Notes under the pieces: generated by a model
Told to the model about the DNA's origin: nothing
What the model saw: only the letters and a program-made list of their open reading frames with translations
Databases searched by the model: none
In this document: positions 1-64,000 of the stretch, piece after piece
Position numbering within the stretch: position 1 is the first letter of the stretch
Layout: each line of letters starts with the position of its first letter
Position numbers and translations under genes: made by a program
Assembly: GCA_028864975.1 (NCBI GenBank)
Contig: JAGWLG010000002.1
Span: 32,001 to 96,000, forward strand
Direction of reading: 5' to 3'
DNA: 64,000 nucleotides
From: Thermoplasmata archaeon
GTDB lineage: Archaea > Thermoplasmatota > Thermoplasmata > Lutacidiplasmatales > UBA184

Positions 1-25
1 TTCGTCGGCACGGGAGCGCCCAAGA

Positions 26-2590
26 TCACGCGGAGCGCCCCCCGCTTCTCGGCGGGCGTTCTGCCTCGGGAGGAGACGGACCTCCTGCCACGGCACGCTC
101 CGAAGCGATGCGACGGGAGGGCGCGACGAAGCGGGCGGCATAGAACCAGGCCCGCGGGGATGGGAGATGGAGATGCGAGCGGTGAGGAGCGGACGGGCCC
201 CTGCGCTCCAGTCTTCCGTACACCCGGCTCTTCAGCTGGTCGAAGACCACGAGGTCCAGGCAGGAGAAAGCCCAGGCGACCCCCACCCAGACGAGAGGGA
301 GCGGGGTGATCAGGAACCCCGACACGGCGATGAGCGTCGCGACGGCCTGGGTCCCCACGACGGCGACGAGCAGGAGGTTCGCGGGGCGTGAGGACCAGAA
401 CGGGCCCTTGGTCCGCGTCGCGAAGATCCCCAGGTGGCCCGCGACGGAGAGCTTGAGGTAAAGGAGCGTCTGGATCGCGGCGAACGGTAGCACCCAGACC
501 TTCAGCGCCAGGAAGAAGAGCAGGAAGGAGAAAGCGACCCCCACCATCCCGAGCAGGAAGGCCTGGACGAGGACCGTGCGCATCTCCCATCGGACCGGTC
601 GGGGGGCGACGGTGGCGTTGTCGTACGCGATGGAGAGGATCGCTCCGTCGTTCAGCACGGCCAGGAGCACGATCATGATCGCCGTGACGGGGTAGAGCGC
701 GAAGGCGAGGATCGAGAGCGAGAGGAGGAGGAGGATACGGATGGTCTCGCCCACGCGGTAGATCGCGTAGGAGGTCATCCGCTGGAAGATCCTGCGGCTC
801 TCTTCGACGGCGCGGACCAGCACCCGAAGCCCCGGGGTCAGGAGCACCAGGCTCGCCGCGCCGCGCGCGACGTCCGTGGCGCCGGAGACCGCGACCCCGG
901 CATCCGCCTTCTTCAGCGCAGGAGCGTCGTTGACGCCGTCCCCGGTCATGCCGACGATGCGGCCCTCCGCCTGGAGGCGCTCGACGATCGCGTACTTGTC
1001 CTCGGGAAAGACCTGAGCGAACCCGTCCGCCCGGTCGATGGCCTCCGAGCGGACCGAAGCTCCCTGTCCTGGGGAAACATGCAGGACCTCCGCGGGAAGG
1101 ATGTTCGTCCCCAGCCCCAGCTGCCGCGAGGTCTCCTTCCCGATCGCGAGCTGGTCCCCGGTCAGCACCTTGACCTGGACCCCGAGGGCCTGGGCCCCGC
1201 GGACGACCTCTCTGGCGTCGGGCCGCAGGGGGTCGTAGAGCGGGAGGACCCCGAGGAAGTGCCATGGCCCGGTGCCCTCCCTGCGGGCGACGCCCAGCGT
1301 ACGGAACCCACGGGCCGCGAAGTCCGAGACGACGGACTCCGACGCATGGAGCTCCTCGCCTCTCAGGTGGGTGAGCTCGAAGAGCACCTGGCAGGCCCCC
1401 TTCGACACCGAGAGCTCGGTCCCCTGCGACGTCTGGATATGGACCTCCGTCCGTTTCACCTTCGGGTCGAAGGGGGTGAACGCGAGGACCGAGAAGGGAG
1501 CGCGTTCCGGCGCAGGGACCTTCGAGAGGATCGCAAGGTCGATCGGGTCCTGGTTCTCCTCCCGCGAGGCCAGGGCGGCCATGAGGAGCACCTCCCGTGG
1601 GTCGTGGCCGCTCAAGGCGTAGGGGTCGCCCACCGTGAGCTTGTTCTGGGTCAGGGTCCCGGTCTTGTCCGAGCAGAGGACGTCCATGCCCGCGAGCTCC
1701 TCCATGGCGGAGAGCCGGGTGACCACCGCCTGCTCGCCCGCGAGCTTCCTCGCCCCCACGGCCATCGTGACCGAGAGCACGGTCGGCATGGCGACCGGTA
1801 TCGCGGCCACCGTGAGGATGAGGGCGAACTGCAGGCTGTCAAGGAGCCGCTCCCCCCGCAACAAGGCGGCGATCTCGATGACCGCGGCCAGCGCCGCGGC
1901 CGTCACGATGAGCGCGTTCCCGATCCGAAGCACGGCGTGCTGGAAGTGGCTCACGGTGTGCGCGACCTGGACCAGCTCGCTCGTTCTTCCGAAGAACGTG
2001 TGAGGCCCGGTCCCCGAGACCACGCCGGCCGCCTCGCCTCGAGCGACCAGGGAACTGGAGTAGGCCGTGTCGCCGCCGTTCTTGGTGACAGGAAGGGATT
2101 CCCCCGTGAGCGTGGACTGGTCGAGCTCGAGCTCCGAACCCGCCGCGAGGACCGTGTCGGCGGGGACCACGTCGCCCATGCGCAAGCGGACCCGGTCGCC
2201 GGGGACGAGCTGACGCGCGGGGAGCAGGGCCCAGGCCCCGTCGCGAAGCACGCGCGCGTTCACCGCGAGCTTTGCACGAAGGGCGGCCACCGCGTTGCCG
2301 GCCTGGTGCTCCTCCCAGAACCCGACGACCCCGTTCACCACGAGAAGGACCAGGATGATGCTCAGGTCGTCCCAGTTCTCCACGAGGAGCGCGAGCGCCG
2401 CCGCGACCTCGATCATCCAGGGGATCGGGCCCCAGAAGTACCCGAGGAAGACGAGCAAGGGGTTGCGATGCTTCTCCGGGATCTCGTTGGGACCGTACCG
2501 ACCCAGGAGCTCCTTGGCCTGGGCCGAGCTGAGCCCAGGCCCCTCCGCGGAGGGGGGCGACGTCGGGGCCGGCCCGGTCCCTTTCACCAC
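26..2590 (-). CDS. P-type ATPase, plasma-membrane proton-efflux (type IIIA, Pma1-like)
   Basis: Motifs DKTGTLT (phosphorylated Asp), TGES, GDGVNDAPALK, AAIPVAMPTVLSVT and AVLNDG; N-terminal YGPNEIPEK; about 10 hydrophobic segments. Confidence 0.92.
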   Translation of the reverse strand: MVKGTGPAPTSPPSAEGPGLSSAQAKELLGRYGPNEIPEKHRNPLLVFLGYFWGPIPWMIEVAAALALLVENWDDLSIILVLLVVNGVVGFWEEHQAGNAVAALRAKLAVNARVLRDGAWALLPARQLVPGDRVRLRMGDVVPADTVLAAGSELELDQSTLTGESLPVTKNGGDTAYSSSLVARGEAAGVVSGTGPHTFFGRTSELVQVAHTVSHFQHAVLRIGNALIVTAAALAAVIEIAALLRGERLLDSLQFALILTVAAIPVAMPTVLSVTMAVGARKLAGEQAVVTRLSAMEELAGMDVLCSDKTGTLTQNKLTVGDPYALSGHDPREVLLMAALASREENQDPIDLAILSKVPAPERAPFSVLAFTPFDPKVKRTEVHIQTSQGTELSVSKGACQVLFELTHLRGEELHASESVVSDFAARGFRTLGVARREGTGPWHFLGVLPLYDPLRPDAREVVRGAQALGVQVKVLTGDQLAIGKETSRQLGLGTNILPAEVLHVSPGQGASVRSEAIDRADGFAQVFPEDKYAIVERLQAEGRIVGMTGDGVNDAPALKKADAGVAVSGATDVARGAASLVLLTPGLRVLVRAVEESRRIFQRMTSYAIYRVGETIRILLLLSLSILAFALYPVTAIMIVLLAVLNDGAILSIAYDNATVAPRPVRWEMRTVLVQAFLLGMVGVAFSFLLFFLALKVWVLPFAAIQTLLYLKLSVAGHLGIFATRTKGPFWSSRPANLLLVAVVGTQAVATLIAVSGFLITPLPLVWVGVAWAFSCLDLVVFDQLKSRVYGRLERRGPSAPHRSHLHLPSPRAWFYAARFVAPSRRIASERAVAGGPSPPEAERPPRSGGRSA

Positions 2591-2652
2591 GCCTCGGCGG
2601 AGGAGCGGGCCGAGCGATGAAGCTCACGTGGGGCGCGCCTCGGGTCGGCCCT

Positions 2653-3900
2653 TCAGAAGTGGACGAAGGGCCGCGCCTTCTGCTGCTCGTGTGGGCGCCC
2701 CTCGCCTCCCGGGGGTAGCGAGGTCCGACGCGTGGCTAGGTAGGTGAGCAGGACGAAGACACCCAGGGCGAGCCCGAAGGCCGTCCCTGAGGCCGCAGCC
2801 CCGACGTGGTCCGCAAGGAAGGCCGTCCCGAGGGTAGGGACCGCCAGCGAGAGGTAGCCGGTGAGGAAGAACCCCGAGAGGACCTCGCCTCCCACCGCGT
2901 CGGGGGCGACGCGGTCGACCAGGGTGACGGCCCCCATGTAGACGTAGCCGACGGCGACCCCCATCAGGACCCCCGATCCGAGCAGGACTGGAAGGGAGGC
3001 CAGCGGAAGGGAGAGCACGAAGAGGAGAAGGGAGAGCGCGAGCATCGGAAGTCCGAGGAGGAGGGCGTCCCGGTCCCGCACCTGACCGAGGAAGATCTGC
3101 ACGATCGCGGCACCCGCGAACATGACGGAGACGAACGCCGAAGCCTCGAACGGGGCGATCCCCGTCGCCTCCCGGACCGCCGCGGGGGCGAGCGAGGCGA
3201 AGAACCCGTAGATCGCGTAGCACGCGGCGACCCCTCCCGCCGAGATCCAGAACGGCGCCCGGATCGACCGAGGGACGGAGATGTGGCGGATGCGCAGCCG
3301 GGTCGCTCCAGGACCAGGGTGGTAGTGGGGCGGGGTGACCCGGATCGCGAGCAGGCCCAAGAGGGCCGAGGCGACCAGGAAGACATAGACGAGCTGCCGC
3401 GGGTCGGGCAGGTACGCGACCGAGAGGCTGCTGACGAGGATGCCGGTGGCGACCGCGCCGAAGTTCGCACCAACGGCGACGCGGGCGACGTGGTGCTTGT
3501 CGAGGTGGGGCTCGCGATGGGTCATCGAGACGGTGGCCGTCCCGGTCGTCGCCCCCACGGCGAGGCCGGAGACGAAGCGCGCGGCGGCGAGCGCAAGGAC
3601 TCCGTTCGCGAGGAGAAAGAGGACCCCGGAGAGGACCGTGAGGAGCATGCCCACGTAGAGGATCGGCCGGGTCCCCACGAGGTCCGCCTGAGGGGCCAAC
3701 AGGAACATCGTCAGGAGGACGCCCACGGTGTACGAGGCGAAGATCGCCGCCAGGACGGTCGACGAGAACGCATACTCCCGCTGGTAAATCGAATAGAGCG
3801 GCGTGGGCACTCCGGCCCCGAAGGCCGTGACGGCGAGCACGTAGGCGATGCGGCGGAAGGGACCCCGGGTCCGCTCCGCGACCCCGTCCGTCGGCGACAT
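2653..3900 (-). CDS. MFS transporter
   Basis: About 12 hydrophobic segments, PTPLYSIYQ, and an MFS motif-A-like ADLVGTRP. Confidence 0.88.
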   Translation of the reverse strand: MSPTDGVAERTRGPFRRIAYVLAVTAFGAGVPTPLYSIYQREYAFSSTVLAAIFASYTVGVLLTMFLLAPQADLVGTRPILYVGMLLTVLSGVLFLLANGVLALAAARFVSGLAVGATTGTATVSMTHREPHLDKHHVARVAVGANFGAVATGILVSSLSVAYLPDPRQLVYVFLVASALLGLLAIRVTPPHYHPGPGATRLRIRHISVPRSIRAPFWISAGGVAACYAIYGFFASLAPAAVREATGIAPFEASAFVSVMFAGAAIVQIFLGQVRDRDALLLGLPMLALSLLLFVLSLPLASLPVLLGSGVLMGVAVGYVYMGAVTLVDRVAPDAVGGEVLSGFFLTGYLSLAVPTLGTAFLADHVGAAASGTAFGLALGVFVLLTYLATRRTSLPPGGEGRPHEQQKARPFVHF

Positions 3901-4006
3901 GCGGCAACCTTCCGTGGGGCCCTAACCGCGGCCTGGGGGCCTCCGACCGCGGCGGCATGTTCGAAGCCGTTCTTGATGCTTGGCGAGCGGGTCGGCGAAG
4001 GGCCCT

Positions 4007-5017
4007 TCAAAGGTCCGGCAGACGAACGCCGAGCACGTGGAGACCCAGCGCGAGGACCAAGCCCACGGCGTACCACCCTGCAAAGCTGCGGTTGAGGAGG
4101 AACCCGAAGCCCACGAACCAGAGAGGCCAGGCTCCGGCCGGGTATCCCGGCGGAGGGTTTTCGGGATGGGGCCCCCGTAGCACTCGCCACGCGGGTACGG
4201 CCACCGGCAGGGAAAGAAGGGCCAAGAGAGAAGGGACCGGCAGCCGACCCCCCAGCACGAGGGCAACGACCGAGGCCGGCATCGCGACCAACAGGACCCG
4301 CATCGCGAAGCGGGCACGGGGTTCGCCCAGGATCACGGGGAGCGTGCGGATCCCCCTGCGGGCGTCGTCCTGGAGCTTGTCGATGTGCTTGCCCAAGATG
4401 ACCAACGTGGCCCCCAGACCACTGGGGATCGCCCCGAGGAGGGCGAAGAGCGAGAGCGCCCCCGTCAACACGAACGCGCTTCCGGCGACCATGAGCGGCC
4501 CCCAGATGAGGAAGACCGCGACCTCTCCGAGACCGAGGTACTTGAGCCCAGGCCGGCTCGCGTAGCCCAGCGCCAGGACGAGGCCGACCAGGGCGAGAAG
4601 TCCGACCCAGGGTCCTCGCACCCAGACCAGAAGAGCTCCGCACGCCAGCGCGGCCGCGGCGGTCGTTGCCGCCCAGGTGCGGAGCTCCTTCTCCGTCAGG
4701 AACCCTGAGAGGATGGGATGCGGGCCGTACTGGACCCGGAAGTAATTCCCTTCGTCAACGCCACTGTGGAAGTCCTCCAGGTCATTGATGAGGTTGCTCG
4801 CGGCGTGCGCGAGGACAAGACCCAGGGCGAGCGGCGGGAGGAGCCACCAGTCGACCGGGCCCTGAAGCGCCGCGAACAACGTCCCCAAGGCCACGCTCAG
4901 GACCGTGAGCAGCAGCACGGCGCCCCGCGACACGAGCAGCCATCGCGACAGCAGGCCGCAGCTCGCCCACTCCTCTCGGCCCACCTTGGGGATCGTGGTC
5001 AAAGCCCTTCGCCACAT
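4007..5017 (-). CDS. menA: UbiA-family prenyltransferase, MenA-like
   Basis: Asp-rich NLINDLEDFHSGVD and KHIDKLQDD motifs; polytopic membrane protein. Confidence 0.75.
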   Translation of the reverse strand: MWRRALTTIPKVGREEWASCGLLSRWLLVSRGAVLLLTVLSVALGTLFAALQGPVDWWLLPPLALGLVLAHAASNLINDLEDFHSGVDEGNYFRVQYGPHPILSGFLTEKELRTWAATTAAAALACGALLVWVRGPWVGLLALVGLVLALGYASRPGLKYLGLGEVAVFLIWGPLMVAGSAFVLTGALSLFALLGAIPSGLGATLVILGKHIDKLQDDARRGIRTLPVILGEPRARFAMRVLLVAMPASVVALVLGGRLPVPSLLALLSLPVAVPAWRVLRGPHPENPPPGYPAGAWPLWFVGFGFLLNRSFAGWYAVGLVLALGLHVLGVRLPDL

Positions 5018-5078
5018 GGGAACCCCGTCGAGGTCGCGCCAGCGTAGGAAGTTCCGACCTCACGGGGGAGGGAGGAGC

Positions 5079-6224
5079 TCAGCTCGGGAGCGGGGTCGCC
5101 CGCTTGCGGCTGACCAGCGTCGGGAGCTTCCCGAGCTCGGAGAGCTCGGAGGGGCTCAACTGAAGCTGGAGCGCCCCGGACGGAAGCATCCTCAACGAAC
5201 GACGGTGAGGGTCGCCCCGCAGCTGGACCGAGAGTCCCTCGGGCCCCCCGGTGGCCACGAGAGGAAGCTTGGAGCCCTTCCACTGGGTGAGGAGGGTCGA
5301 CAGGAAGGCCTCGAGCGCCTCCCCCTTACCCACCGCGAAGAACGCCTGCTGGGCGACCGACCGTCCATCGGAGCCCAGGAACAGGACCGGGACTGAAGGG
5401 AGCAACTTCGGAAAGCTCTTGGCGGGAGCCGCCGGCGAAGGCTCGCTCGATGCGGGGGGCTTCGGGGGAGCGGCGTGGGCCGCTTCCAGCTCGCCCTGCA
5501 GTCGCGCCGTATGCGACCGGGACTCCGACAGGTCGTGTGTGAGGCGCGCCACCTCGGCCTTTGCCGCCTCGAGCTCCGCCTCCGCTCGGGACCGTGCCTC
5601 TTCGCCCCGCTCCTTCTCGGTCCTCATCGTCTCGAGCTCCGCCTCGCGCGCGCGAAGCTCCTGCTCGGCCTTGTCCCAGCCGACCCGCATCTTCTCCGCC
5701 TCCGCTTTCCCTCCTCGGTGCGCTCCGAGCTCCTGGAGGGTGCGCTGAAGCTCCTCTCGGGAGGAGCTGAGGTCGTTCTCGAGCCGACCGCGGGCGCCAC
5801 GTTCCTCCTCGACCTCGCTCCTCCGGAGCGCCTTCTCCCGCTCGAGGCCCGCGGTGGCCAGGGTGAGCTTGGAGGAGAGCTCCCGCGATTCGCTCGCCAA
5901 CTGCTCCGCATCCCCCAGGGCGGCCTCCCGTTCCTTGACCGCAAGAACGAGCTCGGCGCGAAGATGAGCGACCTCGGCCATCAGGTCGGATAGGGCCAGG
6001 GTGGCAGGTCTCTCGACCAAGGCCCCACCGTCCGACCCGCTGGAGGGGCCCGAAGGGGCGAGCGACACTGGCTCCGTGGCGGAGACATCCTGGGCGAGGG
6101 AGGTCAGCTCTTCGAGCTCCCGCGCGAGAGAGCCCTGCTCCCCATCGGTGGTACCTGCGGGAGGTACCGTGGCTCCCTCCGGCGGGCGAGGCCGGGGCGG
6201 GGTCCGAGGGTCCTCGTCGGGCAT
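5079..6224 (-). CDS. Hypothetical coiled-coil protein
   Basis: Long E/A/L/R-rich heptad region flanked by Pro-rich linkers, with a small globular C-terminus; start placed at MPDEDP (ATG 6224). Confidence 0.65.
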   Translation of the reverse strand: MPDEDPRTPPRPRPPEGATVPPAGTTDGEQGSLARELEELTSLAQDVSATEPVSLAPSGPSSGSDGGALVERPATLALSDLMAEVAHLRAELVLAVKEREAALGDAEQLASESRELSSKLTLATAGLEREKALRRSEVEEERGARGRLENDLSSSREELQRTLQELGAHRGGKAEAEKMRVGWDKAEQELRAREAELETMRTEKERGEEARSRAEAELEAAKAEVARLTHDLSESRSHTARLQGELEAAHAAPPKPPASSEPSPAAPAKSFPKLLPSVPVLFLGSDGRSVAQQAFFAVGKGEALEAFLSTLLTQWKGSKLPLVATGGPEGLSVQLRGDPHRRSLRMLPSGALQLQLSPSELSELGKLPTLVSRKRATPLPS

Positions 6225-6413
6225 GATGCCTACCACCTGGCGCAGTCCTTCGCCAGGGCGGTCCTTCGGCTTAAACCTGGGGGGAGGGCGCCGCCCCCCT
6301 GCCGGGCACGGATGCGGTGGACCCCGGTTCACCAAGGGCTCTTGGGGGACGGGCCGGGTAGTGTCCCTCGAGGGAGGTTCGCTTCAAGGGCTCCCCCTCG
6401 GGAGGATGGGTCG

Positions 6414-6788
6414 ATGATGGAGCATCGTCATCTGATCGTGGGGAGCTGGTACGAGAACGGCCCTCCCTCCCGCACCGTCGAGGTCGTTTCGGAGGTGCTC
6501 TCCCACGTACGGGACCCCCCTCCAAGGGGAGAAGGGTCCCCCCGTGGGGGATTGCTCTACCGGGAACGCACGTTGTACCGGTGCGAGGGCGACAGTCCCT
6601 TCGCGGTCCACACCCTCGAGGAGTACGGCGACGATCCGCCGCGGAAGGTGGGGCTTCTGCAGCGCTACGCGTCCTGGGGCGAGGTGCTCGGGGACCACCC
6701 CGACCTCGCCCAGCGCGTCGCGGCGAACCTCCACCGGGTCGCGCGGTCGTCGTCGGCTCCTCGGCCGTTGGCGGATGCGGCCGCATAG
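6414..6788 (+). CDS. Hypothetical protein
   Basis: Fills the gap between two minus-strand genes; normal amino-acid composition; GGAGG upstream. Confidence 0.5.
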   Translation: MMEHRHLIVGSWYENGPPSRTVEVVSEVLSHVRDPPPRGEGSPRGGLLYRERTLYRCEGDSPFAVHTLEEYGDDPPRKVGLLQRYASWGEVLGDHPDLAQRVAANLHRVARSSSAPRPLADAAA

Positions 6789-6884
6789 CTCTCTCCGGGA
6801 CCGCGGCCGCGGGAGGTCTCGGCCCTTCAGTCGATTGTCTGGGTCGGCCCGTCGGAACGGATGCGCGGGGGGGCGGAACCCGCA

Positions 6885-7427
6885 TCAGATGATCTTCGCG
6901 TGGGTCGCGTTCAGCGGTCGGAACCCTCGCTTCGCATAGAAGCGTGCGGCGATCTGGTTCTGCGCGGGGAACTCGGCTGTGACGATGCCCGCCCCCTTTT
7001 CCTTCAGGATCCGGACCGTCTCCGCCAGGAGGTACTCTCCCACGTTCTTACGCCGGAAGGCCGGCAGGAGGTAGATGTCCAGGATGACCCCCTCGACCTC
7101 GGGCGTGTAGAAGATCCGGTCGCGCAGCGCGGCCCGAACGACCCCGACGACCCGGCCCTGGTCGGGCCCCGTCCCTTCACCGGCCAGGACCAGCATCTTC
7201 GGGTCCTTCACGGCGGTTTCCAGCACTCGCGTCGCGTGCGCTTCCGCGTCCATACGGACCTTGAGCAACGGGTCGAACTCCTCGTTCAGGCGCTTGAGCC
7301 GGACCAGAAGCCCGGCGAGCGCGGGGACGTCCTCCGCCTGCGCCGGTCGCACCGTGATGCGGTGGGCGGTCTCCTTGTGGCCCGCGGCGGCCTCCTCGAT
7401 CAATCTGGCGGCTTTGCTGTCCGACAT
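6885..7427 (-). CDS. GNAT-family N-acetyltransferase
   Basis: ILDIYLLPAFRRKNVGEYLL acetyl-CoA-binding motif A and ARFYAKRGF. Confidence 0.88.
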   Translation of the reverse strand: MSDSKAARLIEEAAAGHKETAHRITVRPAQAEDVPALAGLLVRLKRLNEEFDPLLKVRMDAEAHATRVLETAVKDPKMLVLAGEGTGPDQGRVVGVVRAALRDRIFYTPEVEGVILDIYLLPAFRRKNVGEYLLAETVRILKEKGAGIVTAEFPAQNQIAARFYAKRGFRPLNATHAKII

Positions 7428-7503
7428 CGTGTTTCGCTCCCCCACCCTTCGCACGCTCCTCGCTGCTCTTCTCCTCGCTTTCGTGGGTGAACTTCGATGG
7501 TCC

Positions 7504-8931
7504 CTAGTCGCTCTCCTGCCCCGGCATCGGGGGCAGCAAGCCGTTCTTCATGAGGACGCGGGAGAGCTCCTTGGGTCGGGCCATCCGCGACTGCGCGAGC
7601 TGGAGGAACTCCTCCTTCGTGCGCTTCGCTCGGGCGATGCCGAGCTCCACGGCCTTCGTGGCCACCGAGGCCGCGACCTCGGGAAAGACCCCTTCCTCGG
7701 CCATCGTGGGGAGGATGTGCTCTCGCGTGAGCCCCTTGACCTTCGCCTGGCGGGCGAGGGCCTGGGCGGCCTCCAGGGCGAGCACGTCGGGGATCCCCTT
7801 CGCGTGGGCGTCCAGGATCCCTCGGAAGACCGGGGGGAAGATCAGCGAGTTGTTGACCTGGTTCGGGAAGTCGCTCCGCCCCGTCGCGACGATCGCCGCG
7901 CCCGCGTCCCGCGCGACATGCGGCCAGACCTCGGGGTCGGGATTGGCGAGCGAGAAGACGATGGCCTCCGGGGCCATGGTCGAGATCCAATCGGGCTTGA
8001 CCATGCCGGGCTGGGGGGTCGAGGCGGCGATGAGCACGTCCGCCCCGCGAAGGGCCTCCTTGAGCCCCCCTTGGGTCCGGGCCTCGTTCGTCGTCAGCGC
8101 GAGCTCGTACTTCCATCGGTTGCGGAGCATGAGCTCGTCGATGTCCTCCCGCTCCGAGTGCAGGATCCCCCGGTGGTCCACGACGGTCAGGGCCCCCATG
8201 TCGCAGTTGAGCGCCTTCAACAGTCGGGCGGTGGCCAGGTTTGCCGCCCCCGCCCCCAGGAGGACGATCCCCGTCTGCCAGATCTTCCGGCCCGTGAGCT
8301 CGAGGGCGTTCAGGAGGCCGGCGACGGTGGCGGCCGCGGTGCCCAACTGGTCGTCGTGCCACACAGGGATCGAGAGCGAGCGCTGCAGGTCGTCCAGGAT
8401 CTGAAAGCACTTGGGGCTCGCGATATCCTCGAGGTTCACCCCGCCCAGGGCAGGCTCCAAGCGCTGGACCGTGGCGACGATCTCTGCCGGGTCCTTGGTC
8501 CGGATCGGGATCGGGAAGGCGTCGACCCCACCCAGGTACTTGAACAGGAGCGCCTTGCCCTCCATCACCGGGAGCGCCGCCTCCGGTCCCACGTCGCCCA
8601 GACCCAGGACCCGCGAACCGTCGGTCACGATGGCGATGGTGTTCCATCGCCCCGTGAGCTCGAAGGCGAGCTCGGGGTCCTTGTGGATCTGCCGCGAGAC
8701 CTCGGCGATCCCCGGGGTGTACCAGTACGAGAAGTCCTTGAGGGTCCGCACGGGGACCTTCGGGATGACCTCGATCTTCCCCGCGAAGTGGCGGGCGAGG
8801 TCGACCGCGCGTTCGGAGAGGCCCCGCGTCTCCTCCTCGGCCTCCCGGGAGCGGGCCTCCTCGAGCTCCTGGTCCGTCTTGCGCCCGCCTTCCTCGACCC
8901 CGGGGCGGGAGCGGGGGAGGACTTCGACCAT
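7504..8931 (-). CDS. mae: NAD(P)-dependent malic enzyme
   Basis: YTPGIAEV, VTDGSRVLGLGDVG, PVMEGKALLFK, NLEDI, HDDQLGTA, GAGAA, ATGRSDFPNQVNN. Confidence 0.93.
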   Translation of the reverse strand: MVEVLPRSRPGVEEGGRKTDQELEEARSREAEEETRGLSERAVDLARHFAGKIEVIPKVPVRTLKDFSYWYTPGIAEVSRQIHKDPELAFELTGRWNTIAIVTDGSRVLGLGDVGPEAALPVMEGKALLFKYLGGVDAFPIPIRTKDPAEIVATVQRLEPALGGVNLEDIASPKCFQILDDLQRSLSIPVWHDDQLGTAAATVAGLLNALELTGRKIWQTGIVLLGAGAANLATARLLKALNCDMGALTVVDHRGILHSEREDIDELMLRNRWKYELALTTNEARTQGGLKEALRGADVLIAASTPQPGMVKPDWISTMAPEAIVFSLANPDPEVWPHVARDAGAAIVATGRSDFPNQVNNSLIFPPVFRGILDAHAKGIPDVLALEAAQALARQAKVKGLTREHILPTMAEEGVFPEVAASVATKAVELGIARAKRTKEEFLQLAQSRMARPKELSRVLMKNGLLPPMPGQESD

Positions 8932-9075
8932 GAGGGCCACGACCCGAGCCCCCGTCAGGGGCGCGCGCCTAGGGATGGCCGTGGGAGACGAATAAAACGT
9001 TGGTGACGGGATTGGACGCCGCCGTCGGACCTAGGCTTGAAGAGCCCCCGACGGCATCCGTGGTCCGCGGGGTCA

Positions 9076-9675
9076 ATGCCGGCGGATTCGACGCTGCCTG
9101 CGACAGCGCCTCCGGCGCCACTTGCCCTCCCCTTCACCGCCCGCGACGCGCGCCGCGAACAGCTCCAGCGAGAGTACGAGGAGGCCGTCGCCCGCCTTCG
9201 GCGGGTGCGCCAGTACCGCTTCGTGATCTATGGCGAGGTCCGCCGTTGTCTCGCCGTCCTGGGCGACCAGGCGAGCGAGCTCGTCGGGGGCGAGAGGTAC
9301 GAGGAGCTCAAGCGTGAGAGCGAGATGCTCTCGACGGACCCCGTCCCGATCGAGGGGATGGAAGGTGAGGAGCCCCTCACGGACCCGGCCCTGGCCTGGA
9401 TGGAACCGGAATCTCTGCCGGAGGCGGTGGAGGGGCCACCCTCGCTCCCGCCCGCCCCTAGTTCGGAGGAGACGGGCCACGCGGCGAGGACCCTTCGGGA
9501 GTGCCTGGAGTACTTGGATGCCGCGGACCGCTCGATCCCGGAGTTCCACGTAGCGATCCTGCAGGCCGAGGCACGTCTCAAGGAGCTCGGCGAGACCCCG
9601 ACCGTCGCCGTCGAGGTCGTGACCAGCCCGGTCTCGCCCCCCCCGACGACCGCGCCGCCAGCTTCGACCAGCTGA
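9076..9675 (+). CDS. Hypothetical helical protein
   Basis: Two helical segments separated by an acidic/Pro linker; directly upstream of the HD gene; start uncertain. Confidence 0.55.
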   Translation: MPADSTLPATAPPAPLALPFTARDARREQLQREYEEAVARLRRVRQYRFVIYGEVRRCLAVLGDQASELVGGERYEELKRESEMLSTDPVPIEGMEGEEPLTDPALAWMEPESLPEAVEGPPSLPPAPSSEETGHAARTLRECLEYLDAADRSIPEFHVAILQAEARLKELGETPTVAVEVVTSPVSPPPTTAPPASTS

Positions 9676-9741
9676 GCGCGCCCTTCCCCCCCGTCGCCCT
9701 CGGGTTCAAGTGGCCTCCCCTCTCTCCGCGACGGTCCTGCC

Positions 9742-11712
9742 ATGGCCTCGCGCTCTGCCTCCTATCTCCGGGACCCGATCTACGGTCTGGTCCCGCTCTC
9801 GCCGGGGGAGGTCGACCTCCTCGGTATCCCCTTGCTGACCCGCCTCAAGAGCATCCGCCAGATGGGTTTCGCCTGGTCGATCTTCCCCGGGGCCAATCAC
9901 ACCCGTTTCGAGCACTCCGTGGGGGTCATGCACGCGGCGGGTCTCCTCGTGCGCGACCTTCCGGGGTTCGACGAGCGCCGTACCCGGATGGTCCGGCTCG
10001 CCGGCCTCCTGCACGACGTGGGGCACCCTCCGTTCTCCCACACGCTCGAACTGGCCGCGAGGCTCTACGGAAAGGAGGTCAACGCCCCCGAGCTCTCCGC
10101 GCTCTCCTCCCATGAGGCGGTGACGGAGCGCCGTGTCGCGACGGACCGAGACCTGCGCGAGGTCCTGGAGCGGCACGCGGAGTTCCGGGAGATCGACCCG
10201 AAGGAGCTGGCCACCCTCGCCGTGGGACGCCACCCCGACACGTCAATGAGCCTGATCGTCCACGGGGAGATCGACGCGGACCGCATCGATTACATCACGC
10301 GCGACAACCTCCACTGCGGGTTCCCCTCGGGCCTCGACATGCACGTCATCCCCTCCCTCTTCCTTCGCCGGGAGGATGGGGAGATCGTCCTCAACGAAGA
10401 GCGGGCCTACTTCGCGGAGCAGCTCCTGCTTGCACGCCACCATCTCCAGGTCAAGATCCACGACGAGCCCAGGGACCGGCTCGCGGACCTTCTGCTGGCT
10501 CGCGCCCTCCGGGCCTTCTTCCTCATCGGCGAGAAGGTCCGTCGGAAGGAGTTCACCCGCATCGCAGAGATGGCCGGTGACGCCGAGCTCATGGCGCTCC
10601 TGCGCGCCTCGGTCCCCGAGGAGACCGCGGAGCTCGAGGCGTTGCTCGCCGGCCGACCGACGTGGAACGAGCTCGCCGAGATCTCCTTCCCCGAGATCTC
10701 CCCGCCCGCCAGGTACGCCGTCAGCCTCCTGCTCTCGGAGTCCCACCGCGACCTTTCCTCGCGTCTCGCCTCCACCCTCGGGGAGTGGTTGGGGACCGAC
10801 GTGATCGCGGACGTGTGGGGCGCGACGCCCCCCGGGGCGTCGCTGCGAGCCGCTGCCCCGGACAGCCCCCGTCCCCCGGTGCCCCTGACCTCGCTTCCCC
10901 TGATCCGCGGCACGGTCGCCGCCACCCATCGCGCCATGGGGGTGCGACTCTACGTTCGGGCGAAGGGGCCCTCGCCCAAGCTCCTGCTCCCTCGGGCCCA
11001 CGAACGCTACGCTTCGCGTGTGGACGCCGGGTTCGACCTGCGGAGGGCGAAGAACTTCCACGACCGCCTCTCCAAGGAGGAGGCCCAGGGTTTCATCGTC
11101 TCGCTCGAGCTGGAGTCCGCGCTGCTCGCGACCGTCTTGGACGCGCACGCCGGGAGGACCTTCACGCCCGATGCCGCGCTCCTCATGCTGAGCGCACTCT
11201 TCGAGGCGTTCTCGGCTCCCCCCCTTGAGGAGGTCCGGGTCTACCTGGAGGGGGAGACCGGGTTCGCGTCGATCGCCCGGGCCTCGCGCCTACCCGACCG
11301 CTGGAAGGAGCTGCTCGGCTCCGCGTTCCCGTATACGGTCCCCCTCGAGGAGGGCCCACGTCCGACCGTCCTCTCGCGTCCCGACCCGGACCTGGAGGCC
11401 GACCTGGACCGTCTCGAGGCCTTCGGCCTTGTGGTTCGCCTTCCTCGTGAGGAGCGGCGGGGCCGCCACTTTGCTTCGCTCGACCGATATGCGCTCGCGG
11501 GATGGGGGCGGGGGCTCGTCCGACAGCTCCTGCTGCGTGACGAGCGGCTCTCGAAGCTCCACGCCGAGGTCACGAGCGCGCTCTCCCACCTCGTGGCCGA
11601 GAACGAAGAGGTCTTCCGCGCCTTCTTCGGACTCGCTGGCCGTAGCGGGGCCGCCGCGAAGAAGGCCCGTCGCGGGAGCCGAGGGGAGCTTCCCCTACCG
11701 GTCAGCCGGTGA
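9742..11712 (+). CDS. HD-domain phosphohydrolase (SAMHD1/dGTPase-like) with long C-terminal extension
   Basis: RDPIYG, RLKSIRQMG, HTRFEHSVGVMH, LLHDVGHPPFSH, DADRIDY. Confidence 0.85.
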   Translation: MASRSASYLRDPIYGLVPLSPGEVDLLGIPLLTRLKSIRQMGFAWSIFPGANHTRFEHSVGVMHAAGLLVRDLPGFDERRTRMVRLAGLLHDVGHPPFSHTLELAARLYGKEVNAPELSALSSHEAVTERRVATDRDLREVLERHAEFREIDPKELATLAVGRHPDTSMSLIVHGEIDADRIDYITRDNLHCGFPSGLDMHVIPSLFLRREDGEIVLNEERAYFAEQLLLARHHLQVKIHDEPRDRLADLLLARALRAFFLIGEKVRRKEFTRIAEMAGDAELMALLRASVPEETAELEALLAGRPTWNELAEISFPEISPPARYAVSLLLSESHRDLSSRLASTLGEWLGTDVIADVWGATPPGASLRAAAPDSPRPPVPLTSLPLIRGTVAATHRAMGVRLYVRAKGPSPKLLLPRAHERYASRVDAGFDLRRAKNFHDRLSKEEAQGFIVSLELESALLATVLDAHAGRTFTPDAALLMLSALFEAFSAPPLEEVRVYLEGETGFASIARASRLPDRWKELLGSAFPYTVPLEEGPRPTVLSRPDPDLEADLDRLEAFGLVVRLPREERRGRHFASLDRYALAGWGRGLVRQLLLRDERLSKLHAEVTSALSHLVAENEEVFRAFFGLAGRSGAAAKKARRGSRGELPLPVSR

Positions 11713-12240
11713 AAGGAGCGAACCCTCGTCCGCGAACCTCCGGGCGGCGATCCTCAGCGATCCCCAGAGGACCAGCGCGGCAAAGGCGTAGAAGGCAAGG
11801 GCATACCTGCCCAGGTCGTACTGCACGGCGGGGGAGATCGATGCCAGAGCGGCCCCGGAGATGAACAGGGCGAGGAGGGTCGGCACGAGCGTTCCGCAGC
11901 AGAGGGAGGGGAGCAACCCTGCGACAAGCGCGGCGAGCGGCCCTCCCTTCGGGGCCCGACCCGGGCTCGCGCAGCTTGGGTGCCGAAGGAGAAAGAGGTT
12001 GACCAGGAAGACTAGGGGAAGCAGGAGTCCCATGAGGACCGCGAAGCCGGCCTCCTCCGGCTCGATCTCCCCCAATGCCCAGGGGGCGAGCGTCCCCAGG
12101 CGGAGGCCGGGAAGGAGGAGGGCGTAGGTGATCCCGACCAACGGAACGCCCACCGAGTAGCCAAGCAGGTAGCTCCGTTCGCGAAGCACGCGCCGCACCG
12201 CGAGCACTTCGGGGAAGCGGCGACGCGCGGGAACCGCCAT
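11695..12240 (-). CDS. Membrane protein with vicinal Cys-Cys motif
   Basis: About 4 hydrophobic segments; PSLCCGT and HPSC; starts 11 nt after the redoxin stop. Confidence 0.6.
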   Translation of the reverse strand: MAVPARRRFPEVLAVRRVLRERSYLLGYSVGVPLVGITYALLLPGLRLGTLAPWALGEIEPEEAGFAVLMGLLLPLVFLVNLFLLRHPSCASPGRAPKGGPLAALVAGLLPSLCCGTLVPTLLALFISGAALASISPAVQYDLGRYALAFYAFAALVLWGSLRIAARRFADEGSLLSPADR

Positions 12241-12250
12241 CGCCGGGCCC

Positions 12251-12967
12251 TCAGGTGCCTTGCGCTTCTTGGAGCGCGGCCGGGAAGGAGGCGGGGAGGT
12301 TCGTCCCCGTGTCGATCACCGTGCCCCCGGAGTTGATCACATAGTACGCGTCCATGTAAGAATCCGGGTTGTAGGTCGTCGTTCCGCCGGAGGAGCCCGC
12401 GCCCAGCACCCAGAGGGGGCTCGCCACGTACCCGTTCTGGGAGGCGAAGGAGCTCAAACTGGGACCGGGCTGTCCCAGGTCGTTGTAGGACTCCACCTCG
12501 AGCAGCGTGATCCCTGCCGAACCGTATTGAGCGGCGTAGTTCGTCGCGAAGTATTGTGTGCCTTGCCCGCAAGTGCTGCAGTAGGTCGCGACCCACCAAA
12601 GTACGATCGGGTGGCCCTCGTACGCGGCCAGCTGGTGGTTGTTCCCTGAAAGATCGGTGAAGGAGAAGTCCGGGGCAGTCTTGCCGACCTGGGCTTGGGG
12701 CAATCCTGAGGGGGGCCGCACGAGGACCCAGGCCAGGACAACGGCCAGGAGGACCGCGACCCCCACGAGCACCCACGCCCTCCGTGAGCCAGGGACCTTC
12801 CACGGGCGCCTCGCACGTGAATCGTTCCGCGACGGGCCGTCCGCCTCCTCCTCCCAGGTCTTGCCGGGGTGAACGTCACGGATATGACCCCGCAATCGGT
12901 CGCGCCGGACCGAGGAGCGGCAATGCGGGCATCGAGCGGTCGTTCTTGCCCTAGGTCGCTCCCCCAT
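12251..12967 (-). CDS. Membrane-anchored redoxin (TlpA/AhpC-TSA-like) with N-terminal C2H2-like zinc finger
   Basis: CPHC-x12-HIRDVH; one TM helix; VGKTAPDFSFTDLSG; WWVATYCSTC (CxxC). Confidence 0.75.
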   Translation of the reverse strand: MGERPRARTTARCPHCRSSVRRDRLRGHIRDVHPGKTWEEEADGPSRNDSRARRPWKVPGSRRAWVLVGVAVLLAVVLAWVLVRPPSGLPQAQVGKTAPDFSFTDLSGNNHQLAAYEGHPIVLWWVATYCSTCGQGTQYFATNYAAQYGSAGITLLEVESYNDLGQPGPSLSSFASQNGYVASPLWVLGAGSSGGTTTYNPDSYMDAYYVINSGGTVIDTGTNLPASFPAALQEAQGT

Positions 12968-13107
12968 GATCGGCCCAGGTGTCACCAGCAACGAGCAGAA
13001 GAAGCCGTTTTCCTCTGCGGACCCCACCCGACAGCGCCCTGCCCCCCCCGTTCCCCGACCGAGGCAGGAGGGTCCGTCCCAGGAGCGCTCATCGCCTCCT
13101 CGAAGGA

Positions 13108-14157
13108 TCAAGGGTGGGTCGCAGAAGCTCGGGGTAAGGCCCTTGGCTCGGCGGGGGACCCGGTCTCACGCCGACCGGACCCACACACCGGAAGTCCTTC
13201 GTAGGCATCGATGCGCTCTGGCACGCGCTGCCATCGAACGTGGTCGTGTCGAGACAGGAGGCGGTCCCCGACAGAGAAGAGGAAGGCGGCGGTCTCGATC
13301 GAGGCCAGGAAGAAGAGGGAGCGAAGACCCCGAGGTCTTACGAGCGTCGTTCGGAACAGGAGCCGTAAGGCCTCCCCGGGCGATGCTCGGGCGAACCGGG
13401 GGAAGGTCGAAGGCGGCAGGCCCACCGCCGCGGCTACCTGGTGGTGTCCGAAGAGGATGCGACGCCGTTGTACGAGGTGGTCGCGGAAATTCCCTGGCAC
13501 GCTCAGCGCGACCTTCGCTGCGGGCGCGTACCGAAGCGCCCCTCCGGCCCTCGAGATGCTGGCCGCGAGGTACGAACCGTCGTTGATGGTCCCCGGAGGG
13601 AGGGCGGGGAGCGAACGCGTGGACAGGAGCATCAGCTCATCCGATAGGTGGGTACCGCGCGCCGTGCCGAGCAGTCGAAGGTGGAGCTCATGGTGCAGCT
13701 CCCAAAGAAGGGAGAGGGCTTCGAACAGACGGCCCGTTCCTTGGGGTGGCACGGGTCGCGCCATCGCGCCAAAGGGGGGCGCGAGATCGGTCGTAACCCG
13801 GAGCAGGGCCGCAATGGCCCCCGGCTCCGCGCGCGCGTCGCCGTTGAGGAGGACGACCCTGTCTCCGCGCGCACGCGCGAGGACCTGCCGGATCGCCGCG
13901 GACTTGCCCTGGCGGTGGTGCTCGACCACCAGGTGCACCCTAGGGTCCTGCCGGGCGATCTCCTCGACGATCGGCACGGTACGGTCCGTGCAACCGCTGG
14001 CCACGACCCAAAGGTCCGACCAGGCGAAACCCCGCGGCAGTTCCTGAGCGAGGAGCGATACGATAGCTCCCCGGATGGTCCTCTCCTCGTTGCAAGCGAC
14101 CACGCCTCCCGAAAGGTCGGTGTTGGGGGTTCGAGCTCCAGGTCCCACAAGATGCAT
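13108..14157 (-). CDS. Glycosyltransferase family 2
   Basis: VVACNEERTI, VASGCTDRT, RQGKSAA, LNGDA, NDGSYL. Confidence 0.85.
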   Translation of the reverse strand: MHLVGPGARTPNTDLSGGVVACNEERTIRGAIVSLLAQELPRGFAWSDLWVVASGCTDRTVPIVEEIARQDPRVHLVVEHHRQGKSAAIRQVLARARGDRVVLLNGDARAEPGAIAALLRVTTDLAPPFGAMARPVPPQGTGRLFEALSLLWELHHELHLRLLGTARGTHLSDELMLLSTRSLPALPPGTINDGSYLAASISRAGGALRYAPAAKVALSVPGNFRDHLVQRRRILFGHHQVAAAVGLPPSTFPRFARASPGEALRLLFRTTLVRPRGLRSLFFLASIETAAFLFSVGDRLLSRHDHVRWQRVPERIDAYEGLPVCGSGRRETGSPAEPRALPRASATHP

Positions 14158-14166
14158 GGGGTCCCC

Positions 14167-15153
14167 CTAGAGGTCGGAGGTGACCGCGAGGACCAATGGC
14201 CCGCGCGGTCGCGCAAGCGCCTCGTCCCCATGGGTCGGTCCCTGTCCGCGATCTCGCGCGTACGTCTGTCGAAGCTGGTCGAACTTCCCGGAAAGGAGGA
14301 AGAACTTGCGAAGGCCAGTCACGGATCGGAAGGCCTCCTTGGTCCTCCCCATGCGACGCTGCCTGCCCGAAATCCATGTCCCCTTGAGCTGCAGGTAGGT
14401 CGCCAGGAGAGGGAATCCCACCAAGTTCAGGAGGCGCACGAGCACCGGGGCCGGATGCGCTGGCGCAGGCCTACCACATGTGGGGAGCCTCCACCGAGCG
14501 TAGAGCCGAGGTAGTGCTTCCTGGACCCAGGGCGTGGAAGCGAGGAACTGACGGTAGAACGCCTCCCCGACGACCGGACGAGCGACCAGGAGCTCCCGCG
14601 CCTCCAGCACGCCTCGGCGCGATGCCAGGTATCGTTCGACCTCATCCTCGTCCACCACATGGTTGAAACACCAGACCCGGCCGCCCGCGCGCGGGTGGAA
14701 CCGTAGCGCGGCGTAGACGTAGAGAAGGAACGGCCAGAGAGCGCCGCGACGGGTGATCACGAAGAGGTCGAGGTCGCTCTCGTCCGCCGCCTCCCCATAG
14801 GCCACCGAGCCCGTCACGACAACGCACCGCACCAGGCCGAGCGAAGGGCCCAGCACCTCCGGGAGCTCCTCGAGCGCATGCTTCCACTGTTCCTCAGCCA
14901 CCGCCCTTCGACCCTCGAGGACGGCGCTGGAAGCGAAAGTCCCGGCGGGACGAACCCGGTCCTCCTCGAACGACCCTGTTCCCGGGTGGGCACTCAACCA
15001 CACCTTGAGGTCCTCCGACGTGCGGACCGGCCCTTCGGGGAGGAGAGCGATCAGGTCGTCGGGCGCGATGGCGGTCTGGAGCATAGCCGCGACCTGGAGC
15101 AGGGTCCTCACGCGGTGCTCTTGGTCCTTGAGCTGGTCGGGCGGTCCTCGCAT
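14167..15153 (-). CDS. Nucleotidyltransferase-domain protein (Pol-beta superfamily)
   Basis: TGSVAYGEAADESDLDLFVI (GS...DxD) motif; start placed at MRGPPD. Confidence 0.72.
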   Translation of the reverse strand: MRGPPDQLKDQEHRVRTLLQVAAMLQTAIAPDDLIALLPEGPVRTSEDLKVWLSAHPGTGSFEEDRVRPAGTFASSAVLEGRRAVAEEQWKHALEELPEVLGPSLGLVRCVVVTGSVAYGEAADESDLDLFVITRRGALWPFLLYVYAALRFHPRAGGRVWCFNHVVDEDEVERYLASRRGVLEARELLVARPVVGEAFYRQFLASTPWVQEALPRLYARWRLPTCGRPAPAHPAPVLVRLLNLVGFPLLATYLQLKGTWISGRQRRMGRTKEAFRSVTGLRKFFLLSGKFDQLRQTYARDRGQGPTHGDEALARPRGPLVLAVTSDL

Positions 15154-15471
15154 CGCGTGGCCCTCTGCGTCCACCTTTTGCAGGGGAGTCCGCGTCGCGG
15201 TGCGACCATCCGAAAGAGCGGACCGGGCCCTCCCGCGTCGAAGGCGAGGGTGTCGGTGACCCCATCCAGGGGCACCCGTAGGCGTCGCGCCTACGAAGCC
15301 TTCGCCGCCGTCGACGGCGCACATCACCACGGAAGTCTCTCCCCGAGCCTTTGAGGTAGGCCGAGGGAGAAGCTGGTTCTCCTGATTCTCAAGCGTGGAA
15401 AGCGGCGGGCCCTGGAGCGGGCTCGACCCCCATATCCCCCCCGGGGGAGCGCTCGGCACGGCGACCCTGCC

Positions 15472-16140
15472 CTACTTCGCGGCCCTAGGTGCGGCCTCGC
15501 TCGCACGTGGAGGACCCGTCCCCCCACGTCGACGGGCAGCGCGAAGGCAGAGGACGAGCGCGGTGACGACGACGACGACGGCCGCGACGACCGCGATGAT
15601 CGCGAACGTGTCCCCGTCCAGCTGGGGCGAGGAGGGGTTCGCTGAGGTCCCGGGAAGGACAGAAACCAGGCCCTGCATCGAGGGGTAGTGGTACCGGCAA
15701 ATGAACTGATAGGTCCCCCAGTTCGGGAACGTCACCGTGAACGACGCGGTCTGCGAACCGTTCAGGGATCGGTCGGCGAGAAGGTTGGGCCACGTGAACC
15801 AGTCTCCCGGTGCGGTCCCCGGACTGGTGCCGGAAGGTGCGGTCTGATTAACGAGCGAGGAGAGCGTGAACGTGTGGGAGGCCGTTCCCGCATCGGTGAC
15901 GGTGAAAGTGACGGTCCGTGAGCTGACGCTTGGGCTGGAGGGAACGAAGCTCAGTTGGTCCGTCACTTGAAGGCTGATGGTTGCGGTAGCCCCGCTGCCG
16001 GCCGAGGGGACGTACCTCGGCGGCGCCCCCGGCCCCATACCCTGAGAGAGGGTCGGGACGATGAGGAAGAGTAGGACCAGAAAGGCGACCGCTCCCGTCT
16101 TGAGGTGGAGAGACCGGGTGAGGGGTTCCGGCGGCATCAT
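15472..16140 (-). CDS. Membrane-anchored cupredoxin (type 1 blue copper protein)
   Basis: N-terminal signal/TM; TDQLSFVPS; His in ASHTF; C-x2-H-x3-M (CRYHYPSM); C-terminal TM plus basic tail. Confidence 0.8.
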   Translation of the reverse strand: MMPPEPLTRSLHLKTGAVAFLVLLFLIVPTLSQGMGPGAPPRYVPSAGSGATATISLQVTDQLSFVPSSPSVSSRTVTFTVTDAGTASHTFTLSSLVNQTAPSGTSPGTAPGDWFTWPNLLADRSLNGSQTASFTVTFPNWGTYQFICRYHYPSMQGLVSVLPGTSANPSSPQLDGDTFAIIAVVAAVVVVVTALVLCLRAARRRGGTGPPRASEAAPRAAK

Positions 16141-16305
16141 GGCGCTTCCCTGCCCTTCCCACGCGCAGCGGAGGAGGGGCGCTCTCCCCAGGGGAGGGTG
16201 ACTGGCCCGGAGGGGGCGGGCGACGTGGACGTCACGAGGGTGGGTTCGCCATGAAGGTCTTCGTCGCAGGTCTCCACCGGATCGCTCGCGGCATGACCTC
16301 TCCAC

Positions 16306-16974
16306 TCACGAGGTGAGAGATAGTTCGGGCGATGATTCTCGAATGTGAGGACGCCCGCGCCCTCCTCGTGAACGGTATGGCCTTCCTTCTCCGAGCACGC
16401 TTGGGTCCCGTATCGTGACCACCGCGAGGGTTCCGCCCCACAGCAGTCCTGGGTAATCGATGAGCCGTTCCGCCCCTCCCGCTCCCACCGTGCCGTACGC
16501 CCCCGTGAGCGTCATCAGCAACCCCACCGAGGCCACTCCTATGATGGATGCCGTGAAGATCGTGAGCCTGCGCCGCCGATCATGCAGGAAGGTCCAGAAG
16601 AAGGCCCAGATCGCGATCGCCGGCAGAACATAGAGGAGGAGGCCGAAGACCCAGTGGACCTCGGTGCCCTCGGGGAAGACCCCGGCCAGCACAAGATCGG
16701 AACCGAGCACGGTCACGACCGGTCGCCCGTATCGGAACCTACCCGGGAGGCCTTGGGCGAAGAGGGCGGTCGTCAACCCTAGCCCCGCGAGCGTTCCGTT
16801 GAAGAGGGAGGCCAGGGTGGGGTCCCCCACGCCGAGCGCGGCGATGGGTCCGACCGTGGTTGAATAACCGACCCGGATGGCCTGCTCGAACATGAGGACC
16901 GCGGCGAAGAGCACGACCCCTACCAGGAGGACGCTCGGGCCCAACCTCGGGGCTCTCATCCAACACGTCATCAT
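16306..16974 (-). CDS. DUF998-like membrane protein
   Basis: About 5 TM segments; AGVFPEGTEVH and GGAERLIDYP motifs; start may instead be 16959. Confidence 0.65.
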   Translation of the reverse strand: MMTCWMRAPRLGPSVLLVGVVLFAAVLMFEQAIRVGYSTTVGPIAALGVGDPTLASLFNGTLAGLGLTTALFAQGLPGRFRYGRPVVTVLGSDLVLAGVFPEGTEVHWVFGLLLYVLPAIAIWAFFWTFLHDRRRRLTIFTASIIGVASVGLLMTLTGAYGTVGAGGAERLIDYPGLLWGGTLAVVTIRDPSVLGEGRPYRSRGGRGRPHIRESSPELSLTS

Positions 16975-17000
16975 CGTACCCACCCTTAGAGCGGGCCTGC

Positions 17001-17297
17001 TCAGCTGGTTCGCATCTCCACGGAAGCGACGAGGAGCGAAACCCCCGCGAGAGATGCCCCGGAGCTGATCGCCGTGCACCAGAAGAGGTCCCCTGTCGCG
17101 AAGTACATCGTGGTCCACGCGAGCGGCGTTCCGATTGCCATGACGGCCAAGCCGAGCCCGAGCAAGAGCATGGGACGCGAGTGGCGGGACCGGTACGCCA
17201 CGACCGCCCGTACCACGAGGAACCCGCCAAGAGCGGCCAGGGCCACGAAGAGGACCCAAAGCGGCCAGAGCGCGAGGATCTCAACGACTTCGCTCAT
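17001..17297 (-). CDS. Small 3-TM membrane protein
   Basis: 98 aa hydrophobic protein; ATGA overlap with the upstream wHTH gene. Confidence 0.65.
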   Translation of the reverse strand: MSEVVEILALWPLWVLFVALAALGGFLVVRAVVAYRSRHSRPMLLLGLGLAVMAIGTPLAWTTMYFATGDLFWCTAISSGASLAGVSLLVASVEMRTS

Positions 17298-17719
17298 CGC
17301 TCACCACCCTTCCTCAGCTCCTCCCAAAGGTCCGCCATCCGCTCGGACGCAAGGACCCGGAACTTCGCCAGGACCTGCACGCCCCCGCCCCCGAAATGGA
17401 CCGTTCCTTCGGCAAGGAGCGAGCGGAACAGGTCCGTGCGCCTCCCCTCGGTCGAGAGCACGGAACGTTGGACCCCCACCAGTCCTGCCCCCTGAAGCTC
17501 CCCGAGCTTGCGATAGACCGAGCTCTGGGGGACCGAGAGCTCCCGCAAGAGATCTTGGACCGTACGGGGCCGGTCGTTGAGCAACGTGAGGATCGCACGG
17601 CAGGAAGGGTCTCCCAGGGCCGCCAAGATCGCCTCCTCACGCTCGACGGAGACTCTGCCGAGCTGGGTAGCGCCAAGGTCCTGCGCTTCATGCTGTCCAT
17701 CGTTACCGGGATCGGACAT
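17294..17719 (-). CDS. ArsR-like winged-helix transcriptional regulator
   Basis: AALGDPSCRAIL, SVPQSSVYRKLGELQGAGLV. Confidence 0.82.
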   Translation of the reverse strand: MSDPGNDGQHEAQDLGATQLGRVSVEREEAILAALGDPSCRAILTLLNDRPRTVQDLLRELSVPQSSVYRKLGELQGAGLVGVQRSVLSTEGRRTDLFRSLLAEGTVHFGGGGVQVLAKFRVLASERMADLWEELRKGGER

Positions 17720-17943
17720 GATGCACCTTCGGATGGTTCCCGAATCTGGTAACGGTCTCCCCGACGAGGTCCGAAGCTTCCCACCTCTTATTCCTCACGT
17801 GGCGACCAACACGGGTTCAGAGGCGGGACGGGGCCTCGAGCCCGCGAAGCTGAGCTCGCTTGCGTCTTGAGGTCGCGGACCTGACCTCCCTCCATCCCCT
17901 TTTTCGGGTCGGTGACGGTCCCCCCACCGACTTGGAGCGGGGC

Positions 17944-18837
17944 ATGGAGGGAACGGGCCCCGTCGAGCTCACGCGGGAGGTGAACGGCGCTCCCGCTCAC
18001 TTCGTGGAGGAGGGGGCCGGTCCCTCGCTGCTCTTCGTGCACGACCTGATGGAATCCCTCGTGGCGTTCGGCCCCCTGGTGCACGAGCTAGGGCCCCGCT
18101 ATCGGAAGGTCTTGGTGGACCTCCCGGGTCTGGGGAAGACCCCGGTGCCAGAAGGTTGGGACTACACCCTCGCTTCGTACGGCGCGTTCCTGAACGGGGC
18201 GTTGCGAGAGTCGGCGTGCCGCGACACGACCCTCATCTTGCATGGGTTCGGGGTCCTGGTGGGGTTGGAAGCGCTCTCGGTCGAGGCGGGCGAGGCCTCC
18301 CGACGCGTCTCCCGCGTGGTGCTCCTGAACGGCCCGCTCTACGACGACGACTCCGCGAGCGTGCTCTCCTTCCTGAAGCGGGGGCCCTTCGAGGCGTTGA
18401 CCTCGGCACCGCCCATGGACCTCGGGACGTACCGACGGCTCGTCCTGAAGCGGTTCGGGGACCCGACCTACTTCGACGAGGGCCAGGTCGAGGACCTCTA
18501 CCACGGCTGGGGACGACACGGGCCCTCGACCGTGCGTGCCGTCGCGCGACACCTACCGGAACTGCGGGAAGCCCTTCCCCGCCTCCGCTCGAGCCTCTCG
18601 AAATGGGGAGGACCGGTCTACGTGTACTGGGGAGAGGACGACCCCTTCCTCGGGAGCGAGGCCGCGCACCGGCTGGGGCGCGAGGTGCGCCGGGCGAAGG
18701 TCCTGATCTTCCCCGAGGTCGGGTACCTCCCGCACGAGGAGGCTCCACGCTCGATCTCCGACCATCTGCGGAAGGTCGTGCGCGTGGCGAGGCCCCGTGC
18801 CCTTCCTCCCGGACCCTCGGCGCCTCCTGTCGCGTAG
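17944..18837 (+). CDS. Alpha/beta hydrolase-fold protein (nucleophile motif atypical)
   Basis: EGAGPSLLFVH, VDLPGLGKT, VYWGEDDP, VGYLPHEE; LHGFGV occupies the usual GxSxG position, so there is no Ser nucleophile. Confidence 0.75.
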   Translation: MEGTGPVELTREVNGAPAHFVEEGAGPSLLFVHDLMESLVAFGPLVHELGPRYRKVLVDLPGLGKTPVPEGWDYTLASYGAFLNGALRESACRDTTLILHGFGVLVGLEALSVEAGEASRRVSRVVLLNGPLYDDDSASVLSFLKRGPFEALTSAPPMDLGTYRRLVLKRFGDPTYFDEGQVEDLYHGWGRHGPSTVRAVARHLPELREALPRLRSSLSKWGGPVYVYWGEDDPFLGSEAAHRLGREVRRAKVLIFPEVGYLPHEEAPRSISDHLRKVVRVARPRALPPGPSAPPVA

Positions 18838-18838
18838 C

Positions 18839-19633
18839 ATGCCCGAGTTCGACCTCGTCGCGCCGCTCTACGACGCCACACGTCGGCCGCCCTCCCCGGC
18901 CGAGCTGGGGGCCGTCGCGGAAGCCTTGCAGACGTGCACCGAGGTTCTCGAAGCCGGCGTAGGGACAGGGAGGTTCGCGAAACCGCTCTCCGACCGAGGC
19001 TTCCACCTCACGGGGGTCGACATCTCCCGGGAAATGCTGAAGAGGGCCGGCGAGAAGGGCCTGCCGCGGCTTCTCCAGGCGGACGTCCACCGGCTCCCGT
19101 TCCGTGATGGGGCCTTCGAGGCGAGCCTCATCATCCATGTCCTGCAGCTCATCCCGGAGCCTGCGCGCGCGCTCGAGGAGCTCGCGCGGGTGGCAAGGGA
19201 GCGCGTGGTCGCCCACCTCCCCGACCACCGATCGGGGGGGCTCGCGCTGCGAGGAGAACTGCTGCAGCGCTACGGCGAGATCGCCGCCGAGATGGGGCAC
19301 CCACTCCCCCCACGTCGTCGCTTTTGGGAGAACACCGAGCGCGTGCTGAGGGACCTCCCACCGGAGCGCGTCTTCGTGGTGGAGGAGGACATCAGCCCTC
19401 CGACGGACCCCGAGATGCGATGGAGGGACCTGCGCGGGTTCGGGGGGCTCATCACGGTCCCCCCCGAAATGCACGAACGGATCGTGGCAAGGCTCCTGGA
19501 GGAAGGTCGAGGGGATGAGCTCCCGCTCGGACCGCGGACGCGCACCCTCCGTGTGGCGGTCTGGGAAACGTCAGGGCTCCGTCAGCTCATGAAGAACCGT
19601 TCTGAACGACGCAACGGGGGTTTGCGCTTCTGA
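18839..19633 (+). CDS. Class I SAM-dependent methyltransferase
   Basis: VLEAGVGTGRF, GVDISREML, ADVHRLPFRDGAF. Confidence 0.88.
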   Translation: MPEFDLVAPLYDATRRPPSPAELGAVAEALQTCTEVLEAGVGTGRFAKPLSDRGFHLTGVDISREMLKRAGEKGLPRLLQADVHRLPFRDGAFEASLIIHVLQLIPEPARALEELARVARERVVAHLPDHRSGGLALRGELLQRYGEIAAEMGHPLPPRRRFWENTERVLRDLPPERVFVVEEDISPPTDPEMRWRDLRGFGGLITVPPEMHERIVARLLEEGRGDELPLGPRTRTLRVAVWETSGLRQLMKNRSERRNGGLRF

Positions 19634-19726
19634 CGGGGCTCCGGGCGCGTGTCTCCTCGATCGCAGCCTGCCAGGGCGACCACTTCTGGTTGCCCCAGAT
19701 GGCCGTCCTTCAACAACGCTCAACCC

Positions 19727-19732
19727 TTTAAT
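19727..19732 (+). promoter_or_regulatory. Putative TATA box of the toxin-antitoxin operon
   Basis: TTTAAT in an AT-rich island, 24-29 nt upstream of GTG 19756, which would fit a leaderless start. Confidence 0.45.
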
Positions 19733-19743
19733 GCAATGTAGTC

Positions 19744-20106
19744 ATGTGTAGTTCCGTGGTAGAGGATCAGGTCACGACGATCCGTCTTGGACGCGACATG
19801 CTCGCGCTCTTCGACCGCATGGCCAAGAAGCTGGAGGTTGAGCGTTCCACCCTCCTTCGGCGGGCCCTGATCAAGGGGGCGAGGGCTGTCCTGCTGGACG
19901 AAGCCCTGTCGCAGTACCTCCGAGGGGACCTGAGCGCAGGGGCGGCCTCCGAGTGGGCCGGCGTGAGCTACATCGAGTTCCTGGACGAACTGAAGGCACG
20001 ACGGCTCCCCTATCTCGCCGACAACGAGGGCATCGCCGAGGAGCTGGCCGAGTTCAGGTCCAAGACCAAGACCCAGGTGAGTTCGGGTGCGCGCCGTCAT
20101 CGTTGA
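19744..20106 (+). CDS. Antitoxin-like protein (RHH/UPF0175-like)
   Basis: TTIRL...ERSTLLRRAL (RHH-like) and GDLSAGAASEWAGVSYIEFLDEL (UPF0175-like); true start may be GTG 19756. Confidence 0.75.
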   Translation: MCSSVVEDQVTTIRLGRDMLALFDRMAKKLEVERSTLLRRALIKGARAVLLDEALSQYLRGDLSAGAASEWAGVSYIEFLDELKARRLPYLADNEGIAEELAEFRSKTKTQVSSGARRHR

Positions 20107-20581
20107 CACATCTGCCCTCATCTTCCTGGGACGGCTCCACCGCCTCCGCCTCGCCCAGGTCCTGGGCAGCGTGGTCGTCCCAGGACCTGTGATGGAGGAG
20201 TTGGTCCGCGGACGTGGCAAGGATCCTGACACGGTCGGCCGGGTGGAGGACTGGATCCGGCGCGAGCGTCTGGAGGTGCGCGCCGTGCGGCTACCTCCGG
20301 GGTTCCACCCCAGCCTCGGCGTGGGGGAACGCGCGGTCCTGCGCGCGGCTTCCGAGGAGAAGGACCCGGTCCTCCTCGTCGACGAAGGACCCGCTCGCCG
20401 GGTCGCCAAGCATCTTGGATATCGGGTCTTGAGCACCCCCTACGTCCTGCTGGAAGGCGTTCGCGTGAGGGCCATCACTCCTCTCGAAGGGCAGATGGAC
20501 CTCGACCGGTTGGTCGCCTTGGGCTACTTCCTGGATGCCCGCCTCTTTGCGGAACTCAAGACGATCCTCGGGGAACTCTGA
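20087..20581 (+). CDS. PIN-domain protein (VapC/DUF3368-like toxin)
   Basis: VIVDTSALI, VPGPVMEEL, LGVGERAVL, LLVDEGPARR; overlaps the antitoxin gene. Confidence 0.82.
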   Translation: MRAVIVDTSALIFLGRLHRLRLAQVLGSVVVPGPVMEELVRGRGKDPDTVGRVEDWIRRERLEVRAVRLPPGFHPSLGVGERAVLRAASEEKDPVLLVDEGPARRVAKHLGYRVLSTPYVLLEGVRVRAITPLEGQMDLDRLVALGYFLDARLFAELKTILGEL

Positions 20582-20701
20582 GCCGCGCGTTCTTCGACTT
20601 CCGCGCGTTGGAAGCATCCGCAGCCAGGACCGCGGCTCAGAGCGCACGGGACTTCTATCAACCGATGTGAGTGGAGCAGGGTAGGGCGCTGGCCAAGCTC
20701 T

Positions 20702-23053
20702 ATGGAGAGGACCCGCGCTCCTCCGTTCGTGAACGAGGATGCACCGCCAGGCTCGGGGGGGCCCCCTCATGCCGTCGCCTTCCCGTCGGAGCTCCTCGAG
20801 GAGCTTGACCGGGGCAGGGGCTCCCTCCTGCTCCTCCACGGGGGCACGGAGGTCTCTCGTGGTCGTGAGCTCGATGACCTCGCCAACGCCGCACGGAGGC
20901 GCGGCCTGGAGGCGGAGATCCTCGTGGCCGACCCGTTCGAGCAGGAAGTGCCCTTCGGTGCGCTCCTCCCTTGGCTCTCGCGGCTGCTTCCATCCCACCA
21001 CCACGTGAGCGGCCGGGACGCCCCGGCGGAGGCCTGGCTTCCGCTTGTCGCGCTCTCCGGCCTTCTGGCCACCGAGGGGGCACGCCAGGCAACGCTGGAC
21101 CTTTCCCCCGCCGCTTCCGCCGTCCCAGAGCCTTCCCACGAGGGGGCCGAGAACGGTCCCACCGGGGCGCGGGGCTCGGAGAGGCCGGGTCCTCCCCCCG
21201 ACCTCGAAGCTGAATGGCAGTTCGTGCCACCGGAGGACCTACGCGCGGTCCTTCTGGAGCTGGTCGAGGGCCGGGCGCGCAAGGGCCCGACGGTGGTCTG
21301 CGTTCGCCACGCCGAGCACTTGGACTTGGCGGGTCGGGAGTGGTTCCAGCAGCTCGCCCGCGGGCTGGAGCGGCTCCCCCTCCTTGTCTCCCTCTCCTTC
21401 GATACGGAGGGGCCCGAGCTCGCCGGGTGGCGTGGCGTGGGACCCTCCGCCGGCCCGTGCGAGCAGACCCTCCCGCCTGACCCGGGTCGTTCCCCATCCT
21501 CCTCCCCGGGACCCCACCCTACGCCGCCGCGGGCCCTCTCGGCCGAGGACGGAAGACTGCTCGGGGCGGTCGCGCTGGCAGGTCCGGACGCCCATCCCGT
21601 CGCGCTCTCCCAAGCGCTGGGCACGCCTCCCGATTGGACGGAGGCGGGACTCTCCCATCTTGCCGCCCAAGGCTGGATCGAGAGGGAAGGGGGCGTCTGG
21701 CGTCTTTCCTCCCCCGACCGACGTGCGGAGGTGCTCAAAGAGCTAGGCCCCGCCACGGTCGCCCAGCTGCACCGTGGGCTAGCGGCCATGCTGGAGAAGC
21801 TCCATCCGGTCCCCCGAGGGAAGGTCCTCTTTCGCCTGGGGGACCACTGGGCGGAGGCGGGGGGGGTCGAGTCGGGGTTCCCCCGGCTCCTGGCGTCGGC
21901 CGTGGAGTGTGAGCGCTGGGGCGCCCCAGTCATGGCGGAGACACGCCTGAGGCGAGCTCTTCTTCTGGCCCAAGGGGAGGCGGGAGCCCGGGGTCGTGAG
22001 CTCGAGGAGATCGCCTACTCGCGGATCTCTGCGGTCCGCTACCGTTCCTCCGATCCGTCGGGTGCCCTCGAGGCGGTCCGCCGCGCCCTGGCGCTCGCCC
22101 GGGGGCGGGGGACGAGCGTCCATCAATGGGCCTTGTACGTCGCTCGTGCTGGGATGGCCCAGGTGGACCTGGGAGAGGACCCCGAGGCCGAGCTCACCGC
22201 GACGCTCGAGAAGGTGCGGGGTCAGTTCCCCGAGGTGGAGGCCGAGCTGCTGAGGGTCCGAGCGGTCAATCGATTCTCCCACGGCCGCTCGGGGGAGGCG
22301 ATCGATGATGCGGAGCGGGCGTGCGCGCTGCTGGAGGGTTCCCCGAACGCTGCGGCGCGCGTGCGCGTCCAGATCGCGGCGGCGGGGACCTGCCTCTTCA
22401 GCGGTGGAGACCCGGAGAAGGCCCGGGAACACCTCTTGCAGGCCCTCGACCTCCGCGGGGGCGTGGAAGGTGGGCCCGACCAGGGGCTCATCGTCGCGGT
22501 GCTGGACCAGCTCTCCCAGGTGGAGTTCAACCTAGGACGGTACGCCCCGGCCCTCGCGCGAGGGGAGGAGGCCATCCGGGAGGCGCGACGGCTGGGGACG
22601 CGACAGGGCCTGGCCGACGCCCTCGGGAACACCGCGGAGGCGGCCTGCGCGGCGGGGGACCCCGCCCGCGCGGCGGCCCTGGCCGAGGAGCTCCGTGGGC
22701 TCTGCTCTCGGTACCGCATCCCCGAGCCGGACGCGAGCCACCTCCAGCTCCTCCTCGTCGAGGGGCTGGTCGCCGAGGCGGGGGGGGACCCGAAGGAGGC
22801 CCTCGTGAGGTTCGAGCGCCTGGTCGCGGTGGCAGAGAAGGCGGGGAAGTTGAACTACCTCGGCCAGGCCCTGATCCAGAAGGCCCTCCTCCTGGAGCGG
22901 ACCGGGGACCGGAACGGGGCGCGGGCCCTGATCGGCCGTCTCCACCGGGGCGGGTTGGTGAGGAACCTCCCCGCGGACAACCGGAAGAAGCTCGCCGGTC
23001 TCGAGGCGAGGTTAGCCCCCGCGGCATCCGAAGGATCGACCCGACAGCGATAG
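20702..23053 (+). CDS. STAND-like ATPase-TPR protein with degenerate P-loop
   Basis: Domain order parallels 31705-34857; Walker positions read LHGGTEVSRG and VCVRHAEHLD; helical TPR-like C-terminal half. Confidence 0.65.
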   Translation: MERTRAPPFVNEDAPPGSGGPPHAVAFPSELLEELDRGRGSLLLLHGGTEVSRGRELDDLANAARRRGLEAEILVADPFEQEVPFGALLPWLSRLLPSHHHVSGRDAPAEAWLPLVALSGLLATEGARQATLDLSPAASAVPEPSHEGAENGPTGARGSERPGPPPDLEAEWQFVPPEDLRAVLLELVEGRARKGPTVVCVRHAEHLDLAGREWFQQLARGLERLPLLVSLSFDTEGPELAGWRGVGPSAGPCEQTLPPDPGRSPSSSPGPHPTPPRALSAEDGRLLGAVALAGPDAHPVALSQALGTPPDWTEAGLSHLAAQGWIEREGGVWRLSSPDRRAEVLKELGPATVAQLHRGLAAMLEKLHPVPRGKVLFRLGDHWAEAGGVESGFPRLLASAVECERWGAPVMAETRLRRALLLAQGEAGARGRELEEIAYSRISAVRYRSSDPSGALEAVRRALALARGRGTSVHQWALYVARAGMAQVDLGEDPEAELTATLEKVRGQFPEVEAELLRVRAVNRFSHGRSGEAIDDAERACALLEGSPNAAARVRVQIAAAGTCLFSGGDPEKAREHLLQALDLRGGVEGGPDQGLIVAVLDQLSQVEFNLGRYAPALARGEEAIREARRLGTRQGLADALGNTAEAACAAGDPARAAALAEELRGLCSRYRIPEPDASHLQLLLVEGLVAEAGGDPKEALVRFERLVAVAEKAGKLNYLGQALIQKALLLERTGDRNGARALIGRLHRGGLVRNLPADNRKKLAGLEARLAPAASEGSTRQR

Positions 23054-23182
23054 GAGGTGGGGGGCCACCGTGCCCCTCGGTGCGCCCCCCCTTCGACCCA
23101 CCTCGCGCTCCGACGTGCCGGCCGGAACGTGACGATGACGCCCCACGGCTCCCCGGGAGCGTCGCGTCCCTCACCCGTGCCG

Positions 23183-25594
23183 TTACGCCGGGAAGCGTCG
23201 CTGGAGCCCGGAGTAGATCGCGAGCAGGTCCATTCCCTTCGTGAGCCCGCTCTGACCTTCCCCCACGGGATTGGTCTCGAAGTAGGTCTTGATCTCCTTC
23301 TCGCGGCCCAGGCCGAGGTAGGGTACCGACCACTGCAGCAGGATCGGGACGATCCCCGTTCCTCCGAAGTTTTGGACGATCACCGGGAAGAACTGCTGGA
23401 ACGCTTCCCACATCACGTCGTGCGCATCGACGTTCTGGAGGAGGGAGACGAGGACCTCCAGTCCTGTCGTGGGGTTCACTTGCCCGCTGAAGGGCAACGC
23501 GACGGACCGCTCCAGCGCCACTCGATCGGTGAACGCGCCCAAAGCGTGGGCGAGCCGCCCCTTCTCCTCATCGGTCTTGGAGTTCTGAAGCCTCTGCAGG
23601 ATCTCGTCGAAGACCGCCGCTCCGCGCGTTCGAGCGTACGCGACAGCGATCGCCTGGCGCAGCGAGGGATCGGAACTCTCCCAATCGGTGAAGCGAGAGG
23701 CCATCGCCTCCGCGAACGAGGGCTCGAGCTGGACCCTGAAGCTGCTCATGCGCTGGCGGAGGACCGCGTTGTGGGAGGGCTCTCCCGCGCGGGCCGAGAG
23801 ACCCAGCCGGTCGCTCTGGGCGACCACCGTCCCTCGCAGGGCGTCGAAGAACGACGGGCGGTCTCGCAGGACGGGGAAGAGGATCCCTCCCTCGCTCCCG
23901 AGCTCGTTCAAGACCAAGTAGTCCGACTCGCTCTTCGCGGCCCGCACCAGCTCGAGGTACGTCGGGGGGTCGACCTCCCCCGCCAGAAGGAACGCGTAGG
24001 TGTCCTGGAGAAGACCGTAGCGGTCCCACGGCGCGAGGGACGGGAACCTCTGACGGATGGAGGTCCCGAGCTTCCCCTCGTACCGGATACGCAGGAAGCT
24101 CCGGCGGCCGTGGTTGAGCACCAGAGTATTCGGGTCATGGAGGGGGAGCTTCAGGGTCGTCCCCCTCATCAGGTGGCCGACCGCCTTCCCGTCCGCGAGC
24201 ACGTTCAGGGGGATCGACCAGGTCGTGTCGTGCTTCCCTCCGTTCTCCGGAGGGGTCAGGAAGAAACGCTTCTGGGCGAGCTCGAGCTCCTCCCCTTTGA
24301 CCTCGGCCCGAAGGGCGGGGTAGCCGGGGCGGTTCAACCAGTCGCCGAGGATCACCGAGACGGGCTCCTTGGCCTCTTCATCGAGCGCCGCCCAAAGGTC
24401 CTCGCCCTTCGCGTTCCCGTAGGAGAACTTCTTCAAGTACCGGGCGACCCCGGTCCGAAAGACCTCCTCCCCCAGGTACGCTTCGAGCATCCGTAGGATG
24501 CTCCCGCCCTTCGCGTAGCTGATCTCGTCGAAGATCGAGTTGATCTCGTTCGGGTCCTCCACCGGCACGTTCACGGGGTGGGAGTGGGGGAGCGCATCCC
24601 ATAGCAGGGCGTTCGAGGACCCGACCGCGAAATCGCTCCAGACCTGCCAGTCGGGGTAGAGATGGCTCGTCGCCTTGTAGTCCATGAAGGTCGCGAAGCT
24701 CTCGTTGAGCCACAGGTCGTTCCACCAAGCCATCGTGACGAGGTCGCCGAACCACTGATGGGCGATCTCGTGGGCCAGGACGCCCATGACCTGGCGCTTG
24801 GTCGACTGGCTCGCGTCGGGCCCCACCAAGAGCGCCCGCTCCCGGAAGGCGATCGCGCCCCAGTTCTCCATGCCCCCGACAGCGATGTTGGGGATCGCGA
24901 TCAGGTGGAGCTTCGGGAGCGGGAACGGGAGACCAAAGTACTCCCCAAAGAAGTCGAGGACCTTCCCCGCGTGGTCCAACGCGAAGCCCGCCTGGTCCCC
25001 ACGTCCCGGAGGCGCGGCGACGATGATCTCGGTCTTCCCGTGCTTCCGGCTGCATTCCTCGAACTTGCCGATCCCCAGGAAGAGCAGGTAGGTGGACATC
25101 CGGGGCGTCGGTTCGAAGACGTAGTGGACGCGGCCACCCTTCTCCTCGTGCGCCTTCGCGGGAGTGTTGAAGATCACCTGCAGCCCCGCGTCCGTCGTGA
25201 CCTCAACGTGGAACTCGGCTTTTTGCGCAGGATGGTCGATGCAGGGGAGCACGTGGCGAGCGCCGAGGGGCTCGAGCTGGGTGACGATGGCGTGCGTCGC
25301 TCCGTAGTCCGTGCGGTAGATGCCCGTGAGGGCGTTCTCGGGGACCTTGGCGTGGAAGGCGACCTCTACGGCGACCTTCCCCCGGCTCACGCCCTCGATC
25401 TTGAGCTCCTCCTTGGTGGGGACGAGCTCATGGGAGAGTTGGGAGCCACCTGAGGAGACCCCGTCAATATCGAGGCCGACCGAGTTCAGGGTGAGCGGGC
25501 CACCGTCGTGGTCCAGGTGGAGCGCGACCTTGCCGGAGTAGGTGAGCTTCGCATGGTCGACATCGAAGGCGACCTCGTACCGGTGGACCTTCAT
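23183..25594 (-). CDS. M1 family aminopeptidase (tricorn-interacting factor F2/F3-like)
   Basis: GGMENWG, HEIAHQWFG-x-WLNESFA zinc motif, ISYAKGGSILRML. Confidence 0.93.
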   Translation of the reverse strand: MKVHRYEVAFDVDHAKLTYSGKVALHLDHDGGPLTLNSVGLDIDGVSSGGSQLSHELVPTKEELKIEGVSRGKVAVEVAFHAKVPENALTGIYRTDYGATHAIVTQLEPLGARHVLPCIDHPAQKAEFHVEVTTDAGLQVIFNTPAKAHEEKGGRVHYVFEPTPRMSTYLLFLGIGKFEECSRKHGKTEIIVAAPPGRGDQAGFALDHAGKVLDFFGEYFGLPFPLPKLHLIAIPNIAVGGMENWGAIAFRERALLVGPDASQSTKRQVMGVLAHEIAHQWFGDLVTMAWWNDLWLNESFATFMDYKATSHLYPDWQVWSDFAVGSSNALLWDALPHSHPVNVPVEDPNEINSIFDEISYAKGGSILRMLEAYLGEEVFRTGVARYLKKFSYGNAKGEDLWAALDEEAKEPVSVILGDWLNRPGYPALRAEVKGEELELAQKRFFLTPPENGGKHDTTWSIPLNVLADGKAVGHLMRGTTLKLPLHDPNTLVLNHGRRSFLRIRYEGKLGTSIRQRFPSLAPWDRYGLLQDTYAFLLAGEVDPPTYLELVRAAKSESDYLVLNELGSEGGILFPVLRDRPSFFDALRGTVVAQSDRLGLSARAGEPSHNAVLRQRMSSFRVQLEPSFAEAMASRFTDWESSDPSLRQAIAVAYARTRGAAVFDEILQRLQNSKTDEEKGRLAHALGAFTDRVALERSVALPFSGQVNPTTGLEVLVSLLQNVDAHDVMWEAFQQFFPVIVQNFGGTGIVPILLQWSVPYLGLGREKEIKTYFETNPVGEGQSGLTKGMDLLAIYSGLQRRFPA

Positions 25595-25652
25595 GGCGGG
25601 CGGGAGGGAGCGCCCCTCCCTCTTGAACCTCTCCTTGCCGGGAGCGCGGAGC

Positions 25653-26492
25653 TCAGATCGGGGGTCCGGAGGAGGTCGCCCAGCGCTTGCGCAGCACGAG
25701 CGATGCGTCGCTGAACCCTTCCTGGGTGAGGAACTTCCGGCTCTCTTCCCGGTGGAGGCCGATCACCGTGGAGAGATGAGTCACGCCCTCCCGTCGGGCC
25801 CAGCGCTCGACGTACTCCAGCAAGCGGTGGCCGACCCCCTTCGTGCGGAACTCGGGGTCGACGACCAGGTCCTCGACGTGGCCCCTTCGGCCGAAGCGCA
25901 TCGTGGGGTAGGTGGTCGCAGTGGCGAAAGCACTCACCCGCCCACCGACCTCGGCCACGAAGAGGCCGCTGTCAGGGTCTCCCAAGTACTGACGGAACGA
26001 GGAGCGCGCCTGGGCCTCGGTGAACCCGGGGGGGGCTGTGCCACGGTCGAAGAGGTGCTTCAGGAGCGTCAGGACGGCGTTCTCGTCCGCGGTGGTCGCC
26101 GCGCGGAGCATCAGGTGGAGGTTCCCGCCGACGACGGCGGCTTCGCTGGGGGCGATCGGCGCCCTGAGGTCGTCCAACACCTCGAGGGTCGAGCGCTTCA
26201 GGTTGGAGGCGTGGCCGAACTTCTGGTCGTGCTGCGCCGCGAGACGCATCGCCGCGGGGCTCTGACGGTAGGCCTGGAGCGCGTCCGCGCTTTCCAGGTC
26301 GTAGAGGGTCCAGTAGCGGTGGGGCTCATCGCCCTCGACCATCCGGAGCCGTCGAGCACGTCGGAACCCCCGCTCGGCGAGGACCTCGGGCACGTGGGAC
26401 TGGCGGTGCCACTGGTCCCACTCGGCCTCCCTCTCCGGGGCGATCTGCGTTCGTACGAGGTAGACGACACCTTTGGGCACGTCGGGATGCAC
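25653..26492 (-). CDS. Fusion of DUF4286/EthD-like alpha-beta barrel and GNAT acetyltransferase
   Basis: N-terminal EAEWDQWHRQSHVPEVL...GF and LYDLES; C-terminal VEDLVVDPEFRTKGVGHRLL. Confidence 0.75.
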   Translation of the reverse strand: MHPDVPKGVVYLVRTQIAPEREAEWDQWHRQSHVPEVLAERGFRRARRLRMVEGDEPHRYWTLYDLESADALQAYRQSPAAMRLAAQHDQKFGHASNLKRSTLEVLDDLRAPIAPSEAAVVGGNLHLMLRAATTADENAVLTLLKHLFDRGTAPPGFTEAQARSSFRQYLGDPDSGLFVAEVGGRVSAFATATTYPTMRFGRRGHVEDLVVDPEFRTKGVGHRLLEYVERWARREGVTHLSTVIGLHREESRKFLTQEGFSDASLVLRKRWATSSGPPI

Positions 26493-26799
26493 ACGGTCCC
26501 CCTATTCCCCGTTTTCGGTGACCTCTCTGTCGACCCTCAGCACTCGCTGGAGCCCTCGAACGGCAAAGACCGCAACGTCCGCGCTTCTCCACAGCGAAGG
26601 AACGCTTGCGTCCTCGAGGGCAGAGCCTCGGCGGACGGATGGCTTAGGTTCAGCGCGCCGCGCGTTGCGTGCACCTCAGGGCGTAGCGAGGGCGCCCGAA
26701 CCTTCGGGAGAGGCCGTTCGCCCCTTGCGTGCGATGCAAGACCTCCCTCCCCCCATTCCCCTCGGAGCCATTTTCTATCTCCTCCGCTCGGGACCGGCC

Positions 26800-27927
26800 G
26801 TGCCGCAGGTCAGGCTCGGGCTCACCTCCTCGTTCCCTCGACCCGAGGAGCTGGTCGCAGCGACGCGCGAGCTCGACCGCGGTCGCCGGACCGCCGAGGA
26901 GGTCCAGGGACTCTACGAGTCGTGGACCGGCCGGGTCGTCGACCTGGAGTCCCGCCTGGGCTTCTCCACGGTGTTGGGCGGGGACCTCGGTCGCCAGGAC
27001 CTCTTCCGCCCTTTCAGCGAGTCGACCCCCGGTCTCGAGGTCGGGCCGCTCACCCGCTGGTTCGAGACCAACACCTTCTTCCGGCAACCCATAGTCAACG
27101 CTCCCCCCCAATGGGCCCCCGGGGCGTTCGCGCGACAGGTCCCGTTCGAACGGCTCCTGGCGTCGAAGATCGCCCCTCGCGTGATCCTACCAGGGCCCTA
27201 TACCTTCACCGCGCTCGCGGACAACCGTACCGATCTCTCGCGTCAGGAGCTCGCCGTTCGCTGGTCCGAACTGTTGGCGCGCGAGGTCGAAGACCTCTCC
27301 GCCCATGGCGTCAAGGTCTTCCAGCTCCAGGAACCCTCGCTCGTCGTGGACCCTCCCTCGGTCGAGGAGGAGTCGTGGGTCCGCGAGGCCTACGAGCCGC
27401 TCGCCCCCGCGCTCTCTCAGGTCGATAGTGTGCTCTGGACCTTCTTCGGCGACGGGGCGCCCGTCCTTCCGCTCCTCGCTTCCCTTCCCGTGGAAACGGT
27501 GGGCGTCGACCTGACCGACACGGACCCCACGCGGCTCACCGAGCTGGCCCCGGGGAAGGGGCTCGGCCTGGGATGCCTGGACTCCCGCACGACCCTCGTC
27601 GAGGACCCGAAGGAGATCGCCCGGATCGTTCGCGATCTCTTCGATCGGCTCGAGCCGTCCGAGATCCTTCTCGGTCCCGGGACCCCGCTCGACCTCGTTC
27701 CCTGGGAAGTGGCCGAGAAGAAGCTCTCCGTCCTGCCTCAGGTGAGGAAAGTGCTGGAGGGGGCCCCCGCGGCCCGGCCCCGCCAGGTCGCACCCGCACG
27801 CCGCCCAGCGCCTGCGAAGCGGTCCAAGCCCCCCGCGCCCCGCGCAAGGTCCAAGCCGAAGCCTAAGGTCAAGCTCAAGGCGAGCTCGAAGAGGGCACCG
27901 GCGAAAGGAGGCAAGAAGCGCCGATGA
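26800..27927 (+). CDS. Cobalamin-independent methionine synthase, N-terminal-half homolog (split MetE)
   Basis: SSFPRP, TRWFETNTFFRQP, LPGPYTF, QLQEPSL; no zinc ligands; K/P/A-rich tail; ATGA overlap with the next gene; GTG start inferred. Confidence 0.8.
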   Translation: MPQVRLGLTSSFPRPEELVAATRELDRGRRTAEEVQGLYESWTGRVVDLESRLGFSTVLGGDLGRQDLFRPFSESTPGLEVGPLTRWFETNTFFRQPIVNAPPQWAPGAFARQVPFERLLASKIAPRVILPGPYTFTALADNRTDLSRQELAVRWSELLAREVEDLSAHGVKVFQLQEPSLVVDPPSVEEESWVREAYEPLAPALSQVDSVLWTFFGDGAPVLPLLASLPVETVGVDLTDTDPTRLTELAPGKGLGLGCLDSRTTLVEDPKEIARIVRDLFDRLEPSEILLGPGTPLDLVPWEVAEKKLSVLPQVRKVLEGAPAARPRQVAPARRPAPAKRSKPPAPRARSKPKPKVKLKASSKRAPAKGGKKRR

Positions 27928-29063
27928 GCGAGGAGGAGAGGCTCTTCCCGACCCAGGAGGTCGGCTCGATCGCGAAGCCCCTGTGGTTGGTGCAGGCCCT
28001 CAAGGGCCAGAAACCGAGCCCGAACGCGCTCTCGGACCTCGAGCGGTGGCGAGGGCGTGTCCCTTTCGTGCCCGAGCACGACCCCCGTCTGAAGAAGCTC
28101 CTCAAAGGGGAGGTCGACGAGGTCGGGCCCCATGGCCTGCGGGACCTGGGGGCGCTCTTCGGGCTCCGCTACCTCGAGGCCGCGGGGCTCGACATCGTGT
28201 ACGATGGGGAGGCGCGACGGATGGAAATGTACGAGTTCCCGATCCGTCAGATGACCGGGTTCAAGCTCCTTGGACACGTCCGGTCCTTCGACAACAAGTA
28301 CTACCTGAAAGGGGCGTGCGTGGGGAAGGTCGGTCTACCCGAACCTTACCACCTGGACGAGTTCGAGTTCCTGAAGCGTGAGGCTCGAAGGTCGCTCAAG
28401 GTCCCGATCACCGGAGCCTACACCCTCGCGGACTGGTCTTGGAACGAGTACTACCTGGGGAAGCAGAAGGGGTGGAAAGGGCGGAAGGCCCGACGCGCGG
28501 CCCAGAGAGAGCTGCTCGTGGACATCGCACGGAACGCGATCCGTCCCACGCTCAAGGCGCTCATCGACCGCGGGGCGAAGTTCCTCCAGGTCGATGAACC
28601 CGCCGCGGGGACGCACCCCGACGAGGCGGAGCTCGTGGTGGAGGCGTTCAACGAGAGCGTCGAAGGGCTCGACGCGAAGTTTGCGATGCACATCTGTTTC
28701 TCCGACTACCGCTGTCTCTTCCCGGCGCTCCTGGAGGCGAAGAAGTGCTCCCAGTTCCTCTGGGAGTTCGCGAACCGCGACACGCCGGAGAAGGACGGGT
28801 ACCGGGACCTGGAGCTGTTCAACGAGTTCGAGGACCACCGGGAGATTGGGCTGGGGGTGACCGACATTCATCGTGACGTGCTCGAGTCCCCCGAGCTCAT
28901 CCGCGACCGGATCCTGCGCGCGTCGAAGATCCTAGGGGACCCCAAGCGCCTCTACGTGAACCCGGACTGCGGGCTCCGCACGCGGTCGTTGGATGTGGCG
29001 TGGGAGAAGCTCACCCGGATGGTGCGGGGGGCCGACCTCGCTCGTGCCTCCCTCGCGGGCTGA
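27924..29063 (+). CDS. metE: Cobalamin-independent methionine synthase, catalytic (C-terminal) half
   Basis: PTQEVGSIAKP, KVPITGAYT, QVDEPA; zinc ligands HIC, E and NPDCGLR. Confidence 0.9.
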   Translation: MSEEERLFPTQEVGSIAKPLWLVQALKGQKPSPNALSDLERWRGRVPFVPEHDPRLKKLLKGEVDEVGPHGLRDLGALFGLRYLEAAGLDIVYDGEARRMEMYEFPIRQMTGFKLLGHVRSFDNKYYLKGACVGKVGLPEPYHLDEFEFLKREARRSLKVPITGAYTLADWSWNEYYLGKQKGWKGRKARRAAQRELLVDIARNAIRPTLKALIDRGAKFLQVDEPAAGTHPDEAELVVEAFNESVEGLDAKFAMHICFSDYRCLFPALLEAKKCSQFLWEFANRDTPEKDGYRDLELFNEFEDHREIGLGVTDIHRDVLESPELIRDRILRASKILGDPKRLYVNPDCGLRTRSLDVAWEKLTRMVRGADLARASLAG

Positions 29064-29117
29064 GTCCCCGACAGCTTGGGGGGACCGACCTCGCCGCCAG
29101 CGGGCGACGAGTAAGAC

Positions 29118-29696
29118 GTGAACCGGAGCAAGCCGATGGTTGAGCCACTACCTGTGGGGGTCTACTGGGGCCGTTTCAACCCGCCCCATCGCGGCCACCT
29201 CTCGGTCGTGCGTCGGTTCCACCGCGACTTCCGCCTGACCGTCGTCATCGGGAGCGCGGAGCACCGCGACGAGCGAAGGAACCCGTTCAGCGGCCGCGAG
29301 CGCCAGCAGATGTTCGAGGCCTACCTGGCCGAGGTGGGCATCCTTGACGTTCGCGTTACCACCTTGAGGGATGGTCCGACGTTGGACGGGGCGATCCATC
29401 GGCTGGTCCGTCGGTGCCACCCCGATGTGATCCTGCTCTCTTCCGACAAGGGTCGATTCGCGAGCACCGTCGCCCGAAAGGTCCGCGTCGTGAGGTTCGC
29501 GAGGAGGGGAGTGGTCTCCTCCACCCGGATACGGGCGGCTATCGCGACCGGGAGACCGGATTGGGAACGGCTGACCGGGCGGTCCGTGGTTCGCCTGATC
29601 CACCAGTTCGGGGGTCCCGCTCGTATCCGAAGGGCCCATCGTTCCCGGAGGAGGAGCGCGGGGGTCCGTGAGGGACGCCGCCGTCGAACTCGGTAA
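29118..29696 (+). CDS. Cytidylyltransferase-family nucleotidyltransferase (NMN adenylyltransferase-like)
   Basis: GRFNPPHRGH (HxGH), IGSAE, NPFSGRER, SSTRIR. Confidence 0.8.
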   Translation: MNRSKPMVEPLPVGVYWGRFNPPHRGHLSVVRRFHRDFRLTVVIGSAEHRDERRNPFSGRERQQMFEAYLAEVGILDVRVTTLRDGPTLDGAIHRLVRRCHPDVILLSSDKGRFASTVARKVRVVRFARRGVVSSTRIRAAIATGRPDWERLTGRSVVRLIHQFGGPARIRRAHRSRRRSAGVREGRRRRTR

Positions 29697-29703
29697 TGGT
29701 CCC

Positions 29704-30087
29704 CTACTTCGAAGGAAGGAGCTTCTCCTTCTTCCGGGAGCCCCGCAGCGCGAACGGGAACCGGAACGGGGGCGGAGGCACCCCTCCGCGAGCGACGAGC
29801 GCGCGTCGCCATCGGACCTCGTCGAGGGCTGCGAGGGCCAGGAGGATCGGGAAGATGCCCATCGTCACCACGGCGAGTCCGCCCCCCGTGATCCCTACCG
29901 TGTGAAGCCCCACGAAGGAGAGGAGGGCCCCCAGGGCCAGGAGCGCGATCACGACCAAGAGGTTCCTCGTCGTTCCACGCTGGAAGGCCTTGGGATCGGA
30001 CTTGAAGCGCTCGAGCAGACCTTGGTCCAGCTTCTGCGTCGGGCCGGGCCGACCAGGGGCCGACGACCAGGACCTGGGCGCGCTCAT
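29704..30087 (-). CDS. Small 2-TM membrane protein
   Basis: Two hydrophobic segments and a basic C-terminus. Confidence 0.5.
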   Translation of the reverse strand: MSAPRSWSSAPGRPGPTQKLDQGLLERFKSDPKAFQRGTTRNLLVVIALLALGALLSFVGLHTVGITGGGLAVVTMGIFPILLALAALDEVRWRRALVARGGVPPPPFRFPFALRGSRKKEKLLPSK

Positions 30088-30190
30088 GGAAGAGCGCGAG
30101 AATCCTCTCCCCTTTTGAAGACGCAGGTCGAGCGGCGGACGCCCTGACCGTGAGGTGACGGGCCGAGGCCATCGATTTGTACCTCAAGGG

Positions 30191-30808
30191 ATGGGAAGGT
30201 GGAGGAGTTCCGTGCTCGCTCTCCCTTCTGGCCTCCCGGCGGCGTCCTTCCTGCTGATCCTGATAGGGGACGTCCTGGTCTTCCTGCTGATCGGGCTCAC
30301 GTTCCGCCTGCTCTCTCCACGCAAGCTGACCCCGATCATCTGGGCCTCTCCCGTGGCCCACCTGTACACGCTCTTTGCCGTGTTCCTGGCGCTCTATACG
30401 GCCCTCTCCTCACAGCCCCTCCTCTCCCTCCTCGGGTCCTTCGCCTCCTTCGGGGTCGCCGGGGTGATCGGCGCGTTCCTCGGCCGACCGGTCGGGCGAA
30501 GGATCCCCGTCTCGCTCCACCAAGATGGCCGCGCGACGTTCGTCGGTGGGAAGGTCCTGGTCTCCCTCCTGGTCCTGCTCCTTCTTCCTCTTGCGCTCGA
30601 ACAGGCGGTGGTGCTCTTTGGCTCCCTCGCGCAGGTGCAGTCCCTGGTGGGCGCGCTCACCGGCAACCCTCCGTTCAACTTCCTGCTCGTGGGGGTAGGG
30701 TTCCTCTTCGTCCTGGGGACGTTCCTCTCCATCACATGGAGGTTCGAGGTCTGGGAGAAGCGCTCCCGCCAGGTTTCGGCGCGGAACGGAGGGACCTCGA
30801 AGCGCTGA
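30191..30808 (+). CDS. Membrane protein of unknown function
   Basis: About 5 hydrophobic segments. Confidence 0.6.
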   Translation: MGRWRSSVLALPSGLPAASFLLILIGDVLVFLLIGLTFRLLSPRKLTPIIWASPVAHLYTLFAVFLALYTALSSQPLLSLLGSFASFGVAGVIGAFLGRPVGRRIPVSLHQDGRATFVGGKVLVSLLVLLLLPLALEQAVVLFGSLAQVQSLVGALTGNPPFNFLLVGVGFLFVLGTFLSITWRFEVWEKRSRQVSARNGGTSKR

Positions 30809-30957
30809 ACTCGCCGACCGTCCTGGGCCAATCCCCTGACGCGCGGCCACTCAGGTTCGGGAGGCCCCGACCGCGCGCGCCGGTCTCCCGCTCGAGCGCG
30901 CTGGACGAATCCACTTGAGGCTTGGAGGGCCCCTGGCCATAGACCTCCGCCCAAGGG

Positions 30958-31003
30958 TTTTAAGGCGCCAGGGCTGAGTAGAATGGACGATTAGGTCCCC
31001 TAA
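30958..31003 (+). promoter_or_regulatory. Putative TATA box and palindromic operator upstream of the MarR gene
   Basis: TTTTAA at 30958-30963; TTAGG-tcc-CCTAA at 30991-31003, just before ATG 31009. Confidence 0.4.
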
Positions 31004-31008
31004 CTATC

Positions 31009-31524
31009 ATGGCGACCAGCGTCAGAACCCTGCCCCCGACGGTCGCCCGCCGCCTCCCGCCGGAGGAGGTCGCGCTCTGGGGGTCGCTGGTCTCGGTGAC
31101 GCGGAGCCTCTTCCGCCACCTTCAGCACGACCTTCGGCGTGTCGGGGTGAGCGTCCAGCAGTACTGGGTGCTGCAGTGCCTGGATGTCCATGGGCCGCTC
31201 ACCGCGGGGAAGCTCTCCCAGTGGCTCGAGGTGACCCTGCCCACGGTGACGGGCATCGCCGACCACTTGGAGTCGATCGGCTACGTCCATCGCTCTCCCG
31301 CGCCGGAGGACCGGCGGCGCGTGCTCGTCCGGCTCACCCCGAAGGGGATGCGGATGCTCCGCTTGCTCCACCAGCACCACGCGGACATCGGACGGGACCT
31401 CGCCCAGCTCGTGCCGGACGAGGAGCGCGCCGAGCTCACGCGGGCCCTGGTCCGCATCGCTGCGCGCCTGACCCCGGACCACGGCCCCTGTCCGGGCTGC
31501 CACGGGGAGACCGACCTCACCTGA
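31009..31524 (+). CDS. MarR-family transcriptional regulator
   Basis: GVSVQQYWVL, LEVTLPTVTGIADHLE, EDRRRVLVRLTPKG. Confidence 0.9.
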   Translation: MATSVRTLPPTVARRLPPEEVALWGSLVSVTRSLFRHLQHDLRRVGVSVQQYWVLQCLDVHGPLTAGKLSQWLEVTLPTVTGIADHLESIGYVHRSPAPEDRRRVLVRLTPKGMRMLRLLHQHHADIGRDLAQLVPDEERAELTRALVRIAARLTPDHGPCPGCHGETDLT

Positions 31525-31704
31525 AACGGCGCAGTTCGTCGGGCCGCTCCTACGGCCGCCCCGGTGGAGCGAGCCTGAGGTCTGGCGCGGATAGCTCTCG
31601 AACGGTCGCCTGCGAGTTCGGGAGGGGCGGTCCATCCCTCAAGAACCGGGGTCGGAACTCCGGCCCGACGCTCCGTTGCGCTGGAGAGTCGCCACTATCC
31701 TTAC

Positions 31705-34700
31705 GTGGAAGAGGGCCTGCCTCTCGAGGATATGTCGCCCACGCCGTCGGGGCCCGCCGCGGCCCCCGTCTTCGTCGGCCGTGAGGCGGAGCGGAGCCGG
31801 CTCCAGGAAGGGGTCGATCGTGCCCGCGGAGGGCAGGGGAACTCTTGGGTGATCTCGGGCCCCGCGGGAGTCGGGAAGACGCGATTGATGCAGTGGCTGG
31901 AGGGGGAGGCCCAGACCCAGGGGTTCCGGGTCCTCTGGGGGTACTGCCTGAAGGAGGACGTCTCCCCGTTCTTTCCCTTCGAGCAGATCCTCCATCGGCT
32001 GGGCCCTCGGGGTGGGTCCCGCGGTGGGGCCGGCGCGGCCGAGGCGGGGGTGGGGGACGTCCCGTTCCAGGTCGACGAGGCGGCCGCCGTGGTCATCTTC
32101 GAAGAGGAGAAGCCGAAGCGCATCTTCGACCACGCGTCGGCGCTCTCGAAGGCGCATCCCTGCCTCGTGCTGGGCCGGGACCGTCCTCAGTCGGTGCGGC
32201 AGAGGTTCCCCGAGCTCGCTCCCTCCTCGCGAGTCCTTTGGCTGTCGAGGACCGAGGGGGAGGAGGTGATCCCTCCGAGCCAGCTGGACGCGTTGGGCGA
32301 GCTCGCGGAGAAGCACCTCCGCCAGCACGAGGGAGGCGTCGTCGCGCTCGCGGGCATCGAGTACCTGGTGAGCCAGAATACGTTCCTCCCGGTGCTGCGG
32401 CTCTTGCAGTTCCTGAGAGACGTCGCTGAGGGGACAGGGGGGAAGCTGCTCCTCTCGGTCCACCCCGCGGCCTTCGATGCCCGGGAGTTCTCGCTGCTCG
32501 AGGCCGAGGGGGAGGTGGTGAAAGCCCCGTCGGCGGCGTCGCCCACCGGAGGGAGCGCCGAGGAGCGGCCGTCGGGCCGGGGGACGAGCGAGCCCTCCTC
32601 CGCCACGCTCCTCCGATACGTCCAGACGTTCGAGGCGGAGTCCCGCAACCGACCGCTCCTGCTCCTGCTGGACGACTTCCAGTGGGCGGACGAAGGCTCG
32701 GCGCTGGCCTTCCAGTTCCTCTCTCGGAACCTTCGGCGGGCCCCCGTCATCCTCGTGGCGGGCGTCCGCGACGCCGAGACGCGGACCACGGTCGCGGCGG
32801 GAGGCGGGAGCCCCCAGGAGGGGGTCGTCGTCGATGTCATGGACAACCTGGACCGCGAAGGGATCCTGCGGAGGCTGCCGCTGCGGGGGCTCGACCCGGG
32901 GGAGGCGCGCGACCTCCTCGAAGGCTACCTGGGGGCACCGCTCGCGCCGGGGGACGTCGAGGGGGCGGCGCAGACCCTGGTCGAGCTCACCGGAGGGAAC
33001 CCGTACCACCTCCTGCAGGTCGTGAGCCAGCTCAAGGAGGAGGGGCTCGCCCGGGTCGAGGGGGGCCGGGGGCTCATCTCGCTCCCTGCTCCGACGGAGG
33101 TTGGGTCGTCGTTCGCGGGCTCTCGGGGGCGCACCTCGCTCCCGACGATCCGGCGCCTGGTCTCTCGGCAGCTCGAAGGCCTGCCGAAGGAGGACCGCGC
33201 CCTTCTCGAGACCGCGTCCCTCGTCGGGCGGGAGTTCGACCTCCCTCCCCTGGCGGACGTTCTAGGTCGCTCCCGGGAGGACCTGAAGGCCCGTGCCGAG
33301 AAGCTCACCACGCGGCCCCCGCTCCTCACGGCACGGGAGGACGGGAAGCGCTACGCCTTCCAGAACCCGATCGTCTGGGAGGTGGCGAGGGAGGAGCTCT
33401 CGGCCGAGGACCGACGCCGGTGCTCCCGGACCCTCGCGGACTGGTTCACCTCGCGTCGTCCAGAGGAGACCGAGACCATCGCGCGCCTCTACTACGAGGC
33501 CCGGGACCGGACGAAGGGGCTTCCGTGGATCCGCAAGGCGGCCGACAAGGCGCTCCGGACGCAGGCGAGCGATGCGGTCGAGCGTTACGTTCGGTGGGCG
33601 GAGGACCTGCTGCGCGGGAGCGGGGAGGACTGGGAGGGACGCGTGATGGAGGGGGTACGGCTCGCGGAGGGGATCCGCGAACAGGGGGCTATCCGCGACG
33701 CCCGACGGCTCCTGCAAGGGTTGCTGGAAGCGGGGCCCCCCGACAAGCTCCGTTGGCGGGTCCAGAGGGCGCTGGTCATGGCCCAGGCGGACATCGATGC
33801 GCGCGAAGCCCGCACGCGGCTCGAGGAGCTCGAACGCAGCCTCCAGGCAATGCCCGAGGCGAAGATGCCGGAGTGCCGCTCGCTCCTCGCGGTGACGCGG
33901 GCCCACGTGCTGACCCTCGCGGGCTCGTGGGAGGAAGGGCTCGCCGCGGCGCGCGAGGCCCTCCAGCTGCTCTCGGAGGTAGGAGGGGGAGACCCGGCCG
34001 AACGTGCGCAAGCCCTCTACGCGGCGGGGTGGTGCCTGAAACAGCTGGGACGGCTCGAGGAGGCGCGCGAGCAATTCGCCCAAGGTCGCGCCGCGGCGGC
34101 GGTCGCCGAGCGACCGGGGCTGCTCGCCTCCCACATGAACGGCGAGGGGGCGGTCGCCCTCCTTCGAGGGGACCTCCCGGCCGCGCGCCGGGCCTTCGAG
34201 GACGCGGTCGAACAGTGCCGCAAGACGGGGAACGTCGCGAGGGTCGCCTCGATCCTGCTCAACATGGCCGAGGTCGCGTTGAACCTGGGGGACCTGGAGG
34301 CCGCCCGGAAGGCGGCCGAAGAGGCGCAGGCGCTGGGGGAGCGCTTCGACGTCCCTCGGGTCGCCGCCAACGCGACCTTCCGCATGGGCGTGATCCACCA
34401 GAAGGAGAAGCGATGGGAGGAGGCTCGCACGGCGTTCCAGGCCGCGCTCGAGCGCTACGACCGCTTGGGCCTGGCCGACCTCGCCTACTCCGCCCGGATC
34501 AACCTCGCGCTCCTGCGCGGGATCATGGGCGACCCTCAGTCCGCCCTCGTCGAGCTCGAGGAGATGGTCCGCAAGAGCGTGGGCGTCGACCTCAGGAACC
34601 TACCGCTCTATCACCAGGCCCGGGCGGAGCTCAAGGGGTTCACCGGCGACTCCGACGGAGCGAAGCGCGAGCTCGAGCGGGGGCTCGAGGCCGCGCGTTC

Positions 34701-34857
34701 GACGCAGAACCTCCTCTCGCAGGCTTCCCTGCACGAAGCCCTGGGGGCGTGGGAGGATGCGCACGGGGACCCCGCGCGGGCCCGGGTCCAGCGCGAGCAG
34801 GCCGAGGCGCTCTTCCGTCAATGCGGACTACCGAAAGGGAGCACCTCGCGCGGCTGA
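31705..34857 (+). CDS. STAND-like AAA ATPase with inserted DUF835 domain and C-terminal TPR repeats
   Basis: FVGREAERSRL; Walker A GPAGVGKT; DUF835-like block (VLWLSRTEGE...GIEYLVSQNTFLPVLRLLQFLRD); Walker B LLLLDDFQWAD; TGGNPY; TPR-like repeats. Confidence 0.82.
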   Translation: MEEGLPLEDMSPTPSGPAAAPVFVGREAERSRLQEGVDRARGGQGNSWVISGPAGVGKTRLMQWLEGEAQTQGFRVLWGYCLKEDVSPFFPFEQILHRLGPRGGSRGGAGAAEAGVGDVPFQVDEAAAVVIFEEEKPKRIFDHASALSKAHPCLVLGRDRPQSVRQRFPELAPSSRVLWLSRTEGEEVIPPSQLDALGELAEKHLRQHEGGVVALAGIEYLVSQNTFLPVLRLLQFLRDVAEGTGGKLLLSVHPAAFDAREFSLLEAEGEVVKAPSAASPTGGSAEERPSGRGTSEPSSATLLRYVQTFEAESRNRPLLLLLDDFQWADEGSALAFQFLSRNLRRAPVILVAGVRDAETRTTVAAGGGSPQEGVVVDVMDNLDREGILRRLPLRGLDPGEARDLLEGYLGAPLAPGDVEGAAQTLVELTGGNPYHLLQVVSQLKEEGLARVEGGRGLISLPAPTEVGSSFAGSRGRTSLPTIRRLVSRQLEGLPKEDRALLETASLVGREFDLPPLADVLGRSREDLKARAEKLTTRPPLLTAREDGKRYAFQNPIVWEVAREELSAEDRRRCSRTLADWFTSRRPEETETIARLYYEARDRTKGLPWIRKAADKALRTQASDAVERYVRWAEDLLRGSGEDWEGRVMEGVRLAEGIREQGAIRDARRLLQGLLEAGPPDKLRWRVQRALVMAQADIDAREARTRLEELERSLQAMPEAKMPECRSLLAVTRAHVLTLAGSWEEGLAAAREALQLLSEVGGGDPAERAQALYAAGWCLKQLGRLEEAREQFAQGRAAAAVAERPGLLASHMNGEGAVALLRGDLPAARRAFEDAVEQCRKTGNVARVASILLNMAEVALNLGDLEAARKAAEEAQALGERFDVPRVAANATFRMGVIHQKEKRWEEARTAFQAALERYDRLGLADLAYSARINLALLRGIMGDPQSALVELEEMVRKSVGVDLRNLPLYHQARAELKGFTGDSDGAKRELERGLEAARSTQNLLSQASLHEALGAWEDAHGDPARARVQREQAEALFRQCGLPKGSTSRG

Positions 34858-35071
34858 CGGCAAGGGCCCGTCGGGGCGTGGGAGAGAGCTCCCTCCGGCA
34901 CCCGGTCGAGCGCCTCGACCATCAGGGAGGCCTCCGATCCGGGTGGCCGGCGGACCCCTGCCACGTCGGAACGGAGCACACGACGCCGCTCTTGGCCGCC
35001 CATTTCCGGCGTCGACCTGACCTGTCCATGAAAGGGTTATTCTGCAGGCCCCGCGGTGCCTGGCCAAGCCC

Positions 35072-35854
35072 ATGTCCGGCGCTCTGGCCTCCGCGCTCCG
35101 GTGTCCCAAGTGCGGGACAGGAACGCTCGCCAAGCTCGCCACCGGATGGACCTGCGAGCAGTGCGGGTTCGCTCCCTTTGCAGGGAGGGAGAAGGAGAAG
35201 GTGCCGCCACCGTCGCCGATCAATCCCCGCACGGTCGACCCCGCAGGCCGCCCCTTCTCCGCGTCCGACCTGGCGGCGGACGCCCCGCCGAAGGTACGGT
35301 TCAACTCCCTCGAGAAGCGCCCGGAGGCCCTTCGGGTGCAGTGGATGCCGGCGGGCGCGGGCCTCCGCTACGCTTCCCGCGTTTCCCTCCAGACCGTCCC
35401 CCCGGGGGAGAACGTGCCCCTCGAGCTCCTCGCCCACAATCAAGGGCCCCATCCCCTCTCGCTCGAGTACTACGTCCAGCTCACCGGGAGAAGCGGGGTG
35501 GTCGCGGTCTCGCGCGTCTACTCGGGCGACCTTCCTCCCGAGGGCGTCCTGGACGCGACGGTCCTACTGCCCCCTCCCGACGACCCGGAGGGCTGCCGGG
35601 TCTCCACCTATTGCCGGGCGCTACCGGCCACCGGACGCCTGCAACCCGAGCTCCAGCCGCCCGGTGTGGCCCCGGTCCAGGGGAGCGTGAGCCTACCGGT
35701 CCAGCCGACCGACCCGGACGTCAAGTTCCTCACGTCGGTCCGCTGCCCTCGCTGCGAGAACAGGATGGCGTGGGTGCCCGGAGGGCCCCGCAGGGCCCGG
35801 GCGTGGGTGTGCGACGCCTGCCAGCATCGGGTCGAGACGGGTCTGCTGGGTTGA
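35072..35854 (+). CDS. Protein with N- and C-terminal Cys4 zinc ribbons
   Basis: CPKC..CEQC and CPRC..CDAC flanking a beta-rich core. Confidence 0.65.
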   Translation: MSGALASALRCPKCGTGTLAKLATGWTCEQCGFAPFAGREKEKVPPPSPINPRTVDPAGRPFSASDLAADAPPKVRFNSLEKRPEALRVQWMPAGAGLRYASRVSLQTVPPGENVPLELLAHNQGPHPLSLEYYVQLTGRSGVVAVSRVYSGDLPPEGVLDATVLLPPPDDPEGCRVSTYCRALPATGRLQPELQPPGVAPVQGSVSLPVQPTDPDVKFLTSVRCPRCENRMAWVPGGPRRARAWVCDACQHRVETGLLG

Positions 35855-36265
35855 GCGGGACGACGAGCGACCCCTCCTGCTCAACCTGACCCGGACAGGT
35901 CCTGAGCGTGGCCGATAGGGGTTCTTGCTCGCGACGCGGCCGGGACAGGTCGAACTCTGCGGGATCAGACCGACCGTCGGTGAGAGACGGGATCGACCCG
36001 GGTGCGACCCACCTTCCCACGCTCCGTCGGGAGGGCCCTCAAGCGACCATCACCGCCCCCCACACGGATCTCCTCGCGCCCTTCACAGGCCGTTGATCGG
36101 TAGGCCAGGGTCGCGCGGCCCCCACGGGGGCCAGAGGCGAGGTCTCCGCCCCCTATCGGACAGATCCCTTGGGGGAGCCTCAACGGAGGAGGGGGATCCT
36201 TGCTGGACCCTTCTTCCCCGCCGCCGGTCTTCCGTCCGAAGGGGAGGGGCTCCCGCTAGGGCACC

Positions 36266-36298
36266 TTTATAGAGAATCGAATATTTCCATTATCGAAA
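36266..36298 (+). promoter_or_regulatory. TATA box plus 7-1-7 imperfect palindrome (candidate MarR operator)
   Basis: TTTATA at 36266-36271; TTTCCAT-t-ATCGAAA at 36284-36298; ATG at 36302 (leaderless geometry). Confidence 0.55.
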
Positions 36299-36301
36299 CA
36301 A

Positions 36302-36814
36302 ATGAACGCTGTCGCCGACCCCCGGGCGTCGCGCGCCACGCCGGAGGAGAAGCTCTCCCGGGCCCTTGGAGAGCTCACGCGCTGGCGATTGAGGCTCGGA
36401 AGGGAACTGGGCCGCGCCCGGGGGATGACGCTCCCTCAGGTCTTCCTTCTCGCGGGCCTTGTCGAGAACGCCCGGATCCCGGTCACGCGATGGGCGGAGG
36501 TCACAGGGTCCTCCCCGTCGACGACGACGGCGCTCCTGGATGGTCTGGAGGACGCGGGGCTGGTCCGCCGGGAGCACGACGAGGAGGACCGCCGACAGGT
36601 CCTGGTCTCGCTCACTCCCAAGGGGCTCAGGATCGCCGAAGAGTTCCGGCGGGAGGGGCGCCGCCAATGGGAAGCGCTCTGTCGAGGCATCCCTGCCGCG
36701 GAGCTGGACCGGAGCTCCGCCACCCTCCGACGGATCCTTCTCAAGGTCGATCCGGAGCCTGCGGAGGACCCCCTTCGACCCCCCTTGAGGTCAGAACGCT
36801 GGAGGAACGCATGA
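36302..36814 (+). CDS. MarR-family transcriptional regulator
   Basis: GMTLPQVFLL, SPSTTTALLDGLEDAGLV, EDRRQVLVSLTPKG. Confidence 0.9.
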   Translation: MNAVADPRASRATPEEKLSRALGELTRWRLRLGRELGRARGMTLPQVFLLAGLVENARIPVTRWAEVTGSSPSTTTALLDGLEDAGLVRREHDEEDRRQVLVSLTPKGLRIAEEFRREGRRQWEALCRGIPAAELDRSSATLRRILLKVDPEPAEDPLRPPLRSERWRNA

Positions 36815-37758
36815 CCGCCCCTACGATCGAGGCGACCGGCCTGACGAAGAGGTTCGGGAACTTCACCGCCCTCGACCACTTGGAGCTCAAGCTCGAGGGG
36901 GCCAAGTGCGTGGGCTTCCTGGGACCGAACGGTGCCGGGAAGACGACCACGCTCAAGATGCTCACCGACATGATCTTCCCCACCGCCGGGGAGTGCTTCA
37001 TCAACGGTATCTCGGTGCAAGCCGAGCGCAAGGTCGCGCTCGCCGACGCGGGTGTGCTGATCGAGAGCCCGGAGATCTATCCGTCCCTCACGCCCCGCCA
37101 AGCGCTCCAGATGATCGCCGACCTTCGCGGGCTGCCCGCCAGGGACACCAAGGGGAGGATCGACGAGGTGCTCTCCGAGGTGAAGATGGCCGACTGGGCG
37201 GACAAGCGCGTCGGACGTTTCTCCAAGGGGATGAAGCAACGGATCAACATCGCTGCTGCCCTTGTCCACGACCCCGACGTCGTGATCTTGGACGAGCCGG
37301 CGACGGGGCTCGACCCGCGGGGGATGGCCGAGGTCCGCGACATCGTCCGCGGTCTCAAGAAGCGCAACCGTCTGATCTTCATGTCGAGCCACATCCTTCA
37401 GGAGGTGGTCGACGTCTGCGACGAGGTGGCCCTGATCGACAAGGGCAAGCTGCTCTTCTACGACACCCTGGCCAACGTCACCTCGAAGTTCGCGGGGGGC
37501 AACCCCACGATCGACGTCGGGCTCGCCCGCCCGCTCGGCAGCGAATCGGCCCTCCAGGACATCGGGGCCCTTCCGGGCGTGACCTCCTGCACGTTGCTCG
37601 AGCCGAAGCGGATCCGACTTAGGTTCAACGGCGGCCCGGACGGACGGGAGCAGCTCCTGGCGAGCCTCGTGGAACTCCGGATCGGGGTCACGAGCCTCTC
37701 CGAACCTGTCAGCGCGCTCGAAGAGATCTATCTCAAACAGATCGAGAAGGGAGACTGA
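36811..37758 (+). CDS. ABC-2-type transporter ATP-binding protein
   Basis: GPNGAGKTT, FSKGMKQR signature, ILDEPATGLDP, SSH switch; ATGA overlap with MarR. Confidence 0.93.
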   Translation: MTAPTIEATGLTKRFGNFTALDHLELKLEGAKCVGFLGPNGAGKTTTLKMLTDMIFPTAGECFINGISVQAERKVALADAGVLIESPEIYPSLTPRQALQMIADLRGLPARDTKGRIDEVLSEVKMADWADKRVGRFSKGMKQRINIAAALVHDPDVVILDEPATGLDPRGMAEVRDIVRGLKKRNRLIFMSSHILQEVVDVCDEVALIDKGKLLFYDTLANVTSKFAGGNPTIDVGLARPLGSESALQDIGALPGVTSCTLLEPKRIRLRFNGGPDGREQLLASLVELRIGVTSLSEPVSALEEIYLKQIEKGD

Positions 37759-37762
37759 GGAC

Positions 37763-38668
37763 ATGGCCGCGCACGAGGCTTCCGCCGTCGCCAAGCTGCC
37801 GACCGCACCGCGCACCCGCTTACAGGTCCCCGGGTCCGTGAACCAGGTCCTCAAGCTCACCCGGGCGCAGTTCGGCGAGTACCTCTCGTCGCGGCGGTTC
37901 GTGATCCTCGTGGGGATCGTCATCGCCATCGGGGGGATCCTGACCGCGGTGGTGGCCTACTTCCGCTCGAGCCTCGTCTCCTCGAGCTCGCTCGCCTTCT
38001 ACGGCTCCCTCTGGGGCGGCGCGGCAGGTTTCGTCATCGTCCTGGCCGCCGTCTTCTTCGGCGGGGACGCCATCGCCGGGGAGTTCCAGAACAAGACCGG
38101 CTACTTCCTCATGGGCCTTCCCATCCGCCGTTCTGTGGTCTACGTGGGGAAGTACATCGCGGCGCTGCTGGCCTCCCTCTGCGTGCTCTTCCTCTTCCTG
38201 GTGATCCTCCTGGCCAACGGCGCCTACTACTACGGCGGGAACGCCCTGCCCTGGCAGCTGCTCCCCTCGGTCCTTCTGGCCGTGGTCTACCTCTTCGCGG
38301 TCCTGGGAACCACCTTCTTGTTCAGTTCGCTCTTCAAAACGAGCGCGTACGGGTTCGTGCTGACGGCGATCCTCTTCCTCTTCGGGTTCACGCTCCTCCA
38401 GGACCTGGTCCAAGGCCTCGTGAAGATGGAGCCCTGGATGGTCATCTCCTACGCGAGCAGCGCCATCGGGGAGGTCTTCGCCCCGACGGTCAACTGGGGG
38501 CTCGGAGGAACGATCGTGTCGACGAGGATTCCCACCGGACCGGGTAGATTCGACACCGTGACCTCCTACACATCCGGCGTGGCCGAAGGTCTGGCGATCA
38601 TGCTGGCCTACTTCCTGATCACCGGGGTCGTCGGCCTCCTCCTCTTCGAGAAGGAAGAGTTCGCCTGA
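37763..38668 (+). CDS. ABC-2-type transporter permease
   Basis: About 6 TM segments; DAIAGEFQNKTGYFLMGLPIRRS-x-YVGKY. Confidence 0.88.
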   Translation: MAAHEASAVAKLPTAPRTRLQVPGSVNQVLKLTRAQFGEYLSSRRFVILVGIVIAIGGILTAVVAYFRSSLVSSSSLAFYGSLWGGAAGFVIVLAAVFFGGDAIAGEFQNKTGYFLMGLPIRRSVVYVGKYIAALLASLCVLFLFLVILLANGAYYYGGNALPWQLLPSVLLAVVYLFAVLGTTFLFSSLFKTSAYGFVLTAILFLFGFTLLQDLVQGLVKMEPWMVISYASSAIGEVFAPTVNWGLGGTIVSTRIPTGPGRFDTVTSYTSGVAEGLAIMLAYFLITGVVGLLLFEKEEFA

Positions 38669-38718
38669 CCTCTCGCGAACCTGTCAAGGACTCCACGGGC
38701 AGGTCGCCCGCCGATCGC

Positions 38719-39585
38719 TCAGGGCGTCAGGAGCTCGCAGCCGCCCTCGACAACCAGAAAGGTCCGTTCGGCCTGCGAGACCCAGCCGTGCCCCTCTTCA
38801 ACGAACACGGGGTAGGTCTGCAACCGCTTGCGGGCTTTGAGCAGCGCCGAGCGCAGCTCCGGCTCAGGCACCCAGCGGGCGCAGAACGGTAGGGTACGGA
38901 ACCGACCGAAAAGCTCCGAGAGTTCAGGGAACTTCTTCGCGGAGGGCGGCTCGCGGAACCTCATGATGTTCCCGAAGGCCCCGTTCCCGATACGCCCTGC
39001 GCCGTTCGTCGCGAACGGCTCGATCGCGACTACCTCCCCTGGTTCGAGACGGGCGGTGCTCATGCCCGTGACGTTCGGCACGGACTTGCCGGCGTGCAGG
39101 AGGTAGCTCTCGATGGTATGTCCCGTCAGGTTCTCGACCGGCTTGAACCCCAACGCGTGGATCGTTCGCTCGATGGCGCGGGAGAGGGTCATCGTCTCGA
39201 CCCCGGCCCGGAGCTCGCGCTCGGCCGCCTCCACCGCGCTGCGCGTCGCGGCAACGAGCGAGGCGTACTTTGTTGCGCCGACCTCGACCGTTGCGGCCGT
39301 GTCCGAGATCGCCCCGTCGAGATGGGCGCCCACATCGACCTTCACGACGTCCCCGACGGCGAAGCGCCGCATGTCCTCGGGGTCGGGGGTGAAGTGGGCG
39401 GCCTCGTCGTTGATTGACAGGTTCACGGGGAAGGCCGGCTGCCCGCCCTGGGAGCGGATGTACTTCTCGACCTCTTCGGCGACGTCCCGGCGCGAGGCCC
39501 CTTCGCGGATCATCCCGGCGCCCAGGTCCCGGGCCGCCCCTCCGATCTTGCCGGCCCGACGCCAGCGGTCCAGGTCCTTAGGCAT
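38719..39585 (-). CDS. map: Methionine aminopeptidase, type II
   Basis: AFPVNLSIND-AAHFTP, KVDVGAHLDG-ISDTA, NLTGH, LHAGKSVPN, AIEPFAT, SQAE (His to Glu-R variant of the usual QFEHT). Confidence 0.9.
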   Translation of the reverse strand: MPKDLDRWRRAGKIGGAARDLGAGMIREGASRRDVAEEVEKYIRSQGGQPAFPVNLSINDEAAHFTPDPEDMRRFAVGDVVKVDVGAHLDGAISDTAATVEVGATKYASLVAATRSAVEAAERELRAGVETMTLSRAIERTIHALGFKPVENLTGHTIESYLLHAGKSVPNVTGMSTARLEPGEVVAIEPFATNGAGRIGNGAFGNIMRFREPPSAKKFPELSELFGRFRTLPFCARWVPEPELRSALLKARKRLQTYPVFVEEGHGWVSQAERTFLVVEGGCELLTP

Positions 39586-39617
39586 GGGAGGAGCGCGAGC
39601 GGTCCTCGCCCTTATGA

Positions 39618-40178
39618 CTACCGTCGGGGGCGACGATGAGGGTGTGACCTCGTCAGATCGATGATCGTGGAGGGGCGCCCCGAGGGCGGAGGCGGCCCCG
39701 TCAGGTAGACCGCGACCTTGGCGCCGAACTGTCGACGCGCCTGCTGCACCGTTCGGCACGGAGGTCTTCCGTGGAGATTGGCCGACGTGGACGTGATCGG
39801 CCCCGCCCGCCGGGCGAGCTCACGCGCGATGGTGTGGTCAGGGACCCGAAGCCCTAGCGCGCCCCGCTTCCCGAAGAGGCCCGGTGGGAGTCGCCGTCGG
39901 GCGAGGGGGGTGGGCATCACAAGGACCGTGTAGGGACCAGGAAGGAGGGAACGTAGCTCACACCGCTGTCGGACGGTGAGGCGGGCATACTCCTCGACCT
40001 CCTCGACCGAGGAGAGGCCGACCGACATCGGGGCGCCCTCGGGTCGACGCTTGACCTGGACCAGGGACCTGACCGCATCGCTGCGAGGAAGAACTGCGAG
40101 GCCGAGGAGCGTATCCGTGGGGTAGAGCACGATCTTCCCCGCGCGCAGCGCCGTCAGGGCTCGGTCCATCTCGCTCAT
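39618..40178 (-). CDS. sua5: Threonylcarbamoyl-AMP synthase (Sua5/TsaC, short form)
   Basis: YPTDTLLGL, KRRP, LLPGPYT, LRVPDH, ITSTSANLHG, PSTIIDL. Confidence 0.88.
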   Translation of the reverse strand: MSEMDRALTALRAGKIVLYPTDTLLGLAVLPRSDAVRSLVQVKRRPEGAPMSVGLSSVEEVEEYARLTVRQRCELRSLLPGPYTVLVMPTPLARRRLPPGLFGKRGALGLRVPDHTIARELARRAGPITSTSANLHGRPPCRTVQQARRQFGAKVAVYLTGPPPPSGRPSTIIDLTRSHPHRRPRR

Positions 40179-40218
40179 GCGACGATCTCCCCCACGAACC
40201 CGGGTGGGGAGCTCCTCC

Positions 40219-40680
40219 TCAGAAGTAATCCTCGTCCACGCGGTGGTAGGAGACGTACTCCTTTTCGGAAAAGTACAGCGGAAGCTCCCGCTGGGCCGTG
40301 GGGACCGAGTCGGAGGCGTGGACCACGTTCGGCGTCAGCGCGAGGGCCAGGTCGCCACGGATCGTGCCGGGGGCGGACTCCCACGGCTTGGTCGCGCCGT
40401 TCATGGCACGCACGACCGCGACCGCGTTCCTCCCTTCCACCGCTAGGGCGAGCACCGGGGCCGAGGTGATGAACTTCACGAGCTCGGGGAAGAAGGGCTT
40501 CGCCTTGTGCTCCTCGTAGTGCTTCTCGGCGAGATCCTTGGGGATCTGCATGAGCTTCGCGGCGACGACCTTGAGGCCCCGCCGCTCGTAACGGGAGAGG
40601 ACCTCTCCCATGAGGCCGCGGCGGACGCCGTCGGGTTTGACCAGGACGAGGGTTCGCTCCTTCGCCGCTTCGCCGGGCAT
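40219..40680 (-). CDS. ndk: Nucleoside diphosphate kinase
   Basis: ERTLVLVKPDGVRRGL, PGTIRGD, NVVHASDS (catalytic His). Confidence 0.95.
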   Translation of the reverse strand: MPGEAAKERTLVLVKPDGVRRGLMGEVLSRYERRGLKVVAAKLMQIPKDLAEKHYEEHKAKPFFPELVKFITSAPVLALAVEGRNAVAVVRAMNGATKPWESAPGTIRGDLALALTPNVVHASDSVPTAQRELPLYFSEKEYVSYHRVDEDYF

Positions 40681-40767
40681 GGCCCGCCGAGGAGTGACCT
40701 CCCTCAAGAGGTTTCCGACCTTCGGGCCACCTAGGCTCAAATCCTCCGGGCCCGCTCCCGCGGCTCT

Positions 40768-41598
40768 ATGTCCGGGACGGGTTCGCCCCTCTCCCCAGAG
40801 CAGGTCAAGGAGCGGACACGCGAGATCTGGTCCTCGGGCGACTTCCAAGCGATCACCGACATGGTGACCATCCATGTGGTCCCGGAGCTCGTTCGCTTCG
40901 CTGGGATTAGGAAGGGCCAGAGGGTCCTCGACGTGGGGACGGGCACGGGAGCCGTGGCGCTGGCCGCGCGCCGGGCAGGGGCCGAGGTGACCGCCTGCGA
41001 CCTCACCCCGAGCATGATCGAGCGGGCGAGAGAGAACGCAAGGCTCGCCAAGCTGGACGGGATCCACTTCGAGGTGGGGGACTGCGAGGCCCTGGCCTTC
41101 CCCGACGCGAGCTTCGACCAGGTCCTCTCGCAGTTCGCCCACATCTTCGCGCCCCGACCCGAGACCGCCGCGAGCGAGATGCTCCGCGTGCTCAAGCCCG
41201 GTGGGAGGATCGCCTTCGCGGCCTGGACACGCGAGGGCGGGCACGCCGCGACGGCCGCGGTGGCCAAGAAGCACGGGCTGGTGCCGAAGGGCGTGCCCGA
41301 CATGCTCCATTGGGGGGACGAGAGGACCGTGCGCGAGCGGCTCGGGCCCGGGGTCCGCGACCTCCAGTTCCGGCGCGGAGCGTTCCGGTGGCGGATGATG
41401 AGCCCCCGACACCTCCTGGAGTTCAACCTGAAGAACACCGGTCCCGTGGCCAGATCGTACACCTCGTTCGGAGAGGACGTTGCGCGGAGGGAAGCGTGGC
41501 TCCACGACCTGGAGCTGGCCTACGCGACAGGCGCCGACCACGTCGGCGCGAACTTCCCGATGCACTACCTCTTGACGCGGGCAACGAGGGCCGGGTAG
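40768..41598 (+). CDS. Class I SAM-dependent methyltransferase
   Basis: VLDVGTGTG, GDCEALAFPDASFDQVLSQF, RVLKPGGRI. Confidence 0.9.
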   Translation: MSGTGSPLSPEQVKERTREIWSSGDFQAITDMVTIHVVPELVRFAGIRKGQRVLDVGTGTGAVALAARRAGAEVTACDLTPSMIERARENARLAKLDGIHFEVGDCEALAFPDASFDQVLSQFAHIFAPRPETAASEMLRVLKPGGRIAFAAWTREGGHAATAAVAKKHGLVPKGVPDMLHWGDERTVRERLGPGVRDLQFRRGAFRWRMMSPRHLLEFNLKNTGPVARSYTSFGEDVARREAWLHDLELAYATGADHVGANFPMHYLLTRATRAG

Positions 41599-41607
41599 GG
41601 AAGCCGC

Positions 41608-42105
41608 CTACGCGGCGGGCTTCTCGTCCTTCTTGGGCTCTGCCGCGGGCGTTGGTTTCTTCGCGACCGGGGCGGGCTTGGGCGCCGCGGGCTTCGCCGC
41701 CGCGGCGGCCGGGGCGGCCGCGGGAGCCGTCTTGTTGACGGTGGCCGGAGCGGCGGAAGGCTTCGGGGCGGCGGGCTTGGTCGCAGGCGCAGATGACCCC
41801 TTAGGTGCCGCAGGCTTGGCGGGCACGACCACCTTGGGCTTCGTGGCGGCGGGCGCCGCGGGCTTCGCCCCGGGTTTGGCGCCCGGCTTGGCCGCCGCGA
41901 CATGCGTCCCTTTCGCCTGCTCGACCTTCAAAGCGTGGGCGCGCGTCCACTTCCACTGGTGGCCCACCCGATGGTAGGTGAGCTGGTGCTTTCGGCATGT
42001 CCCCGAGCAGAAGTAGAAGACCGACCCGTCGCGCTTGACGAACATCACGCCGCGACCAGGTTCGATCTCTCCCGCGCAGAAGCTGCATTGGCGTTTCGCG
42101 ACCAT
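41608..42105 (-). CDS. rpl24e: 50S ribosomal protein L24e with long Ala/Pro/Lys tail
   Basis: CSFCAGEIEPGRGVMFVKRDGSVFYFCSGTCRK, WTR. Confidence 0.92.
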   Translation of the reverse strand: MVAKRQCSFCAGEIEPGRGVMFVKRDGSVFYFCSGTCRKHQLTYHRVGHQWKWTRAHALKVEQAKGTHVAAAKPGAKPGAKPAAPAATKPKVVVPAKPAAPKGSSAPATKPAAPKPSAAPATVNKTAPAAAPAAAAAKPAAPKPAPVAKKPTPAAEPKKDEKPAA

Positions 42106-42141
42106 GGTCCGACCCCGATCTCTCCTTCTCGTGGAATTGGC

Positions 42142-42354
42142 TCACCGTACGGTGAGCTTGCGGGCCTCGCGCGCGGTCTCGCGCAGGATCAGAACGTCGC
42201 CGATCCGGACCGGGCCCATGACGTTGCGTGTGATGATCTTCCCGCGGTCGCGCCCGGCGAGGACCCGGACCTTGACCTGCGTCGCCTCCCCGGCCATGCC
42301 GGTCCGGCCGACGAGCTCGACCACTTCCGCGGGGGAACCTTTCTCTTCGGGCAT
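42142..42354 (-). CDS. rps28e: 30S ribosomal protein S28e
   Basis: [40 protein letters not shown]. Confidence 0.95.
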
Positions 42355-42395
42355 CGGGCGACCTCAGGACCTCGATCGTGCGTGGGGAGCTCCGC

Positions 42396-42767
42396 TCATT
42401 TCTTGAGCGAGCCGAAGGACTGGGAGAGCTCCTCGAGCAGGGCCTTCCCCTCGCCGGGCTCGACGACAGCGACGCTGGCCGCGCTCTTCGAGAGACCGGC
42501 GACCTGGCCCAGCCGCTGCTTCTTCTGGACGTAGAGGTAGGGGATGTGCTTCTCCTCGCATAGCATGGGGATGTGGACCAGGATCTCGGCCGGGTCGACG
42601 TCCTCGGCCATGACGACCATCTTGGCCTCGGAGCGCTCCGAGCTCTTCGTGACCTCGTTGGTCCCCACGCGGACCTTCCCGGTCTCGCGGGCGACCTGCA
42701 CGAGCTGCAGGGCCTTGTCGGCGATCTCTTGGGGCGTCTCGAAGCGAACGAATACGGGTCGCGCCAT
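42396..42767 (-). CDS. rpl7ae: 50S ribosomal protein L7Ae
   Basis: GKVRVGTNEVTK, AEDVDPAEILVHIPMLCEEK, LGQVAGL. Confidence 0.95.
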   Translation of the reverse strand: MARPVFVRFETPQEIADKALQLVQVARETGKVRVGTNEVTKSSERSEAKMVVMAEDVDPAEILVHIPMLCEEKHIPYLYVQKKQRLGQVAGLSKSAASVAVVEPGEGKALLEELSQSFGSLKK

Positions 42768-42840
42768 GGTGTTCCTCGCGTCAGCGGGACCCCCTCTCGA
42801 GGGTTCCTCGGCTCACGGGACGGGTCGCTAGGTCGATTCG

Positions 42841-42847
42841 TATTTAA
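42841..42847 (-). promoter_or_regulatory. Putative TATA box of the rpl7ae-rps28e-rpl24e operon
   Basis: TTAAATA on the minus strand, about 75 nt upstream of the rpl7ae ATG. Confidence 0.55.
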
Positions 42848-43055
42848 CGGCTAGGAGAGCGACCTCCTCGGGGGGCGCCGGGGCTTCGGAGGGGCCCCCG
42901 TCCCGGACCACGACCGCAGGCTCCCCGTTTCGAGGAGAGTCGGCGCCCGGGCCTCACCGGTCCGAGGGTATGGCCTGCCGAGACCCGGTTCGACAAAGGA
43001 ATCGCGTTATCAAGGGGAAGTTGGATGGGCCTCGGCGGCCAGCGTCTGACCCGGG

Positions 43056-46000
43056 ATGGCAAGGAACATGCAGAGGACAAGAACGAACTACGCCGAAGTT
43101 GCGACGATCGCGCTCCTGGGCCTGGTGCTCCTGGGACTCCTCACGCCTGGACCGCTCCGTTCCATGGTCGCCCAAGGCGCGCAAGGGGCCGCTCCCACGC
43201 CCGTCGCCGTCGGGGCGCTGCAGGCCGCCTCGGCCGGCGCGGGGCAGGGGGCCCCCTACGCGGTACATGGGGTCTCGCTCCACCCGCTCAGCGTCGGGGC
43301 TTCGGCCTCGGTAGGGACCTCCCGGGCCCCCCTGGCCTCCGGGGCTTCCCTCGCGGCGGAAGGACCTTCAGCCTCCGTCCCGAACGCCATCAGCCTGGGA
43401 AGCAGCTGGGCCGGGATCAACGCGGCCACCGGTTGCGCCTGTTTCCCACCAGATGGAGCGGAGGGGGAAGGCAACGGCTACGTCGTCCAATCGGTGAACC
43501 TGTGGTACCATGTCTGGACCACGGGAGGGACGTCGCAGTGGAGCGAGTCCGCGTCGACCTTCTTTGGCACGAGCGATGGCCTCTCAGACCCCAAGGTCTT
43601 CTACGACAACCAGACCTCGCGCTGGTTCACCTCGTTCCTTGATGTGACCAACAACCACCTGTGGATTGCGGTCTCCAAGACCTCGACGCCCACGCAGGGA
43701 ACGAGCAACTGGGTCATCTCCGACCTTCCAGGACCATCGAACGGGGACCTCCCGGACCAACCGATCCTCGGGGTGGACGCGAACAACGTGGTCCTTTCCA
43801 CGAACGATTTCTCCTCGACGGCCTTCGACGGCGCCGAGGTCTTCGTTGTCAACAAGACCGCCGTAATGGGGTCCGCCCAGACCGCGTGGGGCTGGACGTG
43901 GGGTCCCAACAATAACTATGGTTCGATGCATCCTGCCTACCACCTCGACGCGACGAACACGATGTGGTTCGCCACCACCTGTGGAGGGGCTGGGACCAAC
44001 TGCACCTGGCCGATTGCTGTTGGGAAGCTCACGGGCTCGCCTCCCGCGACCCCGAACTTCGTGGTCTACAACTACTGGACCTGGACGAACTCGTCTTCAC
44101 AGCTCCCGCCCGCCGTGGGATTCCAGAAGGGGAGCACGGTCAAGCTCGACACCGGCGATGACCGGGTGAGCTCCGCCACCTGGACGAACGGGGTCCTCTG
44201 GGTCGCCGCGGACGACAGCTGTCGCGCCAGCACCGGCTTCGCGAGCTGCCTGCACCTCTGGTCCTTCTCCACCTCCGCCGGCACGCCGAGTAAGGTCCAG
44301 GACTTCAAGTGGGAGGACAAGGCGAACAGCTTCGACGGCTACCCTTCCGTCATCATCGACAAGTACGGGAACGTCGGCGTCTCCTTCGAAGAGGCGAGCA
44401 ACGCGACGTTCCCCAGCACGTACGTCACGGGGCAGGCCACGAGCGACCCTGTCAATACCCTAGAAGCGGCTACGCTCGCGAAGGCGGGGGGCGGAGCGAT
44501 CACCGCGACCCAGAGCAACTTCTGCGCCGGGGTGATCACCTGCGCCCGATGGGGGGACTATTCGGGCTCGTCGGTCGACCCCACCAACCGGAATCAGTTC
44601 TGGATGGAAGCAGAGGACGGCCCGGGGGCCGGCGATAGCTACTGGGCGACGTGGGTCCAGGAGTTCCAGTTCCCATACCCAAGTGGTACCCCCACGGTCA
44701 ACTTCGCCCTCTCCCCGGCGAGCGGGGCGGGCTCGATCTCCTTCAACAGCGTGACCTACTACAACGGCGGCTCGACCAGCATCGCGACGGGGTCCTACCC
44801 TCTGTCCGCGACCACGAACGCCGGATGGCACTTCTCCTCCTGGTCGACGACGGGAGGTCTCTCCGTGGGGGCGAGCGGGCTCACCGTCTCCTCCTCCGGT
44901 ACGCTTACCGCGACCTACACGCAGTACGCCAAGGTGACCTTCGCGATCAACCGTGCCGCCTGCGGGCCGATCACGTTCAACAGCACGACCCAGGCCAACG
45001 CTTCGAGCGCGTCGTACTACACGTCGAGCTCGCCGTTCACGGCGAGCATCCCTGCGTGCGGAGGTGAAACGTTCAGCTCTTGGGCCGTGACGGGCGGAGT
45101 GAGCGTCGGCTCGCCGACCGCGCTCAGCACCTCCGTCACGCTCACGGACAACGGGACGCTCACCGCGAACTTCGTAACGGGCTCTGTCGACGTGGTCACG
45201 GTGGCGATTGCCCCTGGTGCGGGGGACGGTTACGTCACGCTCAGTGGAACCCCCTACTTCAACGGGAACACGGCGAACCTCGCCGCGGGGAGCTACCCGC
45301 TCGCGTTCGCAGCGTCACCGGGTTGGGCGTTCTCGACGTGGTCGGCCACGGGCGGCCTCACCATCGGGGCCGGGACCCTGGCTGTAAGCTCCTCGGGGAC
45401 CCTCACGGTCACCTTCGTGCAAGACCCGACGCTCAGCTTCACGGTGAGCCCAACCTCCTGCCAGCCGATCACCTTCAATGGCAGCACGCCCTGGAACAGC
45501 GGGACGTCGGGGAGCTTCTACACCTCGGGGAGCCCGTACACCGCGTCCGTCGCGGCGTGCTCCGGGTACAGCTTCAGTTCGTGGAGCACTACTGGAGGAG
45601 TAGCCGCCGGCAGCCCCTCCGCCACGAGCACGCCGGTCACGCTGACCGACAACGGCACCCTGACCGCGACGTTCACCGCTTCGTCGGGTGTGACGGTGTC
45701 GTTCACGATCTCCCCCGCGTCGCCCTCGTCGGGCGGATCGGTCACCCTGAACGGCGTGACGTACTACAATGGAGGGTCGGTCTCTATCGCCACGGGGACC
45801 TACACGCTCTCCCAGACCCCCGCCCCCGCCTTCCGGTTCTCCTCGTGGGCCTTCGCCGGTGGGGTCGCGCTCTCGGGCGGCAGCTTGGTCGTGACCGGCG
45901 CCGGGACGGTCACTGCGAACTACGTAGCGGTCTACGGGGTGGCCTTCTCCGTGGCCCCCGCCGCGTGCGCCGCCACCTCGGAGGTCCAGTTCAACGGGAC

Positions 46001-47480
46001 GAACTGGGCGAATGCCGGGAGCGGCACGTTCGCGGGCCTGACCACGAGCGCGCTCGCGGAGCACTGCAACGGCTACCACTTCTCCTCCTGGACCAACTCG
46101 GGGGGCGTCACGGTATCCGGGAGCGCTTCCAACCCCACTTCGACCACGCTCGCGGGGAACGGAAGCCTGGGCGCGACCTGGGCGGTGAACGGCACGACCA
46201 CGTTCTCGATCACGCTCGTCGCTTCGCCCGCGAGCTGCGGACCGATCTCCTTCAACGCGGGGAGCTATGCGAGCGGGTCCTCGGTCACGATCGCAGCAGG
46301 AACCTACGCCCTCTCGGTGGGCTCGTGTTCCGGGTACTCCTTCTCGAGCTGGTCGGCGACGGGATCGAACGTCGTGGCGTTGCCCTCCGCGTCGAGCACG
46401 AGCGTGACCATCGCCTCCGCCGGGACCCTCACGGCGACCTTCAGCTCCGCGACCACCTATGCGGTCACCGTCTCGACCGCGCCCGCCAGCTGCGGGTCGG
46501 TGACCATCAACGGCAACACCTACACGAACGGGATGACCGCCAACCTGGCGGCCACCACGTACCCCATCACGACATCGGCCTGCTCGGGCTACTTCCTCGT
46601 CCCGAGCTTCGCCTTGACCGGCGGGGTCAGCCTGAATGCCGCGCATACCCAGCTTACGGTCTCGAACGCGGGCACGCTCGCGATGACCTTCGCAACGACC
46701 TTGACCGGTCAAGTGAGCGCCACCCCCGCCAGCACCACCACGGGCTCTGCCGTCTCCTTCACCCTGACCTTGAGCGGCGGGTTGGGCCCCTACGTGGCCA
46801 CCTGGAACTTCGGTGATGGTAGCTCGTGGGCCACCACGAACCTCACCTCGACGAGCGGCACCGAGAGCCACACATTCGGTAGCGCGAACACGTTCACGGT
46901 CACGGTGACCGTCCGCGACAGCGTCGGTCAGGTCATCAGCGGCTCCGTGCCGATCCAGGTCAGCTCGAGCTCCGCGGCAGGCTCCCCCATCCCGCTCTGG
47001 GCCCTCGGACTGCTCCTGCTGGTCGTGGTGGCCGCTATCGTCGCCACGGTGTTGCTCGTCCGACGGCGCAAGAAGTCCCAGGAACTCCTCGCAGGTCCCA
47101 ACGCGGCCGCCGGAGCTGCCTACGAGCCTGTGCCGTTCCCGTCCCCCGCCGGCGGCGCTCCGCCGCCGCCCCCGCCGACCTACGGTGCCACGATGGCTCC
47201 GGCGCCTCCACCGCCGGTCACGAGCGCCCCTCCCCCGGTGGCCACGCAGGCGGTCGCGCCCATGCCAGCCCCCGCGCCATTGCCACCGCCCGCTCCGGTC
47301 ACTCCACCGCGCCCGAGCGCGGCCCCTCGGCCAGGTCCCTACCTCACCGAGCGGCAGCGAAGAGCGCAAGAGGCGGCCGCCGCGGCCCCCGCCACGGGAT
47401 CCGCTGCGACGGAGCCTCCCCCCTCGACCTCGACCCCTTCCGAAGGGAGCGGGGGGGCGACCGACGGGAACTCGGGCTGA
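43056..47480 (+). CDS. Large cell-surface protein: secreted N-terminal domain, 8 beta-rich repeats, PKD-like domain, TM anchor, Pro-rich tail
   Basis: Signal/TM at the N-terminus; S/T/G-rich with many N-x-S/T sequons; repeats with an FSSW core; WNFGDG (PKD); C-terminal TM followed by RRRKK. Confidence 0.88.
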   Translation: MARNMQRTRTNYAEVATIALLGLVLLGLLTPGPLRSMVAQGAQGAAPTPVAVGALQAASAGAGQGAPYAVHGVSLHPLSVGASASVGTSRAPLASGASLAAEGPSASVPNAISLGSSWAGINAATGCACFPPDGAEGEGNGYVVQSVNLWYHVWTTGGTSQWSESASTFFGTSDGLSDPKVFYDNQTSRWFTSFLDVTNNHLWIAVSKTSTPTQGTSNWVISDLPGPSNGDLPDQPILGVDANNVVLSTNDFSSTAFDGAEVFVVNKTAVMGSAQTAWGWTWGPNNNYGSMHPAYHLDATNTMWFATTCGGAGTNCTWPIAVGKLTGSPPATPNFVVYNYWTWTNSSSQLPPAVGFQKGSTVKLDTGDDRVSSATWTNGVLWVAADDSCRASTGFASCLHLWSFSTSAGTPSKVQDFKWEDKANSFDGYPSVIIDKYGNVGVSFEEASNATFPSTYVTGQATSDPVNTLEAATLAKAGGGAITATQSNFCAGVITCARWGDYSGSSVDPTNRNQFWMEAEDGPGAGDSYWATWVQEFQFPYPSGTPTVNFALSPASGAGSISFNSVTYYNGGSTSIATGSYPLSATTNAGWHFSSWSTTGGLSVGASGLTVSSSGTLTATYTQYAKVTFAINRAACGPITFNSTTQANASSASYYTSSSPFTASIPACGGETFSSWAVTGGVSVGSPTALSTSVTLTDNGTLTANFVTGSVDVVTVAIAPGAGDGYVTLSGTPYFNGNTANLAAGSYPLAFAASPGWAFSTWSATGGLTIGAGTLAVSSSGTLTVTFVQDPTLSFTVSPTSCQPITFNGSTPWNSGTSGSFYTSGSPYTASVAACSGYSFSSWSTTGGVAAGSPSATSTPVTLTDNGTLTATFTASSGVTVSFTISPASPSSGGSVTLNGVTYYNGGSVSIATGTYTLSQTPAPAFRFSSWAFAGGVALSGGSLVVTGAGTVTANYVAVYGVAFSVAPAACAATSEVQFNGTNWANAGSGTFAGLTTSALAEHCNGYHFSSWTNSGGVTVSGSASNPTSTTLAGNGSLGATWAVNGTTTFSITLVASPASCGPISFNAGSYASGSSVTIAAGTYALSVGSCSGYSFSSWSATGSNVVALPSASSTSVTIASAGTLTATFSSATTYAVTVSTAPASCGSVTINGNTYTNGMTANLAATTYPITTSACSGYFLVPSFALTGGVSLNAAHTQLTVSNAGTLAMTFATTLTGQVSATPASTTTGSAVSFTLTLSGGLGPYVATWNFGDGSSWATTNLTSTSGTESHTFGSANTFTVTVTVRDSVGQVISGSVPIQVSSSSAAGSPIPLWALGLLLLVVVAAIVATVLLVRRRKKSQELLAGPNAAAGAAYEPVPFPSPAGGAPPPPPPTYGATMAPAPPPPVTSAPPPVATQAVAPMPAPAPLPPPAPVTPPRPSAAPRPGPYLTERQRRAQEAAAAAPATGSAATEPPPSTSTPSEGSGGATDGNSG
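44695..46700 (+). repeat. Eight tandem ~80-aa beta-rich protein repeats (InlB B-repeat-like)
   Basis: Recurrent pattern V-x-F-x-x-x-P...G-x-I-x-F-N...F-S-S-W-x-x-T-G-G...G-T-L-T-A-x-F; boundaries approximate. Confidence 0.75.
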
Positions 47481-47483
47481 GGC

Positions 47484-48764
47484 TCAGGAGGGGCGAGGCT
47501 CCGCGGTCCCGTCGAGCCTCCAGAGGGCTCGGCCCACCGTGGAGAGGGCCCCGGTCAGCAACAGTCCTCCCCCGGCCACCTCGAGCGCGAACGAGATCCC
47601 TCGGTAGGTGATGAGGAGCGCCCCCACGACCTGGGCCACGGGCATCACGGCATAGCTCAGGATCCCATCGATGGAGAAGTAGCGCCCGCGCATCCGCTCG
47701 GGGACGATGGTCTGGGCCGTCGTGAGCCAGGTCGTTCCCGCGACCTGCATGACCAGGCTGAAGGCGAAGACGATCGGGACCGAGAGGTAGAAGGAGCCTG
47801 ACCGCGAGAGGGCGAGCAGCAAGACCCCGCACACGACGCCGTACCCAAGGGTCCAGACCTTGCCCGCGTGCTTGACGGCGCGGGTCCTGCCCACGAGCAG
47901 GCCGCCTGCGGCGGTCCCCCCGGTCATGGTCGCGAGGAACAGCCCGAAGGTGAGCGGAGTGCCGTGGAGCCCGAGCGTGACGTAGACGACGATGAACCAG
48001 AGGAAGATCGAGGAGAAGAAGTTCATGAAGAGGGCGGAGATGGAGAGCTCGAAGAGCCCCTTCGAGGAGAGCAGCCAGCGCCCGCCTTCCGCGATCTCCG
48101 ATAGCATTCGCCGACGTGGTACGGACGCCTCCTCGAGCTTCCGAGGGAGGCGCTTCGTCCCGACGCTCACCGTGAAGACCAGGGCGGCGGAGAGCAGGAA
48201 CGTGAGCGTGTTGTACAGCAGGCTCAGGACGACGCCCGCCACGAGGAGGAACGTCCCCGCGATGGAGTTCGACAGCATCGAGATGATGGACCGGGAGGAG
48301 CGGACGAGACCGTTCGCGTCCGCGAGCTGATGCTTCGGGAGGATGGAGGGGATCAGCGACTGCTCGGCCGGGGTGAAGAGCGTACCGACGCACCCTGAGA
48401 CGAAGGCCACGACGAGGAACATTGGGAGGCTGAACCCCCAACGCCAGAACGTGAACGCGAGGGCGCCGATGGCCCCCGCGCGCGCGAGGTCGCTCGCGAC
48501 CATGACCCGTCGACGGTCGTAGCGGTCGACCCACACGCCCGAGGGGAGGCTCATGACCACGATCGTGACCGTGGTGACGATCCCCACGAGGGCGATCGCG
48601 AAGGCGGACCGGGTCGAGGAGAAGACGATCCACGAGATCGTGACGCTGGCGATGGCGCCGCCGCTGATCGAGGTCGCGCCGGCGAGGAAGAGGCGCAGGA
48701 AGTTGCGGTCCCGCAGGACCGAAGCGAGCCCCACGCCCGGCGCGGAGGAGGGGGACGCGCCCAT
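47484..48764 (-). CDS. MFS transporter (DHA3/H+ antiporter-like)
   Basis: LRDRNFLRLFLA, GVWVDRYDRRRVMV-SDL-RA, QTIVPERMRGR; about 12 TM segments. Confidence 0.9.
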   Translation of the reverse strand: MGASPSSAPGVGLASVLRDRNFLRLFLAGATSISGGAIASVTISWIVFSSTRSAFAIALVGIVTTVTIVVMSLPSGVWVDRYDRRRVMVASDLARAGAIGALAFTFWRWGFSLPMFLVVAFVSGCVGTLFTPAEQSLIPSILPKHQLADANGLVRSSRSIISMLSNSIAGTFLLVAGVVLSLLYNTLTFLLSAALVFTVSVGTKRLPRKLEEASVPRRRMLSEIAEGGRWLLSSKGLFELSISALFMNFFSSIFLWFIVVYVTLGLHGTPLTFGLFLATMTGGTAAGGLLVGRTRAVKHAGKVWTLGYGVVCGVLLLALSRSGSFYLSVPIVFAFSLVMQVAGTTWLTTAQTIVPERMRGRYFSIDGILSYAVMPVAQVVGALLITYRGISFALEVAGGGLLLTGALSTVGRALWRLDGTAEPRPS

Positions 48765-48801
48765 GCACCCCTCTCACGGAGGTGGAGGGTGACCGTGCCC
48801 C

Positions 48802-49524
48802 TCACACCTCGAGCCGGACGACCTCGCGCCCTCCTTCCTTCCCCAGGAGGCGTGCGACGAGCCCCTCGGCGTCCTTCGCCTTTCCGCGGTGGTAACCTTT
48901 GAGCGCGGCTTCGCGCAGCCCATCCGCCCCCATCCCGATGACCTCGGCCTCCATCTCTCCGATGGACCCGCTGGGGTCGACAGCGAATAGGCGAGGCTCG
49001 TGGGCGAGCGTCGAGGCGATGAGGAGCGAGCAGCCGAGGGGGCGATCCTCACGCTTCAACGTGTGTTCCCAGAAGTACCGCGAGGCCTCGTCGACGAGCT
49101 CGTCCGCGCTCTTCCAGGACTGGCGGCGAAGGTGCCGCACGACCGAGCGCCCGTCGGCGACGAGCCCGACCTTGAGGACCGCCACGTGAGGCGAGAGACG
49201 GTCGATCTTCCCGCCCGACCTCACGGTGGGGTTCGGTCCCGCGCTGTAGGCAGCGCCAAGGACCACACCTTTGTCGAAGACCGCCCCTGCGATAGGAAGG
49301 CCGCGCCGGGAGGACTCCCGGGCGTACTCGATCTGGTAGATGCGGCCGTCGGGGGAGAAGTGGTTCACCTTGTCGAAGTCCTGGGCCATCGGGCCGGCCT
49401 GCTGGGCGTACGCCACGATGGCAGCGCGGACGAGCTCGGCCTTGGTGCCGAAGGGGCCCGTGCGGACGAGGGCGTCCAGGTAACGGTCTATCTCGGGTGG
49501 GACGGCGAGTCGAATCTCTGCCAT
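48802..49524 (-). CDS. Ribbon-helix-helix domain fused to a divergent proteasome alpha-subunit-like domain
   Basis: N-terminal IRLAVPPEIDRYLDALVRTGPFGTKAELVRAAI (RHH pattern); then FSPDGRIYQIEYARE, GLVADGR, RPLGCSLLIA, PRLFAVDPSG, IGMG, which parallel conserved archaeal alpha-subunit blocks. Confidence 0.82.
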   Translation of the reverse strand: MAEIRLAVPPEIDRYLDALVRTGPFGTKAELVRAAIVAYAQQAGPMAQDFDKVNHFSPDGRIYQIEYARESSRRGLPIAGAVFDKGVVLGAAYSAGPNPTVRSGGKIDRLSPHVAVLKVGLVADGRSVVRHLRRQSWKSADELVDEASRYFWEHTLKREDRPLGCSLLIASTLAHEPRLFAVDPSGSIGEMEAEVIGMGADGLREAALKGYHRGKAKDAEGLVARLLGKEGGREVVRLEV

Positions 49525-49586
49525 ACGTCGAAGCTCCGCTAGGACGTATGTTTCACGTAGTCTTGAAGGATGATGTACGTGAAACA
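49522..49586. promoter_or_regulatory. Inverted repeats upstream of the RHH-alpha gene (candidate operator)
   Basis: TGTTTCACGTA (49549-49559) / TACGTGAAACA (49576-49586), 16-nt spacer; also CATACGTC (49522-49529) / GACGTATG (49543-49550). Confidence 0.65.
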
Positions 49587-49641
49587 CGGCGTATTCGCGG
49601 AGACTTCCTCCGACCCGCTGACGCTCCCGAGGAGCGATCGC

Positions 49642-50433
49642 CTACCTTCGGGCGACGAGGATCACGTTGGAGAGCTCTCGCCATAGCACGGCGGACTCCC
49701 GGAACCCCGCCGCCCGCAGGTACCGCCGGTGCTCCTCCTCCGACGGTTCGACCTCGTGGTGGGTCGGCTCAGGGAAGAGGGCGTTCCGTCTCTTGAGCGC
49801 CTCGTGCAGCGACGGGTCGCGGCCGGCCTCGCGCCACCATTCGCGCCACTCGAGGGCGGACCGGCGGACCTCAAGGACCCGTTGTCGTCGATGCAACGTC
49901 TCGGAAGCGAGTTCGCGAAGACGGGGGCTCTCCTCTCCCAGAGGGGCCTTGTCGCCGTTGAGCAGGACCCCTCCGGGGCGGAGCAAGGTCCGAAGGTCTC
50001 GGTAGACACGCCGAAGTTGTGGGGGAAGGAACCAGTGCAGTGCCGTGGTCGAGAGGACCGCGTCGAAGCGCCCCGGGGGCAGGGCGCGGGCCCACGTGGG
50101 AGAGCGCAGGTCGCTCTCCACCCAGCGCAGCCGTTGGGCGACCGAGGGGGGCGCCGACGTCCTCCCGATCGTGAGGAGGAGCGGGTCGATGTCCACGGCG
50201 ACCACGCGGGCCCGTGGGAACCTCGCGAGCAGGCGGAAGGAAAGCGAGCCCGGGCCGCATCCCACGTCCAGGGCGCGGAACGTCGAAGGAAGACCGGCCT
50301 CGAGCAGGTCGAACATCGCCGTGAAGCGAGCTTCGCGGGAGGGAATGTAGCGCGTCTGCATCCGGTCCCACGAGGTCAGGAGGGCCCGGGCACGGGCCCG
50401 GGTGAGCGGGGGAGTAGGGGGAGGAGGGGACAT
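49642..50433 (-). CDS. Class I SAM-dependent methyltransferase
   Basis: ALDVGCGPGSL, VAVDIDP, FDAVLSTTALHW, LLRPGGVLLNGD. Confidence 0.88.
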   Translation of the reverse strand: MSPPPPTPPLTRARARALLTSWDRMQTRYIPSREARFTAMFDLLEAGLPSTFRALDVGCGPGSLSFRLLARFPRARVVAVDIDPLLLTIGRTSAPPSVAQRLRWVESDLRSPTWARALPPGRFDAVLSTTALHWFLPPQLRRVYRDLRTLLRPGGVLLNGDKAPLGEESPRLRELASETLHRRQRVLEVRRSALEWREWWREAGRDPSLHEALKRRNALFPEPTHHEVEPSEEEHRRYLRAAGFRESAVLWRELSNVILVARR

Positions 50434-50440
50434 GCGACCC

Positions 50441-51493
50441 CTACCCGGGGGCCTTGAGCGCGGAGAGCGCCTCGGGATGCTCGGCGAAGTAGCGGTTCGC
50501 GGGGGCCATGATCCGCTGGAGGCCGACGGCGACCGAGGCCTTCAGGTCCTGCGGGTGGAGCTTCCCCTCCTTCCAGGTCGCGAGGAACTCCTCCTCCTTC
50601 GAGAAGGAGAGAGGGCCCCCATACTTGGCCGGGCGCTCCACCTCGAGCTTTCCGAGCCACGGGAGCACCACGTAGCGCGCGAGCTCGAGGACCGGGTTCC
50701 CCTCCACCTCCTTCACGGGGCAGAAGGCTCCCTTGAGGCGGTCCTCGACGACGGCGTCAGGGGACGGGACGGGGATCCCCGAGGTGGGGTCGCTCTTCGA
50801 CATCTTCCGTTCCATGAGGCCCGGGTCGTCGATGTTCATCCGGCCGCCGCCCTTGAGGGACGAGATCAGAGGGGTATGGAGGGCGACGGGGACGGGCCAT
50901 CCGTAGTGGTGGGCCACCTCGCGGGCGAGGACATGGGCCCGCCGCTGGTCGATCCCCGCGTAGGCCAGGTCGACGGGGAGCTCGAAGATGTCCGCCACCT
51001 GCATCGCGGGATAGAAGAGCTTCGCCGCGTCGACCTCAGCCTCGTCCTCCTTCCTCCCCATGATGGTCACCGCGCGCTTCGCGCGTGCGAGGCTCATCGC
51101 CTTGGCGCAGCGGATGACGCGTGCCCAGTAGTTCTCCGAGGCGACCAGGTCCTTGGCCCATCGGAACCGGACGCCTTCCGCCGCCTCCAGGGCGCGGAAG
51201 GTCTCCGACATGGCGCGACCGGCCAGACGGATCCTCTCGAGGGAGCCTCCGAGCTTGTCGTTGATGAGGGCGTGCCAGTCCGCGAGGAAGACCGTGACCT
51301 GGAACCCTGCGTGGGCGAGGTCGCGGACCTTCGCGATCGTGACGAGCTGGCCCACGGTGAAGAGCCCGCTCGGTTCGTAGCCGATGTAGGCCTTCGGGTG
51401 GTCCTCCCGTGCGAGGAGTGCACGCACCTCTTCGTTAACGAGGACCTCCTGGGCGTTGCGGAGCACCAGGGCGACGCGCTCTTCGAGGTCCAT
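50441..51493 (-). CDS. tyrS: Tyrosine--tRNA ligase, archaeal type
   Basis: KAYIGYEPSG, FLADWHALINDK, YPAMQVADI, GIDQRRAH, KMSKS, LHPQDLK. Confidence 0.93.
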   Translation of the reverse strand: MDLEERVALVLRNAQEVLVNEEVRALLAREDHPKAYIGYEPSGLFTVGQLVTIAKVRDLAHAGFQVTVFLADWHALINDKLGGSLERIRLAGRAMSETFRALEAAEGVRFRWAKDLVASENYWARVIRCAKAMSLARAKRAVTIMGRKEDEAEVDAAKLFYPAMQVADIFELPVDLAYAGIDQRRAHVLAREVAHHYGWPVPVALHTPLISSLKGGGRMNIDDPGLMERKMSKSDPTSGIPVPSPDAVVEDRLKGAFCPVKEVEGNPVLELARYVVLPWLGKLEVERPAKYGGPLSFSKEEEFLATWKEGKLHPQDLKASVAVGLQRIMAPANRYFAEHPEALSALKAPG

Positions 51494-51534
51494 GTCGGGG
51501 GGTGGGAGCTCTCCCTGATGAAGAACCTTGGCCG

Positions 51535-52530
51535 TCAGCCGGGGGGACGGGCGACCGACTCGTCCACCGTCGAGTCGTAGACCTCTCCCGGGGGGACAGC
51601 TTCCGCCTCCTCCGGGGAGAGGGCGGAGAGGACCGCCCGCTCGGTCGCGAGCTCGGCCCGTTGGGTCGCACGACGGAAGGCTAGGACCTCGAAGAGGAGC
51701 GCGGCGGCCGGCACCAGGAGCACGAGGACCGCGCTGTCAAGGAACTCCGTCGCGGGCGAAGGGGAGGACGGGGTGCTCACGCCGGGGACGTCGGCGACGC
51801 TCAAGTTCGCCGTAACGGGCTCCGAGGCGGTCGGAGCACGGGAGGTGGCCTCGAGCGCGCGGTAACCCGAGATGGAGGGGTCGTAGAGCCCCTGGAGCGT
51901 CCACGCCGCGAGCGGGCCGGAGGAGAGGGTGCGGAGGACGACGGAGAGGGTCGTCGCGTACTGCCGGTAGGAGTTGCAGACGTAGAGCACGCACGAGGTG
52001 GAGCTCCCCGGGGGGTAGAGGCGCTGGTAGGTCGCGTTGACCTGGGCGAACGTGCTCGCGATGGCGCTGCTGCAGGCGCCGCCAACGACGGCGGAGACGG
52101 TCGTCGACCACACCCCTCCCGCCCCGAGGGGGAAGGAGAGCCCTCCGGGCACCGGACGCGAAAGGTTCGCCCAGGAGGTTCCGTTGGGACATTGCCACGC
52201 GATCCCCTCCAGGTATCCGTTGACCCCGTCCAGGACCCAACCCGCGAAGGGCCAGGTCGACGCGACGGGACCGCGGGCGCTCCAGTTCCATCGCTCGAGC
52301 ACGGGAGTATCATGGGCGCCCGTGAGGGCCAGGTTCAGCGCCACGGTCCCCCCGTTCGGAAGGACCGACCCCTCGTAGGTCGAGTCCGCGACGTACGTCC
52401 AAGTTGCGGTCCCGAGGACGGGTGGGGGCCCGTAGGTGGGGTCCCGCGCGGGGGGAAGCAGGAGGGGGAGCACGACGAGCGAGGCGACCCAGAGGGCGAG
52501 GTAGAGGAGGAGGCGGCGCCGGGCCTGCAC
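51535..52530 (-). CDS. Hypothetical membrane protein with extracellular domain
   Basis: N-terminal TM, S/T/G-rich domain with Cys pairs, C-terminal TM; start uncertain. Confidence 0.6.
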   Translation of the reverse strand: MQARRRLLLYLALWVASLVVLPLLLPPARDPTYGPPPVLGTATWTYVADSTYEGSVLPNGGTVALNLALTGAHDTPVLERWNWSARGPVASTWPFAGWVLDGVNGYLEGIAWQCPNGTSWANLSRPVPGGLSFPLGAGGVWSTTVSAVVGGACSSAIASTFAQVNATYQRLYPPGSSTSCVLYVCNSYRQYATTLSVVLRTLSSGPLAAWTLQGLYDPSISGYRALEATSRAPTASEPVTANLSVADVPGVSTPSSPSPATEFLDSAVLVLLVPAAALLFEVLAFRRATQRAELATERAVLSALSPEEAEAVPPGEVYDSTVDESVARPPG

Positions 52531-52803
52531 GTGGTGGGCAAGGGAAGGGCGCCCATACCCTTTCTCGCCGCACGTCGCACCGAAATCGGGGTGCGAGCGC
52601 GCCTCGGGGCCGAGCGTGGGCGACCGACCTCGGCCCCCCAGCGCGGCCTGAGCCTCCTGAAGGAGCCTTGCGACGGGAGGACTTGCGCCCCGGGGCCCAC
52701 CTTCCACCCTCCCCATCGGCTTCGGGGAGGACCCGCCGACCGCCCAGTCGAACGGCGGGATTCAAATACCGGTCCGGGGCGTGAATGCCCCGCGGAGCGC
52801 AAC

Positions 52804-53466
52804 ATGAGGAAGGGACTGGTGATCGTGGGGGTCGTCCTGCTGGCCTTGGGAGCGGTGCTGATGTTCGTCCCGCTGATCCCTTCGACGATAAGTTCGACGG
52901 CGAGCAACCCTTCGGCCAACGGCGGAATGATCGGCTACAACATCTACCAGTCCAGCTTCTCCCTGACCGGGGGAACCACCGGCAAGTTCTCCTTCTCCTC
53001 TTCCTCCCCGGTGGACATCGCGGTCATCACCTGCTCCCGCGCGGTCACCACCTCGCAGCTTCAGCAGGCCACCACCAGCGCCCAGTTCAATGCGGCCTGC
53101 GGGACCAACACCACATACGGGACGACGCAGGTCGGAGGCTTCTCGTTCTCGAACGGCACGAGCGGTCCCTTCTCCGTGACCATCCCCTCCGGAGGGACCC
53201 TCATCTGGTTCGCGCTCTCGGGACAGAACTCCCCTCCGACCGTGACCGTGACGACGACGTACACCTCCCCGCTGCTCGGGCTGGTGCTCTTGGTCATCGG
53301 CGTGCTCCTCCTGCTCTTGGGGGTGGCCCTCAAGTCGAAGAAGCAGAAGCAGGCCGCGACCTCTCTGCCTCCGCCCCAGCCGTGGGGCCCTCCTTCCGGC
53401 CAAGGTGTGGCGTCGCCAGGAGCTCCCCCACCGGCCTGGCAACAGCCTCCTCCACCCTCGCGATAG
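52804..53466 (+). CDS. Two-TM membrane protein, extracellular beta domain, Pro/Gln-rich tail
   Basis: MRKGLVIVGVVLL..., second TM, then KSKKQKQ and a PPPQP-rich tail. Confidence 0.72.
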   Translation: MRKGLVIVGVVLLALGAVLMFVPLIPSTISSTASNPSANGGMIGYNIYQSSFSLTGGTTGKFSFSSSSPVDIAVITCSRAVTTSQLQQATTSAQFNAACGTNTTYGTTQVGGFSFSNGTSGPFSVTIPSGGTLIWFALSGQNSPPTVTVTTTYTSPLLGLVLLVIGVLLLLLGVALKSKKQKQAATSLPPPQPWGPPSGQGVASPGAPPPAWQQPPPPSR

Positions 53467-53683
53467 TCGAGGCGAGGGGCCGCTTTCGCGTCGCAGCGCA
53501 AGCGCAGCGGCGGCGCCCCGTGAAGGGCTCAGGCCCCTGGCCGCCCCGTATGGGGCGATCCTCCCATCCCGTCCTGTCCATCGGTCCGCTCCAAGCCCCG
53601 ATGGGGGGAGCGCGGCAGAGGGACCGGAGCGTCGTGGCGCGGAGGTGCACCTTCCCCCGGGGCCTTTTATAGAGAGCAGAGCC

Positions 53684-54364
53684 ATGGCTCGCCCTGGGGA
53701 GCCCTCAGTGCGACCCGTCTTCGCCCTTGTCGGTTCGGCTATCCTGGTCCTTCTCGCGCTCCTCTCTTACTTCGTTGCGGCGGGGTTCCAGCAGCAGAAC
53801 AGCCTCTACCTCTCCTCTGGGCCCCTCTACACGGGAGGGGCGGGGTCGGCGGTGGTCGATCCCACCTCGTCGGAGGACACTTTCCTTCCGAACATCCCGG
53901 TGAACGTCACCGTGACCGACCTCCCGGCTGGGGCGACGGTCTACGCCTTCCCGTGTCCCACGGGGGTGACGAACTCGACCCAGTGTGCCAAGAGCGCCCC
54001 CTCGTTCATCGATTCCTGGACCGGCAACGGGGACGGGCACCCGGTCTTCCTCCACTTCAACGTCAACGTCGGGCACGCTTTCGTGCTCACGACCAATGCC
54101 GGCCGGGGTGCCCAGGTCGCCTACACGGCGAAGGTCCCGCTGTGGGCCCTCCAGACGTGGGTGGTCGTGATCGTCATGATCGTGGGGATCGTTCTGGTCG
54201 GGGTGGGCCTCTCCCGGGGGCACTCCTCGGGGTCGGCGGCCTCCTATGGCGAACCGGCCGGATACTCCTCACCCCCCCTTCGGCGGTTCTGCGAGACCTG
54301 CGGGAGCCGCTTCCCCGACGACATGACAATGTACTGCCCCTCCTGCGGCGCGCCCCGGATGTGA
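53684..54364 (+). CDS. Two-TM membrane protein with C-terminal zinc ribbon
   Basis: Two TM segments; C-terminal CETCG...CPSCG. Confidence 0.75.
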   Translation: MARPGEPSVRPVFALVGSAILVLLALLSYFVAAGFQQQNSLYLSSGPLYTGGAGSAVVDPTSSEDTFLPNIPVNVTVTDLPAGATVYAFPCPTGVTNSTQCAKSAPSFIDSWTGNGDGHPVFLHFNVNVGHAFVLTTNAGRGAQVAYTAKVPLWALQTWVVVIVMIVGIVLVGVGLSRGHSSGSAASYGEPAGYSSPPLRRFCETCGSRFPDDMTMYCPSCGAPRM

Positions 54365-54365
54365 G

Positions 54366-55640
54366 GTGGGAACGGTGAGAGAAGGTCTACTGTTCCCCGG
54401 TGTGGTCCTCACGGTCCTGATGATCCTGTTCGCCTTCGCTCCTCTCCCGAACGCTCCGTCCGGGCAGGTGAGCTCGGCCCGGGCGCTCACGGTGAAGCCC
54501 CCCGCCTTCCCCTACTCGGAGGAGACGCCGATCAGCGTCAGCTGGAACGGGGGGAACGCTAGCACCTTCCTCGAGATCATCCCGTGCCTGGACTCGAACT
54601 GCTCTGCCGGGCCGAAGGCCCCCGTCACCGCGCCGCTCACGGTCAACGGAGGGGCCGTTGTGGCCAACGGGAGCTCGGGCGGCTTCACGGTCTGGGTCTC
54701 CACGACGCTGAGCCTGCTCATCGTGACGAACTCTCTCGCGCCGCTCAGCGTCACCGTGACGTGGAACGAGATGCCGGAGTTCGGGTTGCTCTGGGAGATC
54801 CTGACGGTCGTGGGCATCCTCCTCACGATCGGCGGGATGGTGCTCCCCGAGCACGGGGCCCCCCGCGGGCACCACCGGCGGCTTTCCTACGCCCACTGGA
54901 GGCACCACGCCTTCGCGCTCCCCCCTCACCTTCCCTCGACGGGGCTGACCTGCTCCGCCTGCGGGCTCTCGGACATCCCGCACGAGGACGACTTCTGCCC
55001 GCGTTGCCAAGCCCCCTTGCCGCGGGCCTCGACGGTCGTCCCCGGTCCTCCGTCGACCGCGGCGGCCGCCCCGGCCTCCCCCGCACGCCCCCGTGGCGCG
55101 GAGATGGCGGCGGGGACCGCCGCGGCGGCGTCGGCGGCCGGCACGGTGGCCGCCGTGCCCCCCAAGAAGCGCGTCGCGGTGAACAAGTCGAAGGTCGCGG
55201 GGCAGTCGCTCTCCGTCGCCGACCCCGACCCGCTACGACCCTGGCGCGTGATGAAGGGCCTCGGGTTCGCTCCCGAAGAGGCCGTCGTCTTCACCCGCGA
55301 GGACCCGGTGGTCCTGGAGGAGAAGTACCACCTGACCGCTCAGCAGGTCCACATCATCAGCCGCACCGAAGGGGAGGGGACGATCTCCCCCTCGGAGTGC
55401 GACAAGATCGCGGACCTCGCCGACCAGCATCTTCGCAGCCACGCGGGGGGCGTCGTGGTCCTGACCGACCCGAACTACTTCGTGACCCACGGTGGGTTCG
55501 ACGTGCTTCGTAGGTTGGTGCTCGCGATCCAGGACCACGCCCGCGAGCAACGCGGGACCTTCATCCTCGCCTTCAACCCGTCGGTCTTCACGCCCGACCA
55601 GCGAGCGCAGCTCGAGGAGCGGATGCGCAAGGTCGTGTGA
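54366..55640 (+). CDS. Two-TM membrane protein with zinc ribbon and C-terminal DUF835-like domain
   Basis: Two TM segments; His-rich loop; CSACG..CPRCQ; FTREDP, ISRTEGEGTISP, GGVVVLTDPNYFVTHGGFDVLRRLVLAIQD. Confidence 0.75.
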   Translation: MGTVREGLLFPGVVLTVLMILFAFAPLPNAPSGQVSSARALTVKPPAFPYSEETPISVSWNGGNASTFLEIIPCLDSNCSAGPKAPVTAPLTVNGGAVVANGSSGGFTVWVSTTLSLLIVTNSLAPLSVTVTWNEMPEFGLLWEILTVVGILLTIGGMVLPEHGAPRGHHRRLSYAHWRHHAFALPPHLPSTGLTCSACGLSDIPHEDDFCPRCQAPLPRASTVVPGPPSTAAAAPASPARPRGAEMAAGTAAAASAAGTVAAVPPKKRVAVNKSKVAGQSLSVADPDPLRPWRVMKGLGFAPEEAVVFTREDPVVLEEKYHLTAQQVHIISRTEGEGTISPSECDKIADLADQHLRSHAGGVVVLTDPNYFVTHGGFDVLRRLVLAIQDHAREQRGTFILAFNPSVFTPDQRAQLEERMRKVV

Positions 55641-56188
55641 CCGACGGCATTACCCCTGCTGCACCGCTCCGATTCCGTCCGACCCGACGCCTCGAGCGCT
55701 CCCCCCATGGGGAGCGGCTGTTGGAGGCGGCGCTCGAGGTCGCTCCGGCCTTCCCCGAGCTTGCGGGAGAGGTCCGGTTGGACCTGCTCCCCAGCTCCTC
55801 CCGCTACCGTGGGCTGACCTTCGCGCTGGAGCGGCCGCCGAGGGTGGCCGTTCGACCTCACAGCCGGACGCCGATCGCGCTCCGCGCGACGTTGGCGCAC
55901 GAGTTCGTCCACCTGCTGCAGCCCCCCCATGGGGACATCCCCGGAGGGGAGCGCTCGTGCGACCTCTACGCGATGGCGAGAGTGGGGAGCCGATACCCGC
56001 ACCCCCCCGCCTATCTTCGACTTCCCCGGGGGCTCGCCCGCGCGTGGGCGCAATGGGCACCCCTGGCCCAGACGCTGGCGCGGGAGTCGTTGGAGCGGCG
56101 GGAAGCGGGGGAACGACGCTACATCGTCGACTGGGAGCGGCGCTTGCGCGACGCGGCGAAGGATGTAGCGACGACGCCGGGGAACTGA
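55637..56188 (+). CDS. Zincin-like HEXXH protein
   Basis: TLAHEFVHLLQ, E-x-x-CD; GTGA overlap with the upstream gene. Confidence 0.65.
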   Translation: MTDGITPAAPLRFRPTRRLERSPHGERLLEAALEVAPAFPELAGEVRLDLLPSSSRYRGLTFALERPPRVAVRPHSRTPIALRATLAHEFVHLLQPPHGDIPGGERSCDLYAMARVGSRYPHPPAYLRLPRGLARAWAQWAPLAQTLARESLERREAGERRYIVDWERRLRDAAKDVATTPGN

Positions 56189-56265
56189 GGAGGGCCGCTA
56201 CTTCCGCGCGGACCGTTCTCCGGCGACATTTTGCGTCCCGAAGAATCCCGCCGTTCCGCCGCCAG

Positions 56266-56273
56266 TATAAATA
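56266..56273 (+). promoter_or_regulatory. TATA box
   Basis: TATAAATA, 31 nt upstream of ATG 56304. Confidence 0.6.
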
Positions 56274-56303
56274 TCCACCCTGCCGCTATGGTAAAGGCAC
56301 GCC

Positions 56304-58904
56304 ATGGCGGAAGCGTCCCAACGCTCGACGCTTCCCCCGCAGGGGAAGGAGTCCCTCGCCCGGGAAGCGCGGGTGGACAGGTTCGAATCCGAGCTCAAGA
56401 TCACCCACGAGCAGGCGGTCCGGCTCGAAGAGGCAGGGTACCGGTCCCCGGACGAGGTACGGCTCTCGGAGCCCGAACGCCTCTCGAAGCTGGACTTCTC
56501 CGACGAGGAGATCAAGCGCCTTCGGGAGGGGGAGCCGACGGCGGCCGAGGGCGGCGAAGCCCCTTCCGATGCGCTGCTCGAGAAGTGGCTCCAGGACCGC
56601 AAGCGCTCGGGGTCCGATCGTGCTGCGCGCGGGAAACGTCCGAAGGGGCTCGCCGGGAAGAACGCGCCCGGCGCGGACCTGCTCAAGCGATGGGTGGCAG
56701 GCGACGACAGCGTGATGGACGCCTGGATCAAGGAGGAGCCGGCGAAGGCCGCGGCGGGCGGGACGGCGTCTGCCGGGGGGCCGCCGGGACCCGCTGCTCC
56801 GACATCCCCCTCCAACACCCCTGCGCCTTCCCCGGGCTCCTCGGAGACCCTCGCCCCTTCGCCGCCCTCTCCTCCCCCCACCCCTCCCGCCACCGAAAGC
56901 GCGGGGCCGACCCCTTCCGTCACCTCGGTGGCCCCCGTTCCTTCCGGCCCCACGGCCCCTGGCGCGCCCGGCGCGGTCGGTCCTGCGGGACCCGCGGCCC
57001 CCTCGGCTCCTGCTGCTCCCCCTGCGGGAGAGGTCCCAGCACCCAAGGAGGGGGGGAAAGCACGGCCCCCACCGCTTCGGGCGAAGGCCGCCGCCGCGGC
57101 AGGGGCGGCTCCTGCCGTCGCAGGGGCCGAGATCTCGGACCTGCGGGCCCGGGAAGAGACGGTCCTGAAGTGGCTGACCGAGCTCTTGGACAAGGCCAAG
57201 GCCGAGAACTTCGACCCGGGACAGCTGCTGCGGGAGGCCCAGGACCTGACGCGTCAGCTCCACGAGGAGCGCGGACGACGGCGGGAGCTCGAGGAGGAGC
57301 TCGAGCACGTGAAGAAGGGCTCCGTGGCGGTGATCAAGTACGTCCGCAACCGCGAGGCGCGGGCCCGGGAGGAGGCCATTGCCGCCAAGGAGGCGGACAT
57401 CTTGGAGCTCCGCCGCCAGCTGGAGAGCGCCCGCGCCTCCGGTTCCTCCCTCGACACCCAGAAGGTCCTCGCGGAACGCGACGAGAAGATCCGTTCTCTG
57501 GAGGAGGACCTCGACAAGGCGAAGACCGTCGCCGGGACCTCCACGGGGGCCCAGCACGAGCTCACCGCCCGGTTCCAGGAGGAGATGGAAAAGAAGGACC
57601 GGGACTTCGCGGAGAAGGAGGCCGAGCTCAAGCGCAAGGTGATCAAGGCCGAGGAGGAGGTCCAGAAGGTCCGCAGCGCACAGGAGCTCGCCGAGCGCCA
57701 CGCGCAGCTCGCCAAGATGGACGAGAAGAACCTGACCAGCGAGCTCAAGTCGAAGCTCGCGACGGTGGAGGCCCGGGAGAGGTCCATCGTCACCAAGGAG
57801 ACCGAGTTCAAGACGAAGATCGAAGAGCTGATGGTCAAGGCCGACGAGTTCGAAAAGAAGAGGGCCCCGATGGCCTACAAGGAACAGGAGCTCATCCGAT
57901 GGGAGGAGGAGCTGCGCGTCAAGGAGGGGACCGTCAAGGCCCAGATGCGGGAGGTCGAGCAGGCGAAGAAGGAGGGGACGAACGTCGAGGAGCGCGACAA
58001 GCTGCGCCGCCTGGAGGACCTCAAGGCCGAGATCCAGAAGAAAGAGGACGAGATGCGCCAGAAGGAGGCGTACCTCAACCAGAAGCTGGAGGAGCTCGAG
58101 CGGAAGGAGCGCGACGTCACTGAGGAGGAGATCGAGCGCGCCCGCGAGGACCTGAAGGCGGAGGTCGCGCAGAACAAGGTCAAGACCGGCGTGAACCGGC
58201 TGGACGACCTGCTCCTGGGCGGGGTTCCGCTGGGGACGAGCGTCCTGGTCAACGCGCCCTCCCACACGGGGAAGGACGTGATGGCCCGCCTGATGGCGGC
58301 CGAGGGCCTGAAGAAGGGCGTCCCGATCCTCTGGATCCTCTCCGACAAGGCCACCTCCACGCTACGGGAGGAGATGACGGCGGTCCTGCCGTCGTACCTG
58401 GAGTACGAGAAGAAGGGGCTCGTGCGCTACGTGGACCTCTACTCGATGAGCCTCGGGATCACCACCGCCGACCCGCTGGTCACGATGCTCTCCACCGAGG
58501 ACAAGAACTTCTTGGAGAGCCTCTCGAAGGCCGTCGACGAGGTCGCGGCGGACTTCCGCAAGAAGGCGGAGTACTACCGTCTCATCTTCGAGACCGTGAG
58601 CACGGTCACCGCCTACCTGGACGACGCGCAGTCCTCCTTCCGTTTCCTGCAGCCCTTCGTGGGGCGGCGGAAGCGCGACAAGGCCGTCGCCTACTACCTG
58701 GTCGACACGGGGATGCACAGCGAGAACGACATCCAAGTGCTCGAGCACATGATGGACGGCTCGGTCAACCTGAAGGTCGACCAGCTCAAGACCTATCTCG
58801 CGGTCAAGGGGCTCGGGGATGTCGCGAGCCGCGCGTGGATCGCCTACACCTTCACGAAGAAGGTGTTCAACATCGGCTCCTTCTCGTTGGACCACATTCG
58901 CTAG
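56304..58904 (+). CDS. Coiled-coil protein with C-terminal KaiC/RAD55-like ATPase domain
   Basis: N-terminal HhH-like segment, Pro/Ala linker, about 330 aa coiled coil, KTGVNRLDDLLLGGVP, APSHTGKD, EHMMDGSVNLK. Confidence 0.82.
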   Translation: MAEASQRSTLPPQGKESLAREARVDRFESELKITHEQAVRLEEAGYRSPDEVRLSEPERLSKLDFSDEEIKRLREGEPTAAEGGEAPSDALLEKWLQDRKRSGSDRAARGKRPKGLAGKNAPGADLLKRWVAGDDSVMDAWIKEEPAKAAAGGTASAGGPPGPAAPTSPSNTPAPSPGSSETLAPSPPSPPPTPPATESAGPTPSVTSVAPVPSGPTAPGAPGAVGPAGPAAPSAPAAPPAGEVPAPKEGGKARPPPLRAKAAAAAGAAPAVAGAEISDLRAREETVLKWLTELLDKAKAENFDPGQLLREAQDLTRQLHEERGRRRELEEELEHVKKGSVAVIKYVRNREARAREEAIAAKEADILELRRQLESARASGSSLDTQKVLAERDEKIRSLEEDLDKAKTVAGTSTGAQHELTARFQEEMEKKDRDFAEKEAELKRKVIKAEEEVQKVRSAQELAERHAQLAKMDEKNLTSELKSKLATVEARERSIVTKETEFKTKIEELMVKADEFEKKRAPMAYKEQELIRWEEELRVKEGTVKAQMREVEQAKKEGTNVEERDKLRRLEDLKAEIQKKEDEMRQKEAYLNQKLEELERKERDVTEEEIERAREDLKAEVAQNKVKTGVNRLDDLLLGGVPLGTSVLVNAPSHTGKDVMARLMAAEGLKKGVPILWILSDKATSTLREEMTAVLPSYLEYEKKGLVRYVDLYSMSLGITTADPLVTMLSTEDKNFLESLSKAVDEVAADFRKKAEYYRLIFETVSTVTAYLDDAQSSFRFLQPFVGRRKRDKAVAYYLVDTGMHSENDIQVLEHMMDGSVNLKVDQLKTYLAVKGLGDVASRAWIAYTFTKKVFNIGSFSLDHIR

Positions 58905-59045
58905 GGCACGCGGCGCCGGTGCGGCCCCGGTGGAGGCAGAGCATCTCAGGGGGCGCGAGGGCTCGGGTTCGACCATTCACGGTGGCGGACATGGCCCCCA
59001 GGGCACTCCCCAAAGAGGATGTCCAAGTGTTGCCCTAGTTCGTAC

Positions 59046-59942
59046 GTGCTCCAGCGGGTCCTGCGAGGGTTGGTCTGTCCGCCGTGCCGCGCAACGCTGG
59101 ACCGCGACTACCCTTCCGAGAAGGTGGGCGGGCGGGTCCGGATGGCCGAGCTACGCTGTCGGAAATGCCGCGCGGTCTACGCTGTCGAGGAAGGGGTCGG
59201 CCTCTTCTCCGCCCCCCGCAAGGTCGGGCTGGAGTGGCGCTCCGACCCGGGGCTCCTCACACGGCCTCCCGATGAGAGGCTGTGGGCCAACTACCTTGCG
59301 AGCCTGCCCCCGGAGGTGCCGGCGGCCTACGAGGCCGCCAGTCGAGAGATCGTGGGGACCGCGGTGGGCCTGGACGGGCTCGTGGTGGACCTCGCCACCT
59401 GCCGCGGGCACGTCCTACGTCCGCTCGCCGCTCGGAGCGGGGCCCACCAGATGCTCCTGGGGACCGACCCTGAGGTCGCCCGTCTCTACGCGACGCAGGC
59501 CGCGCTCCGCCAGGAGCGGCACTACACCAACGTCTCGCTCATGGAGATGGACGGGACCCGCTGGCCTCTTCGTGATGCTGGGGTCTCGGGGGTCATCTCG
59601 TTCTACGGCCCCTCGATGCTCCCCCACGGGCGGCGTCTGCTCCGGGAGGTCGCTCGGGTCCTCCGCCCAGGGGCGCCCTTCCTGTTCTCGACGTTGCTCA
59701 CCGATGCCGGGACCCTGACCCTGAGGTCGGCGACCCGCCAGGGCACGGGGGAACTGTTGACGGAACCGAGGCTCAAGACCGCGCTCTCGCGCTGCGGGCT
59801 CCAGCTCGAGCGTTGGGAGGTCCTCGCGGAGGGAGATGCCTGGGGCCGCACGGCTTACGACCCCTTGCCCGTGGCCGGGGACCCGTGGAAGCACGTCCTC
59901 GTTCACACCCATCGCCGGCTCGAGCGGCCGCAGATGTCGTAG
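59046..59942 (+). CDS. Trm112-like zinc-finger plus methyltransferase-fold protein
   Basis: LVCPPCRATL...LRCRKCRAVYAVEEGV; VVDLATCRG; RVLRPGAPF; GTG start inferred. Confidence 0.7.
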   Translation: MLQRVLRGLVCPPCRATLDRDYPSEKVGGRVRMAELRCRKCRAVYAVEEGVGLFSAPRKVGLEWRSDPGLLTRPPDERLWANYLASLPPEVPAAYEAASREIVGTAVGLDGLVVDLATCRGHVLRPLAARSGAHQMLLGTDPEVARLYATQAALRQERHYTNVSLMEMDGTRWPLRDAGVSGVISFYGPSMLPHGRRLLREVARVLRPGAPFLFSTLLTDAGTLTLRSATRQGTGELLTEPRLKTALSRCGLQLERWEVLAEGDAWGRTAYDPLPVAGDPWKHVLVHTHRRLERPQMS

Positions 59943-59967
59943 AGCGCGGGGGCCCGGGGCACGGAGC

Positions 59968-60366
59968 GTGAGCGGAAACCCGAGCGAGGAGGGACCCGAG
60001 CCTCCGTTCCCGAGGTTGCACGCCGTCGCCGCCCCCGTGGTCGTCGCGGGTCTGATCGGGCTCGTGGTCGGGGCGCTCCTGCTCGTCGCGTGTACCCCCT
60101 CGTCTACTTCTGCCCCCTGCGGCGGAGCCAACGCGACCTGCCTCCCCTCAGGGAACTGCCCCTTTGGACCCGATGGCGTGGTCCTGCTCACCGCCGGGCT
60201 CGTCGCGTTGACGGTCGGGATCATCGGGCTGTGGGGGAGGCGTCCGGGGGAGGAGCCTCACCCCGAGCGCCCTGCGGCTCGGCCACCCCCTGACACCGCG
60301 CTCACCCGCATGGAGCAGGAAGCGCACGAACATCGAGAGTCCGCACGGCTCGAACGGGATCGATAG
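59968..60366 (+). CDS. Small 2-TM membrane protein with Cys-rich loop
   Basis: Two hydrophobic segments bracketing C..C..C..C. Confidence 0.45.
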   Translation: MSGNPSEEGPEPPFPRLHAVAAPVVVAGLIGLVVGALLLVACTPSSTSAPCGGANATCLPSGNCPFGPDGVVLLTAGLVALTVGIIGLWGRRPGEEPHPERPAARPPPDTALTRMEQEAHEHRESARLERDR

Positions 60367-60387
60367 GACCGCGGCCCCGTCCCTGGG

Positions 60388-60395
60388 TATTTATA
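60388..60395 (+). promoter_or_regulatory. TATA box of the SRP RNA gene
   Basis: TATTTATA, about 29 nt upstream of the predicted 5' end. Confidence 0.7.
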
Positions 60396-60416
60396 CCGCA
60401 GGTCGGCTTCGCTCGC

Positions 60417-60729
60417 TGCTAGGCTTGACCGGGGGGTTAGGCGTCCCCTTGTACACCAGCATCGTCTTCAGTGGGGGTGACAGCCAGGGACGGCGTCGGG
60501 CGGATCCGGTCGCTCGTTCAGTTCCGTGGAAGCTCTGTTCCATCAGGTCGCGGGCACTGCGACGGGCCCTCGGAGGAGGGCCCTAGCGGTTACCCATCAT
60601 GGGTACCGGGTCAGGTCCTGACGGGAGCAGCCCTACCATGACCCGTCGACGCCGATGGGGCAACGGGGCGGAGGAACGGTTCGAGGCTCACGGCCGGACC
60701 CTCACGGCGTCAACCCTGGTGGCCTAGCA
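60417..60729 (+). ncRNA. ffs: Archaeal signal recognition particle (7S) RNA
   Basis: Terminal pairing TGCTAGGC/GCCTAGCA; Alu-like GGGGGGTTAGGCGTCCCC-TTGTA; helix 6 GGGCCCTC-GGAG-GAGGGCCC (60564-60583); helix 8 CAGG-TCC-TGAC-GGG-AGCAG (60612-60630); about 313 nt. Confidence 0.9.
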
Positions 60730-60794
60730 TCCGACCCAAGGGTCGTCCGAGGTCGCGGCACGCTTAAGGTTCTGCGCAGCTGCCCTCCCCTTCG

Positions 60795-61094
60795 ATGATC
60801 ACCTACATCGACCTGTTCTTTCCGTCGCAGGGTCCGACCGCAGGCGAGGTCGCTCAGCTCCTGAAGGAGAAGGCGGGGCTTTCGTTCATCAAGGGCCCCC
60901 ATGACATCTGCTTCCAGTGGGGAAGTTTCGAGGAGTTCACGGAGTCGATCGAGAAGATCCATTCCGCGCTCCAGGGAACTGGGGTCATCTACCGTTTCGT
61001 CTCGAGCGAGGAGGAGAGCGGCAGCTTCGAGGACCTGGTCGGCTGGCCCCCCATGGGGGTGCCCTCCCACCCGTCCACACGGCGGGAGCGCTAG
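60795..61094 (+). CDS. Small conserved hypothetical protein (paralog 1)
   Basis: Co-linear similarity to 61218-61508; TTAAG upstream. Confidence 0.75.
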   Translation: MITYIDLFFPSQGPTAGEVAQLLKEKAGLSFIKGPHDICFQWGSFEEFTESIEKIHSALQGTGVIYRFVSSEEESGSFEDLVGWPPMGVPSHPSTRRER

Positions 61095-61217
61095 GTCCGC
61101 GCCCTCCCGACCCCCCCACCCCCCCTCTGCGAGTGGAGATGGGGAACATCGAACGGCCCGTTGCGACCCCCGAGGGCAGCTTATAGTTGGGCGTGAGATG
61201 CAGAACTAGAGGAAACC

Positions 61218-61508
61218 GTGCGTACCTACGTGGACATCTACTTCAGTGCCGCGGGAGCCTCTCCGATGAAGGTTGCCGAGGCCCTGAAGAAGGAGGTCGG
61301 GCTCTCGTTCGTGTTCGGAGAACACGACTTCGTCATCAACTGGCAGACAACGGAAGAGCTCTTCGAGATCATCCACAGGATGAACGAAGTACTTCGTCCC
61401 ATGGGGGTCTACTTCCGATTCGAGTCGCACGAGGAGCAAGAGGAGGAGCCTGAGCTCCGGGAGTTCTCCTGGCCACCCATGTTGCCTTCCTCCCCTGGGG
61501 AACGCTAG
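61218..61508 (+). CDS. Small conserved hypothetical protein (paralog 2)
   Basis: Shares TY-D-F, GLSF--G-HD, GV--RF-S, an acidic run and WPPM with the upstream gene; GAGG RBS. Confidence 0.75.
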   Translation: MRTYVDIYFSAAGASPMKVAEALKKEVGLSFVFGEHDFVINWQTTEELFEIIHRMNEVLRPMGVYFRFESHEEQEEEPELREFSWPPMLPSSPGER

Positions 61509-61521
61509 TAGCGTTAGGGAG

Positions 61522-61995
61522 TCACGTCGAGCGAGCGGCGGCGGGCCAGCCTTCCGACGCTGGGTCCACGAGCGTTCGGGTGAAGCTCGCTCTCAGTCCA
61601 TCCGAGAGAGGCTTCTTTTCCAAGCGCTTGTAGTCGTAGGCGACCTGGACGGAGCGTGCCCTCATCAGGACCGTTCCGGTCGCTTCGTCGCTGAACCGGT
61701 AGAGGAGTTCCCAGCTGGTCCTTCCGACGTGAGAGGGAGCGACCTCTCCTAGGACCCTGTGAGCATACCGGACCGGGACGAAGTAGCGGGCTCCCGCCTC
61801 CGCAAGAATGAAATCGATCTCCATCGGGTCCTTGAGCCCGGAGAGGTGCATGTAGTGGTGGAGCCGCAAGGTCTCCATCCACGTGAAGACGACCGAGTTG
61901 TTGACATGACCCGCCAGGTCGAGGTCGCGGAAGGTCACTTCGAAAGGCTCGTGGAAGCTCCAACGCTCCCGCGCCGTTACCTCCTGCGTACCCAT
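61522..61995 (-). CDS. Acyl-CoA thioesterase (4HBT/YbgC hotdog family)
   Basis: VTFRDLDLAGHVNNSVVFTWMETLR, VGRTSW, VAYDY. Confidence 0.88.
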   Translation of the reverse strand: MGTQEVTARERWSFHEPFEVTFRDLDLAGHVNNSVVFTWMETLRLHHYMHLSGLKDPMEIDFILAEAGARYFVPVRYAHRVLGEVAPSHVGRTSWELLYRFSDEATGTVLMRARSVQVAYDYKRLEKKPLSDGLRASFTRTLVDPASEGWPAAARST

Positions 61996-62129
61996 GATGC
62001 TCCTTCCTCGGAGGGCGCCGGCCGCAAGAGGATATAGGCCTCTCCGCTCCTCCCCCGCTCCGTGATGTCCCACGTGGACCTCCCCACGGACCCGGGGGTC
62101 TCCACTCGCAGCCAAGGGGGGGGAGGGTC

Positions 62130-63473
62130 GTGACGCTCTCGCCCTCCTCGACATGGGCCACCCAGGCCTCCCCCGAGGAGATGCGAGCCTCCGTAGAACG
62201 CGTGCGGAAGGCCACGAAAGTGCACTCGAAGTTCTTTGAGGATTCGATCCCGCTCATCGCCTCAGAGAACCTGCTCTCCCCTTACGCGAAGGAGCTCCTC
62301 ATCTCCGACCTCCATTCGCGCTACGCGGAGGGGCTTCCGGGCGAGCGCTACTACGAGGGGAACGCCTGGGTCGACGAGATCGAGAACGAGTGCCTGGCGC
62401 TCGCCCGTCGGCTGTTCCGCTGCAATTTCGCGGACGTCCGCCCCATCTCGGGGACCGTGGCGAACATGGCCGTGCTCAAGGCGATGGCCGACCCGGGGAG
62501 CACCATCGGGAGCTGCCGACTCGCGGACGGGGCGCACATCTCCTCCGCCTCGTTCGGGGCCTTCGGGCTCCGGGGGGTCAAGCCGGTCCACTACGCCTTC
62601 GACACGTCGAAGATGCAGCTTGACGTCGACGCGACGAAGCGGATCCTCCTGCAGGAACGGCCCAAGCTTTGCCTCTTTGGCCTCTCCCTCTTCCTCTTCC
62701 CGTTCCCGCTCCGCGAGCTCCAGGAGACGCTCAAGGAGATCGGGGCGTTGGGATGGTACGACGGGGCCCACGTGCTGGGTCTCATCGGCGGTGGGCAGTT
62801 CCAGGACCCGCTCCACGAAGGATGTACGGTGCTGTCGGCCTCCACCCACAAGACCCTCCCGGGACCGCAACACGGCATCGTGCTCGGGGAGACCTCGGAT
62901 GCCGACCTCGTGAGGAAGCTCCAATCGGCCTGCTTCCCCGGCGTCACCAGCAACCACCACCTGAACGCCATGGCAGCCCTCGCCGTCTCCCTGGCGGAGC
63001 ATCTCGCCTTCGGCGAGGAGTATGCCCGTCAGGTCGTGGCCAACGCCCGAGCCCTGGGACAGGCGCTGACCGAGCACGGGTTCGAGGTCCTCTGCGCGGA
63101 CCAGGGGTTCACACGGAGCCACACCATCGCGGTCCGCGTCGAGAAGGAGGGGGGAGGCGAGGACGGTTCGAAGAAGCTCGTTGCCGCCGGGATCGTCACC
63201 AACAAGAACCTCTTGCCGGGGGACAAGAGCCCGAAGCACCCCCAGGGGATCCGACTTGGGACCCCGGAGGTCACGCGGCTCGGGATGAAGGAGAAGGAGA
63301 TGGCGCGGATCGCAGAGCTGTTCGACCTGCTCCTGCACCGGGGGAAGAGCCCCCAAGAGGTGGCCCTGGCCGCCAAGGAGCTCAAGCGAGGCTTCACCAC
63401 ACTCCAGTACTGCTTCGGGGCGGGCGAGGCCGCCTACCGCTACTACGACCTGGTGGGCGACTCCCGCGCCTGA
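62130..63473 (+). CDS. glyA: Serine hydroxymethyltransferase
   Basis: LIASEN, RYAEGLPGERYYEG, GAHISS, YDGAHVLGL, STHKTLPGPQ (PLP Lys), IRLGTPEVTR. Confidence 0.95.
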   Translation: MTLSPSSTWATQASPEEMRASVERVRKATKVHSKFFEDSIPLIASENLLSPYAKELLISDLHSRYAEGLPGERYYEGNAWVDEIENECLALARRLFRCNFADVRPISGTVANMAVLKAMADPGSTIGSCRLADGAHISSASFGAFGLRGVKPVHYAFDTSKMQLDVDATKRILLQERPKLCLFGLSLFLFPFPLRELQETLKEIGALGWYDGAHVLGLIGGGQFQDPLHEGCTVLSASTHKTLPGPQHGIVLGETSDADLVRKLQSACFPGVTSNHHLNAMAALAVSLAEHLAFGEEYARQVVANARALGQALTEHGFEVLCADQGFTRSHTIAVRVEKEGGGEDGSKKLVAAGIVTNKNLLPGDKSPKHPQGIRLGTPEVTRLGMKEKEMARIAELFDLLLHRGKSPQEVALAAKELKRGFTTLQYCFGAGEAAYRYYDLVGDSRA

Positions 63474-63483
63474 GGCGTGGTCC

Positions 63484-64000
63484 GTGGACCATCTACCCAA
63501 GCCGTTTGATCGCCTGCTCTCGATTCGGAAGGACGAGCGGCTCCTCGCTTGCTGGCATGCTCAATACGTCCTCCTCGATGCCTCCGGCAGGCTCCACTCG
63601 GGCTTCTTTGTGAGGGGCTCCGAACTGGAGATCGACGTGAGGCAGGGCCTCTTGCTCCTCACCGACAAGGGCCTGGCGTATGTTCGGGTGAGGGGCTTGG
63701 TGGGGTTCGAGCAGCTCAAGTCCTACCCACCCATCCCGTACGGGCATCTTCTCGGTGCAGGGGTTGCCCGATACCCCGCCGACCTCCGGCCGGCGCTCAG
63801 GCTGAGGGCTCAGAGGGGTGGTGCTGGAACGGACTCCTCCGAAGCGTGGCCGCCGGGGCCGGGCGCCATGGACCTCCTGTTCGTCGTAGGGCGCGACGAG
63901 AACGTCGAGTCGGTCGCCTCCGCCATCAGGAACGTCGCGGGGCTGGACCCGCTCACAACCGCACCATCCGTCGAGCGTGACGCCCGACCGCTCCGGTCAG
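63484..64000 (+). CDS. Hypothetical protein, truncated at the window end (possible PH-like fold)
   Basis: Manual translation from GTG 63484 (MDHLPKPFDRLLSIRKDERLL...GLLLLTDKGLAYV...) stays open to 64000; missing from the ORF track because it has no stop codon. Confidence 0.55.
   Translation, partial: MDHLPKPFDRLLSIRKDERLLACWHAQYVLLDASGRLHSGFFVRGSELEIDVRQGLLLLTDKGLAYVRVRGLVGFEQLKSYPPIPYGHLLGAGVARYPADLRPALRLRAQRGGAGTDSSEAWPPGPGAMDLLFVVGRDENVESVASAIRNVAGLDPLTTAPSVERDARPLRS

Follow-up and report, generated by a model that had tools for sequence, protein, structure and literature searches.

A ribbon-helix-helix domain fused to a proteasome alpha paralog: an archaeal family with a putative autorepression operator

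We describe a gene in which a ribbon-helix-helix (RHH) domain is joined to an extra, truncated paralog of the proteasome alpha subunit. The gene lies in a window of 64,000 nucleotides from a Thermoplasmata archaeon and belongs to a conserved family of single origin that appears to be undescribed. The best reading of the evidence is that the fusion protein is an autoregulated oligomeric DNA-binding alpha paralog and probably not a standard 20S subunit. Judging from sequence, we consider it fairly probable that the gene product is a DNA-binding repressor of its own gene with a proteasome alpha scaffold; DNA binding is suggested by a conserved cis-element that lies next to a gene for an RHH protein. 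The features discussed are collected in Table 1.

Table 1. Features of the fusion gene and its surroundings (positions in the window)
Feature	Coordinates	Strand	Details and basis
MFS transporter gene	47484..48764	-	Pfam MFS_3/MFS_1; neighbour survey
RHH-alpha fusion ORF	48802..49524	-	240 aa + stop codon; translation; full-length relatives 238-253 aa
Non-catalytic proteasome alpha-like core, aa 61-240	48805..49344	-	Pfam, NCBIfam, AF2, Foldseek, psmA alignment, homotrimer model
Flexible linker and alpha gate segment (F50 D51 K52 ... S57 P58 D59 G60), aa 46-60	49345..49389	-	pLDDT, conservation, alignment to own psmA
RHH domain, aa 1-45	49390..49524	-	AF2 models, Foldseek, RHH_1 in relatives, conservation
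Inverted box ACGTAT over start codon	49523..49528	-	Upstream comparison
Two tandem operator-like boxes, CTACGT (49560-49555) and ATACGT (49549-49544)	49544..49560	-	Family-wide periodicity
Weak TATA-like element CCTTCAAGA	49561..49569	-	Upstream comparison; assigned by position only
Inverted box copy	49576..49586	-	TGTTTCACGTA, upstream arm; forms a perfect 11-bp inverted repeat with 49549-49559; repeat search
Distal forward box ATACGC, T at -69	49589..49594	-	Coordinates

The fusion reading frame is uninterrupted from the ATG at 49524 to the stop codon at 48804-48802. Translation from the in-frame GTG at 49587 would lengthen the N-terminus by 21 residues, and M46 offers an internal start; conservation argues against both, as every relative begins with M-x-E-h-R, which places the start at 49524, and M46 is not conserved, which makes an internal start unlikely. 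A chimeric assembly is ruled out by contigs of four DNA runs from two studies that span the entire gene and by the more than 150 protein clusters that share the architecture.

An earlier note on this DNA, made from the letters alone, had proposed a CopG/Arc-type RHH of about 45 residues fused to an alpha paralog, and both halves of that proposal hold. Residues 1-45 are a ParD/CopG-type RHH domain with a strand at about aa 3-8, a helix at 10-22, a G23-x-F25 turn and a second helix at 28-42. Two AlphaFold models reproduce the extended aa 3-8 and the helices 10-22 and 28-42/43 (pLDDT 81-94), and polar and hydrophobic residues alternate along the strand with R5 and E3 on its outward face. Across 97 relatives R5, G23 and R33 are invariant and E3, F25, K28 and E30 are kept in at least 90 %. 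The domain is the best-conserved part of the protein, with a mean column identity of 63 % compared to 53 % for the whole. The best Foldseek matches of the isolated domain are the RHH domains of ParD (TM 0.77, probability 0.90), NikR (rmsd 1.0-1.2 A), PutA, Arc and CopG, and nearly all of the top-ranked proteins are of the RHH type. None of these matches reaches E<=0.001 (E-values 0.4 or above), a weakness explained by the shortness of the domain, and it is the ranking that carries the result.

Profile searches against the RHH references Pfam RHH_1 (PF01402) and ParD (PF03693) match relatives rather than the source N-terminus alone. Submitted on its own (aa 1-45 or 1-50), that N-terminus retrieves no Pfam family even at E<=10, and the full-length protein scores E 0.1 with VapB and E 0.015 with NCBIfam ParD. 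RHH_1 matches the N-termini of 12 of 23 relatives (best 5.8e-5), and these align without gaps to the source protein. The ortholog of the cultured Aciduliprofundum boonei (Aboo_0723) scores 23.1-26.1 bits with RHH_1 against a gathering cut-off of 20.5.

The protein is comparable to Arc/Mnt, CopG, omega and the ParD-type antitoxins in the size of its N-terminal strand-helix-helix, in its best structural matches (ParD, CopG, Arc), in the ParD and RHH_1 profiles that match relatives, and in an own promoter covered by short repeats one helical turn apart. It differs from them in that its C-terminal part is a 195-aa proteasome fold and not a short tail, and in having neither a toxin nor a partition partner next to it. 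Among the neighbours surveyed (MFS, PAC2, GLUG-repeat, DUF389, L7Ae, TyrRS) there is no ParE/RelE-like toxin gene, and we therefore rejected a reading as a ParD-type antitoxin. The architectural analogue is NikR, whose RHH is among the closest structural matches and which likewise combines an N-terminal RHH with a larger, oligomer-building C-terminal domain that could gate DNA binding; the C-terminal domains are unrelated, that of NikR being ACT-like and sensing a ligand and that of the fusion protein having the proteasome fold.

The remainder of the protein is alpha-derived. Pfam Proteasome (PF00227) matches aa 74-227 (E 2.3e-18), while aa 54-70 fit Proteasome_A_N (PF10584), the signature of alpha N-termini (31.3 bits, cut-off 27.7). 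Archaeal alpha subunits are the best PDB matches by both sequence and fold, and Foldseek aligns the domain to T. acidophilum alpha-type structures with a TM of about 0.7 and 30-31 % identity. The protein aligns to alpha and not to beta (beta equivalog score 23 bits). The exposed N-terminal threonine nucleophile of the beta, HslV, Anbu and BPH type is absent; behind the RHH, after a stretch of low model confidence (aa 46-57, pLDDT below 50), sits an alpha-type N-terminus with its H0 helix (aa 61-72 in the AF2 model).

Compared to PsmA (TIGR03633/NF003075; T. acidophilum 1PMA, 8F7K), the fusion protein shares the fold between H0 and H4 and keeps the alpha N-terminal signature together with the SPDGR..Q.EYA, GLVAD, RPLG and DPSG motifs. 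Equivalents of the Y8/D9/P17/Y26 gate cluster are kept as F50, D51, P58 and Y67, and the HbYX-pocket lysine K66 corresponds to K106, which is kept in at least 90 % of members. What sets it apart, besides the 45-aa RHH ahead of the gate segment, agrees with the FDK for YDR replacement, the shortened H1-H2 region and the truncated C-terminus that had been read from the letters. Alignment to the genome's own psmA places FDK at F50 D51 K52, shows the end of H1 to be 9 aa shorter with HTLKRED standing for YTQxGGV, and leaves about 40 C-terminal residues absent; the core ends one strand past H4, without the S10 and H5 of canonical alphas. The PsmA equivalog TIGR03633 (83.6 bits, cut-off 287.35) and subfamily NF003075 (90.7 bits, cut-off 219) both score below threshold, and with PF00227 the psmA region of the same genome reaches 185.9 bits compared to 67 for the fusion gene.

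The catalogued prokaryotic proteasome homologs comprise HslV, Anbu, BPH, connectase and the 22 families of Fuchs, Alva and Lupas 2021 (PMC8665760). These beta-like families were gathered on the basis of their conserved active-site residues, and none is described with an RHH or DNA-binding domain. The present family shares with them the superfamily and a non-canonical use of the fold, and differs in being alpha-derived and without the N-terminal nucleophile.

The source genome contains a canonical psmA and two psmB in addition to the fusion gene, which is therefore an extra paralog. Canonical subunits are also present in five other carrier genomes and in one Hodarchaeota genome, so that in the carriers examined the fusion gene is always a copy beside canonical psmA. 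The architecture is found in more than 110 protein clusters in Thermoplasmata, A. boonei included, and at 37 species loci the fusion is present in 37/37, with two truncated. The assumption that this is an oddity of Thermoplasmata fails: Asgard archaea carry a long form in which the alpha domain is full-length and its C-terminus kept (about 45 clusters), and which scores 190 bits against the subfamily cut-off of 219. In a tree of the alpha domain alone, all 42 fused forms group together (SH-aLRT 80), and the other clade consists of the 23 canonical alphas. The stem branch of the fusion family is long (1.09) and the family evolves much faster than canonical alphas. Its distribution is patchy, with the gene in 6 of 401 sampled genomes of the phylum. 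We searched the literature for RHH-proteasome fusions, Aboo_0723 and its accessions, and Asgard alpha paralogs and found nothing relevant; the earlier note knew of no described RHH-alpha fusion. Database entries name the protein after one half or the other, as 'CopG family RHH' or as '20S proteasome subunit', so that the combination goes unrecorded.

The suggestion that the proteasome fold serves as an oligomerisation module is backed by a homotrimer model. Modelled as a homotrimer, aa 46-240 reach an ipSAE of 0.76, compared to 0.00 for the best control; among proteins with solved structures, 20 of 30 same-chain pairs and 1 of 23 single chains attain the mark applied to this score. The runs share at least 93 % of their contacts, with a partner pLDDT of 87 or more. 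As different faces make up the two interfaces, the predicted association is head-to-tail, with lateral contacts of the type seen in alpha rings, and many invariant residues lie in the two predicted interface faces. The trimer may nevertheless pass owing to the model's memory of solved alpha rings. A heptameric ring would hold an odd number of RHH domains, a poor fit with obligate RHH dimers.

DNA binding is suggested by the promoter. Most members of the family have two to five ATAC(G/A)T-like boxes, spaced exactly 11 nt apart, between the TATA box and the start codon. In an unbiased count of 5-mers ATACG ranks first, with 37 proximal compared to 2 distal occurrences. Pairs of TAC[GA] are spaced by 11 nt 47 times (shuffle mean 0.23), by 22 nt 23 times and by 33 nt 5 times. 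Box pairs number 49 in 5.3 kb of promoter and 9 in 527 kb of the same loci, a 540-fold enrichment over flanking DNA, and triples number 22 in promoters and 0 in the rest of the same loci. The layout recurs in the A. boonei clade and in Asgard. About 10 of the 37 loci have no forward box pair under the strict pattern, and some of these loci have inverted or variant boxes.

In the source genome (3.6 Mb) the best-scoring box pair is the fusion gene's own promoter, where the two TACG cores have their T at positions -35 and -24 relative to the ATG. In a strain variant (T>C at 49580) the inverted repeat is no longer perfect, while the box still fits the consensus. At the position of the TATA-like element close relatives have CTTTATAGC, TTAAATAT or CTTATAAG, and the start context ..(A/G)CGTATG recurs in many relatives, Asgard included. 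In three other genomes (G055, G365, G156) overlapping (triple) arrays are found only at the gene's own promoter, and beyond it the pattern matches are at control level. No box array lies upstream of psmA, psmB1, psmB2 or the four PAC2 paralogs of the source genome. The second-best site of that genome (C115) is noted as a candidate, and a box pair on C52 near a PAC2 gene is within a coding region and was set aside as a chance match. As the boxes are enriched at, and essentially confined to, the gene's own promoter, they point to autorepression, and the array suggests a putative operator. This lends strong if indirect support to the idea of a DNA-binding regulator put forward in the earlier note; a second target promoter did not emerge, which leaves a purely regulatory role without a visible regulon.

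The gene neighbourhood varies between clades. An MFS transporter gene follows the fusion gene on the same strand after 37 nt and, judging from this short gap, is probably co-transcribed with it. The MFS position is filled by three unrelated MFS lineages in different subclades, and a single conserved MFS operon was rejected on that ground. Outside one clade with a coupled PAC2 gene, the downstream neighbour is an MFS transporter, a GLUG-repeat protein, a DUF389 protein or nothing, and synteny is limited to TyrRS upstream in the nearest clade. No universal partner gene emerged across the surveyed loci. In one clade a PAC2 gene (PF09754) overlaps or abuts the stop codon of the fusion gene in 9 of 9 loci and ends in ..MYG. 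From its position this PAC2 gene with a HbYX tail is translationally coupled to the fusion gene, and the operon is a single evolutionary event of that clade. The PAC2 homolog, which belongs with PbaA/PbaB (PF09754), is a candidate partner and not a relative of the fusion protein; K66 lines the pockets of the alpha ring that receive HbYX tails, and the equivalent lysine is kept. The source genome has three PAC2 paralogs with HbYX-like tails, unlinked to the fusion gene and without upstream boxes. A phyletic link was rejected: carriers have 2-4 PAC2 paralogs and non-carrier relatives 4, so the numbers do not correlate.

We propose that the RHH domains would dimerise and that one dimer would occupy each box, with contacts through R5 and E3. 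Adjacent dimers one helical turn apart would then cover the region between the TATA element and the start codon, the expected site of transcription initiation, and keep the gene from being transcribed; repression would extend to the following gene, here the MFS transporter. Head-to-tail self-association of the alpha-like domain would gather RHH dimers and allow cooperative binding to the array. Direct attachment of the RHH to the gate segment would place the DNA-binding heads on the ring face to which activators bind in a genuine proteasome. Input or effector functions of the protein probably also lie with the alpha-like domain. It keeps the gate cluster and K66 equivalents, and in one clade the fusion gene is coupled to PAC2. 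A more specific version of this proposal, which we regard as quite unlikely, is that the oligomer is a DNA-bound sensor whose alpha-type pockets bind HbYX-tailed partners (chaperones of the PAC2/PbaA type, Cdc48/PAN unfoldases) or free subunits; occupancy of the pockets would alter the seating of the RHH domains on the array, and the assembly state or load of the proteasome would feed back on transcription.

Proteasome alpha subunits form gate and docking rings, and one alternative, also raised in the earlier note, is that the fusion protein is a 20S alpha subunit that joins or forms alpha rings capping beta rings. The RHH over the gate would plug it or anchor the protease on DNA or RHH partners, and the boxes would merely set the level of the subunit. 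The conserved N-terminal signature, gate cluster and K106 agree with this, as do the predicted alpha-ring-like interface, the full-length alpha domain of the Asgard form with its 190 bits against a cut-off of 219 and, in one clade, the operon with an assembly-chaperone homolog of the PAC2 type. The H1/H2 side of alpha subunits faces the beta ring in solved 20S structures, however, and it is there that the H1-end deletion and the loss of YTQxGGV fall. The absent S10 and H5, scores of 84-91 bits against cut-offs of 287 and 219, the long separate branch with its fast evolution, the canonical alpha retained in every carrier genome examined and the patchy occurrence also argue against it. We found no support for the tethering of 20S particles and consider this alternative unlikely. 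To a non-transcriptional part in proteostasis we give the same small weight. Here HbYX-tailed proteins (PAC2/PbaA-type chaperones, Cdc48 or PAN) would find in the alpha-like ring a platform for docking or a decoy, and the RHH would only keep the level of the protein itself tightly limited, as in antitoxins and partition proteins. An array found only at the gene's own promoter, the widely kept K66-equivalent lysine, the coupled PAC2 gene with its ..MYG tail and the HbYX-like tails of the three source-genome paralogs are all compatible with such a platform; the restriction of the coupling to one clade, with other neighbours or none elsewhere, and a PAC2 paralog number on a par in relatives with and without the fusion gene speak against it.

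It is also conceivable that the N-terminal domain does not bind DNA at all and is a dimerisation or gate-plug handle, the boxes being read by another factor or acting in the RNA of the 5' UTR. The source N-terminus is sub-threshold for RHH profiles, and part of the array may, judging from the TATA positions, fall in the transcribed leader. Tandem boxes with one-turn spacing are the classical arrangement of RHH repressors such as Arc and Mnt, however, and the boxes accompany the gene in both phyla and are missing from the rest of the loci. Orthologs score above the RHH_1 threshold, the strand alternates with an invariant R5 and a near-invariant E3 facing outward, and the natural variant breaks the hairpin potential of the inverted repeat while the box consensus is kept. 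Taken together, these observations make a domain without DNA binding highly improbable, and we retain the autoregulated, oligomeric DNA-binding alpha paralog as the preferred reading.

To our knowledge, neither a proteasome alpha subunit with a DNA-binding domain nor a transcription factor that uses the proteasome fold has been described. In this family an RHH is placed directly on the gate segment, and the arrangement is kept across two phyla of archaea, including the Asgard lineage. A testable putative operator, a cultured representative in A. boonei and the PAC2 operon link in one clade provide a concrete handle on the question of whether archaea couple the state of their proteasome to gene expression. 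The sensor version, if true, would give archaea, Asgard among them, a counterpart to the Rpn4/Nrf1 feedback of eukaryotes in which a proteasome subunit is itself the building material. At the least, the family would represent a new use of the proteasome fold, as the predicted oligomerisation scaffold of a putative repressor.

The earlier note had proposed that one gene of the window fuses a ribbon-helix-helix (RHH) domain to a proteasome alpha-subunit paralog, and this observation is confirmed. The gene, here called RHH-alpha, is indeed a single uninterrupted frame, and because in every relative the ATG opens the sequence M-x-E-h-R, its start is placed at 49524 and a longer ORF from the in-frame GTG at 49587 (+21 residues) is ruled out.

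With Pfam, the proteasome domain is matched at residues 74-227 of the window protein (E 2.3e-18); the N-terminal signature specific to alpha subunits is found at residues 54-70, above its cut-off. Against the archaeal alpha models of NCBIfam the protein reaches 84-91 bits, a long way short of the 287 and 219 that these set as cut-offs, and against the beta model 23 bits. Archaeal alpha subunits such as that of T. acidophilum (8F7K/1PMA) head both the PDB sequence search and the Foldseek search with the AlphaFold model (pLDDT 85.9). Alignment to the psmA of the same genome bears out three differences described from the sequence: FDK replaces YDR, the end of H1 is shorter by 9 residues, and the C-terminus is truncated, the protein ending one strand beyond H4 with S10 and H5 (about 40 aa) missing. 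In this alignment the conserved YTQxGGV ahead of RPFG is substituted as well.

Residues 1-50 of the window protein alone reach no Pfam family. We accept the N-terminal domain as an RHH, as had been claimed for the first ~45 residues, on the evidence of its relatives and its predicted structure. RHH_1 is matched by 12 of 23 N-termini from relatives, ParD by 8 and RHH_8 by 3, the A. boonei ortholog exceeds the RHH_1 gathering threshold, and ParD antitoxins come up when the PDB is searched with a profile of the domain. Both AlphaFold models place helices at residues 10-22 and 28-42 after an extended segment at 3-8, and the top structural matches of the isolated domain are nearly all RHH proteins (ParD, NikR, PutA, Arc, CopG; rmsd 1-2.7 A), with E-values that are weak because the domain is short. 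No other part of the protein is as conserved, and the sequences of relatives align here without gaps. Polar and hydrophobic residues alternate in the N-terminal strand and, across 97 members, R5, G23 and R33 are invariant, F25, K28 and E30 nearly so, and E3 is kept in at least 90 %. Stand-alone RHH proteins of 48-83 aa (P0172, P0178 and others) have the signature M-x-E-h-R...G-x-F-x-S-K-A-E-h-h-R in common with the fused domain; the module may derive from, or be related to, proteins of this kind.

The assembly of the window (3.6 Mb, 90 % complete) contains, besides RHH-alpha, two psmB and the separate canonical psmA whose presence was in question; canonical alpha and beta are present in each of five other carrier genomes. 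A protein search for the fusion, whose survey across Thermoplasmata had been proposed, found more than 110 protein clusters (90 % identity, 238-253 aa, full-length coverage), of which all that are named by source are Thermoplasmata or Thermoplasmatota. An RHH-specific pattern run over species-representative genomes picked out 37 loci whose labels read Thermoplasmata or Methanomassiliicoccales MAG, all 37 carrying the fusion and two truncated. The members at loci L033 and L039 end at 152-153 aa, within the alpha-like domain, which could result from a frameshift, pseudogenisation or faulty assembly. Only 6 of 401 genomes in an even sample of the phylum are carriers and the distribution is therefore patchy. 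A cultured carrier is Aciduliprofundum boonei T469, whose Aboo_0723 (WP_008082465.1) is named 'ribbon-helix-helix protein, CopG family' in RefSeq and '20S proteasome A and B subunits' in UniRef.

Searching 1.84 billion representatives with the RHH-domain profile revealed longer fusions of 262-301 aa that retain the full alpha C-terminus. One is a Hodarchaeota protein, whose genome additionally has four canonical proteasome genes and whose near family comprises about 45 clusters, some labelled Promethearchaeota and Hodarchaeota. When a tree is built from the alpha domains alone with beta as root, the 42 fused sequences all fall into one clade (SH-aLRT 80) and the 23 canonical alphas (Thermoplasmatota, Crenarchaeota, others) all into the other (SH-aLRT 85). 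The Thermoplasmata short form is monophyletic (support 100) on a long stem (1.09). With moderate support and long branches involved, this topology is consistent with a single old fusion. Full-text literature searches turned up neither an account of an RHH-proteasome fusion, in line with the earlier note, nor one of Aboo_0723. A 2021 survey of new proteasome homologs chose its 22 families by active-site conservation (PMC8665760); none has an RHH.

Features of RHH-alpha and its upstream region (box positions counted from the ATG)
Feature	Motif	Coordinates	Strand	Location or remark
RHH-alpha ORF		48802-49524	minus	single open frame, 240 codons
Distal box	ATACGC	49594-49589		upstream of RHH-alpha
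Inverted arm	TGTTTCACGTA	49586-49576		upstream of RHH-alpha
Weak TATA-like element	CCTTCAAGA	49569-49561		upstream of RHH-alpha
Box at -35	CTACGT	49560-49555		upstream of RHH-alpha
Box at -24	ATACGT	49549-49544		upstream of RHH-alpha
Shine-Dalgarno-like	GGAG	49537-49534		upstream of RHH-alpha
Inverted box covering start codon	ACGTAT	49528-49523		RHH-alpha

Ahead of the window gene, 49549-49559 and 49576-49586 form a perfect inverted repeat of 11 bp. A chimeric assembly, raised as a concern, was not found: contigs of four DNA runs from two studies (mine drainage and soil metagenomes), some of which may be the source of the assembly itself, cover 48700-49700 in one piece. In two of the four runs, T>C at 49580 changes TACGT to TACGC in the upstream arm, whereby the perfect repeat is lost and the box consensus kept.

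We compared 38 RHH-alpha promoters. The leading 5-mers of the last 90 nt are ATACG, AATAC, TACAT and TACGT; ATACG occurs 37 times there versus 2 in the distal part, and TAC[GA] 93 times versus 28 in shuffles. TAC[GA] pairs are spaced exactly 11 nt 47 times (shuffle mean 0.23), 22 nt 23 times and 33 nt 5 times, with none at 10 or 12 nt in these promoters. The unit consensus is AAAATAC(G/A)T(T/C)AAA, and boxes in the window's clade stand at -46, -35 and -24. Within the same loci, box pairs number 49 in 5.3 kb of promoter versus 9 in 527 kb elsewhere (540-fold enrichment), several of the 9 being inverted boxes of the same promoters, and triples number 22 versus 0. The A. boonei clade has TTTAAATA, three ATAT(A/C)CAT boxes at 11 nt, GGAGG and ATG, and in Asgard promoters a TATA-like element is accompanied by a pair of (G)TATCC boxes at 11-nt spacing, by GGAGG and by a ..GTATG start; gene and array have therefore stayed together in two phyla. 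A conserved ..TTCTTCAT motif some 80-100 nt before the Asgard genes (L089-L093) marks where a small divergent ORF begins, called at 40-53 aa in L090 and L091, which points to a putative conserved divergent gene adjoining this form.

Genome-wide, the best box pair in the window's genome is RHH-alpha's own promoter; overlapping arrays in three other carriers (G055, G365, G156) occur in the own promoter only, and none was found upstream of psmA, psmB or PAC2 genes in the window's genome. The second-best site there (C115:47137-47200; L058 6638-6700) has GATACGC twice at 11 nt and an inverted GCGTATC 22 nt further; it is intergenic, 42-94 nt upstream of a gene for a 1088-aa PKD/Kelch surface protein, and may be either another target or a coincidence. 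The sole promoter-like extra match in three A. boonei-clade genomes (L085; G156:C181:398-414, minus) has a TATA box and, after it, GTATACAT twice at 11-nt spacing and TGTAT in inverted orientation, and is intergenic, adjoining a serine hydroxymethyltransferase-like gene.

No universal partner gene was found across the loci compared, and the same-strand downstream gene differs from clade to clade: an MFS transporter gene 37 nt away in the window (47484-48764), two further MFS lineages unrelated to it in other subclades (L005/L027/L034/L051/L053 and L029/L035), a GLUG-repeat protein of about 1,100 aa in one clade and DUF389 in A. boonei. That three unrelated MFS lineages lie directly downstream is more than chance neighbours would be expected to yield. 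The window's MFS gene meets, at its 3' end, a convergent gene (43056-47480, +) whose 1474-aa product is secreted or anchored and has many repeated Ig-like segments and a proline-rich tail. One clade labelled Methanomassiliicoccales has a PAC2-family gene (PF09754, E about 1e-43) in this position in 9/9 loci; its start overlaps or abuts the RHH-alpha stop codon and its product ends in the HbYX motif ..MYG. Tails of this kind are what PAC2/PbaA-type proteins use to dock on alpha rings. This linkage is the one contextual tie of RHH-alpha to the proteasome system and is a single evolutionary event; among carriers and relatives, PAC2 copy number does not track RHH-alpha presence. The window's genome has four PAC2 paralogs (contigs C97, C79, C95, C52), three with HbYX-like C-termini (..SMYG, ..EMYR, ..SMYG) and one ending ..TYIG.

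A homotrimer model of residues 46-240 (97-row alignment) reached an ipSAE of 0.76 versus 0.00 for the best control, a mark reached in calibration on solved structures by 20/30 same-chain-pair and 1/23 single-chain proteins, although calibration used two copies and own alignments. Contacts agree between runs by at least 93 % and partner pLDDT is at least 87. Since alpha rings are already solved, the pass may reflect memory of those structures. Because the middle copy uses two different faces (50-62/145-159/185-194/204-212 and 64-74/97-102/121-130/154-164), the domain is predicted to associate head-to-tail as in a ring. Invariant or near-invariant residues in these faces are D51, P58, G60, R61, Q64, Y67-E70, G120, D124, R161, S185 and Y211. 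F50, D51, P58 and Y67 align with Y8, D9, P17 and Y26 of T. acidophilum alpha, and K106 with K66, the lysine of the HbYX pocket; the roles of these residues come from the literature.

Could such a protein be an alternative 20S alpha subunit? This seems improbable: the deletion and the lost YTQxGGV motif are both found on the side of H1/H2, turned towards the beta ring in 20S structures, and speak against its being built into core particles in the ordinary way. A predominantly non-transcriptional role, as a docking platform for HbYX tails that does no more than hold down its own level, is likewise improbable. Conserved one-turn-phased repeats between TATA box and start codon beside an RHH gene are the classical picture of RHH autorepression, and we infer that RHH-alpha would bind its box array; that its N-terminus does not bind DNA is very unlikely. 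The reading that we favour, with moderate confidence, is that the window gene encodes an autorepressing RHH protein. It would repress its own gene, its non-catalytic alpha-subunit scaffold would drive oligomerisation, and the alpha-like part would probably also receive a signal.
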